Source of the DNA: a bacterium
Lineage (GTDB): Bacteria; Omnitrophota; Gorgyraeia; Zapsychrales; Zapsychraceae
Length of the DNA stretch: 64,000 bases
Assembly: GCA_030429765.1 (NCBI GenBank)
Contig: JAUIER010000002.1
Location: 130,239 to 194,238, forward strand
Direction: 5' to 3'
The notes below the pieces were generated by a model that saw nothing but the letters and a program-made list of their open reading frames with translations, made no database searches and was not told the origin of the DNA. Below, in pieces: positions 1-64,000 of the stretch. The position numbers and the translations under genes are program-made. Numbering within the stretch: the stretch's first letter is position 1; every line of letters begins with the position of its first letter.

Positions 1-257
1 TGCCCGGACAGCTTGAGATGGCCGTCGTCATCCCGTCGTTGTGAACACAAATTGAGCATCTGCTTTTGAACAACATCGCTGGTCTGCCCCATGGAACGGG
101 CAAACAGCTCAGTATCCTCAAAGATAGGCGTACGAATTTCAAGATAATTGTAGGTGTGAAGGACATCACGCAGGATATCTTCAATGGCCTGCCATTTGGC
201 AATGTCCATGGCACTGATATCCTGACATCCTCTCGGGACGGTGAATTTTTGAGACAT
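1..257 (-). CDS. hisS: Histidine--tRNA ligase, N-terminal fragment (gene runs off the window; a HisZ paralog is not excluded)
   Basis: Manual minus-strand translation from ATG at 255-257: MSQKFTVPRGCQDI..DIAKWQAIEDILRDVLHTYNYLEIRTPIFEDTELFARSMGQTSDVVQKQM. This matches the HisS N-terminus (E. coli ..IRGMNDYLPGE..WQ..E..LK.VL..YGY.EIR.PI.E.T.LF.R..GE.TDVV.KEM). The + strand ORF 66..275 is its shadow. Confidence 0.6.
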   Translation of the reverse strand, partial: MSQKFTVPRGCQDISAMDIAKWQAIEDILRDVLHTYNYLEIRTPIFEDTELFARSMGQTSDVVQKQMLNLCSQRRDDDGHLKLSG

Positions 258-389
258 ATGAACCGCTATAAATGATCTAACCCCGTCCTCCCAGGAAACA
301 TGGGCTGGCGGGGCATTGACCTCAAATTTATAAATCTATATATTTGTTGGATTTAAGACAAATTACACAAGATAAACGTGAGCAAAACT

Positions 390-662
390 TTATTTAATTT
401 TTTGCTTCATCTCTAGACCGGGCTTAAAGATGACCACTTTTCGAGGAGGAACAGGGACACTTTCACCAGTACGGGGATTACGTCCAAATCTCGCGCGTCG
501 CTCTTTGATCTTAAAAACACCGAAGTTTCTAAGCTCGACCTTTTCATTCCTCACAAGACTGTCAACAATCACATCAAACGTTTTCTGCACGATCTTCTTA
601 ACATCCACCTGCTTGATCCCGGTCATATCTGTGATTTTAAGAACTATGTCTTTCTTTGTCAT
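390..662 (-). CDS. hup: HU/IHF-family nucleoid-associated DNA-binding protein
   Basis: 90 aa; MTKKDIV..I....G..K.DV..IV...FD.I...L..NEKVEL..FG.F..KER.AR.GRNP.TGE...VP.R.V..FKPG matches the bacterial HU/IHF fold signature (R-N-P-x-T-G arm). GGAGG RBS 9 nt upstream. Confidence 0.9.
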   Translation of the reverse strand: MTKKDIVLKITDMTGIKQVDVKKIVQKTFDVIVDSLVRNEKVELRNFGVFKIKERRARFGRNPRTGESVPVPPRKVVIFKPGLEMKQKIK

Positions 663-892
663 TGAATCTACCTCCTGTTCTACTGTCGCCCGATGGGTTC
701 ATGAGGCTTTCGTAGGAATTGATCTAACTCAATATGAGCATCAGAATAGATCCGAAAGGACTGAATGTGAATCCAGTGAAGTGGATCTAACGCAAGTATA
801 GTAACAACAAGACCTTATGGTGTCAAGAAATTATTTTTACGGCGCCGGCGTCGGCCGCCAATCCCCGTATATCCACCTAGATTGACCGATTA

Positions 893-3800
893 TCAGAATT
901 TCAGCGCACAGCGCTCATGCCCCACCAGGTTCTTGATCTCATTCATCAAATCTTCGTTGGGCGCAACAAATAGATCTTCGCCCACCAGGATCTCGACGCT
1001 TTTATTCGCCTGTGTGGCCATCCGCAGATAGACCGGAACCCGTCCGGGTGACGTGGAGAGTTTACGCTTGAGATGCTCAATCCCTTTATCGCCCAGCGTC
1101 GAAAGATCTAAGTTGATTGATTTGATTGATTTATAGACATCCTGGATATGGCCCATGTCGCTGGCGATGACCTTGACTTCATCATCGCGATAGGTGGCCT
1201 TGCCTTTTAAATATACCACCTCGCCATCGCGTAGATAATGAGCTAATTCCTGATACGCGGATGGAAAGACCACAACCTCAACCTCGCCTTCGGTGTCTTC
1301 CAGACGAACAATGGCCATCCGTTCGTTGGTTTTGCGGGTATTGGTCAACTTGACTTTATTGATCAGTCCGACCAGCCGAACCTCTTCCCCATCCAACGCC
1401 TTTCGCAAATATTTGGTCGAAAATTCTGTAAACTGTTTGATTTCAGTGTGATAATGGGCCAACGGATGCCCGCTGACATAAAAGCCCAAGGCCTCTTTCT
1501 CATACGATAAAATCTGAGTCTGCGGCCATTCCATGATATCCGGTAACTCTTCCGACTTCTTATCAAATCCTCCCCCGGAATCGCCCATATCAAAGAATGA
1601 AAATTGTCCCGAGGCCTTTTCTTTTTGCGACTTGGCCCCCAACGCGAGCGTTCGTTCAAGTCCCGCCATCATCTGTGAACGATGAGCTGGAAAATCACTG
1701 AGTGAACCGCTCTTGATCAGATTCTCTAACACCTTTCGATTGGCCAGACGCAAATCAATACGCTCACACAAATCTGTCAACGACTGATAGGATCCACCGG
1801 CTTGGCGTTGCTCGATAATTGAATCAATCGCCGAGGAGCCGACATTCTTAATCGCCAGCAAGCCGTAACGAATCGTATGTTCATCCACAACACTAAACTT
1901 CTTGCGGCTGTCATTGATGTTCGGCGGCTGAATCTTGATACCCATCAACTCACATTCCTTGATATACTCAACCAGTTTTTCAGTGTTATTCATTTCACTG
2001 TTGAGAATAGCGCACATAAACTCGACTGGATAGTTCGCCTTAAGATACGCCGTACGGTAGGTGATCAGCGCGTAGGCCGCCGAATGGCTTCGGTTAAAAC
2101 CATAACCCGAGAAGTAATCGATCAGATCAAAGAGCTTGTTGGCCTTCTCGTTGCTGATCTGACTGGTCTTCTCACAGCCCTCCACAAAATCTTTACGCAT
2201 CTGATCCATCACCGATTGAATCTTCTTACTCATCGCTCGCCGCAAATGATCGGCATGAACCAGTGAGAACCCGGCCAAGGCGACCGGAATCTGCATAACC
2301 TGCTCCTGATAGACGATAATTCCGTAGGTGGCCTTCAGAATCGGCTCGAGCTTGGGGTGATCATATTCAATCTCTACTTCGCCGCGCTTACGTTTGATAA
2401 AATCGTCCAACATCCCGCTTCCCATCGGACCCGGTCGGTACAGAGCCAAAATCGAGATCAGATCCTCAAACTCCGACGGTTCAATCTTCTTGAGAAGCTC
2501 CCGCATCCCGCCACTTTCCAGCTGGAACACACCAAAACTCTGCGCCTTGGTCAACAGCTCATAGGTCCGGGTATCGTCGAGAGCGACATCGTCCATATTC
2601 AGATCAAGATCATATCGATCCTTGATCATCTTGAGTGCGTCATCAATCACCGTCAACGTTCTTAGACCCAAAAAATCCATCTTCAAAAGACCAATGTTGG
2701 CGATGCTCGACATCGAATATGCTGTTGTGATCTGGTCGTCACTGGTCTTAAACAGCGGAACATATTCCTGCAAAGGTTTGTCTGAGATAACAACGCCGGC
2801 CGCGTGGATCGACGCGTGCCGGGTGAGCCCCTCCAGCACCTGGGCCATGTGATAAATATCCCGCGATTGTTTATCCGTCTCGCAAAGCTGCTCGAGCTGC
2901 GGCTCTTTCTCCAGAGCCTCCTTGAGACTGATCCCTAATTCGTTTGGAATCAGCTTGGCAATCTTATCCACATCCCCATACGAAGCCCCCATCGCCCGTC
3001 CGACATCGCGGATCGCCGCCCGCGCCTGCATCGTTCCGAAGGTAATAATCTGCGCCACGTTGGACTTCCCGTACTTTTCCGTGACATAATCGATAACCTC
3101 CGACCGACGCTCATAACAGAAATCAATGTCAATATCCGGCATCCCGCTCCGATCCGGATTCAAAAAACGCTCAAACAGCAAACCGTATTTTAATGGATCG
3201 AGATCCGTAATCCCCAACAGATAACTGACAAGACTTCCCGCGGCCGAACCGCGACCCGGACCGACGGGAATATTGGTTTGCTTGGCATAGTTAATGAAAT
3301 CCCACACAATCAGGAAGTACGCGACAAATCCCATCTTGTCGATGATGCCGATCTCATGTTTTAATCGATCCTCGATCTCAGGCGTCACCTCATCAAACCG
3401 GTGTTCCAATCCCTGCCGGCATAAATCAATCAGATATTCTTTCTGCGTCTTGCCTTGAGGCGGATCAAAACGCGGCAGGTAGTACTCGTCAAAATTCAAT
3501 TCCAGATTACATTTCTCAGCAATCTCCAAGGTATTTTGTATCGCCTCGGGAACCTCGGCAAACAGACTGCGCATGCTCAAGGCATCTTTAAAATAAAATT
3601 CTCCCGTCGACAGCCGCATTCGGTTCGGATCGTCCAGTGTGGTTTGTGTCTGAATACATAACAAGGCATCGTGCGCGGCCGCCTGATCCGGCTCTAAATA
3701 GTGAACATCATTGGTGGCCACCAGCGGAATGTTTAATTCTTTGGAAATCTTGATCAAATCTCGATTTACCTGATTCTGATGACTGATCCCGTGATCCATT

Positions 3801-4330
3801 AATTCGAGATAATAATTGCCTTTGCCGAACAAATTTTGAAAGTCATCCGCCGTCTTCAGCGCTTCATTGAAGTTTCCCTGCATCAAGCTCCAGGCCACCT
3901 CCCCTTTCAGGCAAGCGGAGCAGCAGATCAATCCTTCGGTATGCTGAGCCAGAAGCTCCTTATCTATACGCGGATGATAGTAGAATCCCTCCAGATATCC
4001 CGCCGAGACAAGCTTCAGTAGGTTCCGGTATCCCTTCTCATCTTTGGCAAGCAACAATAAATGTGACGTTGATTTATTCGCCGGCGTCTTCTCATGACGG
4101 GATCCATTGACCGTCACATAGGCCTCGACGCCGATAATAGGTTTGATATTGGCTTGTTTGGCGGCTTGATAAAACTCGATGGCCCCGAACATATTTCCAT
4201 GATCGGTCATCGCAACGGCAGGCATTTGATTTTGAACCGCTTTGTTGATCAGCGGCTTGATGCGGCAGGCCCCGTCCAGCAGGCTGTACTGGGTGTGAAC
4301 GTGTAGATGGACAAAATTCGTGTCGCTCAT
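893..4330 (-). CDS. dnaE: DNA polymerase III alpha subunit
   Basis: 1145 aa; N-terminal PHP domain (FVHLHVHTQYSLLDG), polymerase core and OB fold. TATAAT sits only 6 nt upstream of the ATG. Confidence 0.95.
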   Translation of the reverse strand: MSDTNFVHLHVHTQYSLLDGACRIKPLINKAVQNQMPAVAMTDHGNMFGAIEFYQAAKQANIKPIIGVEAYVTVNGSRHEKTPANKSTSHLLLLAKDEKGYRNLLKLVSAGYLEGFYYHPRIDKELLAQHTEGLICCSACLKGEVAWSLMQGNFNEALKTADDFQNLFGKGNYYLELMDHGISHQNQVNRDLIKISKELNIPLVATNDVHYLEPDQAAAHDALLCIQTQTTLDDPNRMRLSTGEFYFKDALSMRSLFAEVPEAIQNTLEIAEKCNLELNFDEYYLPRFDPPQGKTQKEYLIDLCRQGLEHRFDEVTPEIEDRLKHEIGIIDKMGFVAYFLIVWDFINYAKQTNIPVGPGRGSAAGSLVSYLLGITDLDPLKYGLLFERFLNPDRSGMPDIDIDFCYERRSEVIDYVTEKYGKSNVAQIITFGTMQARAAIRDVGRAMGASYGDVDKIAKLIPNELGISLKEALEKEPQLEQLCETDKQSRDIYHMAQVLEGLTRHASIHAAGVVISDKPLQEYVPLFKTSDDQITTAYSMSSIANIGLLKMDFLGLRTLTVIDDALKMIKDRYDLDLNMDDVALDDTRTYELLTKAQSFGVFQLESGGMRELLKKIEPSEFEDLISILALYRPGPMGSGMLDDFIKRKRGEVEIEYDHPKLEPILKATYGIIVYQEQVMQIPVALAGFSLVHADHLRRAMSKKIQSVMDQMRKDFVEGCEKTSQISNEKANKLFDLIDYFSGYGFNRSHSAAYALITYRTAYLKANYPVEFMCAILNSEMNNTEKLVEYIKECELMGIKIQPPNINDSRKKFSVVDEHTIRYGLLAIKNVGSSAIDSIIEQRQAGGSYQSLTDLCERIDLRLANRKVLENLIKSGSLSDFPAHRSQMMAGLERTLALGAKSQKEKASGQFSFFDMGDSGGGFDKKSEELPDIMEWPQTQILSYEKEALGFYVSGHPLAHYHTEIKQFTEFSTKYLRKALDGEEVRLVGLINKVKLTNTRKTNERMAIVRLEDTEGEVEVVVFPSAYQELAHYLRDGEVVYLKGKATYRDDEVKVIASDMGHIQDVYKSIKSINLDLSTLGDKGIEHLKRKLSTSPGRVPVYLRMATQANKSVEILVGEDLFVAPNEDLMNEIKNLVGHERCALKF

Positions 4331-4426
4331 ATGCGCATTATAACAAAAAAGTCACATGCAGACAAACCTCAGAAATATCGACCTGACTTCGCAGGACTTT
4401 CCGAACTTCATTTACATGTGACTTTA
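4331..4426 (-). promoter_or_regulatory. guaA terminator-like 11-bp inverted repeat followed by U-tract, fused to a dnaE -10 element (TATAAT at 4337..4342, 6 nt from the dnaE ATG; leaderless-type promoter)
   Basis: Minus strand reads AAAGTCACATG-(56 nt)-CATGTGACTTTTTTGTTATAATgcgcatATG. Perfect IR 4348..4358 / 4415..4425. A candidate -35 TTGTCT lies 17 nt upstream of the TATAAT. Confidence 0.4.
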
Positions 4427-4429
4427 AAT

Positions 4430-6235
4430 TTATTCCCACTCAATTGTGGCCGGCGGCTTGGAACTTATATCATAAACCACGCGGTTGACACCATGAACTT
4501 CATTGATGACACGGTTGGAAATCTTTCCTAAGACTTCGTATGGAATCTGCGCCCAGTCCGCGGTCATGCCATCGGTACTGGTCACGGCACGAACGGCGAT
4601 CACGTTCTCATACGTCCGCTGATCACCCATCACACCGACGGTCTTGATCGGCAATAACACGCCAAAGGCCTGCCATATCTCATTGTACAGACCCGCTTTT
4701 TTGATCTCGTCGAGGATTCGATCATCGGCCTCACGCAGCATATCCAATCGCTCTTGGGTTACATCACCAAGAATACGAATCGCGAGCCCCGGCCCCGGGA
4801 ATGGCTGACGCTTGAGAATTGATTCCGGTAAGCCCAGATGTTTTCCGATCTCACGGACCTCATCCTTGAAAAGCTCACGGAACGGCTCAATAAGCTCATA
4901 CTTCATCTTCTTGGGCAACCCGCCGACATTGTGATGACTCTTGATAACCGCAGACGGTCCGCCGGTCGGTGAATGTGACTCGATGACATCCGGATACAAT
5001 GTCCCTTGAGCCAAGAACCCGATATTGGTGACACGTTTGGATTTATCCATGAATACCTTCACAAACTCATCCCCGATAATCATCCGTTTTTCCTCCGGAT
5101 CTTCCACACCTTTCAGACGATCCAGGAATCGGCTCTCGGCCTTGGCCAGACTCAGGTTGATATTGAAATTATTTTTGAAATTCCGCTGAACCTTCGACGC
5201 CTCATTCTTTCGCAATAAGCCGTTATCGACAAAAACACAGTACAACTTCTTGCCGATCGCTTTGTTGATCAAAACGGCTGCAACCGATGAATCCACACCG
5301 CCACTCAGCCCCAGAATCACCTTCTTATTACCGACTTGCTCTTTGATTTTCTTGACAGTGCTGTTGATGTACTTATCCATCGTCCAGCGCGGCAGACAAC
5401 CGCAGATCTGGAATATAAAGTTGAGCAGCAACTGGGTTCCGCGCTGCGTATGGACGACCTCCGGATGAAACTGAACCCCAAAAATCTTTTTCTTACGGTT
5501 GGCGACGGCCGCCATTGATGCATTAAGGGTATGCGCTAATTTGACAAATCCGGTCGGCAGCTTCTTGATTTCGTCGCTATGACTCATCCAGCAGGTTAAA
5601 TTGGACGGCAAATTGGAGAACAAGTCTTTATTGCTGTCCACAAACAATTCAGCCCGACCAAACTCGCGCTCCGTCGACGCCTGCACCTTTCCGCCAAATT
5701 GATGAATGATCGCCTGCATACCGTAGCAAATTCCCAAGACAGGGATATCCAGTTTGAAAATTTCCGGATCCGGCATTGGCGCATTTTCATCATAAACACT
5801 CAATGGCCCGCCCGAGAGAATAATCCCTTTGGGCTTGAGCTCTTTAACCTCTTCCGGCGTAATATTGTATGGGACAATCTTACTAAAGACTTTATTTTCA
5901 CGAATTCGGCGTGCGATTAACTGGGTGTATTGAGATCCAAAATCCAGGACAATAACCACATCCTTGCTTTTGATCTTTCGGACTTTAATCGACGCGGCGA
6001 TTCGGCTGCGAACCTTTTTGAGCTTGGGAACCCTTCCCATCCTTTTCTTTTTGGACTTCTGTTTGAGACGCTCCTGCAGACTCAATTTGGGTTTATCGGC
6101 CTTGGCCGCAGACTTCTTCTTAGCTGTTTTTTTCGTCGCCTTTTTAGCCGTCTTTTTTACCGCCTTGGTCGCCTTCTTCACGGCCTTTTTCTTAGCTACC
6201 GTCTTTTTCTTCGTCGTCTTTTTTTTAGTTGGCAT
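4430..6235 (-). CDS. guaA: GMP synthase (glutamine-hydrolysing) with ~90-aa lysine/alanine-rich histone-H1-like N-terminal extension
   Basis: GATase domain ([21 protein letters not shown]), ATP-PPase P-loop (SGGVDSSV), C-terminal dimerisation domain ending IEWE. N-terminus [28 protein letters not shown]... is in frame. The alternative start at M66 (6040) has a weaker RBS. Confidence 0.9.
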
Positions 6236-6272
6236 ATAAAAACCTTGATTTCCTGTATTGACCCTACTACCC

Positions 6273-7433
6273 CTATTTACCCATTCCTACACCTTGACCA
6301 ACCTGAAATACCTTGCCTTCGGTCTGGATCGACGGAGCAATAATGATTTCAACGTCATGCATTTCCTTGATGTTTGACGCTCCCAATGATCCCATCGACG
6401 TCTTTAACGCACCCACCAAGTTCTGTGATCCGTCATCAACATTGGCCGGTCCAAATAGAATCTCTTTGAGTGTTCCGGTGGTTCCAACCCGGATTCGGGT
6501 TCCGCGCGGCAGATTCGCGTGAGATGTGGCCATCCCCCAGTGGTATCCACGACCCGGTGCTTCCTTGGTCCTGGCAAAGGCTGACCCCACCATACAGGCA
6601 TCAGCCCCGGCGGCAAAGGCCTTGCAAATCTCGCCACCAATACGCATTCCCCCGTCGGTGATAATGGGGACATACTTTCCGGTCCGCTTGTAATGATGAT
6701 CACGGGCGGCCGCACAATCAACCGTTGAGGTGATTTGAGGAACTCCGATACCCAGCACTCCACGCGTGGTACAAGCGGCTCCTGGTCCTATCCCGACTAG
6801 CAGTCCCGAGGCCCCTGCATTGATCAGCTCCACCGCCATTTCATAGGTAACACAGTTACCCACCACGATCGGCATTTTCGAGGATTTTAATAACTTTTCC
6901 AAATCAACAACCTTGTACTCCTTGGCCACATGCTTGAGCGATGCAACGGTTGATTGGATTACAAAAATGTCACACCCCGCTTTGCGGGCTATTTCGGAAT
7001 ATTTCTTGGCGTTCTGCGGAATGCAGCTCACAACGGCGGGAACTTTTTTAGCCTTGATCTCTTTGACTCGTTTGGCGATCAAGTCATCCTTCACCGGTTT
7101 GAGATAGACAGATTGGACCAGTTGGGTGGCTTCATCGGGAGCCGCATTAGCGATTTGGTCCAGCACTTCGGATGGATTTTCGTACCGCGTTTGGATTCCG
7201 TCGAGATTCAGAACTGCAATTCCTCCGGCTTTACCCATTTTGACAGAAAAATCAACATCAACAACGCCGTCCATGGCCGCGGCCAGGATGGGCACCTTAA
7301 ATTTCTTGTCACCCAAGGTCCAGCTGGTATCAACTTCATTGGGATTGACCGTGATCATTCCCGGCACCAGGGCAACTTCATCAAACCCGTAACATCTTCT
7401 TGCTCTTCGACCTATACCAATCCATTCGGCCAT
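6273..7433 (-). CDS. guaB: IMP dehydrogenase/GMP reductase-family protein lacking the CBS subdomain (GuaB-like, 386 aa)
   Basis: [10 protein letters not shown]-terminus and catalytic loop [13 protein letters not shown] with Cys. Only 386 aa, so the Bateman/CBS insert is absent. Lies 37 nt upstream of guaA (guaBA operon arrangement). RBS AAAGGAAGGAAC. Confidence 0.75.
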
Positions 7434-7819
7434 AATGTTCCTTCCTTTGTTAAAGAGTACACTCTTGAGCTGAAATTCGACCTTATAAAGACACCACCCC
7501 TGACTTCTTCATGGACAAATCACCGAAAAATTGAGTCATACTTTGTGAGCATGCTCCGGGGTTTTTAATATTGACGAATCGTAAATTGTTTAATTTGAAT
7601 ATGTTCCGATTTGAATCTGCACTAATACGTAAGCAACGGCAGTCTGAGGCGTGCGATTAAACTAATAATATAGTCATTTTGGGATAAAAAGTCAAGGAAG
7701 AAAAACACTAAACACAATGCGATTTACAAAATATGACAGCACAAAACACTTGAATCCAAAGACTTTATAAACTATTTCCTCTCTGGTTGACGACGACATC
7801 CGTGTTTGCGAGCTGAATA

Positions 7820-7853
7820 GATCAGCTTAGCCCCTGACGAGGCTAAGCTGATC
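7820..7853 (-). repeat. Perfect 13-bp stem hairpin (GATCAGCTTAGCC / GGCTAAGCTGATC, 8-nt loop) straddling the stop codon of the giant ORF
   Basis: Read directly: 7820-7832 and 7841-7853 are exact reverse complements. The TAA stop at 7827-7829 lies inside the 5' arm. No U-tract follows on the minus strand. Confidence 0.6.
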
Positions 7854-16800: not shown

Positions 16801-18122
16801 TCAAAGGCTAGATTGGCTTGATACCAATTGGCCTGAACCACTCGGTCTCCATAAATCTGAGCACTACTACCCTCACGAATTCCGGCTTCACTCCCAACCA
16901 TCCGTCGAGGTCGCTTGAGGGCATCACTGACATCCTTCGGATCACCGGTCATTGCGAAGTCAACGGTAACTTCCCGGCTGTTTCCCTGTATACTTGCTAA
17001 TTGGCGCGGTGTTAGAATATTCTCAGACTCTACCGTTTCAGCGGTTAACTGGGCAAAATCAGCCCCTCCTGAAAAGTATCGTCGCGGAACGGTACGATTT
17101 GTCATCGGATCGACATCTTCTCTAATATAATCGTACACACCTTTCTTGAACGACTCGAGGTACTGGTTATAAATTTTCTGGTTAATCTCTTTGTCTTCGG
17201 ATTCAATACCGCCAGTTCGGTTCTGATCAACATAAGCCTGCCCCAAGAAACTTTCACGAAGGTTCTGCTTGTACCAATCCGATAGAATGACGGCATGATA
17301 GATCTGCCGCAATTGGGCAAATGTCTGTCCATGATTGATTTCCTTTTCGATTTCGGGAATCAACACTTCGCGAACCACATCCAAAGATGCGCCGGTGATC
17401 ACATCCGCATCTTCAACCTTTTGACCATGTTTGACTTCAGCTTGATGATTTTCAAGCGCCAAATAGTCTTCTTCCAACATGACTTTCAGTCGGCTCTCGA
17501 CGATGACGGCGTTGTTATTGTGCTCATAGATCACGGCCTTTTCCGGCACAATCCAGATCTTGTTGAAGGTATTCATCGGAATATCGGTTGTACCGAATTT
17601 CTGGTAAGCCATTTTGTGGACGCGATCCCAAAATTTTTGACCAACTGCGTCTTCGGGATACATCATGGAGGATGTCAATTGCTTGAGCATGTAGTCCTGT
17701 GCCAACAAATCGCGCCCCATCTGCGTGGACCCGAATCCTTCGGATACCATACGGTTTTCTTCATAGGGAGACAAGTTGACCCACAACTCATTCTCCGGCA
17801 CAGTCAACGATGCCAGAAAATATTTGATCAATCGGTCAGACTCGGCCCGAAAGGCCTCATCTGAGTGAGCTTCGTCGCCAGAATCAATGATAAAGTTCAT
17901 TTGCAAAGGATCATCGGGGTGTATGGTGATTCCTTTGATAATAGTGGGTTGATAGGCGATGGACGGTGCAACGAGCGTGCCCGGAACGGGTAAGCTCAGC
18001 ACTCCGGTACTGACCGTCTGAGCGTAACTCGGAGGAACAATTGACGTGAAACAGAAGGCCAGCAGGATAAAGCTGCTGGTCAGCTGGCAAAATATACTCT
18101 TTTTAAAATTTGAAAAATTCAT
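7827..18122 (-). CDS. Giant 3431-aa multidomain protein: signal peptide + SAM-MTase-like + type-II GAPDH-like + PPDK/PEP-synthase-like module + degenerate second PEP-utilising module
   Basis: Uninterrupted 10.3-kb ORF with RBS AAAGGGGTG before the ATG. N-terminus MNFSNFKKSIFCQLTSSFILLAFCFTSIVPPSYAQ (signal peptide). Motifs by residue:
- aa 455-470 VLDASAGTGGASIY (MTase motif I);
- aa 915-925 ILGWGAGTIN, SCNTT at 1107, RRAAD at 1157, YHHAED at 1181 (archaeal GAPDH);
- aa 1723-1757 AIRSSGKAEDNA..SNAGQHDSYLG (PPDK ATP-grasp);
- aa 2239-2246 GGATSHAA (phospho-His);
- aa 2661-2672 FLSFGTNDLTQL and KCGLCGQ at 2711 (PEP-utilisers TIM barrel). Confidence 0.85.
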   Translation of the reverse strand: MNFSNFKKSIFCQLTSSFILLAFCFTSIVPPSYAQTVSTGVLSLPVPGTLVAPSIAYQPTIIKGITIHPDDPLQMNFIIDSGDEAHSDEAFRAESDRLIKYFLASLTVPENELWVNLSPYEENRMVSEGFGSTQMGRDLLAQDYMLKQLTSSMMYPEDAVGQKFWDRVHKMAYQKFGTTDIPMNTFNKIWIVPEKAVIYEHNNNAVIVESRLKVMLEEDYLALENHQAEVKHGQKVEDADVITGASLDVVREVLIPEIEKEINHGQTFAQLRQIYHAVILSDWYKQNLRESFLGQAYVDQNRTGGIESEDKEINQKIYNQYLESFKKGVYDYIREDVDPMTNRTVPRRYFSGGADFAQLTAETVESENILTPRQLASIQGNSREVTVDFAMTGDPKDVSDALKRPRRMVGSEAGIREGSSAQIYGDRVVQANWYQANLAFDLDPVVERISDTGQDVVLDASAGTGGASIYLLEQLRATGKKIKKLVLTDVEYGQSIGYMKYAQRKILNQYDDVVEEVEFYILPKLGQDEAGVDEFALVSDIPGLKADHIIMENAIHLIPKSQLVRTLKGYRDVMANNQVVLTMGSGDVQVPAFPEDHVGIHDLFDLVSEEVAFLMNNDVRFEDLRDMYNARLADETIQARKLSAFPASNTLEDIQVALAEAGFATPRTSYNRDLELEQEDYKPFITDISGYVQSRIVPELARVDRESDPYSAMRRVVVDRAYNNVYEKNPAGFRLFWTRMDVLAAKADSAMTVDVQNIGDKKFKVSYQGNEVAFGTWENDYYAVMKPIGDKDLDQDTAFRNQYYASILAFAHQHVQETGRMITLRESVAPNRMNAFLQGEVHEYAPAQDFRGIEAGFQLGEFEGTRYSTGDPSKLRRRERPYKIKYKLPGDQRASVITFKDGTGSNLRVVPETAILGWGAGTINSKIMFELNRLGYDIIVANRSPNERAKGAIQRGYKVIPLNKDGLGAYKRAGLPIYKDAAGKEVTAESYLDGAEGLERISGIVEGLDGKMNVVVDADGDPVMRDGKVLRDLPDNWEDDGLKMGSATISQITKLETWDNYDYFVIYQGSNDPDKVADGNMSDTGAFAYAGINFQPWMAQQNIMCGSCNTTSNVALLLPILASVKESVKEGSMAVDLDPSPVQVKPGSLEVDVLTIRRAADPGSPKNAIDADGFADTAFDYHHAEDAMAFFKQQLENGDMLAAFRRVKGEASYVTDATVGPQTKFHVGRAVISAEKVVSADLANDEDTIVTYDQDGNASYSQRLTADDLKLMLDKHPRVAVVDTGKKFSPTKIFSTLMNDIQRLQAFVMPVMIRERKDGKIVAFFLTPQESNVIPNNVSTVLLRTGVVAPDDVAYAVEEVDKNVGVDDIIRGLKEFNPDATLAEIIARDAAMAADEMNKALRSANLAKKVGLIPHRDDDSEEDRFFSVNRWIKAAYDADQTQTIDRVDSIINLSTDQRIEQSLLDNDIDPDELREFIKEVEFVGVQDMKNGSPTLVIRNANEYQVAHAGVTASRVYVGQGIADELGREDESLLDLLLLREAAGLFKAKSLMNDDGSNYNAAVAAGEDVANQVEAAIDKEKLNEFVQASVDAFLERYYQQLLKKNVIWDYESSVLDEKRGKELVGGKTYQQGLYWSQAPSKNLRSFGASTTASTKFLKAYKDLIPQINAILDDLDVSDEDGRRGAEASIRKLITSYDVPADIERDLREAYRELRRITKQDLVAIRSSGKAEDNAYIFKVLTDVNIGSNAGQHDSYLGESGEDAVVRRWRDDVASLYTEQVLKYRDTLMVIQAFDEILSDAEKSEEIIETLSQSSDANDQLVAEALADKNFNIVTSIKLRKALSKHGYDDQVEIVNKHRQSLLDVENIAMGVTVMPMAGVDISFVIMGHDISADWTAMGFQDIPEDEYVNRGRVATITTNYGIGESIVQGVATPDTFLVHIFEDENGSHVNILSRQLGTKTVQAVYTAPVLEKLGLIESEVEVYLNVLEGSNVLPSVGLANGVDVKDVRNVLQRLIALTVDKTVNEITDEDLQFFAYDKDDLKLLVHLLKELEEDPEMKTMFTDVSENMRNSFSATDSQVIEIAKEFMEKARGYGHLVDMEGAVGLNLGKENTPVTVQRRPSNVDGDVKKPDLIEIDYTYVPEKDLKEVRSLEEPMPNVKGEDSGLIRGELVAQGIATRNSFSGQIFKISEEKSLPSQFEEIKRLADSGVQVIIRTRETTPDYNAVLQTKNVMGVIADVGGATSHAAVMSRELGIATVVGIQSWVNKLEASVGEEKAQQILEYINTSGNVVTVDANANESTGFGAVYAGELPISKRYIEIDLKRLPEVYTRIGYIMGMPHPMLAMSKISRYSGYSGVALMRGEFAYAEENINPRFGRAYDNFLVDAYLRTVKDNPPARRYRATLNEQELEALDKFRMHLKAREDARARGIDVVLDETNLKIQEFINKGHQAFLASLDENSRRDIDLIRQHPEQISLATKQMMGYVSYNEFFEAVHGGAIATMAAANNVKNNAVLYRSIDFKKNEARELIGSEVFDPTPEVSTMIGERGARWLLQPENQIILREEIRMILRQVVKGYANIGFFFPFVSTPDELDELMRILVEEERAMSEQLQRPVYLREVGQMTELPSNVIQGDQFIKVLKDHEADQKAWFQEQFGVEISRKSFLSFGTNDLTQLTLGADRDNPDMSYLFSEAHPFVIESIRHVVNIAKELETKCGLCGQALVNLVNINPEAAETILMMLGQTGGYAGTDYLGTLASITRAASATLKHGVVDSPVASTNEAGEFAVSNRFDSQTEKGAATRPAYMVKRMSELEKSYVGDFVVLTGNLDFKVIEELDENSKATGRLLVEDESLREQFARLGAVIVARIENFSGQEDQIKAIRQLGVPIVETSVKVTGALNRELEDGDMLTIDFNNKTIYREVQDVRVDVPGLQSEIQLSETESPTESIEFDAKFRASEFYLGNNVHPLRFIETTDGEAKLRQSLKADLLLQLKDKKTRLVYETLDLQSDDLFKLKGSKKYMEEPEVNPALGFAGLDALVKDPRWERLLRIELEVLAELIEDGYRVYIQFNSVKVPESIGKALEMVEAAGIEIDSQVGMNTAWPGNYLALDQYLAQGLSFITLDERRLAQGYLSADLFKNQSVIDFYTAEKVLPNLRRPIAMITRAAADQNVAVQRVAFNDALTVDQAMVAMQALDADDEFLDLLERARAEKGQGYAGDINGKSYWLDDGFLQANSDKLISKIAEALQLLMSRNQLDADLSDGFAPAVLAEIGYSEEFIDLIAAVGRKLGLWKIYPDDIESEEFTRITYQADPSHINYPYLEDVDVQRLGLDNAMISSDKDVGGIDLDPNLFEIERKGEGSLIFPKYRGNPDNIRIQGIVPVIINVTPITNLPMILGLKDAAEDESKTISYDSLDPSDRKVRFQSEDRDQLSLVRG

Positions 18123-18194
18123 TTTTTACACCCCTTTGTGTTGACTTTAGAATCTAGCAAATTGATCATCATCTAAATAAAAATACGCCGAAAA

Positions 18195-18212
18195 GTTTGC
18201 ATCAATGCAAAC
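18195..18212. promoter_or_regulatory. Perfect palindrome GTTTGCAT-CA-ATGCAAAC ~75-90 bp upstream of the giant ORF start; candidate operator overlapping a possible -35 (TTGCAT)
   Basis: Read directly: 8-bp arms are exact reverse complements with a 2-bp spacer. Lies in the 405-bp AT-rich leader region of the giant gene. Confidence 0.35.
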
Positions 18213-18436
18213 ATTCTCGTCGGATTAATGAAAATTAACTTGGAAACTAAAGTTTTGGAATGTAAAAAATGCTACATGTAGATTGGGGAAGTAACCTTTA
18301 CAGGTATATATTAATTATACAATACTATTTCGAGTTGTCAATGGGGATCACACCCTTAACCCACTGAAAAATCGGACGTTGCGACCTCATGCAAATAGTG
18401 GGGGTACTATTCGCCCCCCTGAATCCTTTCGGGGCC

Positions 18437-18477
18437 AAAAAAAGAGGAGCAACAGGCCTTAACCTATTGCTCCTCTT
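18437..18477 (-). terminator. Rho-independent terminator of groESL
   Basis: Minus strand: AAGAGGAGCAA-(14 nt loop)-TTGCTCCTCTT followed by TTTTTTT. 11-bp perfect stem, ~50 nt after the groEL stop. Confidence 0.75.
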
Positions 18478-18528
18478 ATATTTATGATTAAAACGGACAT
18501 TTCGCCCAAATCGACATTTGAGACAAAA

Positions 18529-20211
<1,683 letters not shown>

Positions 20212-20226
20212 TTAGTATCGTGTGAT

Positions 20227-20523
20227 TTATTTGACAACCGCGAAGACATCATCTTCACGCATAATCAGCAGATCTTCACCATCTTTAGTCGAGATCTCTG
20301 TTCCGCTGTACTTTCCGTACAAGACTCGGTCACCCTTCTTAAGTTCCAATGAGCGAACGTTTCCGTCTTCGGTAACTTTACCCTTTCCGACCGCGACAAC
20401 CTTGCCTTCTTGCGGCTTTTCTTTGGCCGTATCCGGAAGAACGATTCCTCCCTTGGTTTTTTCTTCAGCCTCCAATGGTTTCACAATAATTCTGTCGGCT
20501 AGTGGTTGAATGTCCATGACCAT
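20227..20523 (-). CDS. groS: Co-chaperonin GroES
   Basis: 98 aa; [44 protein letters not shown]. 48 nt upstream of groEL. Confidence 0.95.
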
Positions 20524-20579
20524 CCTCCTTCTGATTGGTTAAGAGTTGTGAATATTTAAAAATTTCTGAAATTTGATGA

Positions 20580-20606
20580 TTAGCACTGATTCTCTAAGAG
20601 TGCTAA
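20580..20606. promoter_or_regulatory. CIRCE element (HrcA operator) upstream of groES
   Basis: TTAGCACTG-N9-GAGTGCTAA read directly. Matches consensus TTAGCACTC-N9-GAGTGCTAA at 8/9 + 9/9 positions. Confidence 0.9.
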
Positions 20607-20632
20607 TTTATCAAAAAACCCGCGTTTGTCAA
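20605..20632 (-). promoter_or_regulatory. sigma70-type groESL promoter (-35 TTGACA, 16-nt spacer, -10 TAAATT abutting CIRCE)
   Basis: Minus strand cTTGACAaacgcgggttttttgaTAAATTagcactc. Confidence 0.55.
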
Positions 20633-20696
20633 GAGGTTTTTTGTGCCTTGTAAAGCACTCATATTAAAAAGGTTATGGATGAAGATTGGGAGTTTT

Positions 20697-21473
20697 CTAG
20701 GGGCGGGATAATTTAGCATGCATGAGACCCAAGCCCTTGAACACCAAATTCCGATCGATCTGGGTAATTTTGTGCTCAATAAAACGCTGCATCAGCCGGG
20801 TATAACCTCCGGTGACAATGATGTTGGGTTTGCCGCCGATCTGGTCGCTGACCTTCTCAATCAAGCCGTTACACATGGACCCATATCCGTGGAAAATCCC
20901 ACTAAGGATGCTTTGTTCGGTATTTTTCCCGATCAGCCCACGCGGCGTGCGGATCGTTTCGACCTTGGGCAGCATCGCCGTCTTGTTGAACAACGACTCA
21001 ACGGATAATCGAATGCCCGGAACAATCATTCCACCGTCGTATTCCCCTTGGCGATTGACAACATCAAATGTGATTGCGGTACCGAAATCAACAATGATCG
21101 ACGGAAAGCCATAAAGCACTTTCACGGCATACGCGCCTACCAATCGATCCTGTCCAACTTGGGATTTCACCGTATAATTGTTCCGTATCGGTACAATGAG
21201 ATCGCGTCCGATAATTTCAGGTGTGACTTTCAATCGTCGACGAAGGACACGCTTGACCACCCCGGTCTGACCGGGAACCACGCTGCAGATCATGGCATGA
21301 TGGATCGATCCGTATTGCCGGACAAGCTTCAATAGCTCCGAGTTCAATGCCACCTCAAGCTTACGGGATGACAGACTCCCGTCGAGCGTGCGACTGCCCG
21401 AAATCCGTTTTCCACGAATTACCGCCAGTGAAACCGCGGTGTTACCAATATCAACACCCAGCAGGTTTACCAT
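20697..21473 (-). CDS. coaX: Type III pantothenate kinase
   Basis: 258 aa; MVNLLGVDIGNTAVSLAV..., ASKHA-fold motifs (IIVDFGTAITFDV, TGGYT). Confidence 0.85.
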   Translation of the reverse strand: MVNLLGVDIGNTAVSLAVIRGKRISGSRTLDGSLSSRKLEVALNSELLKLVRQYGSIHHAMICSVVPGQTGVVKRVLRRRLKVTPEIIGRDLIVPIRNNYTVKSQVGQDRLVGAYAVKVLYGFPSIIVDFGTAITFDVVNRQGEYDGGMIVPGIRLSVESLFNKTAMLPKVETIRTPRGLIGKNTEQSILSGIFHGYGSMCNGLIEKVSDQIGGKPNIIVTGGYTRLMQRFIEHKITQIDRNLVFKGLGLMHAKLSRP

Positions 21474-23404
21474 CCGCCACCTCCACCGCCGCCGCCACCG
21501 CCGCCGGAGAAGCCGCCGCCACCGGAAAATCCGCCGCCCGAACTTGAACCAGGGGCTACCGACGCTGATGATATCGTACTGCCGAGCGAATCACCCATCC
21601 TGGAACTGAACGATCCGATCCCCCGGTATGAAAAATCCGTCCCTCCGTACCATTCCGGCTGATAGCCCATCTTCTCGAGAATCGCCGAGAATTGTTCCGA
21701 CCACTGATTTTCCACTCCCAACGCCAAGGCATAAGGCAAATACTGTTCAAACAGTTCCGGTGTTTTTTCCGGTGGATTAAGAATATTAAGCCGGTCTTTT
21801 TCGGCCGTGGCCAGAAACATCTTGAATCCATCGATCTGATCCATCAGCTTACGCCCTTTCATCGTCGGGGCCTTGAGCAGAAAATAAAACAGCATATTGA
21901 TGTACACCAGCAGCATGGCGAAGGCAACGATCCCAAAAGGAATAATCCAATGTGCGGCCCCAATGGCCGTAAGCGCGAACCGTTGCAGAAAATATAACCC
22001 GAATATCGAGCCGATGAGAATCCCCACAAACAAGAGCGAATTGCGGGTGATGGCCTGGACAAATAGGGGAACCATCCGTGTGAATATCGATCCGAAAAAT
22101 ACCATCATAAAGATGGCGAGAGGAAAAAAGGCGGTCACTTCTTCTCGCTCAAAAATACCGCTGAAGATAACCGCGACGACCGACAGCACAATTCCAATAA
22201 AAAAGTATCCGCTGTTTTGATGAAAGTACACTTTTTCAAACGTCCGTCCCAGCGTCGATTTAAATTGGCTGATAGCGCTGCTGATCGTCGAGTGATTGGA
22301 ACTCTTGATTTCCAGCCGGCTTCGCGTCCCCATCAGCCGTTTGAAAATTCCTTTCTCCTCGGCCGTGAGCGGTTGACGTTCTGCTGAGGATTTGATCAGT
22401 GTGTATTTGGCCCCCAGAGGACTTTCTTTGGGTAATATCTTGATCCAGCCTTTGACCGCCAAATTGATGACGGCCGTCGAAAAGACCTTTTCGTCGTAAC
22501 CCATATTCTGCACGTATCTCAGCGCTGCCGGTGAAATCCCCTTGGGCGGCTCAAACAACGGAATAATCGTCCCCTTGGGCGGATCCTTCCCAACCATCAT
22601 CCAGACAAAAACATAGTAAATGCACAGGACCAGCAAACCAATCAGCCCGCGCATAATTTCCGGATTATCCTGCATAAAGTAGCGCCATCGCTCAGCGGCC
22701 GTCGGCTCGGCAATGATTCCCTTGGGCCATCCGACGACAATGGTCATCCCCTCACCGGGCTGAAATTTTCGTTTGGACTTAAACCAGATACTCCCGTCAG
22801 TTTCCTGCTGGACGATATAATCCCGATCCTTCTGCCATGTCGCATCCCCATGGGCCCCGCCGTACGCGATCATTTGATGCACTTGATTGGCGGCAGCCTT
22901 GGGCAACACCACACTAGCCGAAAGATCCTCGATAACAAACTCCCACCCCAACCCATTGACGTTCCAATAAAGCTCGTCATGTGTCTCAAAATACCCAAGC
23001 TGACGATTGGTCTCGTAAACAAGCGTGTAGGTGTATTCGCCCGGACTCAGAAAACGGTCGGCATGTCCGATATAGACACGTTGTCCATTACGTTGCTTCT
23101 TCAAGTGATAATCTTCGGACACACCATCTTTAAGGACTTCGATAACCCGAAATCCCACGTTGTATTTATGTCCATGGCGGTCCTGATATCGGGTCGGAAA
23201 GTCTCGATAGATCCCTCGTTTGATTTTCCGCCCTTGGGCCTGGACTTGAATAGTCTCTGTGACGGTCATTGATCCATTTTCATGGACAACGATATCACTA
23301 CTGAACGACAGAATCCGTTCGCTGCCGGCGGCCACAGCCACATTGGCTCCGCCGACAACCCAACATATCGACAACAAAATGAAAATTTGAAACTTCTTAA
23401 ACAT
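21467..23404 (-). CDS. DUF2207-family membrane protein with glycine-rich C-terminus (LemA-associated)
   Basis: Signal peptide (MFKKFQIFILLSICWVVGGANVAVA), multiple TM helices in the C-terminal half, terminal GGGFSGGGGFSGGGGGGGGGGGW. Start trimmed to M16 to avoid overlap with lemA. Confidence 0.65.
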   Translation of the reverse strand: MFKKFQIFILLSICWVVGGANVAVAAGSERILSFSSDIVVHENGSMTVTETIQVQAQGRKIKRGIYRDFPTRYQDRHGHKYNVGFRVIEVLKDGVSEDYHLKKQRNGQRVYIGHADRFLSPGEYTYTLVYETNRQLGYFETHDELYWNVNGLGWEFVIEDLSASVVLPKAAANQVHQMIAYGGAHGDATWQKDRDYIVQQETDGSIWFKSKRKFQPGEGMTIVVGWPKGIIAEPTAAERWRYFMQDNPEIMRGLIGLLVLCIYYVFVWMMVGKDPPKGTIIPLFEPPKGISPAALRYVQNMGYDEKVFSTAVINLAVKGWIKILPKESPLGAKYTLIKSSAERQPLTAEEKGIFKRLMGTRSRLEIKSSNHSTISSAISQFKSTLGRTFEKVYFHQNSGYFFIGIVLSVVAVIFSGIFEREEVTAFFPLAIFMMVFFGSIFTRMVPLFVQAITRNSLLFVGILIGSIFGLYFLQRFALTAIGAAHWIIPFGIVAFAMLLVYINMLFYFLLKAPTMKGRKLMDQIDGFKMFLATAEKDRLNILNPPEKTPELFEQYLPYALALGVENQWSEQFSAILEKMGYQPEWYGGTDFSYRGIGSFSSRMGDSLGSTISSASVAPGSSSGGGFSGGGGFSGGGGGGGGGGGW

Positions 23405-23414
23405 AGCCCTTCTC

Positions 23415-23956
23415 TTAACTGAATTTGACATCCGGCGCGTCCCGCTCACTGCTTAATTGAACCTTGAAAAAGGCCTCCTTCTTGAAACCAAATATACCGG
23501 CCAGGATATTATTCGGAAACGATTCAACGGCCGTATTGTAGTTTCGAACCGTCCCGTTGTAGTAACGCCGAGCCAGCTGTAATTGATCTTCGATCTGCGT
23601 CAGATCCTCCTGAAGGCTAAGAAAATTCTTGTCGGCCTTGAGCTCAGGATAGGCCTCGGCCAGCACGAAAATATTTCGTAACGAAGCCGATAACTCACTC
23701 TCACTTTGCTGCATCTGATCATGAAAGTTCTGACCCGACAATTTCGAACGCAACTCCGTTACCCGTTCAAACAATTCCTTCTCGTGGGAACTGTACCCCT
23801 TGACCGTTTGGACGATATTCGGCACCAGATCATGCCGCCGCTTAAGCTGGACATCAATCCCGCTGAACCCCTCCTTAACCAACAAACGCAGACGGACAAG
23901 TTTGTTATACATGGCCGCCACAAGCACGATGATGACAACGACAACAATTAAAAACT

Positions 23957-23960
<4 letters not shown>
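23415..23960 (-). CDS. lemA: LemA-family protein
   Basis: 181 aa; N-terminal TM (MKFLIVVVVIIVLVAAMYNKLV), then R..V...F..ID.QL.RR.DL.PN.V..VKGY..HE...F..V.E.R typical of LemA. Confidence 0.8.
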
Positions 23961-25990
<2,030 letters not shown>

Positions 25991-26073
25991 ACATGAGGAC
26001 ATCGGGTTTTACGTACAATTGAAAAGGGTGAGCCGTATATGGCCCACCCTACTCAATCAATGATCAACCGATT

Positions 26074-26526
26074 TTAACGTAGATTCTTTTCAATATCATT
26101 CAGAATATTCTTGGCGGCCAATGGATGTTTGAAATTATTGAACGTCTTGAATCCGATTGAATTAACCGTTAAGTATCTGACTTCAACCTCCGTTGAATTT
26201 GGCTGGGCCAGTGTTCTCAGATAAATGTTAACACGCGCATACCGTGTCCCCAGAAACATCGGAATCGCCTTCACTCCCGTGAAGATCAATATTTCCTGAC
26301 CATCTTCTGTGAGAATCGTACTGTGTTCGTACACATTCGGATCGGTTGTATCCACAATTTCCCAGCCGCCACCTTGCAGGGCAGACTTGGTGGCCTGCAA
26401 CGTCTGGTCAAATGACGCATACATTGTCTGTTTATGCGGACGGGTATCCGGAATGTATTTTGGAATGTTGACGGTGGAGCATCCGCACAGCATAATGACT
26501 ACAATTAAGCCCAGCGCTTTTTTCAT
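26074..26526 (-). CDS. Hypothetical lipoprotein
   Basis: MKKALGLIVVIMLCGCSTV lipobox. No recognisable domain. Confidence 0.5.
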   Translation of the reverse strand: MKKALGLIVVIMLCGCSTVNIPKYIPDTRPHKQTMYASFDQTLQATKSALQGGGWEIVDTTDPNVYEHSTILTEDGQEILIFTGVKAIPMFLGTRYARVNIYLRTLAQPNSTEVEVRYLTVNSIGFKTFNNFKHPLAAKNILNDIEKNLR

Positions 26527-26551
26527 GATCCCTCTTTTTTTGGAAACAATC

Positions 26552-26866
26552 CTAACAAATCTTACCGTGCTTGTACGGACGGCCTTTGTTCTTGATACAC
26601 TTCTGCGCGATTTCCTCTTCGATATCGATTTTTAACCCGCCGCAGAGATCAAACAAGCGGATATAGGCATCTGCAATTTCTTCACGGAAATTGTCATGAT
26701 CCTGTTTGCGGTATCCCTCCATCGCTTCAGCCAGTTCTGTTACGACCAGCATCAAGGCCTCGCCGATATTTCGCTCCTCATCCCAAAACCCTTTCTCTTT
26801 GGCAATGCCGTGACAAATATCGCAATATTCGCTAAGTGTTTTTCCTTTGAGTTCAGTTGCTTGCAC
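26552..26866 (-). CDS. MazG-like nucleotide pyrophosphohydrolase domain protein
   Basis: EALMLVVTELAEAME...FREEIADAYIRLFDL...IDIEEEI..K..KN..RPYKHGK. Start reassigned to GTG 26864-26866, preceded by GGAGG 6 nt upstream. The longer ORF (to 26995) overlaps the rluA-family gene out of frame. Confidence 0.6.
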   Translation of the reverse strand: MQATELKGKTLSEYCDICHGIAKEKGFWDEERNIGEALMLVVTELAEAMEGYRKQDHDNFREEIADAYIRLFDLCGGLKIDIEEEIAQKCIKNKGRPYKHGKIC

Positions 26867-27557
26867 AGAAGACCTCCATATCGTTTGGTAGGTTAGACTT
26901 GACGCTGATTGTTTTGTGATCCGCAGGGTTCTTCCACCGAAGATTCGCGGCATGCAATGCTGTCCGCTTAAACTTGAGCGGATAATTTTTAGCAATCGAA
27001 AATTTTCTATCGCCCAACAACGGGTGCCCCATCCGGCTGAACTGGATCCGGATCTGATTGGTCCGCCCGGTAATCGGCCGAACTTCGACGATGGTAAATT
27101 GCTTTTTTCGCTGAATGACCCGATACGTGGAATGGGCGAACTTCCCCTTGTCTGATGTCCTATATTTTACCCGATCCGGACCGGGAATGAAACCGCGAAT
27201 TTCGCCTTTTTGGTTTTTGACATTACCCTGAACGAACGCCAGATATGTCTTATTGATCTGATGACGCTTGAATAAATCCATCATCATCTGTTGATTCTTT
27301 TTACCTTTGGCAAATAAAATACATCCGCTGGTATCCCGATCCAAACGGTGACAGGGATGTAAGCGGCCAAATTTGGCCCCCTGGGCATATTGGGCATTGA
27401 CCTCCGAAACAAGTGTAACAGCCTCGTTTTTAGGAGACGGAATGACAATTAAGCCCGCCGGCTTATCAAAAACCATGATCTGCTCGTTTTCGAAGAGAAC
27501 GGGAATAATACGATTTTTCTGACTTGGTTTGGATTCTGGAGACATGGGGTTAACCAT
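26853..27557 (-). CDS. RluA-family pseudouridine synthase
   Basis: VFDKPAGLIVIP...HRLDRDTSGCILFAK catalytic-Asp motif. Confidence 0.85.
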   Translation of the reverse strand: MVNPMSPESKPSQKNRIIPVLFENEQIMVFDKPAGLIVIPSPKNEAVTLVSEVNAQYAQGAKFGRLHPCHRLDRDTSGCILFAKGKKNQQMMMDLFKRHQINKTYLAFVQGNVKNQKGEIRGFIPGPDRVKYRTSDKGKFAHSTYRVIQRKKQFTIVEVRPITGRTNQIRIQFSRMGHPLLGDRKFSIAKNYPLKFKRTALHAANLRWKNPADHKTISVKSNLPNDMEVFCASN

Positions 27558-27653
27558 GAAAAACGATGATCGCCTTTGATGGGACGGCGAACTTTAAAAT
27601 TCGAGGACAATGGGACACGCTGCAGTCGACCCTTTCGACGCGACAACGAGAAA

Positions 27654-28025
27654 CTATTCGTCGGTTTCCATATAAGAGCTTACATAGTCGGCAATGCTTT
27701 CCGCATCTCGCTGAGATATGTCATTGAAGAAAATCGCCACATAATGACTTTCGGTATCGCCGATTTGCTCCGCCCGAACGACAACACCCTCCGCGACAAC
27801 TTGCCTGGAAACATCCTTACCATTCTTCCGTATGGGAAGTAATAGATTCAGCTTTAACTTGGTCATCGGCTCGATGTAACGGTCCACTTTACAGTACAAA
27901 CCGGATCGGCTGATATTGCCTGTCTCCGTGACCATATCTCCCTCATCCCGGGAGATACGGATTGGAATGTTGTTACTGAGTCGTGGATCTCGACGACGAT
28001 CTTGTGATGAATTTTGATCGGTCAA
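27654..28025 (-). CDS. Single-domain PilZ protein (c-di-GMP receptor family)
   Basis: RRDPR (RxxxR) and NISRSGL (N/DxSxxG) motifs. 123 aa. Confidence 0.65.
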   Translation of the reverse strand: MTDQNSSQDRRRDPRLSNNIPIRISRDEGDMVTETGNISRSGLYCKVDRYIEPMTKLKLNLLLPIRKNGKDVSRQVVAEGVVVRAEQIGDTESHYVAIFFNDISQRDAESIADYVSSYMETDE

Positions 28026-28064
28026 ACAGCACCTCGAATTTACAACAAAAACTACTCAAAAAAT

Positions 28065-28243
28065 TTAAGCAGCGGCGTTTTCTTCCGCGGCAGCCTTCAT
28101 CTTTTCTTCAAATGCCTTGAACGCGTTCTTGTTGACGAAATATCTTCCGTTTCGATAATAGCGTTTTTTTCGCTTTAATTGAGTTCCTGTCTGTGCGCAC
28201 TTTTTACTGATATCTTCTTTTGCTTCTTCAGCCATACCGTTAC
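28065..28243 (-). CDS. Small basic hypothetical protein (56 aa) between the two PilZ genes
   Basis: Manual translation: MAEEAKEDISKKCAQTGTQLKRKKRYYRNGRYFVNKNAFKAFEEKMKAAAEENAAA*. Strong RBS GAAAGGAG 10 nt upstream. Below the 60-aa cutoff of the ORF track. Confidence 0.35.
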
Positions 28244-28278
28244 TGCTCCTTTCAACTCATAAGTGTAAATAAATTCTC

Positions 28279-28617
28279 TTAGCTGCAGGCAACTAATTGC
28301 TTGATCTGCCTGCGGGCGTCAAATAACAGTTCCGGGTTTGAAAATTCAACCCCAGCCTGATAATTGTCCATAAAGGGTATTTGGGATATCCAGACAATCC
28401 GCCCCATACATTCGATAGTTTGGCCGGATTGAAGGGTGAGATTCAGCACAACCTCGGTGTTCAGAGGCAGAAATTCTGCTAACCGCAACCTTACGCCGGT
28501 CTCGGACAGGTCATATGCCACACATCCCTTAAAATAGGCGGGATCTTTAAGCTCGTACCGAACCGCTTCTCGAAAATTGATTCTGCGTGCTACCCGTTTC
28601 TCATCAATGACGTCCAT
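28279..28617 (-). CDS. Single-domain PilZ protein
   Basis: RRINFR (RxxxR) and DLSETGV (DxSxxG) motifs. 112 aa. Confidence 0.65.
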   Translation of the reverse strand: MDVIDEKRVARRINFREAVRYELKDPAYFKGCVAYDLSETGVRLRLAEFLPLNTEVVLNLTLQSGQTIECMGRIVWISQIPFMDNYQAGVEFSNPELLFDARRQIKQLVACS

Positions 28618-28788
28618 ATCAACCTTTACATCAAATTTAACCCTATTTATTTGAGTGCATTATAGCATAAACCCCTATCGGCACAATGTTTTTTTTGAGC
28701 CGCCCCGCGAGAACAAATTTCCCCAAAAATACTTTAACCCCTTATTCTACAGGCAATTAAGAATACCTAAATCTGCAATAAATTACAA

Positions 28789-28824
28789 AACGAGGTTTAC
28801 CTCGTTATGGGCACATGATATAAT
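28789..28824 (+). promoter_or_regulatory. exeA promoter: -10 TATAAT (28819..28824) 8 nt from the ATG (leaderless-type), -35 TTTACC inside an 8-bp inverted repeat (AACGAGGT/ACCTCGTT)
   Basis: Read directly in the divergent region between the PilZ (-) and exeA (+) genes. Confidence 0.4.
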
Positions 28825-28832
28825 CCGATTGC

Positions 28833-29651
28833 ATGTACAAAGAATTTTACCATCTCAAAGAGAATCCATTTAACATCACAGCCGACCCGGACTTCTATTT
28901 CTCGAGCCAGCAGCACAAAGAGGCCATCACCCATCTGATCTACGGCATCGAGCAACGCAAGGGCATTATCGCGATAACCGGCGAAATCGGCACCGGCAAA
29001 ACCACGCTGTGCCGAACTGTGCTCAGTCAATTGGATGAAACGGTCAGGACCGCCCTGATCCTCAACCCCAGCTTTTCAGATCTTCAGCTTCTGCGCCTGA
29101 TCCTTGAAGATCTCGGCATCGAGACCAACGCGCGGACAAAATATGAGATGGTTGACGCCCTGAATTCTTTTCTGCTTGAGGAAGCCTCTCAGGGAAATAA
29201 TGTGGTCTTGATCATTGATGAGGCCCAGAACCTCAAGGTCAATCAACTGGAGCAAGTTCGCCTGCTATCCAATCTTGAGACCGAAAAAGAAAAATTGCTG
29301 CAGATTGTTCTCGTCGGTCAACCGGAACTTGTGGACAAGCTCAAGCTCAATGAATTACGTCAGTTGAACCAACGCATTGCCGTTCGGTTTCATATCGGCT
29401 CGCTGACTCGGGAGGAAATCAAAGAGTACATCCGTCACCGTCTGAAGGTTGCCCAGGATTCCGAATTTACACGATATGCCGTGCATTTTACCGAGGAAGC
29501 CGTCGAAGCCATTTTCAATATATCCAAAGGCACACCCCGCATGGTCAATATCCTGTGTGACCGGGCGTTACTTGCCGGATACGCGGCCGAAACGTTTACG
29601 ATCGACGAAAATATAATACATAAATGTTCAAGGGAGGTCGGACAAAAATGA
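28833..29651 (+). CDS. ExeA/GspA-family AAA ATPase (general secretion pathway protein A-like)
   Basis: MYKEFYHLKENPFNITADPDFYF (typical ExeA N-terminus), Walker A GEIGTGKTTL, Walker B VVLIIDEAQNL. Confidence 0.8.
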   Translation: MYKEFYHLKENPFNITADPDFYFSSQQHKEAITHLIYGIEQRKGIIAITGEIGTGKTTLCRTVLSQLDETVRTALILNPSFSDLQLLRLILEDLGIETNARTKYEMVDALNSFLLEEASQGNNVVLIIDEAQNLKVNQLEQVRLLSNLETEKEKLLQIVLVGQPELVDKLKLNELRQLNQRIAVRFHIGSLTREEIKEYIRHRLKVAQDSEFTRYAVHFTEEAVEAIFNISKGTPRMVNILCDRALLAGYAAETFTIDENIIHKCSREVGQK

Positions 29652-30247
29652 GCATTATCAATGATGCACTCAAACGGGCTCAAAAAAACATGGCCAAGAA
29701 GGATACCAAGAAACAACCGGAAAAAAAGCCCAAGACCGAAAAGACCGATCCTCCATCAACTATAAAGCAAGCCGCCAGCGCCGCGAAGGGCCCTGTGTAC
29801 CCTACGCCTATTTCACAACAACCCAAAACACCTCCCCCGCCGGCTAAAAAACCGGCCCCTGAAAAACCCAAGGCCAAAGCCAAGAAGAAAAAGAAGAAAG
29901 AAAAAATGTGGTATCAGACAATTTCTGTCATTGTGGCCATATTCTTTCTGATTACCGGCATTCTGATCGCCACCCTCTATTTCCTCAAACAACGATCTTC
30001 TGAAGACGATGGCGACCGCCGAAGCTATCAACCTAAGCGCCTCCAACGCACGTATAAACCGGGCGAGCTCAATCTGAGCGGAACATCACTGATTGAAAAC
30101 CGCCGGGTTGCACTGATTAACGGGGATATCTACGAAGAAGGGGATGTCGTCGACGGGAACAAGATCATCAGTATTGAATTGAAGAAGGTCGCACTGCAGG
30201 ATCCAGATGGGAAAGTGATTATGCTGCGGGTGAAAAAAGCCGATTAG
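29648..30247 (+). CDS. GspB/ExeB-like protein (T2SSB-type C-terminal domain), single TM, Pro/Lys-rich linker
   Basis: ATGA overlap with exeA. N-terminus MSIINDALKRAQ. TM WYQTISVIVAIFFLITGILIATLYFL. C-terminus LNLSGTSLIENRRVALINGDIYEEGDVVDGNKIISIELKKVAL resembles the GspB C-terminal motif. Confidence 0.55.
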   Translation: MSIINDALKRAQKNMAKKDTKKQPEKKPKTEKTDPPSTIKQAASAAKGPVYPTPISQQPKTPPPPAKKPAPEKPKAKAKKKKKKEKMWYQTISVIVAIFFLITGILIATLYFLKQRSSEDDGDRRSYQPKRLQRTYKPGELNLSGTSLIENRRVALINGDIYEEGDVVDGNKIISIELKKVALQDPDGKVIMLRVKKAD

Positions 30248-31332
30248 GCCATATATTTCTTGATCGCAGCGCGGATGATCTTCATATCGACGCCTTCCAC
30301 CACGGTGACGCGACCGATCCCACGGCAAAGAACAAAGCGATTCTTACCTGAAATAAATTTTTTATCATGACGCATCAGTTTGAGAATCGTCGCTATTTCT
30401 AGATTCTCAAATTTCTCCGGTAATCCTACATCCGAGATCAGCCGATTCATCCGTCTCAGTTTGGCCTCGGTCACCATACCATATTTATAGGAAATTTCGC
30501 CGGCAATCCGCATGCCGACAGCAATCGCCTGACCATGATCGTACTGAGTAAAATTCCCCGCGGCCTCAATGGCGTGCCCGACCGTGTGACCATAGTTGAG
30601 AATCGTTCGAATCCCCAGCGTTTCACGTTCGTCAGCCAGTACGACACGCGTCTTGATCTCGCTGCAGCGCTTGACCACATGCATCAACGCCGTCTTCTCG
30701 CCTTCAAAAATACGATTATAATTGGTCTCAATGTAGGTAAACAACTCGGCATCCTCGATGATACCGTACTTAATCGCTTCGGCAAAACCGTTCTGAATCT
30801 GTCGACGGCTTAAAGTTTTAAGTACCGCCGTATCCGAAAACACCATCTTGGGCTGATGAAAAGCGCCCATTAAATTTTTTCCCACCGTCAAATCCACCGC
30901 CACTTTCCCGCCAATCGAAGAATCAATCTGTGCGAGAAATGTTGTCGGAACCTGAACATACGGGATTCCCCGTTTGTAAGCGGCTGCCACGTATCCGGCT
31001 AAGTCACCGATCACGCCTCCGCCAAAGGCGATAACAAACACCTTTTTGTACACATCGTATTGCGCAATTTTCTCGATTAAGTCAATGGCGACAGTGGCCG
31101 ACTTGCTTTGTTCTCCATCAGGCACGACCATTTCCTTGACGGTAATTCCACTGGCTTTCAAACTCGTTCGCAGCTTTGCCCCATGAAGCTTTTTGATCAC
31201 TGGAGACGTGATAATGACAGCGTCCGTCCCAATCTTCAGCGACTTGATGCGACGACCAATTTCATTGAAACAGTCATAACCGATCAGGATATCGTATGGA
31301 TTCTGGGTAAGTTTGACCTGGATTCGTTTCAT
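30244..31332 (-). CDS. aroB: 3-dehydroquinate synthase
   Basis: GGGVIGDLAGYVAA..., metal-binding HxxxH (NYGHTVGHAIE). Start set to MKRIQVKL, which overlaps the upstream stop as ATGA (the ORF track extends 16 aa further). Confidence 0.9.
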   Translation of the reverse strand: MKRIQVKLTQNPYDILIGYDCFNEIGRRIKSLKIGTDAVIITSPVIKKLHGAKLRTSLKASGITVKEMVVPDGEQSKSATVAIDLIEKIAQYDVYKKVFVIAFGGGVIGDLAGYVAAAYKRGIPYVQVPTTFLAQIDSSIGGKVAVDLTVGKNLMGAFHQPKMVFSDTAVLKTLSRRQIQNGFAEAIKYGIIEDAELFTYIETNYNRIFEGEKTALMHVVKRCSEIKTRVVLADERETLGIRTILNYGHTVGHAIEAAGNFTQYDHGQAIAVGMRIAGEISYKYGMVTEAKLRRMNRLISDVGLPEKFENLEIATILKLMRHDKKFISGKNRFVLCRGIGRVTVVEGVDMKIIRAAIKKYMA

Positions 31333-31952
31333 ATGTTCTGTACTCCCATCCACTGACTGGCCGCAATGATCAGTGGCCATACAATTTTTTGAATCAATCC
31401 CAACGGCAACAACGCGAATACAATGAGAATACCGAAGGGTTCAATCTGACTATACTTTGCCGACCATTTGTTGGGTAACAACCCCATCACCAGCCGAGAA
31501 CCATCCAACGGCGGGATCGGGATCATATTAAAAATAGCCAACACCATGTTGACAACAATCACACACTCACACAGCATGACCATCGTACTGTTTAAATCCA
31601 GCCGCAGAAGTTGACTGAATATCAAAGCCACAATCACATTAATGGCCGGGCCGGCCATGCCCACGTAGATAATCCCCCGCTTGGGATTCCGCAGCCGGCT
31701 AAAGTTAACCGGTACGGGTTTGGCCAGGGCAATTGGATACAAAGGGCTGCCCAGCGTGCGCAGAAAGACCAAAAAAGCCGGAAGAATTACTGAACCGAAC
31801 AAATCCAAATGCTTCAATGGATTAAGCGTAAGACGCCCCATAGACTTGGCGGTGGGATCTCCCAGCCGATTAGCCATCCAGGCATGGGCATATTCATGAA
31901 TCACAAAAGATATCAACAGTGTGGGGATAATATAGAAAAGTTGTTCGTCCAT
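31329..31952 (-). CDS. Site-2-protease-family (M50) zinc metallopeptidase, short form
   Basis: HEYAHAW (HExxH) in TM helix 1, multiple TM segments, 207 aa. Confidence 0.7.
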   Translation of the reverse strand: MDEQLFYIIPTLLISFVIHEYAHAWMANRLGDPTAKSMGRLTLNPLKHLDLFGSVILPAFLVFLRTLGSPLYPIALAKPVPVNFSRLRNPKRGIIYVGMAGPAINVIVALIFSQLLRLDLNSTMVMLCECVIVVNMVLAIFNMIPIPPLDGSRLVMGLLPNKWSAKYSQIEPFGILIVFALLPLGLIQKIVWPLIIAASQWMGVQNI

Positions 31953-31970
31953 AACCGGTCCAAGAATAAA

Positions 31971-32909
31971 TTACAAGACGAGTTGAATACGCTGCACGAC
32001 AACAACAGGCAACGAACCGGAAAGTTCCTGATCCTTGATATAGCCTTCGATCTTGACCCGGTAATTGAGAAACGGAACGAGCAGTTGACTGAAACCATCA
32101 AGGTAGAAAGTACCGGCACCGTCTTCAACGAGCATATACTGATACCCTTCGCCCGATGGATTCTCCGTCAATACTCCAAAAAATTCAGTTTGGGGCGCGA
32201 CTATTTCTTCCACTTGCGGTTCGATTGGCGCCTCAAACGCTGGATCTAGTTCGACAACCTCAGAGATATACTGCTCGTTAATCTCGCCAACGATCTCGGT
32301 TGACGGTTCGACAAACAATTCGTCATTGACCGCTGCGATTTCGACAGGTGCGGGGATAAATCCGCTGACGTCACTGGACACGAATTTTAAAAACTCTTCA
32401 GCCACCCATCCGTACGAATCATCCAAGGGCTGGATTTGATACCATTCGTCGTCGACGTGCTTGACAATATTAAGTCTGTCACCCTTGTTGACTTGTCCCA
32501 AAACCGAGAAATTGGTTCCCGCACCGGCCCTTACATTCACGCGCTTGGCCGTCACCTCACCGTAAATGGAACTAATCAGATTGACATATTCAGATGTGAT
32601 AAAACTTTTGGCGTGCTTGGGCAGGCGGATTTTGTACCAGCTGTAGCTTTTATCAACGACAACCACCTGTTCATCCAGTTTGAGCTGACCCAGCTTTTCA
32701 AAACCGGTGCTCTGGCCGGCGCGAATATTGATATCCGCTTCATTACATTGAGCGACAAAAGGAAAGAATTCCTGCTGTCCCCATACGCTTGACGGGTTCA
32801 TCGCGCAGACTACTCCGACGATGATCATCCAGGCGATGGTTGTTGTTTGGCGGACGAATATTTGGGTGGGAACAAAAAGAAAATTCAAACGACTATTTCT
32901 TCTTTTCAT
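31971..32909 (-). CDS. Membrane-anchored protein with two bacterial SH3 (SH3b) domains
   Basis: N-terminal TM (IAWMIIVGVVCAMNPSSVWG); ..VVDKSYSWYKIRLP.. and ..VNVRAGAGTNFSVLGQVNKGDRLNIVKHVDDEWYQIQ.. SH3b signatures. Confidence 0.6.
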   Translation of the reverse strand: MKRRNSRLNFLFVPTQIFVRQTTTIAWMIIVGVVCAMNPSSVWGQQEFFPFVAQCNEADINIRAGQSTGFEKLGQLKLDEQVVVVDKSYSWYKIRLPKHAKSFITSEYVNLISSIYGEVTAKRVNVRAGAGTNFSVLGQVNKGDRLNIVKHVDDEWYQIQPLDDSYGWVAEEFLKFVSSDVSGFIPAPVEIAAVNDELFVEPSTEIVGEINEQYISEVVELDPAFEAPIEPQVEEIVAPQTEFFGVLTENPSGEGYQYMLVEDGAGTFYLDGFSQLLVPFLNYRVKIEGYIKDQELSGSLPVVVVQRIQLVL

Positions 32910-33105
32910 CCTTGGGTTCTTCAGCGGCTTTTTTCTTGCGGCCGGCTTTTACCTTAACGATCTTGGTTTTTGGAAGTCCGATTACAGAAACCTCTTCGCT
33001 CCATTTACCCTTTTTCATCAAATCCTTGATGCGTTCGATACGTGTCAAGACCGTCCGTTGCTGAGCGCCGGCTGAATCGACTTTAAGTGATGGGTGTAGT
33101 GACAT
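32893..33105 (-). CDS. Small basic protein with Lys-rich tail (hypothetical)
   Basis: 70 aa, ...KVKAGRKKKAAEEPKDEKKK. 1-nt gap to the SPOR gene; overlaps the SH3 gene start by 17 nt. Confidence 0.4.
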   Translation of the reverse strand: MSLHPSLKVDSAGAQQRTVLTRIERIKDLMKKGKWSEEVSVIGLPKTKIVKVKAGRKKKAAEEPKDEKKK

Positions 33106-33106
33106 G

Positions 33107-33721
33107 TTATAATCTCCTTACTATGAAATCTTTGTATTTATCCTTTAAGCGCTTCGAGAACTTTTTCGCGTCCTGACGATCAGAAAACTTTCCGACACAA
33201 ACAATCGAATGCCGACCTTTCTGCATAATCGATGTTTCGAATCCTTTTTTCTGTAAATTCAGCGCCTCTTGTTTCGCGCTAGACTCTTTTTCAAATGAGG
33301 CGACTTGAATCGTGTATCCTGAAAATTCCGGAACTTCAGGTGGAAGCTCAATATCCAGGATTTCAATCTTCTCTTCAGGAACCTCAACCACTTCCTGGAT
33401 GGACTCCTCAATCACGGGAGGAATCTCCAAAACTTCGACTTTCGGCTCATCAGAGCGGACTATTATAGCATTTTCGTCTGAAATGTCAGCAACATTTTTT
33501 TGAGCCACCTGGCCGGCTTGCACCCGCTTTTGGCCCTGCTGGACCCCCAGACAAAAACAGACCACACCCGCGACAATCAGCACGATACAACCGCCGATTA
33601 GGTGCTCGGTGGATAATATAATTTTACGGGGATTAGAACGCCCGATTGGGGCTTGATACGTGTTTTTGCCGCCTTCAGGGAATAATTCGAACTGAGTCGT
33701 GGAATTATTTGCTTGTGACAT
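33107..33721 (-). CDS. SPOR-domain (peptidoglycan-binding, division-site) membrane protein
   Basis: TM anchor (IILSTEHLIGGCIVLIVAGVVCFCL), C-terminal YTIQVASFEKESSAKQEALNLQKKGFETSIMQKGRHSIVCVGKFSDRQDAKKF (SPOR). Confidence 0.7.
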   Translation of the reverse strand: MSQANNSTTQFELFPEGGKNTYQAPIGRSNPRKIILSTEHLIGGCIVLIVAGVVCFCLGVQQGQKRVQAGQVAQKNVADISDENAIIVRSDEPKVEVLEIPPVIEESIQEVVEVPEEKIEILDIELPPEVPEFSGYTIQVASFEKESSAKQEALNLQKKGFETSIMQKGRHSIVCVGKFSDRQDAKKFSKRLKDKYKDFIVRRL

Positions 33722-33737
33722 AACCCTAATTATAGTA

Positions 33738-34748
33738 CTAAGTTGTATCAGAACTCAAGTAATTTCTGAATTTTTTCTGACGGGTCAGCCCAATAAACGC
33801 CTCGGCCACATTGGGATCGAACTGCGTGCCGCTGTGGCGCTTCAATTCATTGACCGCATCCGCAAATGATAGCGCTTTTTTGTAGGGCCGCTCCGAAATC
33901 ATGGCCAAAAAGGCATCCACCACGGCAATTATGCGGGCCCCCAACGGAATCTGCTCTTTGCGCAGACCGCTAGGATATCCCGATCCATCATACTTCTCAT
34001 GATGATAAAGGATAATCGGCAGCACCGGCTTGAGAAAAGCGACCGGTTTGATCAAAGCCACCGCCCGCGCCGGCTGATTGTGGATCACTTTGAATTCTTT
34101 GGCCGTTAGCTGGCTTTTCTTGGACAGGATCTCGTACGGAATATCAATCGCACCGGCGTCACGCAAAATACTCGCGTAATACAAATTGTCGATCTCTTCC
34201 TTGGAAATCTTGAGCTTCTCTCCCAATGCCTTAACGATGTTAAAGTAGGTTGACGTATTCTTTTTCGACAAAGTCGGCCCATGCTGACGGAGCAGCTCAC
34301 CGATGAATTTGATACTCTCCAAGATAATCTTCTGCTGCCCCTCATAGAGCTGCAGGTTCTTGATGGCCGTCACCGATTGTTCGGTCACCACCGACAACAT
34401 ATCGCGGTCAAATTCAGAAAACGCCTTTTGCCCTCTCTTGCGTCTGACAAAAATGGCGCCGACGATTTCATCGGCCACCAGCGGAAGCCCCAGCAGATGA
34501 TTTTCGGCCACCGAAAATCCTTCCAGCACCCGCTTTTCCTTGACGGAAATTTTCTTTAAATCTTTACGCTTGTCGTGCAGAATATTGATTTGATTGTCAA
34601 ACGCCGCCCGTAAAACCACCGTCTTTTTTTCCGGATCAAGAATTAAAATTGTCGACGAGTCAGCCTTGATGAACTGACACAACAACCGCGTCAGGCGCAA
34701 CACCAGCTCCTGCAAATTAAAGCACGAATTAACCAATCGGTACACCAT
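33738..34748 (-). CDS. GAF-domain–HD-GYP c-di-GMP phosphodiesterase
   Basis: HD-GYP signature ...ILYHHEKYDGSGYPSGL... preceded by a GAF-like domain. Start trimmed to M22 (the longer ORF overlaps the dGTPase gene by 41 nt). Confidence 0.75.
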   Translation of the reverse strand: MVYRLVNSCFNLQELVLRLTRLLCQFIKADSSTILILDPEKKTVVLRAAFDNQINILHDKRKDLKKISVKEKRVLEGFSVAENHLLGLPLVADEIVGAIFVRRKRGQKAFSEFDRDMLSVVTEQSVTAIKNLQLYEGQQKIILESIKFIGELLRQHGPTLSKKNTSTYFNIVKALGEKLKISKEEIDNLYYASILRDAGAIDIPYEILSKKSQLTAKEFKVIHNQPARAVALIKPVAFLKPVLPIILYHHEKYDGSGYPSGLRKEQIPLGARIIAVVDAFLAMISERPYKKALSFADAVNELKRHSGTQFDPNVAEAFIGLTRQKKFRNYLSSDTT

Positions 34749-34770
34749 GTGCACCGCGGATAATATCAGT

Positions 34771-35946
34771 TTATACTTTCTTGAATGGATCGAATAATTT
34801 TTTGTGTTCATCGAGCGCCGATCTATCCGTCATGCCGGCAATGTAATTGCAGACAGCCTGGTATTTTTCTGATTTGGATGCCTGTCCCGTTCGCGGCCAG
34901 ACATCATAGGGTAGTTGGTTGGGATTTTTTTGATACACTTTAAAAATTTGTTTGATGATCCGCCGGGCCTTCTCGGTCATTCGTTCCACCCGATAGTGAC
35001 GGTACAACTTATCCATCAGTAAATCCTGAAGAATTTTCCGTTGCGCCTTCATATCCGAGGAGAAAGCGATGACAGGTTCAGCATCTTCCCGAAGATGATA
35101 GTCTTTGACTTCCTGAGACGATTGAAAATTCGCCTTCTGCAAATTGTTAAATGAGTTATCAAGCAGATCCCGGGTTTGCGTATCAATCAAAAATTTCACC
35201 ACTTGATACTTCAGCATCTCTTTGTTGCGCGGATCCAACTCCGAGTCAATCTTTTGATAGGATTCCCGCCACAGCTGGCTTTCCATCAAGTCATCTTTGG
35301 TGATACAGCCTGATGTCAGGCCGTCGTCAATGTCATGCGACAAATACGCCAGCGCGTCGGCGATGTCCACCACCTTCGCCTCCAGGGTCGGACCGATCTT
35401 CCGGTACTTATCCAGATCGCCCTGTTTATCATAGAAAGTCTCGTGCTTGAGAATCCCGACACGGACTTCTTCCGTCAGGTCGAGCCCCTGGTAGTTTGGA
35501 TATCGTTTTTCAAATTCGGTAACAATCAAATAACTCCGTCGATTGTGATCAAAACCGCCATGCTTCTCCATGATCTCGTTGAGCGCGCGCTCCCCGGCGT
35601 GACCGAATGGCGGGTGTCCAAGATCATGCGCGAGAGCAATCGCCTCAATCAAATCTTCATTGAGACGTAAACTGCGGCCAATCGTCCGGGCGATCTGGGC
35701 CACCTCGATGGTGTGTGTCAAACGGGTCCGATAGTAGTCCCCCTCCAGAATGACAAAAACCTGCGTTTTATATTCCAGTTTGCGGAATGCTTCCGAGTGC
35801 ACGATGCGGTCCCGGTCACGCTGATAACACGTCCGTACCGGATGATGGGTCTGCTCATGCTCACGGCCGGCAGAATCCTTGCTCTTCATCGCGTATGGAG
35901 CCAGAATTTGCTCTTCGAGATCTTCAATATGTTTTCTTGTATTCAT
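34771..35946 (-). CDS. dGTP triphosphohydrolase-like HD-domain protein
   Basis: YQRDRDRIVHSEAFRKL, THTIEVAQIARTIG, ALAHDLGHPPFGHAGE. Confidence 0.85.
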   Translation of the reverse strand: MNTRKHIEDLEEQILAPYAMKSKDSAGREHEQTHHPVRTCYQRDRDRIVHSEAFRKLEYKTQVFVILEGDYYRTRLTHTIEVAQIARTIGRSLRLNEDLIEAIALAHDLGHPPFGHAGERALNEIMEKHGGFDHNRRSYLIVTEFEKRYPNYQGLDLTEEVRVGILKHETFYDKQGDLDKYRKIGPTLEAKVVDIADALAYLSHDIDDGLTSGCITKDDLMESQLWRESYQKIDSELDPRNKEMLKYQVVKFLIDTQTRDLLDNSFNNLQKANFQSSQEVKDYHLREDAEPVIAFSSDMKAQRKILQDLLMDKLYRHYRVERMTEKARRIIKQIFKVYQKNPNQLPYDVWPRTGQASKSEKYQAVCNYIAGMTDRSALDEHKKLFDPFKKV

Positions 35947-36418
35947 CGGTGAGTAACTTGTGCACTTCTTTGAGTGATTGTGAAATAACCTTGGTCTGGG
36001 CGGTTACCGGCATAAAGTTGACATCTCCCTTCCACCGCGGGACGATGTGCACATGGACATGCCCGGGAAATCCGGCGCCAGCCACTTTACCTAAATTGAT
36101 TCCGACGTTGAAACCCTGACATTTCATAACCTTCTTGAGGACAACTTTAATGTTCTCGATCAAGTCGTATAATTCCGTCCGCTCTTCGCGGTTCAGTTTG
36201 GCCGTATCATTCACGTGCCGGTACGGGATCACCATCAAATGACCATTGTTATATGGGTAAATATTCAACACGATAAACGCATGTTGGCCGCGATGAATCA
36301 CATAGTTGGAGCGGTCTTTACGCGTCTCATCCTTGATCCGGCAGAAAACACAGCCTTTGTGTTTATCGACGATCGTGGTCACATATTTGACGCGCCACGG
36401 AGCCCATAACTTATCCAT
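35924..36418 (-). CDS. HIT-family nucleotide hydrolase/transferase
   Basis: Histidine triad GHVHVHIVPRW; 164 aa. Confidence 0.8.
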   Translation of the reverse strand: MDKLWAPWRVKYVTTIVDKHKGCVFCRIKDETRKDRSNYVIHRGQHAFIVLNIYPYNNGHLMVIPYRHVNDTAKLNREERTELYDLIENIKVVLKKVMKCQGFNVGINLGKVAGAGFPGHVHVHIVPRWKGDVNFMPVTAQTKVISQSLKEVHKLLTDEYKKTY

Positions 36419-36898
36419 TTATTTCACCTTGATAATCTTGGGAATGATCTGACCGCTTTTAAATTCGATCGTGCCGTACGAGCAGTACGGCGCCCGGACG
36501 ATATCGTTGGGACTTCCCGGATTGAAGTACAGCACATTATTGATGACTTCATTGTATGGTTCATGCGAATGGCCGAAAATTACCACATCGACCTTGCTGG
36601 ACTTGAATTCACGCATCGCATTGTCGAGGGCCGGCCGCGGTGTACCGTGACCGTGAAACAATCCGATCGAAAACCCCTCGCATTTAAAAACCTGCCGCTG
36701 GGGCAACACCTGCTGCAGCGCCGGATCATCCATATTTCCGAACACGGCCTTGACCTGATTAATTCCCTGAAAGATCTTGAAATCCTCCAGCGAACAAAAA
36801 TCTCCGGCATGAACGATAAAGTCAACTGACTTGAAATCCTGAATTAACTGTTTGGGAATACTTATGGAATGTGTATCTGAAACAACACCTATTTTCAT
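36419..36898 (-). CDS. YfcE/MJ0936-family metallophosphoesterase
   Basis: MKIGVVSDTHS, GDF, GNMD, HGHG, GHSHEP metal-ligand motifs; 159 aa. Confidence 0.8.
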   Translation of the reverse strand: MKIGVVSDTHSISIPKQLIQDFKSVDFIVHAGDFCSLEDFKIFQGINQVKAVFGNMDDPALQQVLPQRQVFKCEGFSIGLFHGHGTPRPALDNAMREFKSSKVDVVIFGHSHEPYNEVINNVLYFNPGSPNDIVRAPYCSYGTIEFKSGQIIPKIIKVK

Positions 36899-38535
36899 CG
36901 CACTATATTGGGTTTATCAAACAAGGTTAGTAATACATTGAGTTCTTCTTCGTTCCAAATCCAAAACCGTTCCTGAAGGGCTTTGAGTTTGGTTTGATCG
37001 TCGGGCTTGGTCAAAGAAATCATCAGACATTTTTCAGGTTTCTGCATCAACTTCTTGGACTCGGCCAGTATGGCCGTTAAATCTGTCTCGACGAAACCTT
37101 CTTCCTTGAGAATAATCAACCAGGTGGAGCTGCTATCGGTGTTCGCCCGGATCACATTGATGGGCAGACCCGTTTTACCGTTAACCGTCGACGGCTGTAA
37201 ATCTTTGAAGATCGGCAAACGATACTTGCGGCCATTGATCTTCAACAACTCATTCTCGAAGCACGTCAGCAAGTCAACTATTCTCGAGGAGAAATCCTTG
37301 CCCGTAGTATGCTTAAACCGCTCAATACAAACGCTGAATTCATCACGGTACCGCTCCCGCTGTTTATCGGGCGTCAGGTCGACCTCCATAAGACGCTTCT
37401 GATAGACATACTGCAACCAATACTTAAAGAGTTTATCTTTGAAGTAGTGAATACGCCCATTCTTGACCACCACCCCCTCGACCTGCAGGCGGTTTAACTT
37501 CTGCGTTAATTGGGACTTGCTGATCTGCAAGACCTTTAACAAATCTTCCGATTTCTGATGTCCGTTCGCCAGCGCGATCAACAATTTGCAGACGATCTTG
37601 TTACCCTTCGTACTGCATAGATCATTGACAATCAGTTCAAAATGCCGGCTGATCACGCCCCAACGATCAAAGAGTGTGTTCTCGACGGCCTGGGTGACCA
37701 TCGGCATAAAAATCTCATCTTGCTGATGCAGTGCCTTCAGGCTGAGCAACTCCTTGGAAATCAGCGTCATGTAAAGCGGAAATCCACCAGTAAAATCGGT
37801 CAGAAAATCAATCAGGTGACCGGATATCTTGTGCCCCTCCAACAATTGCCCCAGAAACTGCTGACTATGATGCAGATCGAACGGCTCCAATTTAACCATC
37901 TCGAAATTACCAAATAACAATGACAGTTTCTCTGATAATATTTTCTTGGCCGCCTGCTTGTTTGAACTCGACAGACAGTACAAACATTTTTTCTGGGTCA
38001 TGATCTTGTTGCCCAGACTGGCAAACACATCCTGCACATCAAATTCTTCCAGATCCTGAAACTCATCAAAAAACAACACACAAAACTGACCGGATTCATT
38101 GGTATATATCTCCGGCAATGTCATGACACCTAAAAAGGCATCCGAAATCTTTCCCCGCTGAAAATCCGACTGTACACGCTTAACCACCTCGATCGTGTGA
38201 GGAATGTATTTCTTCGATTCCTCCATGAGCAGACTCAAGTCCTCATGCAGCGGCAAGTTTTTATTTTTCAGATATTCATACAACAGGCTGGCGCAGAACT
38301 TATCCAGAAAAAATGAGAAATCCTTATTTTCCAGATTCAGATAGACAGGCGTCACATCCGCGTCGTCGAGATGATGAATGAATTCCTTGAGAACGGATGA
38401 CTTACCGACATATCGATTTCCCAAAAACGCAATATTGTGCCGGTACCCTTCCTTCAGATCCAGCACACGCTTTTTTAAAAGGTCGAGCTCATCCTGCCGA
38501 CCATAGAAGAATTTTTCACAGTCCATATAGCTCAT
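36895..38535 (-). CDS. AAA+ ATPase of the archaeal-ATPase (ATPase_2/DUF234-like) family with winged-helix region
   Basis: FYGRQDELDLL...AFLGNRYVGKSSVL (Walker A), DEFQDL (Walker B); 546 aa. ATGA overlap with the downstream metallophosphoesterase gene. Confidence 0.6.
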   Translation of the reverse strand: MSYMDCEKFFYGRQDELDLLKKRVLDLKEGYRHNIAFLGNRYVGKSSVLKEFIHHLDDADVTPVYLNLENKDFSFFLDKFCASLLYEYLKNKNLPLHEDLSLLMEESKKYIPHTIEVVKRVQSDFQRGKISDAFLGVMTLPEIYTNESGQFCVLFFDEFQDLEEFDVQDVFASLGNKIMTQKKCLYCLSSSNKQAAKKILSEKLSLLFGNFEMVKLEPFDLHHSQQFLGQLLEGHKISGHLIDFLTDFTGGFPLYMTLISKELLSLKALHQQDEIFMPMVTQAVENTLFDRWGVISRHFELIVNDLCSTKGNKIVCKLLIALANGHQKSEDLLKVLQISKSQLTQKLNRLQVEGVVVKNGRIHYFKDKLFKYWLQYVYQKRLMEVDLTPDKQRERYRDEFSVCIERFKHTTGKDFSSRIVDLLTCFENELLKINGRKYRLPIFKDLQPSTVNGKTGLPINVIRANTDSSSTWLIILKEEGFVETDLTAILAESKKLMQKPEKCLMISLTKPDDQTKLKALQERFWIWNEEELNVLLTLFDKPNIVR

Positions 38536-39227
38536 GGTAAATAGTACAGCGGGTTATCTTCTTTACTGCGTTTACGAATCTGAAAATGTAAATAAGCTAA
38601 TCGATCATCCTGACCGACGTGGGCAATCGGCTGACTTTGTCCAACTCGATCACCTAAAGACACCAATAACTGCGCGTTCTTGGAATAAACGGTAAAAAAC
38701 TCATCCGGATGCTCGAGAATAATCATGTATCCCTGCCCCGGCAAATAATCGGCAAATACCACCTCACCACTGCGCGCGGCGCGAACCACCTCCCCCTGAC
38801 TGGCCCGAATGTCAATGCCGCGGGACTTGACCCCGTCACGAATTTTGTGAAAATGGGTCAAAATCTTGCCTTTCAATGGCCAGATATATCCCTCACTTTC
38901 CTCGACACCCTCCGGCTCTGCGAAGACCGGCCGGACTTCTGTCGCGCCGGGAATCAGGATCAATTGATTCACCTCAATCTGCGCGATGTCAGGGATGTTG
39001 TTGGACTCGATGATCTCGGTAATCGTCACATCGTAGCTCTTGGCAATCCGCCACACCGTTTCACCTCGATTCACTTTATGGTAAATTCCCTGCGGAATTG
39101 GTGTGGTGACATAATTCTCCATGATGGGCATGTCATCCATGGGAACCGTTTCCAGCGTGGCGCAGCCGGAAACCAAACACGCCCCTAATAAACCCAACAA
39201 TATACTAGGACTTTTTTTATGATTCAT
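38532..39227 (-). CDS. LysM + M23 peptidase lipoprotein (NlpD-like murein endopeptidase)
   Basis: Lipobox LLGACLVSGCAT; LysM (YHKVNRGETVWRIAKSYDVTITEIIESNNI); M23 (HxGIDI..., GxxHLHF-like HVGQDDRLAYLHFQIR). Confidence 0.85.
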   Translation of the reverse strand: MNHKKSPSILLGLLGACLVSGCATLETVPMDDMPIMENYVTTPIPQGIYHKVNRGETVWRIAKSYDVTITEIIESNNIPDIAQIEVNQLILIPGATEVRPVFAEPEGVEESEGYIWPLKGKILTHFHKIRDGVKSRGIDIRASQGEVVRAARSGEVVFADYLPGQGYMIILEHPDEFFTVYSKNAQLLVSLGDRVGQSQPIAHVGQDDRLAYLHFQIRKRSKEDNPLYYLP

Positions 39228-39230
39228 GTC

Positions 39231-39884
39231 TTATCCTCTGACCGGATTTTCCTGTGTCATTTGCGCAACAAATTGTCGCGCCGATTTTTCAACATCCTCG
39301 GATTCGCTGACCGCCCGGCAAACCGCAACATGGGACACACCCAATGACTTCAACAACGCTAAGCGGTCCAAATCGATTCCGCCGATCGCATAGACCGGAA
39401 TGTCTAAATTTTTAACGACATCGCGCAGCAAATCATGTTCCATCGGATGACGATCCGGCTTAGTCAGGGTCTTAAAGACCGAGCCAAACCCGATATAATC
39501 CGCGCCCTGATCCTGAGCCAGATAGGCCTGTTCCATGGTTTGGCACGACGCGCCGATAATCGTTGATTCGCCTAATTCCCGACGAGCCGCTTCGACCGAC
39601 ATATCATCCTGCCCCACATGGACCGCGTCGGCTTTTAGTTCCGCGGCTAGGGCCACATCATCATTGATGACAAAAATGACATCGTCCGGCAATTGTGTCA
39701 TGAGGCGGCGGGAAAATGCCGCGATGTCAGACCGCTGGCCCCGCTTATCGCGGATCTGGAGGATTCTAATCCCTCCCTGCACCGCCTTAAGCGCCACATC
39801 CGACAACTCGTCGTAATCGTTGACCTGCCGGTCTAAGATCAAATAAACATTAGAATGAGCTAATAACGGCTTTTTCGAGCGCAT
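39231..39884 (-). CDS. thiE: Thiamine-phosphate synthase
   Basis: VYLILDRQ...LQIRDK..., ...IGASCQTMEQA..GADYIGFGSVF.T.TKPD; 217 aa. Confidence 0.85.
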   Translation of the reverse strand: MRSKKPLLAHSNVYLILDRQVNDYDELSDVALKAVQGGIRILQIRDKRGQRSDIAAFSRRLMTQLPDDVIFVINDDVALAAELKADAVHVGQDDMSVEAARRELGESTIIGASCQTMEQAYLAQDQGADYIGFGSVFKTLTKPDRHPMEHDLLRDVVKNLDIPVYAIGGIDLDRLALLKSLGVSHVAVCRAVSESEDVEKSARQFVAQMTQENPVRG

Positions 39885-40266
39885 AAACTTTATATCTCAA
39901 TTGTTTGACCTGATTGGCCACCTCAGGCTCAAAAAGTTTTGAACACTCTTCAAGCACGCGAACCGATTCCTTAATACGCTGCGAGTTCGCGTAAAAAATA
40001 TCCCGCATATCCGAGCGTTTCATTTCCGACTCAGATGACGTTCGACCGACATCTTCGTCAATGGCCCGAGACCGGATTAAATCCGCGGTATTCAGCTGTG
40101 TGATCGCCGACGTCAGGTCATGCCGGCAATCCTTGTATGACCGGGTCCATTCGGCATTGTCAAAATAAAATCGGGACACATCTTCACAGACACGAAACGC
40201 TTCCTTGGCTCGGTTGTAATTGGCATCAATCAGCCGGTATATTTTTTGATCGTCTATGGGCTGCAC
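39850..40266 (-). CDS. Hypothetical protein co-transcribed with thiE (LIDANYNRAKEA motif)
   Basis: 138 aa; no confident family assignment. Overlaps the thiE start by 35 nt. Confidence 0.4.
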   Translation of the reverse strand: MQPIDDQKIYRLIDANYNRAKEAFRVCEDVSRFYFDNAEWTRSYKDCRHDLTSAITQLNTADLIRSRAIDEDVGRTSSESEMKRSDMRDIFYANSQRIKESVRVLEECSKLFEPEVANQVKQLRYKVYALEKAVISSF

Positions 40267-40739
40267 GTCGCTAAAATCTTCTCAATCACATTCGTTGTCG
40301 AACAATTCTTTTCAAATTTAATAAACTCGGCCCGCCCCCCATAGGATTTCACAAAATCCTCACCGACTATACCTTTGCCTTTCCAGTCGGCGCCTTTGAT
40401 AAGTACGTCGGGCCGCACACTTTGAATCAATTTCAAAGGCGTCTCCGCCGAGAAAATAACCACATAGTCCACACATTCCAGCGCCGCAAGTACACTTGCC
40501 CGATGACGCTGCGAATTAATCGGCCGCTGCGGGCCCTTGATCCGCCGGACAGAAGCATCGCTGTTCAATCCAACGATCAGCAGATCCTTGCCTTTTTTCG
40601 CTTTTTGCAGATAGGACACATGACCAAAATGTAAAATATCAAAACATCCATTGGTGAAGCCGACCGTCAATTTACGCTTACGCTTCTGGCTGAGGATCTC
40701 GACGATCTGCTTTTGAGATACAATCTTTGTCTGACTCAC
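40254..40739 (-). CDS. D-glycero-beta-D-manno-heptose-1-phosphate adenylyltransferase (RfaE domain II-type cytidylyltransferase)
   Basis: VGFTNGCFDILHFGHVSYL nucleotidyltransferase HxGH motif; 161 aa. Confidence 0.85.
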   Translation of the reverse strand: MSQTKIVSQKQIVEILSQKRKRKLTVGFTNGCFDILHFGHVSYLQKAKKGKDLLIVGLNSDASVRRIKGPQRPINSQRHRASVLAALECVDYVVIFSAETPLKLIQSVRPDVLIKGADWKGKGIVGEDFVKSYGGRAEFIKFEKNCSTTNVIEKILATCSP

Positions 40740-40743
40740 CGGA

Positions 40744-41316
40744 CTATGACTCGCTTAGTTGATCTTCCACTAATTCACATATGGTGTGATACATGCACAT
40801 ATGTGATTCCTGAATCCGCGCCGTCGTATTGGACGGCACATTCAGCAAAATTTCACATTCAGACGTCATCTGTCCGCCGCCGCATCCGGAAAACCCGATC
40901 GTCTTAAGCCCCTGTTCCCGCGCCTGCTTCAACCCGGCTATCACGTTTGCCGAATTTCCGCTCGTAGAAAAACCGATCGCTACATCGCCTGAACGTCCCA
41001 GTGCTTCGATCTGACGGGCAAAAATCATGTCGTATGAATAATCATTGCTCAAGGCCGTGATGATCGATGTGTCCGTGGTCAAGGCAATGGCGGCGAATGC
41101 GCGCCGCTCTTTCTGGAAGCGTCCCACAAATTCCGCGGCGACGTGTTGACTATCGGCGGCAGATCCACCGTTCCCAAAAAACAAAAGCTTGTGTCCATCC
41201 CGGATCGCGGCGGCCGTAACCTCAACCGCGTGCTGCATCGCTTGAAGATTGGCCTCAAGCGTCTGATTCTTTGTGGCACATGATTCGGCAAAGATTTGTT
41301 TGATTCGATCTTCCAT
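40744..41316 (-). CDS. gmhA: Phosphoheptose isomerase (SIS domain)
   Basis: LLFFGNGGSAADSQHVAAEFVGRF; 190 aa. Confidence 0.85.
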   Translation of the reverse strand: MEDRIKQIFAESCATKNQTLEANLQAMQHAVEVTAAAIRDGHKLLFFGNGGSAADSQHVAAEFVGRFQKERRAFAAIALTTDTSIITALSNDYSYDMIFARQIEALGRSGDVAIGFSTSGNSANVIAGLKQAREQGLKTIGFSGCGGGQMTSECEILLNVPSNTTARIQESHMCMYHTICELVEDQLSES

Positions 41317-41322
41317 TATTTC

Positions 41323-42354
41323 CTACTCGGCAAAAACCTTGGCGATGCTGTAGATGTCGTCCTCGATGGCTTTGTGCTTGCTGACCGCCTCTTCGATCGC
41401 AACGGCATTAATCTTGTTTTCACGGATACTTACCATTGTCCCGTAGCGCTGCTGTTTGATCAATTCCACCGCGTGAAATCCGAAACGCGTACCGATAATC
41501 CGGTCAAAGGCCGTTGGCGTTCCGCCCCGCTGAATATGACCCAAAACACTCACGCGCGTTTCGTAGCCTGTCTTGTCCTCGATCAGATCGGCCACCAGCT
41601 CGCCGACACGGCTGACCCGATGGTTCTTTCGATTCTCTTCCTGCTCAATGCTATTCGAATGCCCGACAATCTCAGCGCCTTCGGAAACGACGATAATACT
41701 GAACGTCTTCCCTCGTTTGTGACGTTCACGCAGCGAATCGCATACCTGTTCGATATTAACCGGAAACTCGGGAACCAGAATAATGTCAGCACCGCCGGCA
41801 ATCCCCGCCTCGAGCGCAATCCAACCCGTGTAACGCCCCATGACTTCAATAACAATAATCCGATGATGACTTTCGGCCGTCGTGTGAAGCCGATCGATAC
41901 ATTCGGTGGCGATGTTAACCGCCGTGTCAAATCCAAACGCATAATCCGTTCCCGTCAGGGAATTGTCAATGGATTTGGGAACACCAATGATCGGCAGCTG
42001 ATGCTTGTTGTATAGGTCCAATCCGATCTTTAGGGTATCTTCTCCTCCAACCGCAATGATCGCGTCGATCCCGCTTCGCTTAAAATTCTCCGCCATCTTA
42101 CTCATCAGTTCGTCACCCAGCGGCGGAATAATCCGGCTGGTGCCGAGAATCGTTCCCCCTCGATCCAGAATGCCGGAAACAATCTGCAGGTCAAGCACCT
42201 TCATATTATTGTCAGCCAGCCCCATCCAGCCGTTCTTGATTCCTGTCACGACGTACTCTTCGGCCACTGCTTTACGAACCACGGCCCGGATTACAGAGTT
42301 CAGTCCCGGGCAATCAGCTCCGCCGGTGAGTATCCCAATTTTTTTCATAGTCAC
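41323..42354 (-). CDS. 6-phosphofructokinase (possibly PPi-dependent type)
   Basis: GILTGGADCPGLNSVIRAVV, GGEDT, PKSIDNSLTGTD, MGRYTGW; 343 aa. Confidence 0.9.
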   Translation of the reverse strand: MTMKKIGILTGGADCPGLNSVIRAVVRKAVAEEYVVTGIKNGWMGLADNNMKVLDLQIVSGILDRGGTILGTSRIIPPLGDELMSKMAENFKRSGIDAIIAVGGEDTLKIGLDLYNKHQLPIIGVPKSIDNSLTGTDYAFGFDTAVNIATECIDRLHTTAESHHRIIVIEVMGRYTGWIALEAGIAGGADIILVPEFPVNIEQVCDSLRERHKRGKTFSIIVVSEGAEIVGHSNSIEQEENRKNHRVSRVGELVADLIEDKTGYETRVSVLGHIQRGGTPTAFDRIIGTRFGFHAVELIKQQRYGTMVSIRENKINAVAIEEAVSKHKAIEDDIYSIAKVFAE

Positions 42355-42369
42355 TCCTTGAGCTAAAAT

Positions 42370-42996
42370 CTAGGCTTTATATCCTTGGTAAGGGACAATC
42401 GGTTCCTTGTCGGTTGGCTCGGCCGGTTCAGCCCCTTTTTCTGACTTATCGATGCGCTGCTTGAACGGCTTGGGATGTATCTTTCCCACATAGACGTTTA
42501 CATCTACGGCTTGATCTTCACCAATGGTGTTCTTGACTTGCTTTAAGACTTGACTCTGGACGCGGGCTGTGACTTCTGGGATGTTGAGGTCGGACTTGAG
42601 GACAAGAGGAACTTTAATATGAAGACCTTTGGACGTTGACATCATCACCGGTTTGACATCCTTAATCTCAATGAATTGCATCAGTGTCCGACGGATCATG
42701 TCTTCCATGGCAAATAAGGAGACCGTCACCCGTCCGTTGGGATTGTCGAATGCGATGATTTTGTCCCGTCGAGGATTGACGGAAATAAGACGCCAGAACA
42801 TGTAGTTGAAGACGATCAAGAGACCGCCGGCTGTTCCGGCCAGATACTTCAGATTTTCATCCCCGTAAATCAAATATCCTAAATTCACCAGGTAATGAAA
42901 ATATTTGACATCAATAGCCATCAGAATGACAAAAGCTCCGATGAACATCACAAATGTCAGATAAAACAAAACACTCAATCGGCGTAAGAATCCCAT
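42370..42996 (-). CDS. Asp23/Gls24-family protein with N-terminal TM segment
   Basis: Position directly downstream of accBC (as yqhY in Firmicutes); ...VTVSLFAMEDMIRRTL..., 208 aa. Confidence 0.6.
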   Translation of the reverse strand: MGFLRRLSVLFYLTFVMFIGAFVILMAIDVKYFHYLVNLGYLIYGDENLKYLAGTAGGLLIVFNYMFWRLISVNPRRDKIIAFDNPNGRVTVSLFAMEDMIRRTLMQFIEIKDVKPVMMSTSKGLHIKVPLVLKSDLNIPEVTARVQSQVLKQVKNTIGEDQAVDVNVYVGKIHPKPFKQRIDKSEKGAEPAEPTDKEPIVPYQGYKA

Positions 42997-43117
42997 ATCT
43001 TTCTCCCCTCCACACAGACTGCAATCCGGCTGATGTGTGGCTTACTGATTATTTGTCGTATTCCGTTACACGATAGGTTCTAACGCAATATGTCGTATCC
43101 GCTGATTTCTTGTCGCA

Positions 43118-44473
43118 TTAAGTATCAATGTCCCGCCGGAAGGATTTCTCTAAGAAGTCTGTCGTCGCTTTTCCTTCCAGGAACACCTGATTCTTTAAAA
43201 TCTCTAGATGAAGGCCCGCCGTGGTCTTGATGGGACTGGCATAAAACTCCTGCAGGGCGCGCTTCATAATCTGAATGGCTTCGTCCCGGTCCCGTCCGTA
43301 AACGATCAGTTTTCCGACCATGGAATCATAGTAAGGACTAATCCTGTATCCGGGATAAATGTGCGTGTCGTTGCGGACCCCCGGTCCCCCCGGCAGGTTT
43401 AACTCCTCGATGGTCCCCGGCGATGGGATAAAATTATTGTCGGGATCCTCGGCGTTAATTCGGCACTCGATCGATGCGCCGGTGATCTTGACATCTTCCT
43501 GTCTGATCCGAAGCTTGTCACCGTTCGCGATATAGATCTGTTCCTTGATCAAATCCACACCCGTCACCATCTCGGTGACCGGATGCTCGACCTGAATACG
43601 CGTGTTCATCTCCATAAAATAAAATTCACCGGACTTGTCCAGCAGAAACTCGATCGTCCCCGCCCCCTCATAATCGCAGGCCTTGGCCGCTTTGACGGCC
43701 GCATCACCCATTCGTTTTCTTAGTTTAGGATCCAACGCCGGTGACGGAGCCTCCTCCAATAACTTCTGATGCCGTCGCTGAATACTGCAATCACGTTCTC
43801 CCAGATGGATCACGTTGCCATGACTGTCCGCCAGCACCTGAAACTCTACGTGACGCGGATCTTCAATATACTTTTCGATATACACATCGGGATTACCGAA
43901 ATTCGCCTCAGCTTCATTCTGGGCAATATTAAACGAGCTCGCCAGCGTGACATCATTGTGACACACACGCATCCCCTTGCCGCCACCGCCGGCCGAGGCC
44001 TTTACGATCACCGGATACTTGATCTTCTTCGCGACCTCCAGGGCCTCTTCCTTGCTCTTGATGACACCCTTGCCGCCCGGTGTTTGCGGAACGCCTGATT
44101 TCTGCATCGTGGCCTTGGCCGTAATTTTGTCCCCCATCATGCGAATGGTCTTGGGACTTGGTCCGATAAATTTGATCTGACACGATTCACAAATCTCGGC
44201 AAAATGTGCATTCTCGGCGAGAAATCCATAACCCGGATGAATCGCCTCAACGTCCGTCACTTCGGCCGCCGAGATAATCGCCGGAATATTGAGATAGCTG
44301 TCAGCACTGGCCGCGGGACCTATACAAACGGCCTCGTCGGCGAAACGTACATGCAGCGAATCACGGTCAGCTTCTGAATAAACCGCTACGGTCTGAATGT
44401 TAAGTTCACGGCACGCCCGGATGATTCTAAGGGCAATTTCTCCACGGTTGGCGATGAGAATTTTAGAAAACAT
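43118..44473 (-). CDS. accC: Acetyl-CoA carboxylase biotin carboxylase subunit
   Basis: [21 protein letters not shown]..., ATP-grasp, [14 protein letters not shown]. Confidence 0.95.
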
Positions 44474-44487
44474 AGAGTTGGTTAGTA

Positions 44488-44940
44488 TTAAACTGGTTCA
44501 ACGGTAAATAGCGCCTGGCCAAACTCTACCGGCTGAGCGTTTTCAATCAGAACTTCGGAGATCTTGCCTCTGACTTCAGACTTAATCTCATTCATCAGCT
44601 TCATCGCTTCAACGATACAAACAACCTGTCCGACCTCAACGACCTGACCAGCCTCCACAAACGGCGGAGATTCCGGCGACGGAGAACGGTAAAAAGTTCC
44701 GACCATCGGAGATTTGATTTCATGGTTATTATTTCCGGATGATGTGGCGGGTGCATCCGTGCTGGGTTGGGAGGGTTGAACTTCTGTTCGAAAGACCGGC
44801 GGGGCCTGATGAACCACTTCGGCTATTTCGGCGGCTGACTTTTTAAGCTTGATCTTAGTTCCTTCTCGTTCGACTTCAATCTCGGCTAAATCGTTTTCGT
44901 TCATGAGATTGATCATTTCGCGAATCTCTTTTAAGTTCAT
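44488..44940 (-). CDS. accB: Biotin carboxyl carrier protein
   Basis: C-terminal biotinyl domain with EAMKLMNEI. Confidence 0.9.
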
Positions 44941-45503
44941 GTCTTGACCCTTTCGACATAAGTTCCGGTGCGAGTGTCTATCTTGACCTTATCGCCGATA
45001 TCGATAAACAATGGAACTTGAATTGTGGCCCCCGTATCAATTGTGGCGGGCTTGTTTCCGGCCTTGGATGTATCCCCTCTGAATCCCGGTTCGGTATGAG
45101 TGATTTCCGATATGATAAAAATCGGCAAATCCACTTTCAGGAGCTCGTCTTGATAAAACATTCCTGAGACTTCGACATTGTCCTGTAAAAAATTAACAGA
45201 ATCTCCGAGGAGATCCTTGGACACCACAACCTCTTCAAAGGTTGTATTGTCCATGAAGTGATAATTATCACCACTTTCGTATAAATTCTGCAGCTTACGC
45301 TCTTCGAGATCGGCTTCTTCAACTTTATCGGCCGGTTTAATCGTTCGGTCCAGCGTCTGCTGGGTCCGGACATTCTTGAGCTTGACCTTGGCAAAGGCCC
45401 CGCCCTTACCCGGCTTGACATGCTGACTATCGATAACGATAAAGATGTTGCCGTCGATGATTAATCCGATACCTGACTTGATTTGATTAATTGATATGCC
45501 CAC
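44937..45503 (-). CDS. efp: Elongation factor P
   Basis: 188 aa; ...KPGKGGAFAKVKLKNV... Confidence 0.9.
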   Translation of the reverse strand: MGISINQIKSGIGLIIDGNIFIVIDSQHVKPGKGGAFAKVKLKNVRTQQTLDRTIKPADKVEEADLEERKLQNLYESGDNYHFMDNTTFEEVVVSKDLLGDSVNFLQDNVEVSGMFYQDELLKVDLPIFIISEITHTEPGFRGDTSKAGNKPATIDTGATIQVPLFIDIGDKVKIDTRTGTYVERVKT

Positions 45504-46539
45504 TTATAACTTCATATCCTTTCTTTTTGACCAGGACCATCTCCTCAAGCCGAATTCCGAACTTGTGCGGAAAGTAAACCGCCGGCTCGATGGTGACAAG
45601 CATCCCCGCCCTGAGCGGCCTTCGAACCGTATGGTGAAGCTTCGGCCCTTCATGTATCTCCAGGCCAACCCCATGTCCGAGCGCATGGCCAAAATATTTG
45701 TCTAACTTTTTACTTTTCAGATAGTTACGAGCCGCCTCGTCGACGACAGCAATCTCAACTCCGTCCCGAATGCATTCAATCGCCCGACGCTGTGCCTCGG
45801 CCACATGATCCCTCGCATCCTTGACAAGATTGGATATTTTACCCAAAAAAAACATACGTGTCAAGTCGGTCTTGTACCCCTTAAAATCCACCCCCATATC
45901 CAGTAGGACAGGTTCATTATTCTTTATTTTTCTAGGACTTACGTGCGCGTGAGGATAACTGGAATTGGGGCCGGACGCCACGATTGGGGGGAAGGAAAAC
46001 CCCACATCCCGAAGCCTGGTAAACCCCTCCAACCGCTTCAAGATCTCGACCTCCGAAACGCCGGGTTTAATGAATTTTTTGATGTATTTCAGGGCCTGCT
46101 GATGGATGTCCAGGCCGGCCCGAACCAGGTTCAACTCGGTCGTCTCCTTGATTTCGCGTAACGACTCCACCAACTGATTGGCCGCGACCAATTTGACAGA
46201 CTTGGGACACCTTTGCTTGAGCCCCTTAAAGCGTGAAAGGGTCCAATGGCATTCATCATACCCCAGTGTCTTGACACTATGCTTGGCGGCCAACTCAAAG
46301 ACTGTATCAAAAATCGACACCGCATACTGAATAGCCTGAATACGCCGCAAAGATTTGCGGACCTCATGAATGTATCGGAAATCGGTAATGTAAAATGTTT
46401 TATTAGGCGTGACCAGCAGCCAGGACTCGCTGGCATTAATCCGGCTCAGGTAGGAGACGTTGATATCATCCGTCACAAGCAGTCCATCGATTTTCCTGAC
46501 GGCTAGTTGTTCCTGGAGTTTTTTGATTCGCGAATTCAT
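45487..46539 (-). CDS. Xaa-Pro aminopeptidase (M24B)
   Basis: HALGHGVGLEIHEGP, pita-bread fold motifs; 350 aa. Confidence 0.85.
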   Translation of the reverse strand: MNSRIKKLQEQLAVRKIDGLLVTDDINVSYLSRINASESWLLVTPNKTFYITDFRYIHEVRKSLRRIQAIQYAVSIFDTVFELAAKHSVKTLGYDECHWTLSRFKGLKQRCPKSVKLVAANQLVESLREIKETTELNLVRAGLDIHQQALKYIKKFIKPGVSEVEILKRLEGFTRLRDVGFSFPPIVASGPNSSYPHAHVSPRKIKNNEPVLLDMGVDFKGYKTDLTRMFFLGKISNLVKDARDHVAEAQRRAIECIRDGVEIAVVDEAARNYLKSKKLDKYFGHALGHGVGLEIHEGPKLHHTVRRPLRAGMLVTIEPAVYFPHKFGIRLEEMVLVKKKGYEVISGHIN

Positions 46540-46579
46540 ATATGCTGAACGTCAATCAAACTTCGGCCGAGACCGAGGT

Positions 46580-47017
46580 TTAACTGATCAATTTGACAAT
46601 AGCGGTTAAGCCCAAATAATAACTGTTCACGCCAAACCCGCTAATCTGACCGTGGCAAACCGGCGCACTTAACGAGGTGTGGCGAAACTCCTCCCGGGCG
46701 TAAATATTGGACAAGTGCACCTCGACAGCCGGAATCTTCACCGCGGCAATAGCGTCCCGGATCGCCACACTGGTATGCGTGTAAGCAGCCGGATTGATCA
46801 AGATCCCCGAAGCACCGCTGTGGGAGACCGATCCGATCTTGTCGACAATCTCTCCCTCGTGATTGGACTGAAAGATATCCAGCTCAACCTGCAAATCCGC
46901 GGCCTGACGAGTTAACTGCTCGTTGATTTGGTCCAGGGATGTGTCTCCGTAGACATTTTCTTCACGCTGCCCCAGCAAATTAAGATTGGGACCATGAATA
47001 ACTAGAATCTTTTTCAA
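46580..47017 (-). CDS. aroQ: 3-dehydroquinate dehydratase type II
   Basis: [19 protein letters not shown]...; 145 aa. Confidence 0.9.
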
Positions 47018-47478
47018 GCCGAGCCCTCCGCCGGATTACCTTGCTCTTCAGCCTTGAGAATCTCTATAAATTTCATCTGCAACTCGTATATTGATGCGCC
47101 CAGCAAATTATCTTCCTGTTCGGATAGATTCCCCTTGGTCTTGTCCTTGATCATGATCAACGTGTCGATCAAAAACTTGGCCTGGTCGAGATTCTTTTCT
47201 TGTTTTTGTGTAACAGGATTAGGCATTTCACCGAGGAAAATCAGGGTTTGAAATCCCAGACTGGTGATGTAATTGATGAAATTGACTTCATATCCGTCGG
47301 GAGCGGCGGATTCACCCGATCCATCCGCCTGCGGCGCATTGTCCTCTTCAGACTTAATCGAATCCGGGATATGCAGCCCCGGACCATCCTCAGATTTGGG
47401 CGAATTTTCGCCAATTATAATCTTTTCCTGATTCGCACTTTCCTTCCAGGACTCGTCTACATGTTTTTCGTTTTCCAT
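47014..47478 (-). CDS. Acidic hypothetical protein, DUF1844-like
   Basis: ..[21 protein letters not shown]......[23 protein letters not shown].. ATGA overlap with aroQ. Confidence 0.45.
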
Positions 47479-47579
47479 ATTGCCTCTTTATCGTTCAACA
47501 CGGTTTGCATAAGATTAAGGGTTTAGAATATCACTTAAGGTCAGTATTGTCAATGAATTGCGGCTCGACGATAAACCGG

Positions 47580-48290
47580 TTATTGCTCGGCGTTGAACTC
47601 GGTCACCTTAAAAGATATGCCAATACTGAAAGTTAATTCCGGATAGCTTAATCCTTTGGGAAAATTGGTGAATGGCGCGGACTCCTTGACACTGCGAATC
47701 CCGACTTGACGTAAATATTCGCTCGCCTTGGTCTTTTCTTCGATGATCTGGACCTTTTGTAGACCTCCCGATGAATTCAGGACAAACGTGATATAGACCT
47801 GGCCTTCCTCCAGGACATCGGGATCAATATTCTCAAAGGCTTTACGCCGGATCCGCTGAAGGGTTGTCTCACTGTAGCTCACATAATTCGGATTGGTGAT
47901 CTTTTCGGAGCGGAATAAATCCACCGACATCTTACGGTCCAGATCCAGCGTCTTGATCTTGGGTGTCAATTTCTTATCCAGCGAAACCTTCTTGGCAAAC
48001 TTCGAAATATCTTTGACCTCTTTGTCAAAGACGGCGAACTGCTCTTGTGAACGCTTTAACAGCTTGATGTTTTTGGGCTTCACAACCTTTTTTTCCTTGA
48101 TAACTTCGGCCTTGGGTGGCGGTGTCGGTTCCTTCTTCGTCGAAGCTGATTTAACCCGTTGGTAGGTCACCTCCAGTGTCTGACTGCGCTTGGGCGTGGG
48201 AACAGCCGGATTGGCCGCCATATTACGAATCACCGCCAAATGCACGACACAGGACAGAAAAAAGCCGAAGTAAAATAATCTGTCTTTCAT
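47580..48290 (-). CDS. TonB-family protein (C-terminal TonB/TolA-like domain)
   Basis: N-terminal TM, Pro/Lys-rich middle (KKEPTPPPKAEVIKEKKVVKPK), C-terminal ..EGQVYITFVLNSSGGLQKVQIIE... Confidence 0.55.
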   Translation of the reverse strand: MKDRLFYFGFFLSCVVHLAVIRNMAANPAVPTPKRSQTLEVTYQRVKSASTKKEPTPPPKAEVIKEKKVVKPKNIKLLKRSQEQFAVFDKEVKDISKFAKKVSLDKKLTPKIKTLDLDRKMSVDLFRSEKITNPNYVSYSETTLQRIRRKAFENIDPDVLEEGQVYITFVLNSSGGLQKVQIIEEKTKASEYLRQVGIRSVKESAPFTNFPKGLSYPELTFSIGISFKVTEFNAEQ

Positions 48291-48952
48291 GGGTCGTTAG
48301 AATCCTTGGATATCCAGCCGTGCTGCCCGTACAGCGGGACGAATACGCATCCGCCAGCCTCAAGCCTTTGGACGCCTCCATCGGTTTTTTTATAGATCAT
48401 TAAATGCTGACTGGTCAATCCGCCCTCAGGGATCACCATCCGTCCGCCCGGACCGAGCTGATCCAACAGAACTTCTTGAGTACGGGGCGCTCCGGCCGCC
48501 ACCAGGATCGCTTGAAAACTGATACCTGAATCCGGCCAACCCAATGTCCCGTCCCCACAGATGAGGCTAACATTCTTATAGCAAAGATTGTCGAGTCTGT
48601 CTCGGGCTCTTTGAAATAATTCGGGAATACGCTCAATTCCGTACACATGCTCACATAATTCCGCCAGAATGGCCGTCTGGTACCCGGATCCGACACCAAT
48701 CTCGAGCACATGATCTTGAGGCTTTAGGTCCAGATACTCGGTCATGAGGGCGACCATGTACGGCTGAGAAATCGTCTGACCGTGTCCGATCTGCAGCGGG
48801 TGATCTTCGTAGGCATGATCACGATCTTTGGAATCAACAAATAAGTGCCGTTCGACCGCGCTCATGGCCTTCAGGACCCGAAGATTGCGAATTCCGCGCC
48901 GGACCAGCTGATCTCTCACCATCATTAAACGCTGTTCGGTGAAAGATTTCAT
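48287..48952 (-). CDS. pcm: Protein-L-isoaspartate O-methyltransferase
   Basis: GHGQTISQPYMVALMTEYLDLK..VLEIGVGSGYQTAILAEL. Start set to MKSF (2 nt after the GT2 stop); the longer ORF overlaps the GT2 gene. Confidence 0.85.
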   Translation of the reverse strand: MKSFTEQRLMMVRDQLVRRGIRNLRVLKAMSAVERHLFVDSKDRDHAYEDHPLQIGHGQTISQPYMVALMTEYLDLKPQDHVLEIGVGSGYQTAILAELCEHVYGIERIPELFQRARDRLDNLCYKNVSLICGDGTLGWPDSGISFQAILVAAGAPRTQEVLLDQLGPGGRMVIPEGGLTSQHLMIYKKTDGGVQRLEAGGCVFVPLYGQHGWISKDSNDP

Positions 48953-48953
48953 A

Positions 48954-49622
48954 CTATTTTCGTGAAAAAATTTCCTTGAGAAGGTAGGAGAAAAACCGGA
49001 TCGTGTCGCGGACCGGATTGATATGACTGGTCTCTTCACCATAGATGGTTTGGACCGGGACTGAAAAAATTTTGTAACCGTTCTTTGAACTTTTGATCAG
49101 GATTTCAGATTCAATTTCGTAGCATCCGCTGGTGAGTTTAAGATTTTTTAAAACATCCGCTCCGATGAACCGGTAGCCACATTGCGAGTCGCGAACTTTC
49201 TGACAACAGACGCCGGAAATCAACCAGGACATAAAACGGTTGGTCCAACGTCGGACAAAGGGCATTTTCTGGGCCCCATCCATGCGGTTGCCGTTAATCA
49301 CGGTATCTCGCGCTAAATTAGGTGAATTAAAAAAACGATCGAGGTCACTGATGGCATGCTGTCCGTCGCCGTCCATCGTGATCACACCATCAAAATTCTC
49401 CTGAACAAAATATTGAAACCCTTTTTGCAGGCTGAAGCCCTTGCCTTGATTGACCTCATTACGGATGACCGTCGCTCCATTTTCTCTGGCAATAGCACCG
49501 CTGTTATCCGTCGAACCGTCATCAATCACCAGCACGAATAAATCCCTCTCGCGCAGCCGGGCTACCAGATCGCCAATGGCCTTGGCCTCATTCAGGATCG
49601 GGACGAGAATGCCGACCTTCAT
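48954..49622 (-). CDS. Family-2 glycosyltransferase (Dpm1-like)
   Basis: ILVPILNEA..., VIDDGSTDNS, DGD.QH; 222 aa. Confidence 0.8.
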   Translation of the reverse strand: MKVGILVPILNEAKAIGDLVARLRERDLFVLVIDDGSTDNSGAIARENGATVIRNEVNQGKGFSLQKGFQYFVQENFDGVITMDGDGQHAISDLDRFFNSPNLARDTVINGNRMDGAQKMPFVRRWTNRFMSWLISGVCCQKVRDSQCGYRFIGADVLKNLKLTSGCYEIESEILIKSSKNGYKIFSVPVQTIYGEETSHINPVRDTIRFFSYLLKEIFSRK

Positions 49623-49861
49623 GCGCCGGAGGCCTCCATAATCACCAAAGGCGCACCGATGGGCGCTTTGTCACCCTCCTTAAAGCAAAGCCGGCTAATT
49701 TTACCTGCTTGATCGGCCGGAACATTAAACGTCGCTTTATCCGTCACGACTTCCACCACATCTTCGTCAGCCTGGACCGAATCTCCCTCGGCAAAATGAT
49801 AGCAGGCGATCGTCGCCTCCTCAATGCCCTCGCCTAGCTCGGGCAAACAAATTTCTAACAT
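49619..49861 (-). CDS. Stand-alone lipoyl/biotinyl-attachment domain protein (80 aa)
   Basis: LPELGEGIEEATIACYHFAEGDSVQADEDVVEVVTDKATFNVPADQAGKI (E2-type lipoyl domain with the TDKA Lys motif). ATGA overlaps both neighbours. Confidence 0.6.
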   Translation of the reverse strand: MLEICLPELGEGIEEATIACYHFAEGDSVQADEDVVEVVTDKATFNVPADQAGKISRLCFKEGDKAPIGAPLVIMEASGA

Positions 49862-49864
49862 GGT

Positions 49865-50512
49865 TCACTCCTCACGTGATTGAAACACCCTCTGAAAATG
49901 GTGTACAAATTTAGCCTTTACCTGGTCCATTTCGACCGATCTCCCTATTATATGGGAAATGGACGTCATTTCAACGTTTAAACCGCAGGGCTGGATATAC
50001 GAAAACAGGTTCAAATCTGTATTCACATTGATCCCTACGCCATGAAAACACACCCAACGCTTCACCCCAATCCCCATGGAAACGGCTTTTCTGTTGTCAA
50101 CCCAAACCCCGGTTTGACCGGGTTCACGACGCCCTACAATGCCGAAATCGGCCAACAATGCGATCACAATATCCTCGAGACATCTCAAGTACCAATGCAA
50201 ATCCCGCCGGTAGGCCGTTAGATTGAAAATCGGATAGACCACCAACTGACCCGGCGCATGAAGGGTAATATCTCCGCCGCGATCAATATATTCAATGTCG
50301 ATTCCCCTGGCATTAAGCTCCATTTTTGAAAACAGGATGTGCTCTTCCTTGGCCATGCGTCCCATTGTAATCACCGGCGGATGTTCGCACAAAAGAATGC
50401 GGGAATCCCCGCCATCCATGACCTCCTTAACCACCTGCTTCTGCAGCTGATAGGCCTCCTGATACGCGATCAATCCCAAGTCCTGAATCTTAAAATTCGT
50501 CACTGATGACAT
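49865..50512 (-). CDS. lipB: Octanoyl-[ACP]:protein N-octanoyltransferase
   Basis: LLCEHPPVITMGR, catalytic Cys and Lys region. Start trimmed to MSSVTNFKIQDLG (the longer ORF would run into the pilT terminator). Confidence 0.85.
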   Translation of the reverse strand: MSSVTNFKIQDLGLIAYQEAYQLQKQVVKEVMDGGDSRILLCEHPPVITMGRMAKEEHILFSKMELNARGIDIEYIDRGGDITLHAPGQLVVYPIFNLTAYRRDLHWYLRCLEDIVIALLADFGIVGRREPGQTGVWVDNRKAVSMGIGVKRWVCFHGVGINVNTDLNLFSYIQPCGLNVEMTSISHIIGRSVEMDQVKAKFVHHFQRVFQSREE

Positions 50513-50522
50513 TCTAAATTCC

Positions 50523-50560
50523 AAAAAATGAACCCCGCCCATGATCCATGAACGGGGTTC
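50523..50560 (-). terminator. Rho-independent terminator after pilT (bidirectional-looking)
   Basis: GAACCCCG-(15 nt)-CGGGGTTC with a T-run following on the minus strand (A6 on the plus strand at 50523-50528). Confidence 0.6.
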
Positions 50561-50593
50561 AGATTATTTTTAACTCGATTAATTCAAATATAT

Positions 50594-51661
50594 TTATCGT
50601 TCTTCACGTCGACGTAAGAGCTGCTCAAATTCCTCAAGGTTCTTGACCTGCATGATGGCATCCTCATACGTAATCAATCCTTGTTCGTACAGCAGCTTCA
50701 AGGACATGTCCATCGTGTGCATGCCGTATTGAACGCCGGTCTGGATTGACGTCGGGATCTGCTCGACCGCTTTTTCGCGGATTAGGTTTCGAACCGCAGG
50801 AGTCGCCACCAAAACCTCGGAGGCCATTACCCGTCCCTGTCCGGACGCTCGCGGCAACAACGTTTGAGATACAACCCCTTGCAGCGCCGCTGATAACTGC
50901 AGTCGAACCTGTTGCTGCTGATGCGCGGGAAAAACGTCAATGACACGCTCAATGGTTTGAGCCGTATCGGGCGTGTGCAGTGTGGCTAATACAAGGTGAC
51001 CGGTTTCCGCCGCCGTTAAGGCCGTAGAAATTGTCTCCAGGTCCCGCATCTCCCCGACGACAATTACGTCAGGATCCTGACGTAAACAGCGCTTAAGCGC
51101 TTCGGAGAACGAGTTGGTATCACTATAGACTTCGCGTTGTTTGATAACCGCCTTGTTATTCTTGTGCACATATTCGATCGGGTCTTCGATACAAATCATC
51201 ATACACGCTCGTTCGGAATTGATGATATTGACCATCGACGCCAACGTCGTTGTCTTCCCGGATCCGGTTGGACCGGTAATCAAAACCAAGCCGCTGGGCT
51301 TACGGGCAAAATCCAATACGGCCGGCGGCAATCCCAAATCCTCAATCGACGGGATAAAGTGCGGAATACGACGCAAGGCCGCCTCAACTGATCCTTTTTG
51401 AATGTGTACATTGACACGAAAGCGGTCTAGCCCTTCCATGGACAACGAAAAATCCAGCTCTCGATCACGTTCAAACATTTCTTTTTGAACGTCGGTCAGG
51501 ATTCCATAAATAGCTTTTTTGAGTTCTTCTTTGGGAAGTGGCGGTTTGTCGATGAGCATGAGTTTACCATCAACACGTAAAATCGGAGAGCTGTTTTCCG
51601 TTAAATGAAGATCGGACGCCTTACGATCTATACACAGCTTGAGAAGTTCTTTTAGATCCAA
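50594..51661 (-). CDS. pilT: Type IV pilus retraction ATPase PilT
   Basis: LVLITGPTGSGKTTTLASM, Asp box, His box; 355 aa. Confidence 0.9.
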   Translation of the reverse strand: MDLKELLKLCIDRKASDLHLTENSSPILRVDGKLMLIDKPPLPKEELKKAIYGILTDVQKEMFERDRELDFSLSMEGLDRFRVNVHIQKGSVEAALRRIPHFIPSIEDLGLPPAVLDFARKPSGLVLITGPTGSGKTTTLASMVNIINSERACMMICIEDPIEYVHKNNKAVIKQREVYSDTNSFSEALKRCLRQDPDVIVVGEMRDLETISTALTAAETGHLVLATLHTPDTAQTIERVIDVFPAHQQQQVRLQLSAALQGVVSQTLLPRASGQGRVMASEVLVATPAVRNLIREKAVEQIPTSIQTGVQYGMHTMDMSLKLLYEQGLITYEDAIMQVKNLEEFEQLLRRREER

Positions 51662-51694
51662 GGAAAACTCCTAAGTTAGGGGGTGAAGTTGTTG

Positions 51695-52873
51695 TTAGGA
51701 ATTGTTATTTATCCACTGCGCAATTCGTTTGACGCCCTCTTCGATTCGTTCGTTCGAAGTGGCGTAACTCAAGCGCATGTAGCCAGGAGCGCCGAATCCT
51801 TCACCAGGGATAATCGCAACATTAACGTCTTCAATGATTCGTTGGGCAACTTCAAAAGACTCACCAAGTTTGGAGAAATCGCAGAAGAGATAGAACGCGC
51901 CTTGGGGTCTAATATAGCTAACTTCAGGTATGCTGTCAAACAAAGATGTGATTAATTCCCGTCGTTGCTTGAAAATATCGCGCATGGCCTGAACTTTTTC
52001 CTTGGGTTCATTCAACGCCGCGAGGGCCGCGGCTTGACTGATCGAGCACGGATTAGATGTCGAATGATCCTGGAGTTTCTTGACATAACCCATAACCTCC
52101 GCGTTTCCGGCCGCGTATCCGATCCGCCATCCGGTCATCGAATAAGCCTTAGAAACTCCATTCACGGTAAAGGTTAGGTCATAAATGTCTGAATTCAGCG
52201 AGGCAATTGAGGTGTAGTCATCCGTGTCGTATATCAGTTTCTCATAGATCTCATCGCTGATAACATAAATGTTGTTTTTGACGCACACATCCGCCAACGC
52301 CTGCAGCTCATCCCGGGAATATAACATTCCGGTCGGATTTGATGGCGATGCCAAGATCAGGATTCGCGTCTTGGCTGATAGGTTCGCGGCAAGCTGCTCG
52401 GCTGTTAGCTTAAAATTATCAGCGGCGGTGGTCTCAACAAATTTGGGTGTACCGCCGGCAATCTTCACCATTTCCGGATAACTGACCCAATAGGGCGTCG
52501 GAATAATGACTTCATCACCTTGGTCGATTAGAACTTGAATGAGATTGAAAATAGAATGCTTGGCCCCGCAACTGACAACGATTTGTCCGGGTGTATAATC
52601 TAACCCGTTATCGACTTTGAACTTGTCGACAATTTTATCGCGTAGCTGAGGCGTGCCAATGCTGGGGGTGTATTTGGTCTGACCATTTTCGATGGCCGCA
52701 ATAGCTGCCTGCTTAATCGAATCGGGAGTGTCAAAGTCCGGCTCACCACCGGCAAAATTAACAACGTCTTTGCCCTGTGAGCGGAGCTCCTTGGCCTTCG
52801 CGGTAATCGCAAGTGTTGACGAACCCAACACCTGCTGAATGCGACTGTTAATCTTCAGCGACACCGTATCCAT
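51695..52873 (-). CDS. Class-I pyridoxal-phosphate-dependent aminotransferase (aspartate aminotransferase-like)
   Basis: ...SKAYSMTGWRIGY.. PLP-Lys motif; 392 aa. Confidence 0.85.
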   Translation of the reverse strand: MDTVSLKINSRIQQVLGSSTLAITAKAKELRSQGKDVVNFAGGEPDFDTPDSIKQAAIAAIENGQTKYTPSIGTPQLRDKIVDKFKVDNGLDYTPGQIVVSCGAKHSIFNLIQVLIDQGDEVIIPTPYWVSYPEMVKIAGGTPKFVETTAADNFKLTAEQLAANLSAKTRILILASPSNPTGMLYSRDELQALADVCVKNNIYVISDEIYEKLIYDTDDYTSIASLNSDIYDLTFTVNGVSKAYSMTGWRIGYAAGNAEVMGYVKKLQDHSTSNPCSISQAAALAALNEPKEKVQAMRDIFKQRRELITSLFDSIPEVSYIRPQGAFYLFCDFSKLGESFEVAQRIIEDVNVAIIPGEGFGAPGYMRLSYATSNERIEEGVKRIAQWINNNS

Positions 52874-52875
52874 TC

Positions 52876-53487
52876 CTATTTGCCGGATGATTTGCGGTTG
52901 AACATTTTTCGAATTCCACCGACGATCTTTTTGCTTTTCTGGGATTTGTCAGCTGAAACACTGCTCTTGTCGTCGTCTTTGACAGAATCCTTCTTGCTGG
53001 ACTTTTCTTTCTTGTCTGACTTTTCGACAATCTCAGCGTCTTGAGGTTTGACATCCACATTAGCCGAAGCCTTAACCTCTTTGGAGATATCAGCTGCACC
53101 CGATGACTTGGCCTTGCTGATAATGCTTCCGCTGATTTCGGTCAATTCCAGATAAGCCAACTGAGCGTTGTCGCCCCGTCGATTATTCGTCAGAATAATG
53201 CGCGTGTATCCACCTGATCTTTTCTCAAACCGGGTAGCAATATTATTGAATAACTCGCTCACCAGTTTGTGATCACAAAGGATCGCATACGCCCGTCGCT
53301 TGCTCGCCAACGTGCCGTTCTTGCCCAACGTGATCAGCTTATCCACCAACTTGCGGGCCTCTTTGGCCTTGACTTTGGTCGTGCAGATACGCTGCTGGAT
53401 CAATGTGGCCTTCGCCAAATCCCTAACCGTCGCCTTACGATGCGCTGTTTTTCTGTTTAATGTATTTCCGGATATTTTATGTCTCAT
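52876..53487 (-). CDS. rplQ: 50S ribosomal protein L17 with ~80-aa K/S/D-rich C-terminal extension
   Basis: MRHKISGNTLNRKTAHRKA..., core ~120 aa then ...KSDKKEKSSKKDSVKDDDKSS... Confidence 0.9.
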   Translation of the reverse strand: MRHKISGNTLNRKTAHRKATVRDLAKATLIQQRICTTKVKAKEARKLVDKLITLGKNGTLASKRRAYAILCDHKLVSELFNNIATRFEKRSGGYTRIILTNNRRGDNAQLAYLELTEISGSIISKAKSSGAADISKEVKASANVDVKPQDAEIVEKSDKKEKSSKKDSVKDDDKSSVSADKSQKSKKIVGGIRKMFNRKSSGK

Positions 53488-53500
53488 AATCTACTCTTTG

Positions 53501-54505
53501 TTAAGATGCGTCTTCTTTTTTAACCTGACGTAATTTTTTCTGATCCACTTTCATTCCGAGGCTTAGCCCCATAATCTTAAGTAAATCGTTAATTTCGGTC
53601 AGTGATTTCTTACCAAAATTTCTGAACGTCAATAATTCTGATTCACCCTTCTTGACCAACTCTGCGATTGTGTTAATATTCGCATCTTTCAAGCAATTCG
53701 CACTGCGCACCGAAAGCTCTAATTCCGAAATCGGTAGACGTAGTTTTTCATAGAGTGATTGCTCTTCGGCTGAGATTTCCTCTTCCTCTTCTTCCTCTTC
53801 AGGAAGCTGTCCGTAACTGACAAAGACATCAAGGTGACGCTGAAGGATGTTCGCCCCGTACAAAAGCGCTTCTTTGGGATTAATTCCTCCGTTTGTCCAG
53901 ATTTCAAGGATCAAACGATCGTAATCTGTCCGCTGCCCCACACGGGTGTTCTCAACGTGAAAATTAACCTTCGAAATCGGCGTAAAAATCGAGTCAATGG
54001 CAATCGTGTCAATCGCGGATTCCTTCTTGTTCATTTCCGCCGGCACGTATCCTCGCCCTCGGGAAACTTCCATCTCGATGTTGAGTTTTGTGTCCCGCGA
54101 AATAGTGGCAATTAGCAGATCAGGGTTCAACACCTCAATCGTCTCATCACAGATAATATCGGCCGCCCGAACTTCACCTTTCTTCTCGGCTTTGATGTAA
54201 ATCGGCTTCGGCACCTTGGAGTGAGATCTCAAGACCAATCGCTTGATATTGAGGATAATCTCGGATACTGATTCCATGACGCCTGGGATAGTTGAATACT
54301 CATGCTGCGTACCTTCGACTTTAATGGACGTGACAGCACTTCCTTCAATGGACGATAAAAGAATACGACGCAATGAATTTCCAAGCGTTACACCGTATCC
54401 TTTTTCAAATGGTTCAGCGATAAACTTACCATATGTCTCAGTGTATTCGGCCTCTACACAATCTAGCCTTTTAGGCATTTGAAAATCGCGCCATTTAACT
54501 CCCAT
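53501..54505 (-). CDS. rpoA: DNA-directed RNA polymerase alpha subunit
   Basis: 334 aa; NTD/CTD with acidic linker ([14 protein letters not shown]). Confidence 0.95.
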
Positions 54506-54633
54506 AAATTAGCCTCCTGTAATGGATGCAGCGTACTTTCCGCAATTACATCCGCAAGTGAAAATTAGATATATCGATTGTCCTGTTTCCGGACAAATCT
54601 TTACAAACTGTTTCCGCGCTACCCAACAGTTTA

Positions 54634-55245
54634 TTACTTTGAATAAAGCTCGACAATCAACTGCTCGTTGATTGGGAATTGAAGATCTTCCCGGACCGGA
54701 AGCTTGACGACAGTTCCTTTGTAATTCTTTTCGTCAACATTCAGCCACCCTTGACGGGTAAGATCTTTGTTGCGCTCCAGCACCGAGTCGATAAATGCCT
54801 TGGATTTTTCCTTGAATTTCAATACGATCTCATCGCCTTCCTGCACCTGAAATGAAGGAATGTTAACTCGGCGTCCGTTGACATAGACCATACCATGACT
54901 GACGATCTGCCGAGCCTGAGGTCGTGTCAGTGAGTAACCCATACGGAAAATAACGTTATCTAATCGCCGTTCCAATAACTGCAGCAACACGCTACCCGTG
55001 ATCCCTTTAGACTTGGCCGCTTTCTCATAGTAGCGACGGAACTGGCGCTCCAGAACACCATATACCCGCTTGACTTTCTGTTTTTCGCGCAACTGAAGAC
55101 CGTAATCCGAAAGCTTGGTCCGTCGGCCTTGTCCATGTTGTCCCGGCGGATATGGACGGATATCAAAATCATATTTTTTAGGTCCGAAAAGATTCTCACC
55201 TTCTCGTCGACATAGTCTGTATTTTGGTCCTGTATATCTTGCCAT
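54634..55245 (-). CDS. rpsD: 30S ribosomal protein S4
   Basis: MARYTGPKYRLCRREG... Confidence 0.95.
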   Translation of the reverse strand: MARYTGPKYRLCRREGENLFGPKKYDFDIRPYPPGQHGQGRRTKLSDYGLQLREKQKVKRVYGVLERQFRRYYEKAAKSKGITGSVLLQLLERRLDNVIFRMGYSLTRPQARQIVSHGMVYVNGRRVNIPSFQVQEGDEIVLKFKEKSKAFIDSVLERNKDLTRQGWLNVDEKNYKGTVVKLPVREDLQFPINEQLIVELYSK

Positions 55246-55264
55246 TAAATCTTCTCCTTAAACG

Positions 55265-55687
55265 TTATACTCGCCGTTTTTTACGCGGACGGCAACCATT
55301 GTGAGGCAATGGTGTAATATCTTTGATTGATGTAACACTTAGACCAGCCGCTTGAATAGCCCGAATCGCTGATTCTCGTCCTGACCCCGGCCCTTTGACC
55401 AACACATCAACCGTTTTTAATCCCAACTCCTTGGCCTTCTTGGCGCAATCCGAGGCAGCGACCTGAGCGGCAAACGGAGTCGATTTTTTGGATCCGTTAA
55501 ATCCCACAACGCCAGGCGTCGACCAGACAATTGTGTTTCCTTCTTTATCTGAAATCGAGATAATTGTGTTATTGAACGTCGCAAGAACATGCGCCACGCC
55601 GGCCGTAATCCCCTTAAGAGCCTTCTTCTTTTGTTTCTCACGCTTACGTGCTGCTTTAGCATTAACAGTTGGTTTTGGCTTTGCCAT
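55265..55687 (-). CDS. rpsK: 30S ribosomal protein S11
   Basis: ..[18 protein letters not shown].. Confidence 0.95.
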
Positions 55688-55711
55688 TGATCAGTATCCT
55701 TAAATATGAGT

Positions 55712-56089
55712 TTATTTCTTCTTGATTTTCTGTCCGCCGATGGTCGGTTTCCGTCCTTTTCGCGTCCGGGAATTTGTCTTGGTCCGTTGACCATTCACGG
55801 GCAATCCCTTGCGATGGCGAAGCCCGCGATACACACCGATTTCCATCATACGTTTGACATTCTGGCTGATTTCACGTCTCAAATCCCCTTCAGTCACATA
55901 ATTGTTCTGAATGATATTCGTCAATCGGCTGATTTCTTCCTCAGTCAATTCTTTTGCCCGTCGATCTTTGTCGATACCGGCTTCCTTTAGAATGTCCAGA
56001 GCACGCTTGGGTCCCACGCCGTAGATGTACTTAATCGAGGCTTCAATTCTTTTTTGTTTTGGTATATCGACACCTAAAATTCTTGGCAT
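55712..56089 (-). CDS. rpsM: 30S ribosomal protein S13
   Basis: MPRILGVDIPKQKRIEASIKYIYGVG... Confidence 0.95.
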   Translation of the reverse strand: MPRILGVDIPKQKRIEASIKYIYGVGPKRALDILKEAGIDKDRRAKELTEEEISRLTNIIQNNYVTEGDLRREISQNVKRMMEIGVYRGLRHRKGLPVNGQRTKTNSRTRKGRKPTIGGQKIKKK

Positions 56090-56094
56090 GATAT

Positions 56095-56211
56095 CTATCC
56101 TTGTCTTTGTTTGTGTTTTGGATTAGCTTTGCATATAACGCGCACGACACCATGGCGTCTGATAACTTTACAATTACTGCAAATTCTTTTAACTGATGAC
56201 TTTACTCTCAT
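56095..56211 (-). CDS. rpmJ: 50S ribosomal protein L36 (not in the ORF track)
   Basis: Manual translation: [47 protein letters not shown] upstream. Zinc-ribbon C..C...C...H. Confidence 0.85.
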
Positions 56212-56301
56212 ATTTGATTGCGCGTCTTGCGCCCTCCTACATTCTTTATTATCGCGGTAACATTGGCTGTCCCGCGTATTGATATTCAGTCAGGCCTTGT
56301 C

Positions 56302-57069
56302 TTACTGAGGACAAAGCGTCAAAATTTCCGGGCCATTCTTGGTGATCGCGACGGTGTGCTCAAAATGGGCGGATGGCTTGCCATCCATAGTCGCTACCGT
56401 CCAACCGTCTTCCAAAATCCGTGTCTGCCAGGTACCGAGGTTGACCATCGGTTCGATGGCGAAGACCATACCAGCCTTGAGGATCGGACCCTGATGCGGC
56501 GGTCCGAAATTCGGTATTTCCGGATCTTCATGGAGATTCCGTCCAATACCATGACCTACAAATTCCTTGACGATGGAAAAATTGAATTTTTCAACGTACT
56601 TTTGAATCGCGGCCGAGATATCCGTCAGATGATTGTGCACCTGTGCTTGTTCAATTCCGCGATGCAGTGATTCCCGTGTGACATCCAGCAATTGCTGAAG
56701 CTCATCTCCTATCTTACCAATTCCAACCGTGACGGCCGTGTCAGCATAGTAATCTTTGTGGATGATTCCCACGTCCATACTGACGATGTCACCTTCTCTG
56801 AGAATCCGCTCATTAGGAATACCATGAACAACTTCATGGTTCACGGACATGCACACACATCCGGGAAACCCGCGATATCCCTTAAATGCCGGGATCACAT
56901 TAGCCTTTTGGATCAAGTCTTCGGCTATTGTGTCCACCGCCTTAGTGGTAACTCCAGATTTTAAAGAGCCTTTTAATTCATGAATGACACCGCCGAGAAT
57001 CTGGCCGGCTTCACGCATGATGTCAAGTTCCTGTTCGGTCTTGATACTAATTGAGCTTTGCCTGTTCAT
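56302..57069 (-). CDS. map: Methionine aminopeptidase type I
   Basis: SISIKTEQELDIMREAG..., metal ligands (D..D..H..E..E). Start ambiguous (57069 or 57081). Confidence 0.9.
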   Translation of the reverse strand: MNRQSSISIKTEQELDIMREAGQILGGVIHELKGSLKSGVTTKAVDTIAEDLIQKANVIPAFKGYRGFPGCVCMSVNHEVVHGIPNERILREGDIVSMDVGIIHKDYYADTAVTVGIGKIGDELQQLLDVTRESLHRGIEQAQVHNHLTDISAAIQKYVEKFNFSIVKEFVGHGIGRNLHEDPEIPNFGPPHQGPILKAGMVFAIEPMVNLGTWQTRILEDGWTVATMDGKPSAHFEHTVAITKNGPEILTLCPQ

Positions 57070-57706
57070 TGAAAATATCATTCAGTTCGGGTAACAGCTT
57101 TTCTGAATCTTTATCGCCATCGACCTTAACAAGGATTCCCTTGGACTCGTAATATTCAACAATCGGCAATGTGTTCTTCAAATAAACATCCATACGGCGA
57201 CGAACTGTCTCTTCGTTATCATCCGGTCGCTGGATTAATTCCTCACCAGATACGTCACAAATCCCTTCCTGTTTGGGAGGGCGATTCACAATGTGATAGA
57301 CCTTACCTGACTTAGGTGCCACCCGGCGCCCTGTAATACGGCTGATAATCACTTCCATCGTCGCGTCCATATAAACCGCTAAATCCAGTGGACGCTGGAT
57401 TTCATTCAGAATCTCATCCAGGCTTTCTGCCTGAGCCTTGGTGCGTGGAAATCCGTCAAGCATATAGCCCTTATCCGGACTGCTTGTCTTGACCTTTTTG
57501 GCCAGTAATTGGGTGACCAGCAGATCCGGGACAAGTTCGCCCTTTTCGACATAGCTCTTGGCTTCCAAACCCAGCTCACTGCCGTTCTTCATCTCTTCCC
57601 GAAGCAGATCACCGGTGGAAATATGTAAAAGATCGTGCTGCTCAACGAGTAATCCGGCTAACGTTCCCTTTCCCGCTCCCGGAGGTCCTAACAAGACAAG
57701 GTTCAT
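57047..57706 (-). CDS. adk: Adenylate kinase
   Basis: MNLVLLGPPGAGKGT..., zinc-lid Cys absent; 219 aa. Confidence 0.93.
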   Translation of the reverse strand: MNLVLLGPPGAGKGTLAGLLVEQHDLLHISTGDLLREEMKNGSELGLEAKSYVEKGELVPDLLVTQLLAKKVKTSSPDKGYMLDGFPRTKAQAESLDEILNEIQRPLDLAVYMDATMEVIISRITGRRVAPKSGKVYHIVNRPPKQEGICDVSGEELIQRPDDNEETVRRRMDVYLKNTLPIVEYYESKGILVKVDGDKDSEKLLPELNDIFNEQAKLN

Positions 57707-59049
57707 CGACGCCCCTTGAGCTGTCCGGATTTCATGAATCCGTCATAATGGCGCATAACCAAATGCGACTCGATTTGCTTCATTGTGTCGAGCATAACAC
57801 CGACAATAATCAAAACACCTGTCCCCCCGAAAAACGAGGCCACAAGATACGGCACCTTAAAAGAGGCCATAATGGCATCCGGCATGATCGCAATGATACA
57901 AATAAACAGCGCCCCGGCCAAGGTGATCCGCGTCATGACAAAATCTAGGTAATCTGCGGTTTGCGTTCCCGGTCTAACCCCGGGGATGAACCCTCCATGC
58001 TTCTTCATATTATCCGCAACATCAACCGGATTGAACACAATCGCCGTGTAGAAATAGCAGAAGAAGACAATGAGAAACGCATAGATGGTGTAGTACAGCC
58101 ACCCGCCACGCGACATAAATCCGGCCATATTTTGGAACGCCTGATTCGGTATAAAACTGGCCAGTGTCGCCGGAAATAAAATTATCGACTGCGCAAAGAT
58201 AATCGCGATAACACCTGATGTATCAACCTTCAATGGAATATACGAGCTCTGTCCACCATACACCTTACGGCCTACAATTCGGCGCGCGTACTGCACCGGA
58301 ATCTTCCGTTGAGCCTGTGTGATTAGGGTGATCGCAATAATAACACCTATCAAAAAAGCAATCATGATCAACAGAGTTAACGGCTGCAACTGACTGGTTC
58401 CGCCTGACTGAGGTGATAACAACAACGCCAGTGTTCGAATGGCGGTCGGTGCGGCTGAAATAATCCCGGCCGTGATGATCAACGAAATTCCGTTTCCGAT
58501 CCCATGCTCCTGGATCTGCTCACCCAGCCACATCAATAACATCGTCCCACAGCTCAGGGTCACAACAGTCACTATCCGGAACATCCATCCCGGTGAATTA
58601 ACGATCTGTAATCCTTGAAATGCCGCCGGACTCTCCAGCCACAACGCGATAAAGAACGACTGAACCAAACCCAACGCCAGTGTTCCATAACGTGTATACT
58701 GATTGATCTTTTGATATCCCGTTTGCCCTTCCTTCGCTAACTTCTCCAACGCCGGAATAACCGCCGTCAGCAGCTGCATGATAATCGAGCTGGAGATGTA
58801 CGGCATGATACCCAATGAAAACACCGTCAGCTTCTCAAGAGCCCCTCCGGAAAACATGTTCATGATCCCGAAGATGCTTCCATCCGATGTGGAATTAATC
58901 CTTTCAAAGAACTCGGCCAGCATGGCCCCATTTACACCCGGCGTTGGGATGTAGCATCCAACCCGATAAACAGCAATAATACCCAGCGTGAAAAGAATTT
59001 TTTTCTTTAACTCAGGTATCTTGAAACAATTAGCGAAAGAGGCTAACAT
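57703..59049 (-). CDS. secY: Preprotein translocase subunit SecY
   Basis: 448 aa, 10 TM helices, conserved position in the operon. Confidence 0.95.
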   Translation of the reverse strand: MLASFANCFKIPELKKKILFTLGIIAVYRVGCYIPTPGVNGAMLAEFFERINSTSDGSIFGIMNMFSGGALEKLTVFSLGIMPYISSSIIMQLLTAVIPALEKLAKEGQTGYQKINQYTRYGTLALGLVQSFFIALWLESPAAFQGLQIVNSPGWMFRIVTVVTLSCGTMLLMWLGEQIQEHGIGNGISLIITAGIISAAPTAIRTLALLLSPQSGGTSQLQPLTLLIMIAFLIGVIIAITLITQAQRKIPVQYARRIVGRKVYGGQSSYIPLKVDTSGVIAIIFAQSIILFPATLASFIPNQAFQNMAGFMSRGGWLYYTIYAFLIVFFCYFYTAIVFNPVDVADNMKKHGGFIPGVRPGTQTADYLDFVMTRITLAGALFICIIAIMPDAIMASFKVPYLVASFFGGTGVLIIVGVMLDTMKQIESHLVMRHYDGFMKSGQLKGRR

Positions 59050-59060
59050 AAATTGACCCT

Positions 59061-59537
59061 TTATGATGACGGTTTAGTCTTGGTTTTAACTTCCTTCTTC
59101 GCCAACTCAACCTTACCGCCCGCCTTCTCTATCTTTTCCTGCGCTGACTTAGAAATGCTCTGAGCCTGTACAGTAATCGCATTCTTGATATCACCATCAC
59201 CTAGGATCTTGAATGGTTTGTTGAGACTGCTGATCAATCCTTCCTTCTTCAAGAGCTCTGCCGTAATAACAGTTCCCTTGTCAAACCGGTTCAAATCTTC
59301 CAAATGAACCACTTGGTTTAAGATTGGCCGATGTGAACGGAATCCAACCTTAGGAAGTCTTCGAATTAAACGCATTTGACCGCCTTCAGATGCCTTGGCC
59401 GACCACCTTCCCGACCGTGACCGCTGACCATTTTCGCCACGTCCACTCGTCTTTCCGGATCCTGAACCTCGACCGCGACCAACTATTTTCTTGCGCTTCC
59501 TTGAACCTCTAGGTGATTTTAATTCATGTAATTGCAT
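59061..59537 (-). CDS. rplO: 50S ribosomal protein L15
   Basis: MQLHELKSPRGSRKRKKIVGRGRGSG... Confidence 0.9.
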   Translation of the reverse strand: MQLHELKSPRGSRKRKKIVGRGRGSGSGKTSGRGENGQRSRSGRWSAKASEGGQMRLIRRLPKVGFRSHRPILNQVVHLEDLNRFDKGTVITAELLKKEGLISSLNKPFKILGDGDIKNAITVQAQSISKSAQEKIEKAGGKVELAKKEVKTKTKPSS

Positions 59538-59538
59538 T

Positions 59539-60228
59539 TTATTTTTCTACCGTTTTTAGTCGAGCTAACCCGTCGAACGTTGCCTTAACGACATTGATCG
59601 GATTGTTAGATCGATGACACTTGGTTAAAATATTGTGAATTCCTGCACCGTCGCATACCGCACGAACCGGACCTGAAGCAATAACGCCCGTTCCTTCCGA
59701 CGCCGGCTTAAGCAATACTTCGGCCCCACTACATTCGCCGATAATCTCATGTGGAATTGTACTCCCCCGCATCTTGACCTGGACCATATTTTTCTTCGCG
59801 TTTGTCATCGCTTTGCGGATCGCGATTGAAACCTCACTGGCCTTGGAAAGACTGTATCCGACCTTCCCCATCGTATCACCAACAACAACCAATGCGCTGA
59901 ACGACAGCTTTTTCCCACCTTTGGTTACTTTGGTGATCCGTTTGATAGAGATAACCTTCTCTAGAACCTCTGGATCATTTGGATCTTTGGCAACATCTGG
60001 CCCTTTGCGCGGCGATCCCTGCCGACGTGATCGGCGATCTCTTCCGGCTTCTGCGGGTTTACCCGCCGGAGCCTCTTTCTTGCCCTCGCTTTTAGCCTCG
60101 CCAGCTGTATCTTTTGTCGCTTCGGCTGGAGCTTGACTAGAAGCTGCCGCTTGCTCGTTTTTGACTTCTTGTTTTTCTGCTGCGTTTTCTTGTTTTTCTT
60201 GATCCATAGATTTAAAACTCCAGTCCAC
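59539..60228 (-). CDS. rpsE: 30S ribosomal protein S5 with ~70-aa low-complexity N-terminal extension
   Basis: Core ..VISIKRITKVTKGGKKLSFSALVVVGD.., preceded by an E/K/A/Q-rich tail. No rpmD between rpsE and rplO. Confidence 0.9.
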   Translation of the reverse strand: MDWSFKSMDQEKQENAAEKQEVKNEQAAASSQAPAEATKDTAGEAKSEGKKEAPAGKPAEAGRDRRSRRQGSPRKGPDVAKDPNDPEVLEKVISIKRITKVTKGGKKLSFSALVVVGDTMGKVGYSLSKASEVSIAIRKAMTNAKKNMVQVKMRGSTIPHEIIGECSGAEVLLKPASEGTGVIASGPVRAVCDGAGIHNILTKCHRSNNPINVVKATFDGLARLKTVEK

Positions 60229-60580
60229 CTTTTCGAGCCGCTTCCGCGAATGCTTTCACACGACCATGATAGAGGTAGCCACCGCGATCGAAACAGACCT
60301 TGGTGATGCCCTTGTCTTTAGCCTTGGCTGCTAACGCTTCACCAAGTACTTCTGCCGCCTTGATGTTTCCACCATTTTTCTGCTGCTCACGAATTGACTT
60401 GTTTAACGTTGACATCCCCATAATGACCTGCTGGTTTTCGTCATTGACGATTTGCGCTGTCAAGTTTTTCAGACTACGATGCACGCAAAGTCGTGGACGT
60501 TCAGATGTACCTGCAGATTTTTTTCGAATTCGGCGATGCCGGTAGATTCTTTGAACTTCTCTTTTAGCTAAATTTTTCAT
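60212..60580 (-). CDS. rplR: 50S ribosomal protein L18
   Basis: ..RPRLCVHRSLKNLTAQIV.. Confidence 0.9.
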   Translation of the reverse strand: MKNLAKREVQRIYRHRRIRKKSAGTSERPRLCVHRSLKNLTAQIVNDENQQVIMGMSTLNKSIREQQKNGGNIKAAEVLGEALAAKAKDKGITKVCFDRGGYLYHGRVKAFAEAARKGGLEF

Positions 60581-61119
60581 TATTTGGTTACCGACTTACC
60601 TTGTTTACGTCTTACATTTTCACCGACATAACGGATACCCTTGCCCTTGTATGGCTCTACTTTCTTCAAAGCCCGGATACTCGCCGCTACTTGACCAACT
60701 CGCTGCTTATCGATACCTTCAACGATAATTGACGTCTGGCTAGGGACCGTTACTTTCACATCCTCTGGAATATCAAATTCGACCGGATGGCTAAAACCAA
60801 GGTTAAACACAATCTTCTTGCCCTGAAGTTGAGCCCGAAAACCAATCCCCTGGATTTCTAATTCTTTTTTATGTCCGTCCGTGGCGCCGGCAACCATGTT
60901 TCCGATACTCGCCCAGATCGTCCCATGATTGGCACGATTTTGTTTGGCATTAGATAATCGGTCAACGCTGATTTTCTCATCTTTGACCTCGACCTTGATA
61001 CCAGACGGAAGACTTAATTGAAGCTTTCCCTTTGGACCTTCTACCTTAACCGTCGATCCATCGACATTACACTTAACACCCTTTGGAACTGAAATTGGAA
61101 TTTTAGCTATTCTTGACAT
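60580..61119 (-). CDS. rplF: 50S ribosomal protein L6
   Basis: MSRIAKIPISVPKGV... Confidence 0.93.
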   Translation of the reverse strand: MSRIAKIPISVPKGVKCNVDGSTVKVEGPKGKLQLSLPSGIKVEVKDEKISVDRLSNAKQNRANHGTIWASIGNMVAGATDGHKKELEIQGIGFRAQLQGKKIVFNLGFSHPVEFDIPEDVKVTVPSQTSIIVEGIDKQRVGQVAASIRALKKVEPYKGKGIRYVGENVRRKQGKSVTK

Positions 61120-61125
61120 ATTTGA

Positions 61126-61521
61126 TTACCAAATGTAACAGAGAACTTCTCCGCCCACGTTCATCTTTCTGGCTTCTTCACCATCAACAACACCTTTTGA
61201 AGTTGAAAGTACCGCTGTGCCAAGACCATTCAGAACTCGAGGAATTTCATCTCTGGATTTGTATACCCGTAGCCCCGGTCTAGATACGCGCTTTAGGTTA
61301 ATAATTGCTGATTTTTTGTTTTCATATTTTAAGTAAACCTTATAAGATCCCTGAACATTTGTCTTCATAAGGCGAAAATCCTCGATATATCCGCGATTCT
61401 TGAAGATTTCTAGAATTTTCTCCGTCATCTTGGACGCAGGAACGTCGACCGTTTCTTTCCTGATCATCATACCATTTCGGATTATTGTTAATAGATTACT
61501 AATCGGATCACTTAATGACAT
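61126..61521 (-). CDS. rpsH: 30S ribosomal protein S8
   Basis: MSLSDPISNLLTIIRNG... Confidence 0.93.
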   Translation of the reverse strand: MSLSDPISNLLTIIRNGMMIRKETVDVPASKMTEKILEIFKNRGYIEDFRLMKTNVQGSYKVYLKYENKKSAIINLKRVSRPGLRVYKSRDEIPRVLNGLGTAVLSTSKGVVDGEEARKMNVGGEVLCYIW

Positions 61522-61539
61522 TTTTAATTTCCACCCTTT

Positions 61540-61725
61540 TTACCAGCTTGCTTTTTTAACTCCAGGAATTTCGCCTCTCCATGCTAATTCACGGAAGCAG
61601 ATTCGACAGACATTGAATCTGCGAAGAAATCCTTTGGGGCGTCCGCAAATCTTGCATCGATTGTATTGTCTCGACGAGAATTTTGGTTTGCGCTCTGCTT
61701 TTATTACCAATGATTTTCTAGCCAT
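61540..61725 (-). CDS. rpsN: 30S ribosomal protein S14, zinc-binding type Z (61 aa)
   Basis: C..C......C..C motif: [24 protein letters not shown]. Confidence 0.9.
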
Positions 61726-61733
61726 AATTTCCC

Positions 61734-62300
61734 TTATACAGTTTGCTCTTGTCGCTTTTTGATTTTTGTAAACGGCATGCCGAATAATGTTAAAAGTTCC
61801 AACGTCCGCTCTTTTGGCCCTTTGCTGAATACAAATGTGATATCCATTCCCTGCTGATACTTGATCTTACCCGTGTCAATTTCAGGAAAAATTGATTGGT
61901 CTGAAATACCCAAGGTGTAATTACCTTGTTTATCAAAGGCCTTACGGGATACGCCGTTGAAGTCACGGATTCGCGGCAGGCAAATATTGATCAGCCTGTC
62001 CATGAATTCATACATCGTATTACCGCGCAATGTTACCTTACAACCAATCGGCATACCTTCACGTAATTTAAAGTTTGAAATCGCCAGCTTCGAACGTGTG
62101 ATAATCGGCTTCTGACCGGCAATCTTTGTCATATCTTCAACCGCGCTGTCCAGAATCTTCATATCGCTGATCGCATCACCAACACCCATGTTGATCACGA
62201 TCTTGGTCAATTTTGGAACATCCATGATGTTCTTGATTTCAAATTGATCCTGAATCGCTTTGGCAAATTTTGTATTATATTCGTCTCTTAATCGTGCCAT
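61734..62300 (-). CDS. rplE: 50S ribosomal protein L5
   Basis: [20 protein letters not shown]... Confidence 0.95.
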
Positions 62301-62301
62301 C

Positions 62302-62613
62302 TTATATCACGTCCCCACTTCTTTTACTTATCCGGACTTTCTGTCCGTTATCTAAAATTTTCGCTCCGAAGCGAGTTGGTTTATTTGTCTTCTTGTCGAT
62401 CAACATAATGTTAGAAATGTGGATCGGCATTTCAATTTCCACAAATCCACCCTGCTGATTTTCCTGCGTGCGCCGTTGAGCTTTTTTGATCACATTAATA
62501 TGTTCGACAATCGCTTTATTTTTATCGTGCATGACCTTCAGGACTTTACCCGTTTTTCCTTTGTCCTTTCCGGCAATCACCATAACCTGGTCATCTTTTC
62601 TGATATGTAACAT
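62302..62613 (-). CDS. rplX: 50S ribosomal protein L24
   Basis: MLHIRKDDQVMVIAGKDKGKTGKV... (KOW). Confidence 0.93.
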   Translation of the reverse strand: MLHIRKDDQVMVIAGKDKGKTGKVLKVMHDKNKAIVEHINVIKKAQRRTQENQQGGFVEIEMPIHISNIMLIDKKTNKPTRFGAKILDNGQKVRISKRSGDVI

Positions 62614-62982
62614 CTATACAACCTCCGGCGCTAATGAAATAATCTTCATGTAATCCATATTTCGAAGTTCTCGGGCAACCGGTCCAAACACGCGTGTTCC
62701 CTTGGGATTTCCCGCATCATCAATGATGACAACGGCGTTGCTGTCGAAGCGCACATATGTTCCATCATTCCGTCGAATCGGAGATTTGGTTCTTACCACA
62801 ATTGCGCGGGCTTTCGTTCCTTTTTTGACCGCAGCTTCCGGCGCCGAGGCTTTAATGTTCACTCGGATAATATCGCCGATGTGAGCACAACGTCGTCCTT
62901 TGGCATTCAATACACCGATCATCGATGCCTTTCGGGCCCCGGAGTTATCGGCTACATCTAGGATAGTCTTCATATAGATCAT
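62614..62982 (-). CDS. rplN: 50S ribosomal protein L14
   Basis: [18 protein letters not shown]... Confidence 0.95.
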
Positions 62983-62984
62983 GA

Positions 62985-63257
62985 TTATAGTTCCGCTTTT
63001 TTTACAATTTCCCTAATTATCCATCGTTTATCTTTAGATAAAGGTCGAGTCTCCATCATTCGTACAACATCACCCATCTTGCTCTCGTTCTTCTCGTCAT
63101 GCGCCTTGAACTTGTTCGCAACCTTGACAACCTTATGATATTTGTCGTGCTTTGCCGAGTAACGAATCTGGACAACGCGCGTCTTATTCATTTTGTCACT
63201 TACGACGACACCCTGCAGGGTACGACGTCTACTTGTCCGCGCTTGATTTTCGCTCAT
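62985..63257 (-). CDS. rpsQ: 30S ribosomal protein S17
   Basis: ..[19 protein letters not shown].. Confidence 0.93.
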
Positions 63258-63444
63258 TGATTTCTCTTTCCTTTAAAATAGTTAAAATACGCGCGATGTT
63301 CTTCCGTAGCGCGCGAAAATTAGATGGCTTCTCAACCTGCCCAATCTTACGCTGATAGTTTAATTCAAACAGTTCCTTCTTAAATGCCTTTTCTTTTTGC
63401 AGAAGATCCTGCGAACTCAGTTCTCTCAAATCTTTAAGTTTCAT
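63229..63444 (-). CDS. rpmC: 50S ribosomal protein L29
   Basis: [31 protein letters not shown]... Confidence 0.9.
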   Translation of the reverse strand: MKLKDLRELSSQDLLQKEKAFKKELFELNYQRKIGQVEKPSNFRALRKNIARILTILKEREINERKSSADK

Positions 63445-63860
63445 TACAGACCACCTCGTTTGACAAATTTAGACTTTACCGGCAGTTTAAACGAAACCAG
63501 ACGTAATACACCTTTGGCAAAATCTTCGGGAACACCGCTGATCTCAAATAAGACGCGTCCGCGTCTGACAACCGCGACCCAATGATCCAGATCACCTTTA
63601 CCCTTACCCATACGCGTTTCAGCTGGCTTCTTTGATATAGGCTTGTTCGGAAAAATATTGATCCAAAGCTTTCCAGCGCCCTTCATCTTACGGGCTACGA
63701 CGACTCGGCAGGCTTCCATATGTGTACCGCGGATGTAACCGTTTTCCAAGGCTTTCAGACCATACTCACCAAAAGTGATTTTATCACCGGTCGTAGCAAT
63801 TCCCCTTCGCTTGCCTTTTTGGGCTTTACGATATTTTGTTTTTCTAGGCATTAAAAGCAT
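63444..63860 (-). CDS. rplP: 50S ribosomal protein L16
   Basis: M(LLM)[16 protein letters not shown]... Start is 63860 or 63851. Confidence 0.95.
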
Positions 63861-63865
63861 TTGAC

Positions 63866-64000
63866 TTACCCTTTTCTATTCGCTTGCGATTCCGCAGGAC
63901 TTTTAATATTACTTTCTTGTCGGTTAACCCCTTTAATAATTTCACCTCGATTAACCCAAACTTTGATTCCAAGAATTCCGTAAGTTGTCAGCGCTTCCGC
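63866..64000 (-). CDS. rpsC: 30S ribosomal protein S3, C-terminal fragment (gene continues beyond the window)
   Basis: Manual translation of the minus strand: ..WVNRGEIIKGVNRQESNIKSPAESQANRKG* (compare E. coli ..KVWIFKGEI..). Stop at 63866-63868. Confidence 0.8.
   Translation of the reverse strand, partial: AEALTTYGILGIKVWVNRGEIIKGVNRQESNIKSPAESQANRKG

What the first reader, a model, noticed from the sequence alone, without database searches (positions are those of the whole stretch)
7827..18122. Giant 3431-aa chimeric ORF combining methyltransferase-, GAPDH- and PPDK/PEP-synthase-like enzyme modules behind a signal peptide
A single uninterrupted 10.3-kb reading frame, the only gene in the window flanked by ~400-bp AT-rich intergenic regions on both sides. 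It encodes a protein whose recognisable parts are all enzyme folds normally found as independent cytosolic proteins:
- a class-I SAM-MTase (VLDASAGTGGAS, acidic LVLTDVE, ADHIIMENAIHLIP);
- an archaeal-type GAPDH (GWGAGT Rossmann motif, SCNTT catalytic-Cys motif, RRAAD, YHHAED);
- a full pyruvate-phosphate-dikinase/PEP-synthase-like three-domain module.
The N-terminus is a signal-peptide/anchor (…FILLAFCFTSIVPPSYA-Q). I know of no described protein with this architecture. Possible roles are an extracellular or periplasmic multi-enzyme, a toxin/effector that manipulates host central carbon metabolism, or a scaffold that has recruited enzyme folds for non-catalytic purposes.
Basis: partly seen in the sequence, partly recalled or inferred. 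Interest (0 to 1): 0.9.

Follow-up and report, generated by a model that had tools for sequence, protein, structure and literature searches.

The report
Exported enzyme string of Omnitrophota family
The 3431-residue gene is real and belongs to a very large, unnamed family found only in Omnitrophota bacteria, in which intact "cytoplasmic" enzymes are strung between a constant signal-peptide-bearing head and a constant tail and look built for export, which is odd for central-metabolism enzymes.

Summary
ORF 7827..18122 (-) is an uninterrupted 3431-aa gene with its own consensus promoter. The PEP-synthase module is solid, with catalytic His and Cys kept. The archaeal-type GAPDH module is supported, with SCNTT Cys kept. 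The methyltransferase module is only weakly supported.

It is not a one-off chimera. It belongs to a head-cassette-tail family of at least 8287 clusters at 50% identity, all traced to Omnitrophota, with several to a dozen or more copies per genome.
- The head is a canonical Sec signal peptide plus a roughly 350-aa domain with no Pfam, NCBIfam or PDB match.
- The tail is a GGIDLNP...PVIINITP...LLG motif.
- The middle carries cassettes of central-metabolism enzymes.
- In this protein all five cassette boundaries carry D-x-A-M. Some other lineages use SSP[VIL] instead.

Family proteins are almost cysteine-free (0.07% against about 1% in neighbouring genes). The four Cys outside the signal peptide here lie within the GAPDH and PEPS active-site motifs. 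This points to export with catalysis retained.

The destination (periplasm, cell surface or prey cell) and the role of the junction motifs (processing site or linker) are inferred, not shown. Preprints describe enzyme domains in Omnitrophota giants of 10 kaa and more. I found no description of this head/tail/junction grammar.

The parts
7827..18122 (-). Whole gene, 3431 codons plus stop
   Evidence: the ORF listing and translation. An identical protein, P0001, is on an NCBI contig of 271,957 bp.
18314..18341 (-). Promoter-like site TTGACA-16-TATAAT (12/12 match), about 190 nt upstream of the ATG
   Evidence: It lies downstream of the groEL terminator hairpin at 18442-18477. The gene therefore looks independently transcribed (inferred).
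18129..18137 (-). Shine-Dalgarno-like AAAGGGGTG, 6 nt before the ATG
   Evidence: Read directly from the sequence.
18021..18122 (-). Signal peptide, aa 1-34 (MNFSNFKKSIFCQLTSSFILLAFCFTSIVPPSYA|Q)
   Evidence: KD hydrophobic peak at aa 10-28. Across 221 family N-termini, 96% have a positive n-region, 96% a hydrophobic core, and 90% an A|Q site with A/S/V/G at -3.
16962..18020 (-). Head domain, aa 35-387 (LPxPG...WVNLSPYE...GRDLLAQDYxLKQ...PRRYFSGG, then a disordered linker and a short strand)
16950..16961 (-). Junction 1, DFAM (aa 388-391)
   Evidence: It coincides with HSP break-points at q389-394.
15882..16949 (-). Cassette 1, class-I methyltransferase-like (aa 392-747; motif I VLDASAGTGG at about aa 457-466)
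   Evidence: Weak. Pfam Methyltransf_12 E=1.1e-3, below cut-off. 5mpt_A E=0.03. The cassette is shared with P0002, P0013 and P0005.
15870..15881 (-). Junction 2, DSAM (aa 748-751)
   Evidence: Orthologue P0002 breaks at q751 and P0013 at q746.
13959..15869 (-). Cassette 2, archaeal type-II GAPDH-like with a roughly 150-aa N-terminal extension and insertions (aa 752-1388; GWGAGT at about aa 917-922; SCNTT with Cys1108; RRAADP; YHHAED)
   Evidence: NCBIfam NF003251 3.5e-11. The profile hits 2yyy_A at 1e-7 and 1cf2_P at 1.4e-4, collinearly. The cassette is absent from the closest orthologues and present in P0014 (twice) and P0015.
13947..13958 (-). Junction 3, DAAM (aa 1389-1392)
   Evidence: P0002 and P0004 resume at q1389.
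13293..13946 (-). N-terminal extension of the PEPS cassette (aa 1393-1610), an optional module of unknown function
   Evidence: Present in P0002-4, P0007 and P0010, and in other contexts in P0130, P0138 and P0017. Absent in P0005, P0006, P0008, P0009, P0011 and P0012.
9846..13292 (-). Cassette 3 core, PEP synthase/PPDK-like three-domain enzyme (aa 1611-2759): ATP-grasp domain, swivel domain with GGATSHAAV (His2243), and PEP-binding barrel with FGTNDLTQ (2665) and CGLCGQA (Cys2715)
8583..9845 (-). Degenerate extra PEP-utiliser-like region (aa 2760-3180). It lacks the His, GTNDL and CGQ motifs. aa 2990-3108 duplicate the first half of the PEP-binding barrel.
   Evidence: Self-comparison E=1e-5. 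Conserved at about 50-55% identity in the closest PEPS orthologues (P0002-P0004 group).
8571..8582 (-). Junction 4, DQAM (aa 3181-3184)
   Evidence: Orthologue HSPs end at q3170-3186.
8145..8570 (-). Small module of unknown function (aa 3185-3326)
   Evidence: No family hit. Partial similarity to P0013 and P0002.
8133..8144 (-). Junction 5, DNAM (aa 3327-3330)
   Evidence: Tail HSPs of paralogues start at q3321-3338.
7830..8132 (-). Tail, aa 3331-3431 (VGGIDLDPNLFEIERKGEG...IQGIVPVIINVTPITNLPMILGL, then an acidic end)
   Evidence: Found in 194 of 246 family proteins by BLAST. Consensus taken from 127 tails. No Pfam or NCBIfam hit.

Best explanation
The gene encodes a Sec-exported, catalytically competent string of enzymes. 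It belongs to a large, Omnitrophota-restricted 'head-cassette-tail' family.

The proposed working, with each step marked shown or inferred:
- Constant vehicle. The N-terminal signal peptide plus the roughly 350-aa head, and the C-terminal tail of 60-100 aa, are the constant parts. They would handle export and then anchoring, assembly or onward translocation (inferred).
- Payload. The cassettes between them are the payload. Here they are a MTase-like module, an archaeal-type GAPDH-like module, and a PEP-synthase-like module with a degenerate extra PEP-utiliser domain.
- Junctions. Each cassette is bounded by a short lineage-specific junction motif, D-x-A-M in this lineage (shown). This motif acts as a linker or processing site and marks where cassettes have been swapped (inferred).
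- Activity. The enzymes keep their active sites (shown). They are extra copies beside ordinary stand-alone cytoplasmic enzymes (stand-alone PfkA in this window and a stand-alone pgk-tpi pair in a relative are shown; that the payload enzymes are therefore surplus is inferred).
- Site of action. They most likely act outside the producer's cytoplasm: in the periplasm, on the cell surface, or inside a prey or host cell where ATP and NAD are available (inferred). There they would interconvert metabolites at the triose-phosphate, PEP and pyruvate level, as one of a dozen or more such strings per genome.
For: Real gene:
- Uninterrupted frame, own perfect sigma-70-like promoter and SD.
- Collinear orthologues in independent assemblies: P0002 at 64% identity, P0003 on 30 contigs, and P0013.

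Family:
- The head profile finds 8287 clusters at 50% identity, always at the N-terminus.
- At least 570 loci in species-representative genomes. All 78 fetched loci come from Omnitrophota bins, some of them labelled 'uncultured Planctomycetales'. Tandem arrays occur, and one MAG holds at least 12 genes.
- The tail is present in 194 of 246 proteins.
- Cargoes cover enolase, PGK, PGI, TIM, GAPDH, aldolases, FBPase, PGM, UGPase, glycogen synthase, isocitrate lyase, malate synthase, PEPCK and PEPS.

Export:
- Canonical signal peptide across the family.
- Cysteine depletion: family median 0.07%, against 0.97% in 410 neighbouring ORFs (p=3e-67) and 1.02% in 25 other window genes.

Catalysis kept:
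- The 6 Cys of this protein are 2 in the signal peptide, Cys1105 and Cys1108 at the SCNTT site, and Cys2712 and Cys2715 at the CGLCGQ site.
- The PEPS His, GTNDL and Cys motifs align to the solved PEPS structure.
- The His motif is kept in 18 of 19 and the Cys motif in 19 of 19 PEPS-bearing members. SCTTN, SHRSGE and the PGI signature are kept in other cargoes.

Extra copies:
- A stand-alone PfkA lies in this window.
- A stand-alone pgk-tpi pair lies next to a family gene in L072 and is 40-43% identical to cargo PGK and TIM.

Junctions:
- 5 D-x-A-M observed against 0.6 expected, all at module boundaries. Across the family, 373 observed against 39.8 expected.
- HSP ends fall within 5 aa of a motif 8.6% of the time, against 1.8% at random.
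- An unbiased 4-mer enrichment recovers DAAM, DSAM, DRAM and DNAM, or SSPV and SSPI.
- A PGK cassette starts 3 aa after SSPI.
Against: - No localisation or activity data exist.
- PEP synthase, kinases, GAPDH, receiver domains and DnaJ-type cargoes need ATP, NAD or cytoplasmic partners. These are absent from a normal periplasm.
- Sec export of a 3.4-kaa chain with net charge about -170 is demanding.
- No dedicated secretion or protease gene is conserved next to family genes in 78 loci.
- The head has no recognisable fold, and the AF2 models are of low to moderate confidence (pLDDT 65 and 54).
- The signal peptide was judged from rules of thumb, not with SignalP.
- The PEPS and GAPDH modules score below NCBIfam equivalog cut-offs, so their substrates may differ.
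Confidence: 0.6

Rival explanations
1. Polyprotein precursor. After export (or in the cytoplasm) a lineage-specific protease cuts at the D-x-A-M or SSP[VIL] junctions. This would release head, individual enzymes and tail as separate proteins. This is a refinement that can coexist with the best explanation.
For: - The motif sits exactly at all five cassette boundaries and is about 9-fold enriched family-wide.
- Different lineages use different motifs, as expected if site and protease co-evolve.
- Enzyme cassettes begin a few residues after the motif.
- West-Roberts et al. proposed cleavage of Omnitrophota giants but lacked cleavage points.
Against: - No protease domain was found in this protein, and none is conserved nearby.
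- Some family members of around 3700 aa lack either motif.
- D at -3 does not fit signal peptidase I.
- There is no peptide evidence.
Confidence: 0.3
2. Cytoplasmic, membrane-tethered metabolon. The N-terminal hydrophobic segment would be an uncleaved anchor, and the enzymes would work on the cytoplasmic face as scaffolded central metabolism.
For: - All cargo chemistry is cytoplasmic in type: ATP, NAD, CoA, receiver domains.
- The 2026 preprint considers inner-membrane-anchored cytoplasmic enzymes for TM-only giants.
Against: - The n-region is positive (N-in), and an A/S/V/G-x-A|Q cleavage site occurs in 90% of members. There is no second TM segment to bring the chain back into the cytoplasm.
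- Family-wide cysteine purge, not seen in neighbouring cytoplasmic proteins.
- Stand-alone cytoplasmic PfkA, PGK and TIM exist.
Confidence: 0.12
3. Non-catalytic surface coat or adhesin that has recruited enzyme folds as building blocks, in the manner of 'moonlighting' surface enolase and GAPDH.
For: - Signal peptide, acidic composition and very large size fit surface proteins.
- One GAPDH-like copy in P0014 has lost the Cys.
- aa 2760-3180 is a degenerate PEP-utiliser domain.
Against: - Catalytic His and Cys motifs are retained across orthologues and in other cargoes.
- The four cysteines outside the signal peptide lie within the two active-site motifs.
Confidence: 0.08
4. Assembly chimera or pseudogene fusion of separate genes.
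For: The GAPDH-like cassette (aa 752-1388) is missing from the nearest orthologues P0002 and P0013.
Against: - The insertion is bounded on both sides by the family's own junction motif.
- GC is even across the ORF.
- The cassette's nearest relatives are only 35-37% identical, so this is not a join of near-identical repeats.
- Head at the start and tail at the end match the family grammar.
- The chance of 3431 stop-free codons arising at random is negligible.
Confidence: 0.02

Closest known systems
Omnitrophota giant 'multi-enzyme metabolic' proteins and Archaeovorins (West-Roberts et al. 2023, bioRxiv 10.1101/2023.11.21.568195; bioRxiv 10.64898/2026.06.07.730766)
   Same: Same phylum. Central-metabolism domains (TIM, PGI, FBPase, PGM, aldolase, PPDK, methyltransferase, receiver) sit in one polypeptide behind a signal peptide. 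An extracellular location and possible proteolytic processing are discussed.
   Different: Those studies cover proteins of 10 kaa and more, or 30 kaa and more, with tens to over 100 TM helices and C39 or S8 peptidase or SecA domains. This protein is 3.4 kaa, has no TM segment beyond the signal peptide, and has no peptidase domain. The constant head, constant tail and junction motifs are not described there, as far as full-text searches show.
MARTX toxins and polymorphic toxin systems (CdiA VENN, Rhs DPxGL); from general knowledge
   Same: Constant N- and C-terminal delivery regions flank a variable, shuffled array of effector modules. Short demarcation motifs sit at module boundaries. In MARTX the modules are released by cleavage between them.
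   Different: No RTX repeats, no T1SS signal, no cysteine protease domain and no Rhs or YD repeats were detected. The cargoes are housekeeping-type enzymes, not toxins. A Sec signal peptide is present.
PEP synthase (e.g. PDB 8a8e, 2ols) and the PPDK family
   Same: All three domains are in order, with the phosphohistidine motif GGxTSHAA, FGTNDLTQ and the catalytic Cys.
   Different: About 1150 aa against about 800 aa, with long insertions. It scores 309 bits against an equivalog cut-off of 598. It is embedded in an exported multi-module protein and followed by a degenerate second PEP-utiliser region.
Archaeal type II GAPDH (PDB 2yyy, 1cf2)
   Same: Collinear matches to the Rossmann start, to SCNTT...RRAADP and to the C-terminal region.
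   Different: 637 aa against about 340 aa. It is very divergent (42.7 bits against a cut-off of 185), and it occurs in a bacterium as an internal cassette.
T9SS cargo proteins and cellulosomal dockerin enzymes; from general knowledge
   Same: An N-terminal Sec signal plus a conserved C-terminal module of about 60-100 aa on many different enzymes. This suggests a shared sorting or docking step.
   Different: The tail matches no Pfam or NCBIfam model, so no match to T9SS CTD or dockerin models was found. An additional constant 350-aa head is present. The cargoes are not hydrolases.

Membership tests
PEP-utilising enzymes (PEP synthase / PPDK) | N-terminal ATP-grasp nucleotide-binding domain (PF01326) | tested here: met
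   PPDK_N E=1.2e-34, aa 1621-1966
PEP-utilising enzymes (PEP synthase / PPDK) | Swivel domain with phosphohistidine in G-G-x-T-S-H-A-A | tested here: met
   PF00391 E=1.2e-14. GGATSHAAV aligns to GGRTSHAAI of 8a8e_A.
PEP-utilising enzymes (PEP synthase / PPDK) | C-terminal PEP/pyruvate-binding barrel with GTNDL and the catalytic Cys | tested here: met
   PF02896 E=1.8e-38. FLSFGTNDLTQ and CGLCGQA align to 8a8e_A.
PEP-utilising enzymes (PEP synthase / PPDK) | Score at or above the curated PEP synthase equivalog cut-off | tested here: not met
   NF005057 309 bits against 598. TIGR01418 276 bits against 740. It is homologous, but equivalence of function is not established.
PEP-utilising enzymes (PEP synthase / PPDK) | Pyruvate,water dikinase activity | not testable with these tools
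   Needs an enzyme assay.
Type II (archaeal) GAPDH | Catalytic Cys in the SCNTT motif, followed by RRxADP | tested here: met
   S1107-C1108-N-T-T and RRAADP align to 2yyy_A and 1cf2_P.
Type II (archaeal) GAPDH | N-terminal Rossmann NAD(P)-binding start (GYGxIG) | tested here: inconclusive
   GWGAGTINSK aligns to GYGSIGKR of 2yyy_A, but the stretch E-value is only 0.41.
Type II (archaeal) GAPDH | Score at or above the curated cut-off, and the usual size of about 340 aa | tested here: not met
   NF003251 42.7 bits against 185. The cassette is 637 aa with an extension and insertions.
Class I SAM-dependent methyltransferase | Rossmann-like fold with motif I (hhDxGxGxG) recognised by a curated model | tested here: inconclusive
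   VLDASAGTGG is present. Methyltransf_12 scores 20.1 bits against a cut-off of 30. 5mpt_A E=0.03. hhalign to a family MTase cargo gave probability 2%.
Omnitrophota giant proteins (Archaeovorin / multi-enzyme class) | Length of 10-30 kaa or more with many TM helices | tested here: not met
   3431 aa, and only the N-terminal hydrophobic segment is TM-like.
Omnitrophota giant proteins (Archaeovorin / multi-enzyme class) | Several central-metabolism enzyme domains in one signal-peptide-bearing polypeptide of an Omnitrophota genome | tested here: met
Omnitrophota giant proteins (Archaeovorin / multi-enzyme class) | C39 or S8 peptidase, or SecA-like domains | tested here: not met
   None found in Pfam or NCBIfam scans.
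Head-cassette-tail family (defined here) | Sec signal peptide followed by the conserved head (LPxPG...WVNLSPYE...YFSGG) | tested here: met
   aa 1-387, 50-60% identical to paralogues.
Head-cassette-tail family (defined here) | C-terminal GGIDLNP...PVIINITP...LLG tail | tested here: met
   aa 3331-3431
Head-cassette-tail family (defined here) | Cassette boundaries marked by the lineage's junction motif, and near-absence of cysteine | tested here: met
   5 of 5 boundaries carry D-x-A-M. Cys is 0.17%, and outside the signal peptide all lie at active-site motifs.
MARTX / polymorphic toxins | RTX or Rhs repeats, a T1SS signal or an autoprocessing protease domain | tested here: not met
   No such Pfam or NCBIfam hits. 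The resemblance is architectural only.

The most novel reading that the evidence does not exclude
Omnitrophota maintain a second, extracytoplasmic set of central-carbon enzymes, covering glycolysis/gluconeogenesis, PEP/pyruvate, glycogen/UDP-glucose and the glyoxylate shunt. These enzymes are exported as head-cassette-tail strings through a phylum-specific sorting grammar. They may be cut at the D-x-A-M or SSP[VIL] junctions and delivered to the cell surface or into prey or host cells, where they would harvest or rewire the victim's metabolism.
Probability: 0.35. Interest if true: 0.9.

Novelty: new variant of a known kind. Interest (0 to 1): 0.74.

Why it matters
Omnitrophota are widespread, uncultured, ultra-small and probably predatory or parasitic bacteria. 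Their huge genes are a recognised puzzle. Published work could not say where such proteins might be cut, or what organises them.

This window gives a compact 3.4-kaa example that exposes a simple grammar:
- a constant exported head;
- enzyme cassettes;
- short junction motifs;
- a constant tail.

The grammar is shared by thousands of proteins, and none of its constant parts is in Pfam or NCBIfam.

The combination of a canonical signal peptide, family-wide cysteine purge and retained active sites makes a clear, testable claim: complete ATP- and NAD-dependent central-metabolism enzymes work outside the producer's cytoplasm.

If that is true, it would be a new mode of bacterial exo-metabolism or prey manipulation. 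It would also supply cleavage-site and domain-boundary rules for dissecting the 10-150-kaa giants.

Tried and rejected
Searches and tools that led nowhere:
- tRNA and Rfam scans of the window found nothing.
- The look-up of encoding contigs had no record for P0001.
- The homologue search with the GAPDH cassette alone returned nothing, not even the query itself, so the word prefilter failed. I worked around this with an alignment built from P0014 and P0015.
- The homologue search with a tail profile returned only short fragments, mostly from contig ends. It was uninformative on whether tails occur without heads.
- hhalign of the MTase cassette against a family member with a Pfam-positive MTase gave probability 2%.

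Head-tail contact:
- A 54-protein whole-length alignment crashed.
- A whole small family member, P0180, was modelled instead. Confidence was low (pLDDT 54) and no coordinates were returned, so head-tail contact could not be checked.

Genomic context and junction motifs:
- Clustering of neighbouring ORFs in 78 loci found no conserved partner such as a protease or secretion gene.
- I considered and rejected the idea that D-x-A-M marks internal translation starts. There is no SD-like sequence upstream of the five ATGs, and some other lineages use SSP[VIL], which has no Met.
- I considered and rejected the Bacteroidetes O-glycosylation motif D-(S/T)-(A/I/L/V/M/T). Position 2 here is mostly A or Q.
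- I considered and rejected Tat export. There is no twin-arginine motif in the n-regions I read (the family N-termini printed).
- The hydrophobic peak at aa 1866-1884 lies inside the ATP-grasp core and recurs in orthologues, so I read it as part of the fold rather than a TM helix.

Full report
**1. The observation**

The minus strand carries an ATG-initiated ORF at 7827..18122 encoding 3431 aa without a stop.
- With about 5% stop codons expected per random codon, a stop-free run of this length cannot arise by chance.
- The flanking intergenic regions (393 and 406 bp) both have GC 0.372, against 0.475 for the window.
- The upstream region holds a strong hairpin plus T-run, which I read as the groEL terminator (18442-18477).
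- It also holds a perfect TTGACA-16-TATAAT site (18314-18341) and a Shine-Dalgarno-like AAAGGGGTG just before the ATG.
- The gene therefore looks independently transcribed.
- The neighbours are housekeeping genes: dnaE, guaA, an IMPDH-like gene, groEL, coaX, DUF2207/LemA and uvrB. Further along lie pfkA, accC, rpoA and secY.
- This is a bacterial chromosome, not a mobile element.

**2. The three enzyme claims**

PEP synthase/PPDK: confirmed.
- All three Pfam domains hit, in order (1.2e-34, 1.2e-14, 1.8e-38).
- The best solved relative is PEP synthase 8a8e_A (1.2e-38, five collinear stretches).
- The phosphohistidine motif GGATSHAAV (His2243), FGTNDLTQ and CGLCGQA (Cys2715) are all aligned.
- The module is about 350 aa longer than normal and scores below NCBIfam equivalog cut-offs (309 against 598 bits).
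- aa 2760-3180 is a degenerate extra PEP-utiliser-like region without catalytic motifs.

GAPDH: supported.
- NCBIfam type II GAPDH scores 3.5e-11 but only 42.7 bits.
- A profile of the four available copies of this cassette hits the archaeal GAPDHs 2yyy_A (1e-7) and 1cf2_P (1.4e-4).
- The hits are three collinear stretches that include SCNTT...RRAADP.
- The cassette is 637 aa, with a roughly 150-aa N-terminal extension and insertions.

Methyltransferase: weak.
- Motif I VLDASAGTGG is present, but Pfam is below cut-off and the PDB E-value is 0.03.

**3.

A homologue search returned 1155 hits.
- Apart from about 12 PEPS-bearing orthologues, the 120 hits listed were Omnitrophota proteins of 1900-5300 aa.
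- Mapping those 120 listed hits onto the query showed that they share only aa 1 to about 355-390 (50-60% identity), and in most cases also aa 3325-3430 (35-50% identity).
- Between those two ends they carry quite different enzymes: enolase, PGK, PGI, TIM, GAPDH, class I and II aldolase, FBPase, phosphoglucomutase, UGPase, glycogen synthase, isocitrate lyase, malate synthase, PEPCK, acyl-CoA dehydrogenase, receiver domains and others.

A profile of the head (A1) was searched against 1.84 billion representative proteins.
- It found 8287 clusters (6675 at E<=1e-30).
- The head is always at the N-terminus, in proteins of 420 to over 5300 aa.

In species-representative genomes at least 570 loci were found.
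- All 78 fetched loci come from Omnitrophota bins, some of them labelled 'uncultured Planctomycetales'.
- There are several copies per genome, and tandem arrays of three to five genes occur.
- One MAG (MAG246) holds at least 12 genes in four loci.

Minimal complete members are head, plus about 250 aa of cargo, plus tail (681-830 aa).

The tail consensus is vGGIDLNPalLdLQIKRDGnGvpLPl.qQPIenmnIeGFvPVIINITPvtNLPlLLGl, followed by a variable acidic end. It is present in 194 of 246 family proteins in hand.

Neither head nor tail matches Pfam or NCBIfam.
- The AF2 head model (mean pLDDT 65, with most of residues 20-260 at about 60-90) is a mixed alpha/beta domain.

**4. Junction motifs**

The query contains D-x-A-M five times, where 0.6 is expected. 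The positions are aa 388, 748, 1389, 3181 and 3327.
- These are exactly where alignments to orthologues and paralogues break: q389-394, q746-758, q1389-1398, q3170-3186 and q3321-3338.
- Family-wide the motif is 9.4-fold enriched (373 against 39.8).
- Some other lineages lack it and carry SSP[VIL] at the same places.
- An unbiased 4-mer enrichment in cargo regions recovers DAAM, DSAM, DRAM and DNAM (50-67x) in one set of genomes and SSPV and SSPI (91-135x) in another.
- HSP end-points among 179 proteins fall within 5 aa of a motif 8.6% of the time, against 1.8% at random.
- In P0045 the PGK cassette starts 3 residues after SSPI.
- The GAPDH-like cassette of this gene is absent from its closest orthologues and is inserted precisely between two D-x-A-M sites.
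- That fits cassette shuffling rather than misassembly.

**5. Where does the protein go, and is it active?**

Two independent family-wide signals point to export.
- First, the N-termini are canonical Sec signal peptides. Of 221 N-termini, 96% have a positive n-region (median +3), 96% a hydrophobic core, and 90% an A|Q site with A, S, V or G at -3. There is no later TM segment.
- Second, cysteine is almost eliminated. The family median is 0.07%, against 0.97% in 410 neighbouring ORFs (Mann-Whitney p=3e-67) and 1.02% in 25 other genes of this window.
- From general knowledge, cysteine exclusion is a known trait of exported proteins in bacteria.
- The giant has only six Cys: two in the signal peptide, Cys1105 and Cys1108 at the GAPDH SCNTT site, and Cys2712 and Cys2715 at the PEPS CGLCGQ site. 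Outside the signal peptide, cysteine survives only within the two active-site motifs.
- Catalytic motifs are also kept in 18-19 of 19 PEPS-bearing members and in GAPDH, enolase and PGI cargoes.

Ordinary stand-alone enzymes coexist with the cassettes.
- pfkA lies in this window.
- A pgk-tpi pair lies next to a family gene in L072, at 40-43% identity to cargo PGK and TIM.
- The cassettes are therefore additional copies.

What is not shown:
- the compartment reached after Sec export;
- how ATP- and NAD-dependent enzymes would be supplied there;
- what head and tail bind;
- whether the junctions are cut.

No conserved accessory gene lies next to family genes.

In the AF2 model of a small member (P0180), the first tail segment (GGIDxNP...IDIQKRG) has local pLDDT 68-84 although it is flanked by disorder. 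This hints that it packs on something, but no coordinates were available to check.

**6. Comparison with what is known**

- West-Roberts et al. (2023 preprint) report TIM, PGI, FBPase, PGM, aldolase and PPDK domains in predicted extracellular parts of Omnitrophota giants of 30 kaa and more. They propose proteolytic processing but state that cleavage points are unknown.
- A 2026 preprint on proteins of 10 kaa and more defines a 'multi-enzyme metabolic cluster' class. It finds that these proteins carry signal peptides and/or many TM helices.
- The general phenomenon is therefore on record, though unexplained.
- Full-text searches found no description of the mid-size family, its head and tail, the junction motifs, or the cysteine purge.
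- Architecturally the nearest analogues are MARTX and polymorphic toxins (constant delivery ends, shuffled effector modules, demarcation motifs) and T9SS or cellulosomal enzymes (signal peptide plus a C-terminal sorting or docking module).
- None of their defining domains is present.

**7. Verdict**

- The gene is a genuine member of a very large, unannotated, Omnitrophota-specific family of exported enzyme strings.
- I rate it a new variant of a known kind.
- It is of high interest because it turns a vague puzzle into specific tests: signal-peptide cleavage, junction cleavage, head-tail docking, and cassette activity.

Noticed in passing
window 41323-42354 (-): A stand-alone 343-aa phosphofructokinase (Pfam PFK 1.2e-107). 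The same genome therefore has ordinary cytoplasmic glycolytic genes beside the exported enzyme string.
   Followed up: partly
L072 3824-5002 and 5036-5788 (+): A stand-alone pgk-tpi pair lies immediately downstream of a family gene (L072 156-3708). It is 40% and 43% identical to the PGK and TIM cassettes of P0045 and P0116. Cargo enzymes are paralogues of housekeeping ones.
   Followed up: partly
window 18314-18341 and 18442-18477 (-): A perfect 12/12 sigma-70 consensus promoter follows a 16-bp-stem terminator hairpin after groEL. The leader before the giant gene is about 190 nt and was not examined.
   Followed up: no
P0014 aa 433-1030 versus aa 1043-1650 (alignment A2): One protein carries two copies of the GAPDH-like cassette. 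The first has lost the SCNTT cysteine (NSDAT) and RRAADP, so some cassettes decay to non-catalytic forms.
   Followed up: partly
78 related loci (e.g. L067 1457-4591): Single-domain response-regulator receiver genes are the most recurrent neighbours of family genes (11 of 78 loci). Receiver domains also occur as cargo (PF00072 in P0017, P0018, P0065, P0091).
   Followed up: no
P0249, P0288, P0354, P0359, P0307 (tail-profile hits): ORFs of 80-120 aa that consist only of the tail motif sit on long contigs (49-155 kb). P0307 is the gene next to family member P0078. They may be frameshift-split tails or genuine stand-alone tails. Two tail fragments are binned as Bathyarchaeia and Deltaproteobacteria (P0264, P0267), which is probably mis-binning.
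   Followed up: no
L020, L045, L069, L021, L036 family genes: Some long family members (up to about 3700 aa) contain neither D-x-A-M nor SSP[VIL], and no other enriched 4-mer was found. The junction grammar is therefore not universal, or it uses a degenerate motif in those lineages.
   Followed up: partly
window 28833-29651 (+), 36895-38535 (-): Two AAA/STAND-type ATPase genes (AAA_22/nSTAND1, and AAA_16/ATPase_2). The first is one of the few plus-strand genes in a window that is otherwise almost all minus-strand. It lies next to a 1.2-kb gap (27558-28832) with no ORF of 150 aa or more.
   Followed up: no
window 1-64000: GC skew is negative in every 1-kb bin, and nearly all genes are on the minus strand. 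The whole window lies on one replichore with strong co-orientation of genes.
   Followed up: no
window 26074-26526, 29624-30247, 47580-48290: ORFs of 150-236 aa with no Pfam hit at the thresholds used.
   Followed up: no
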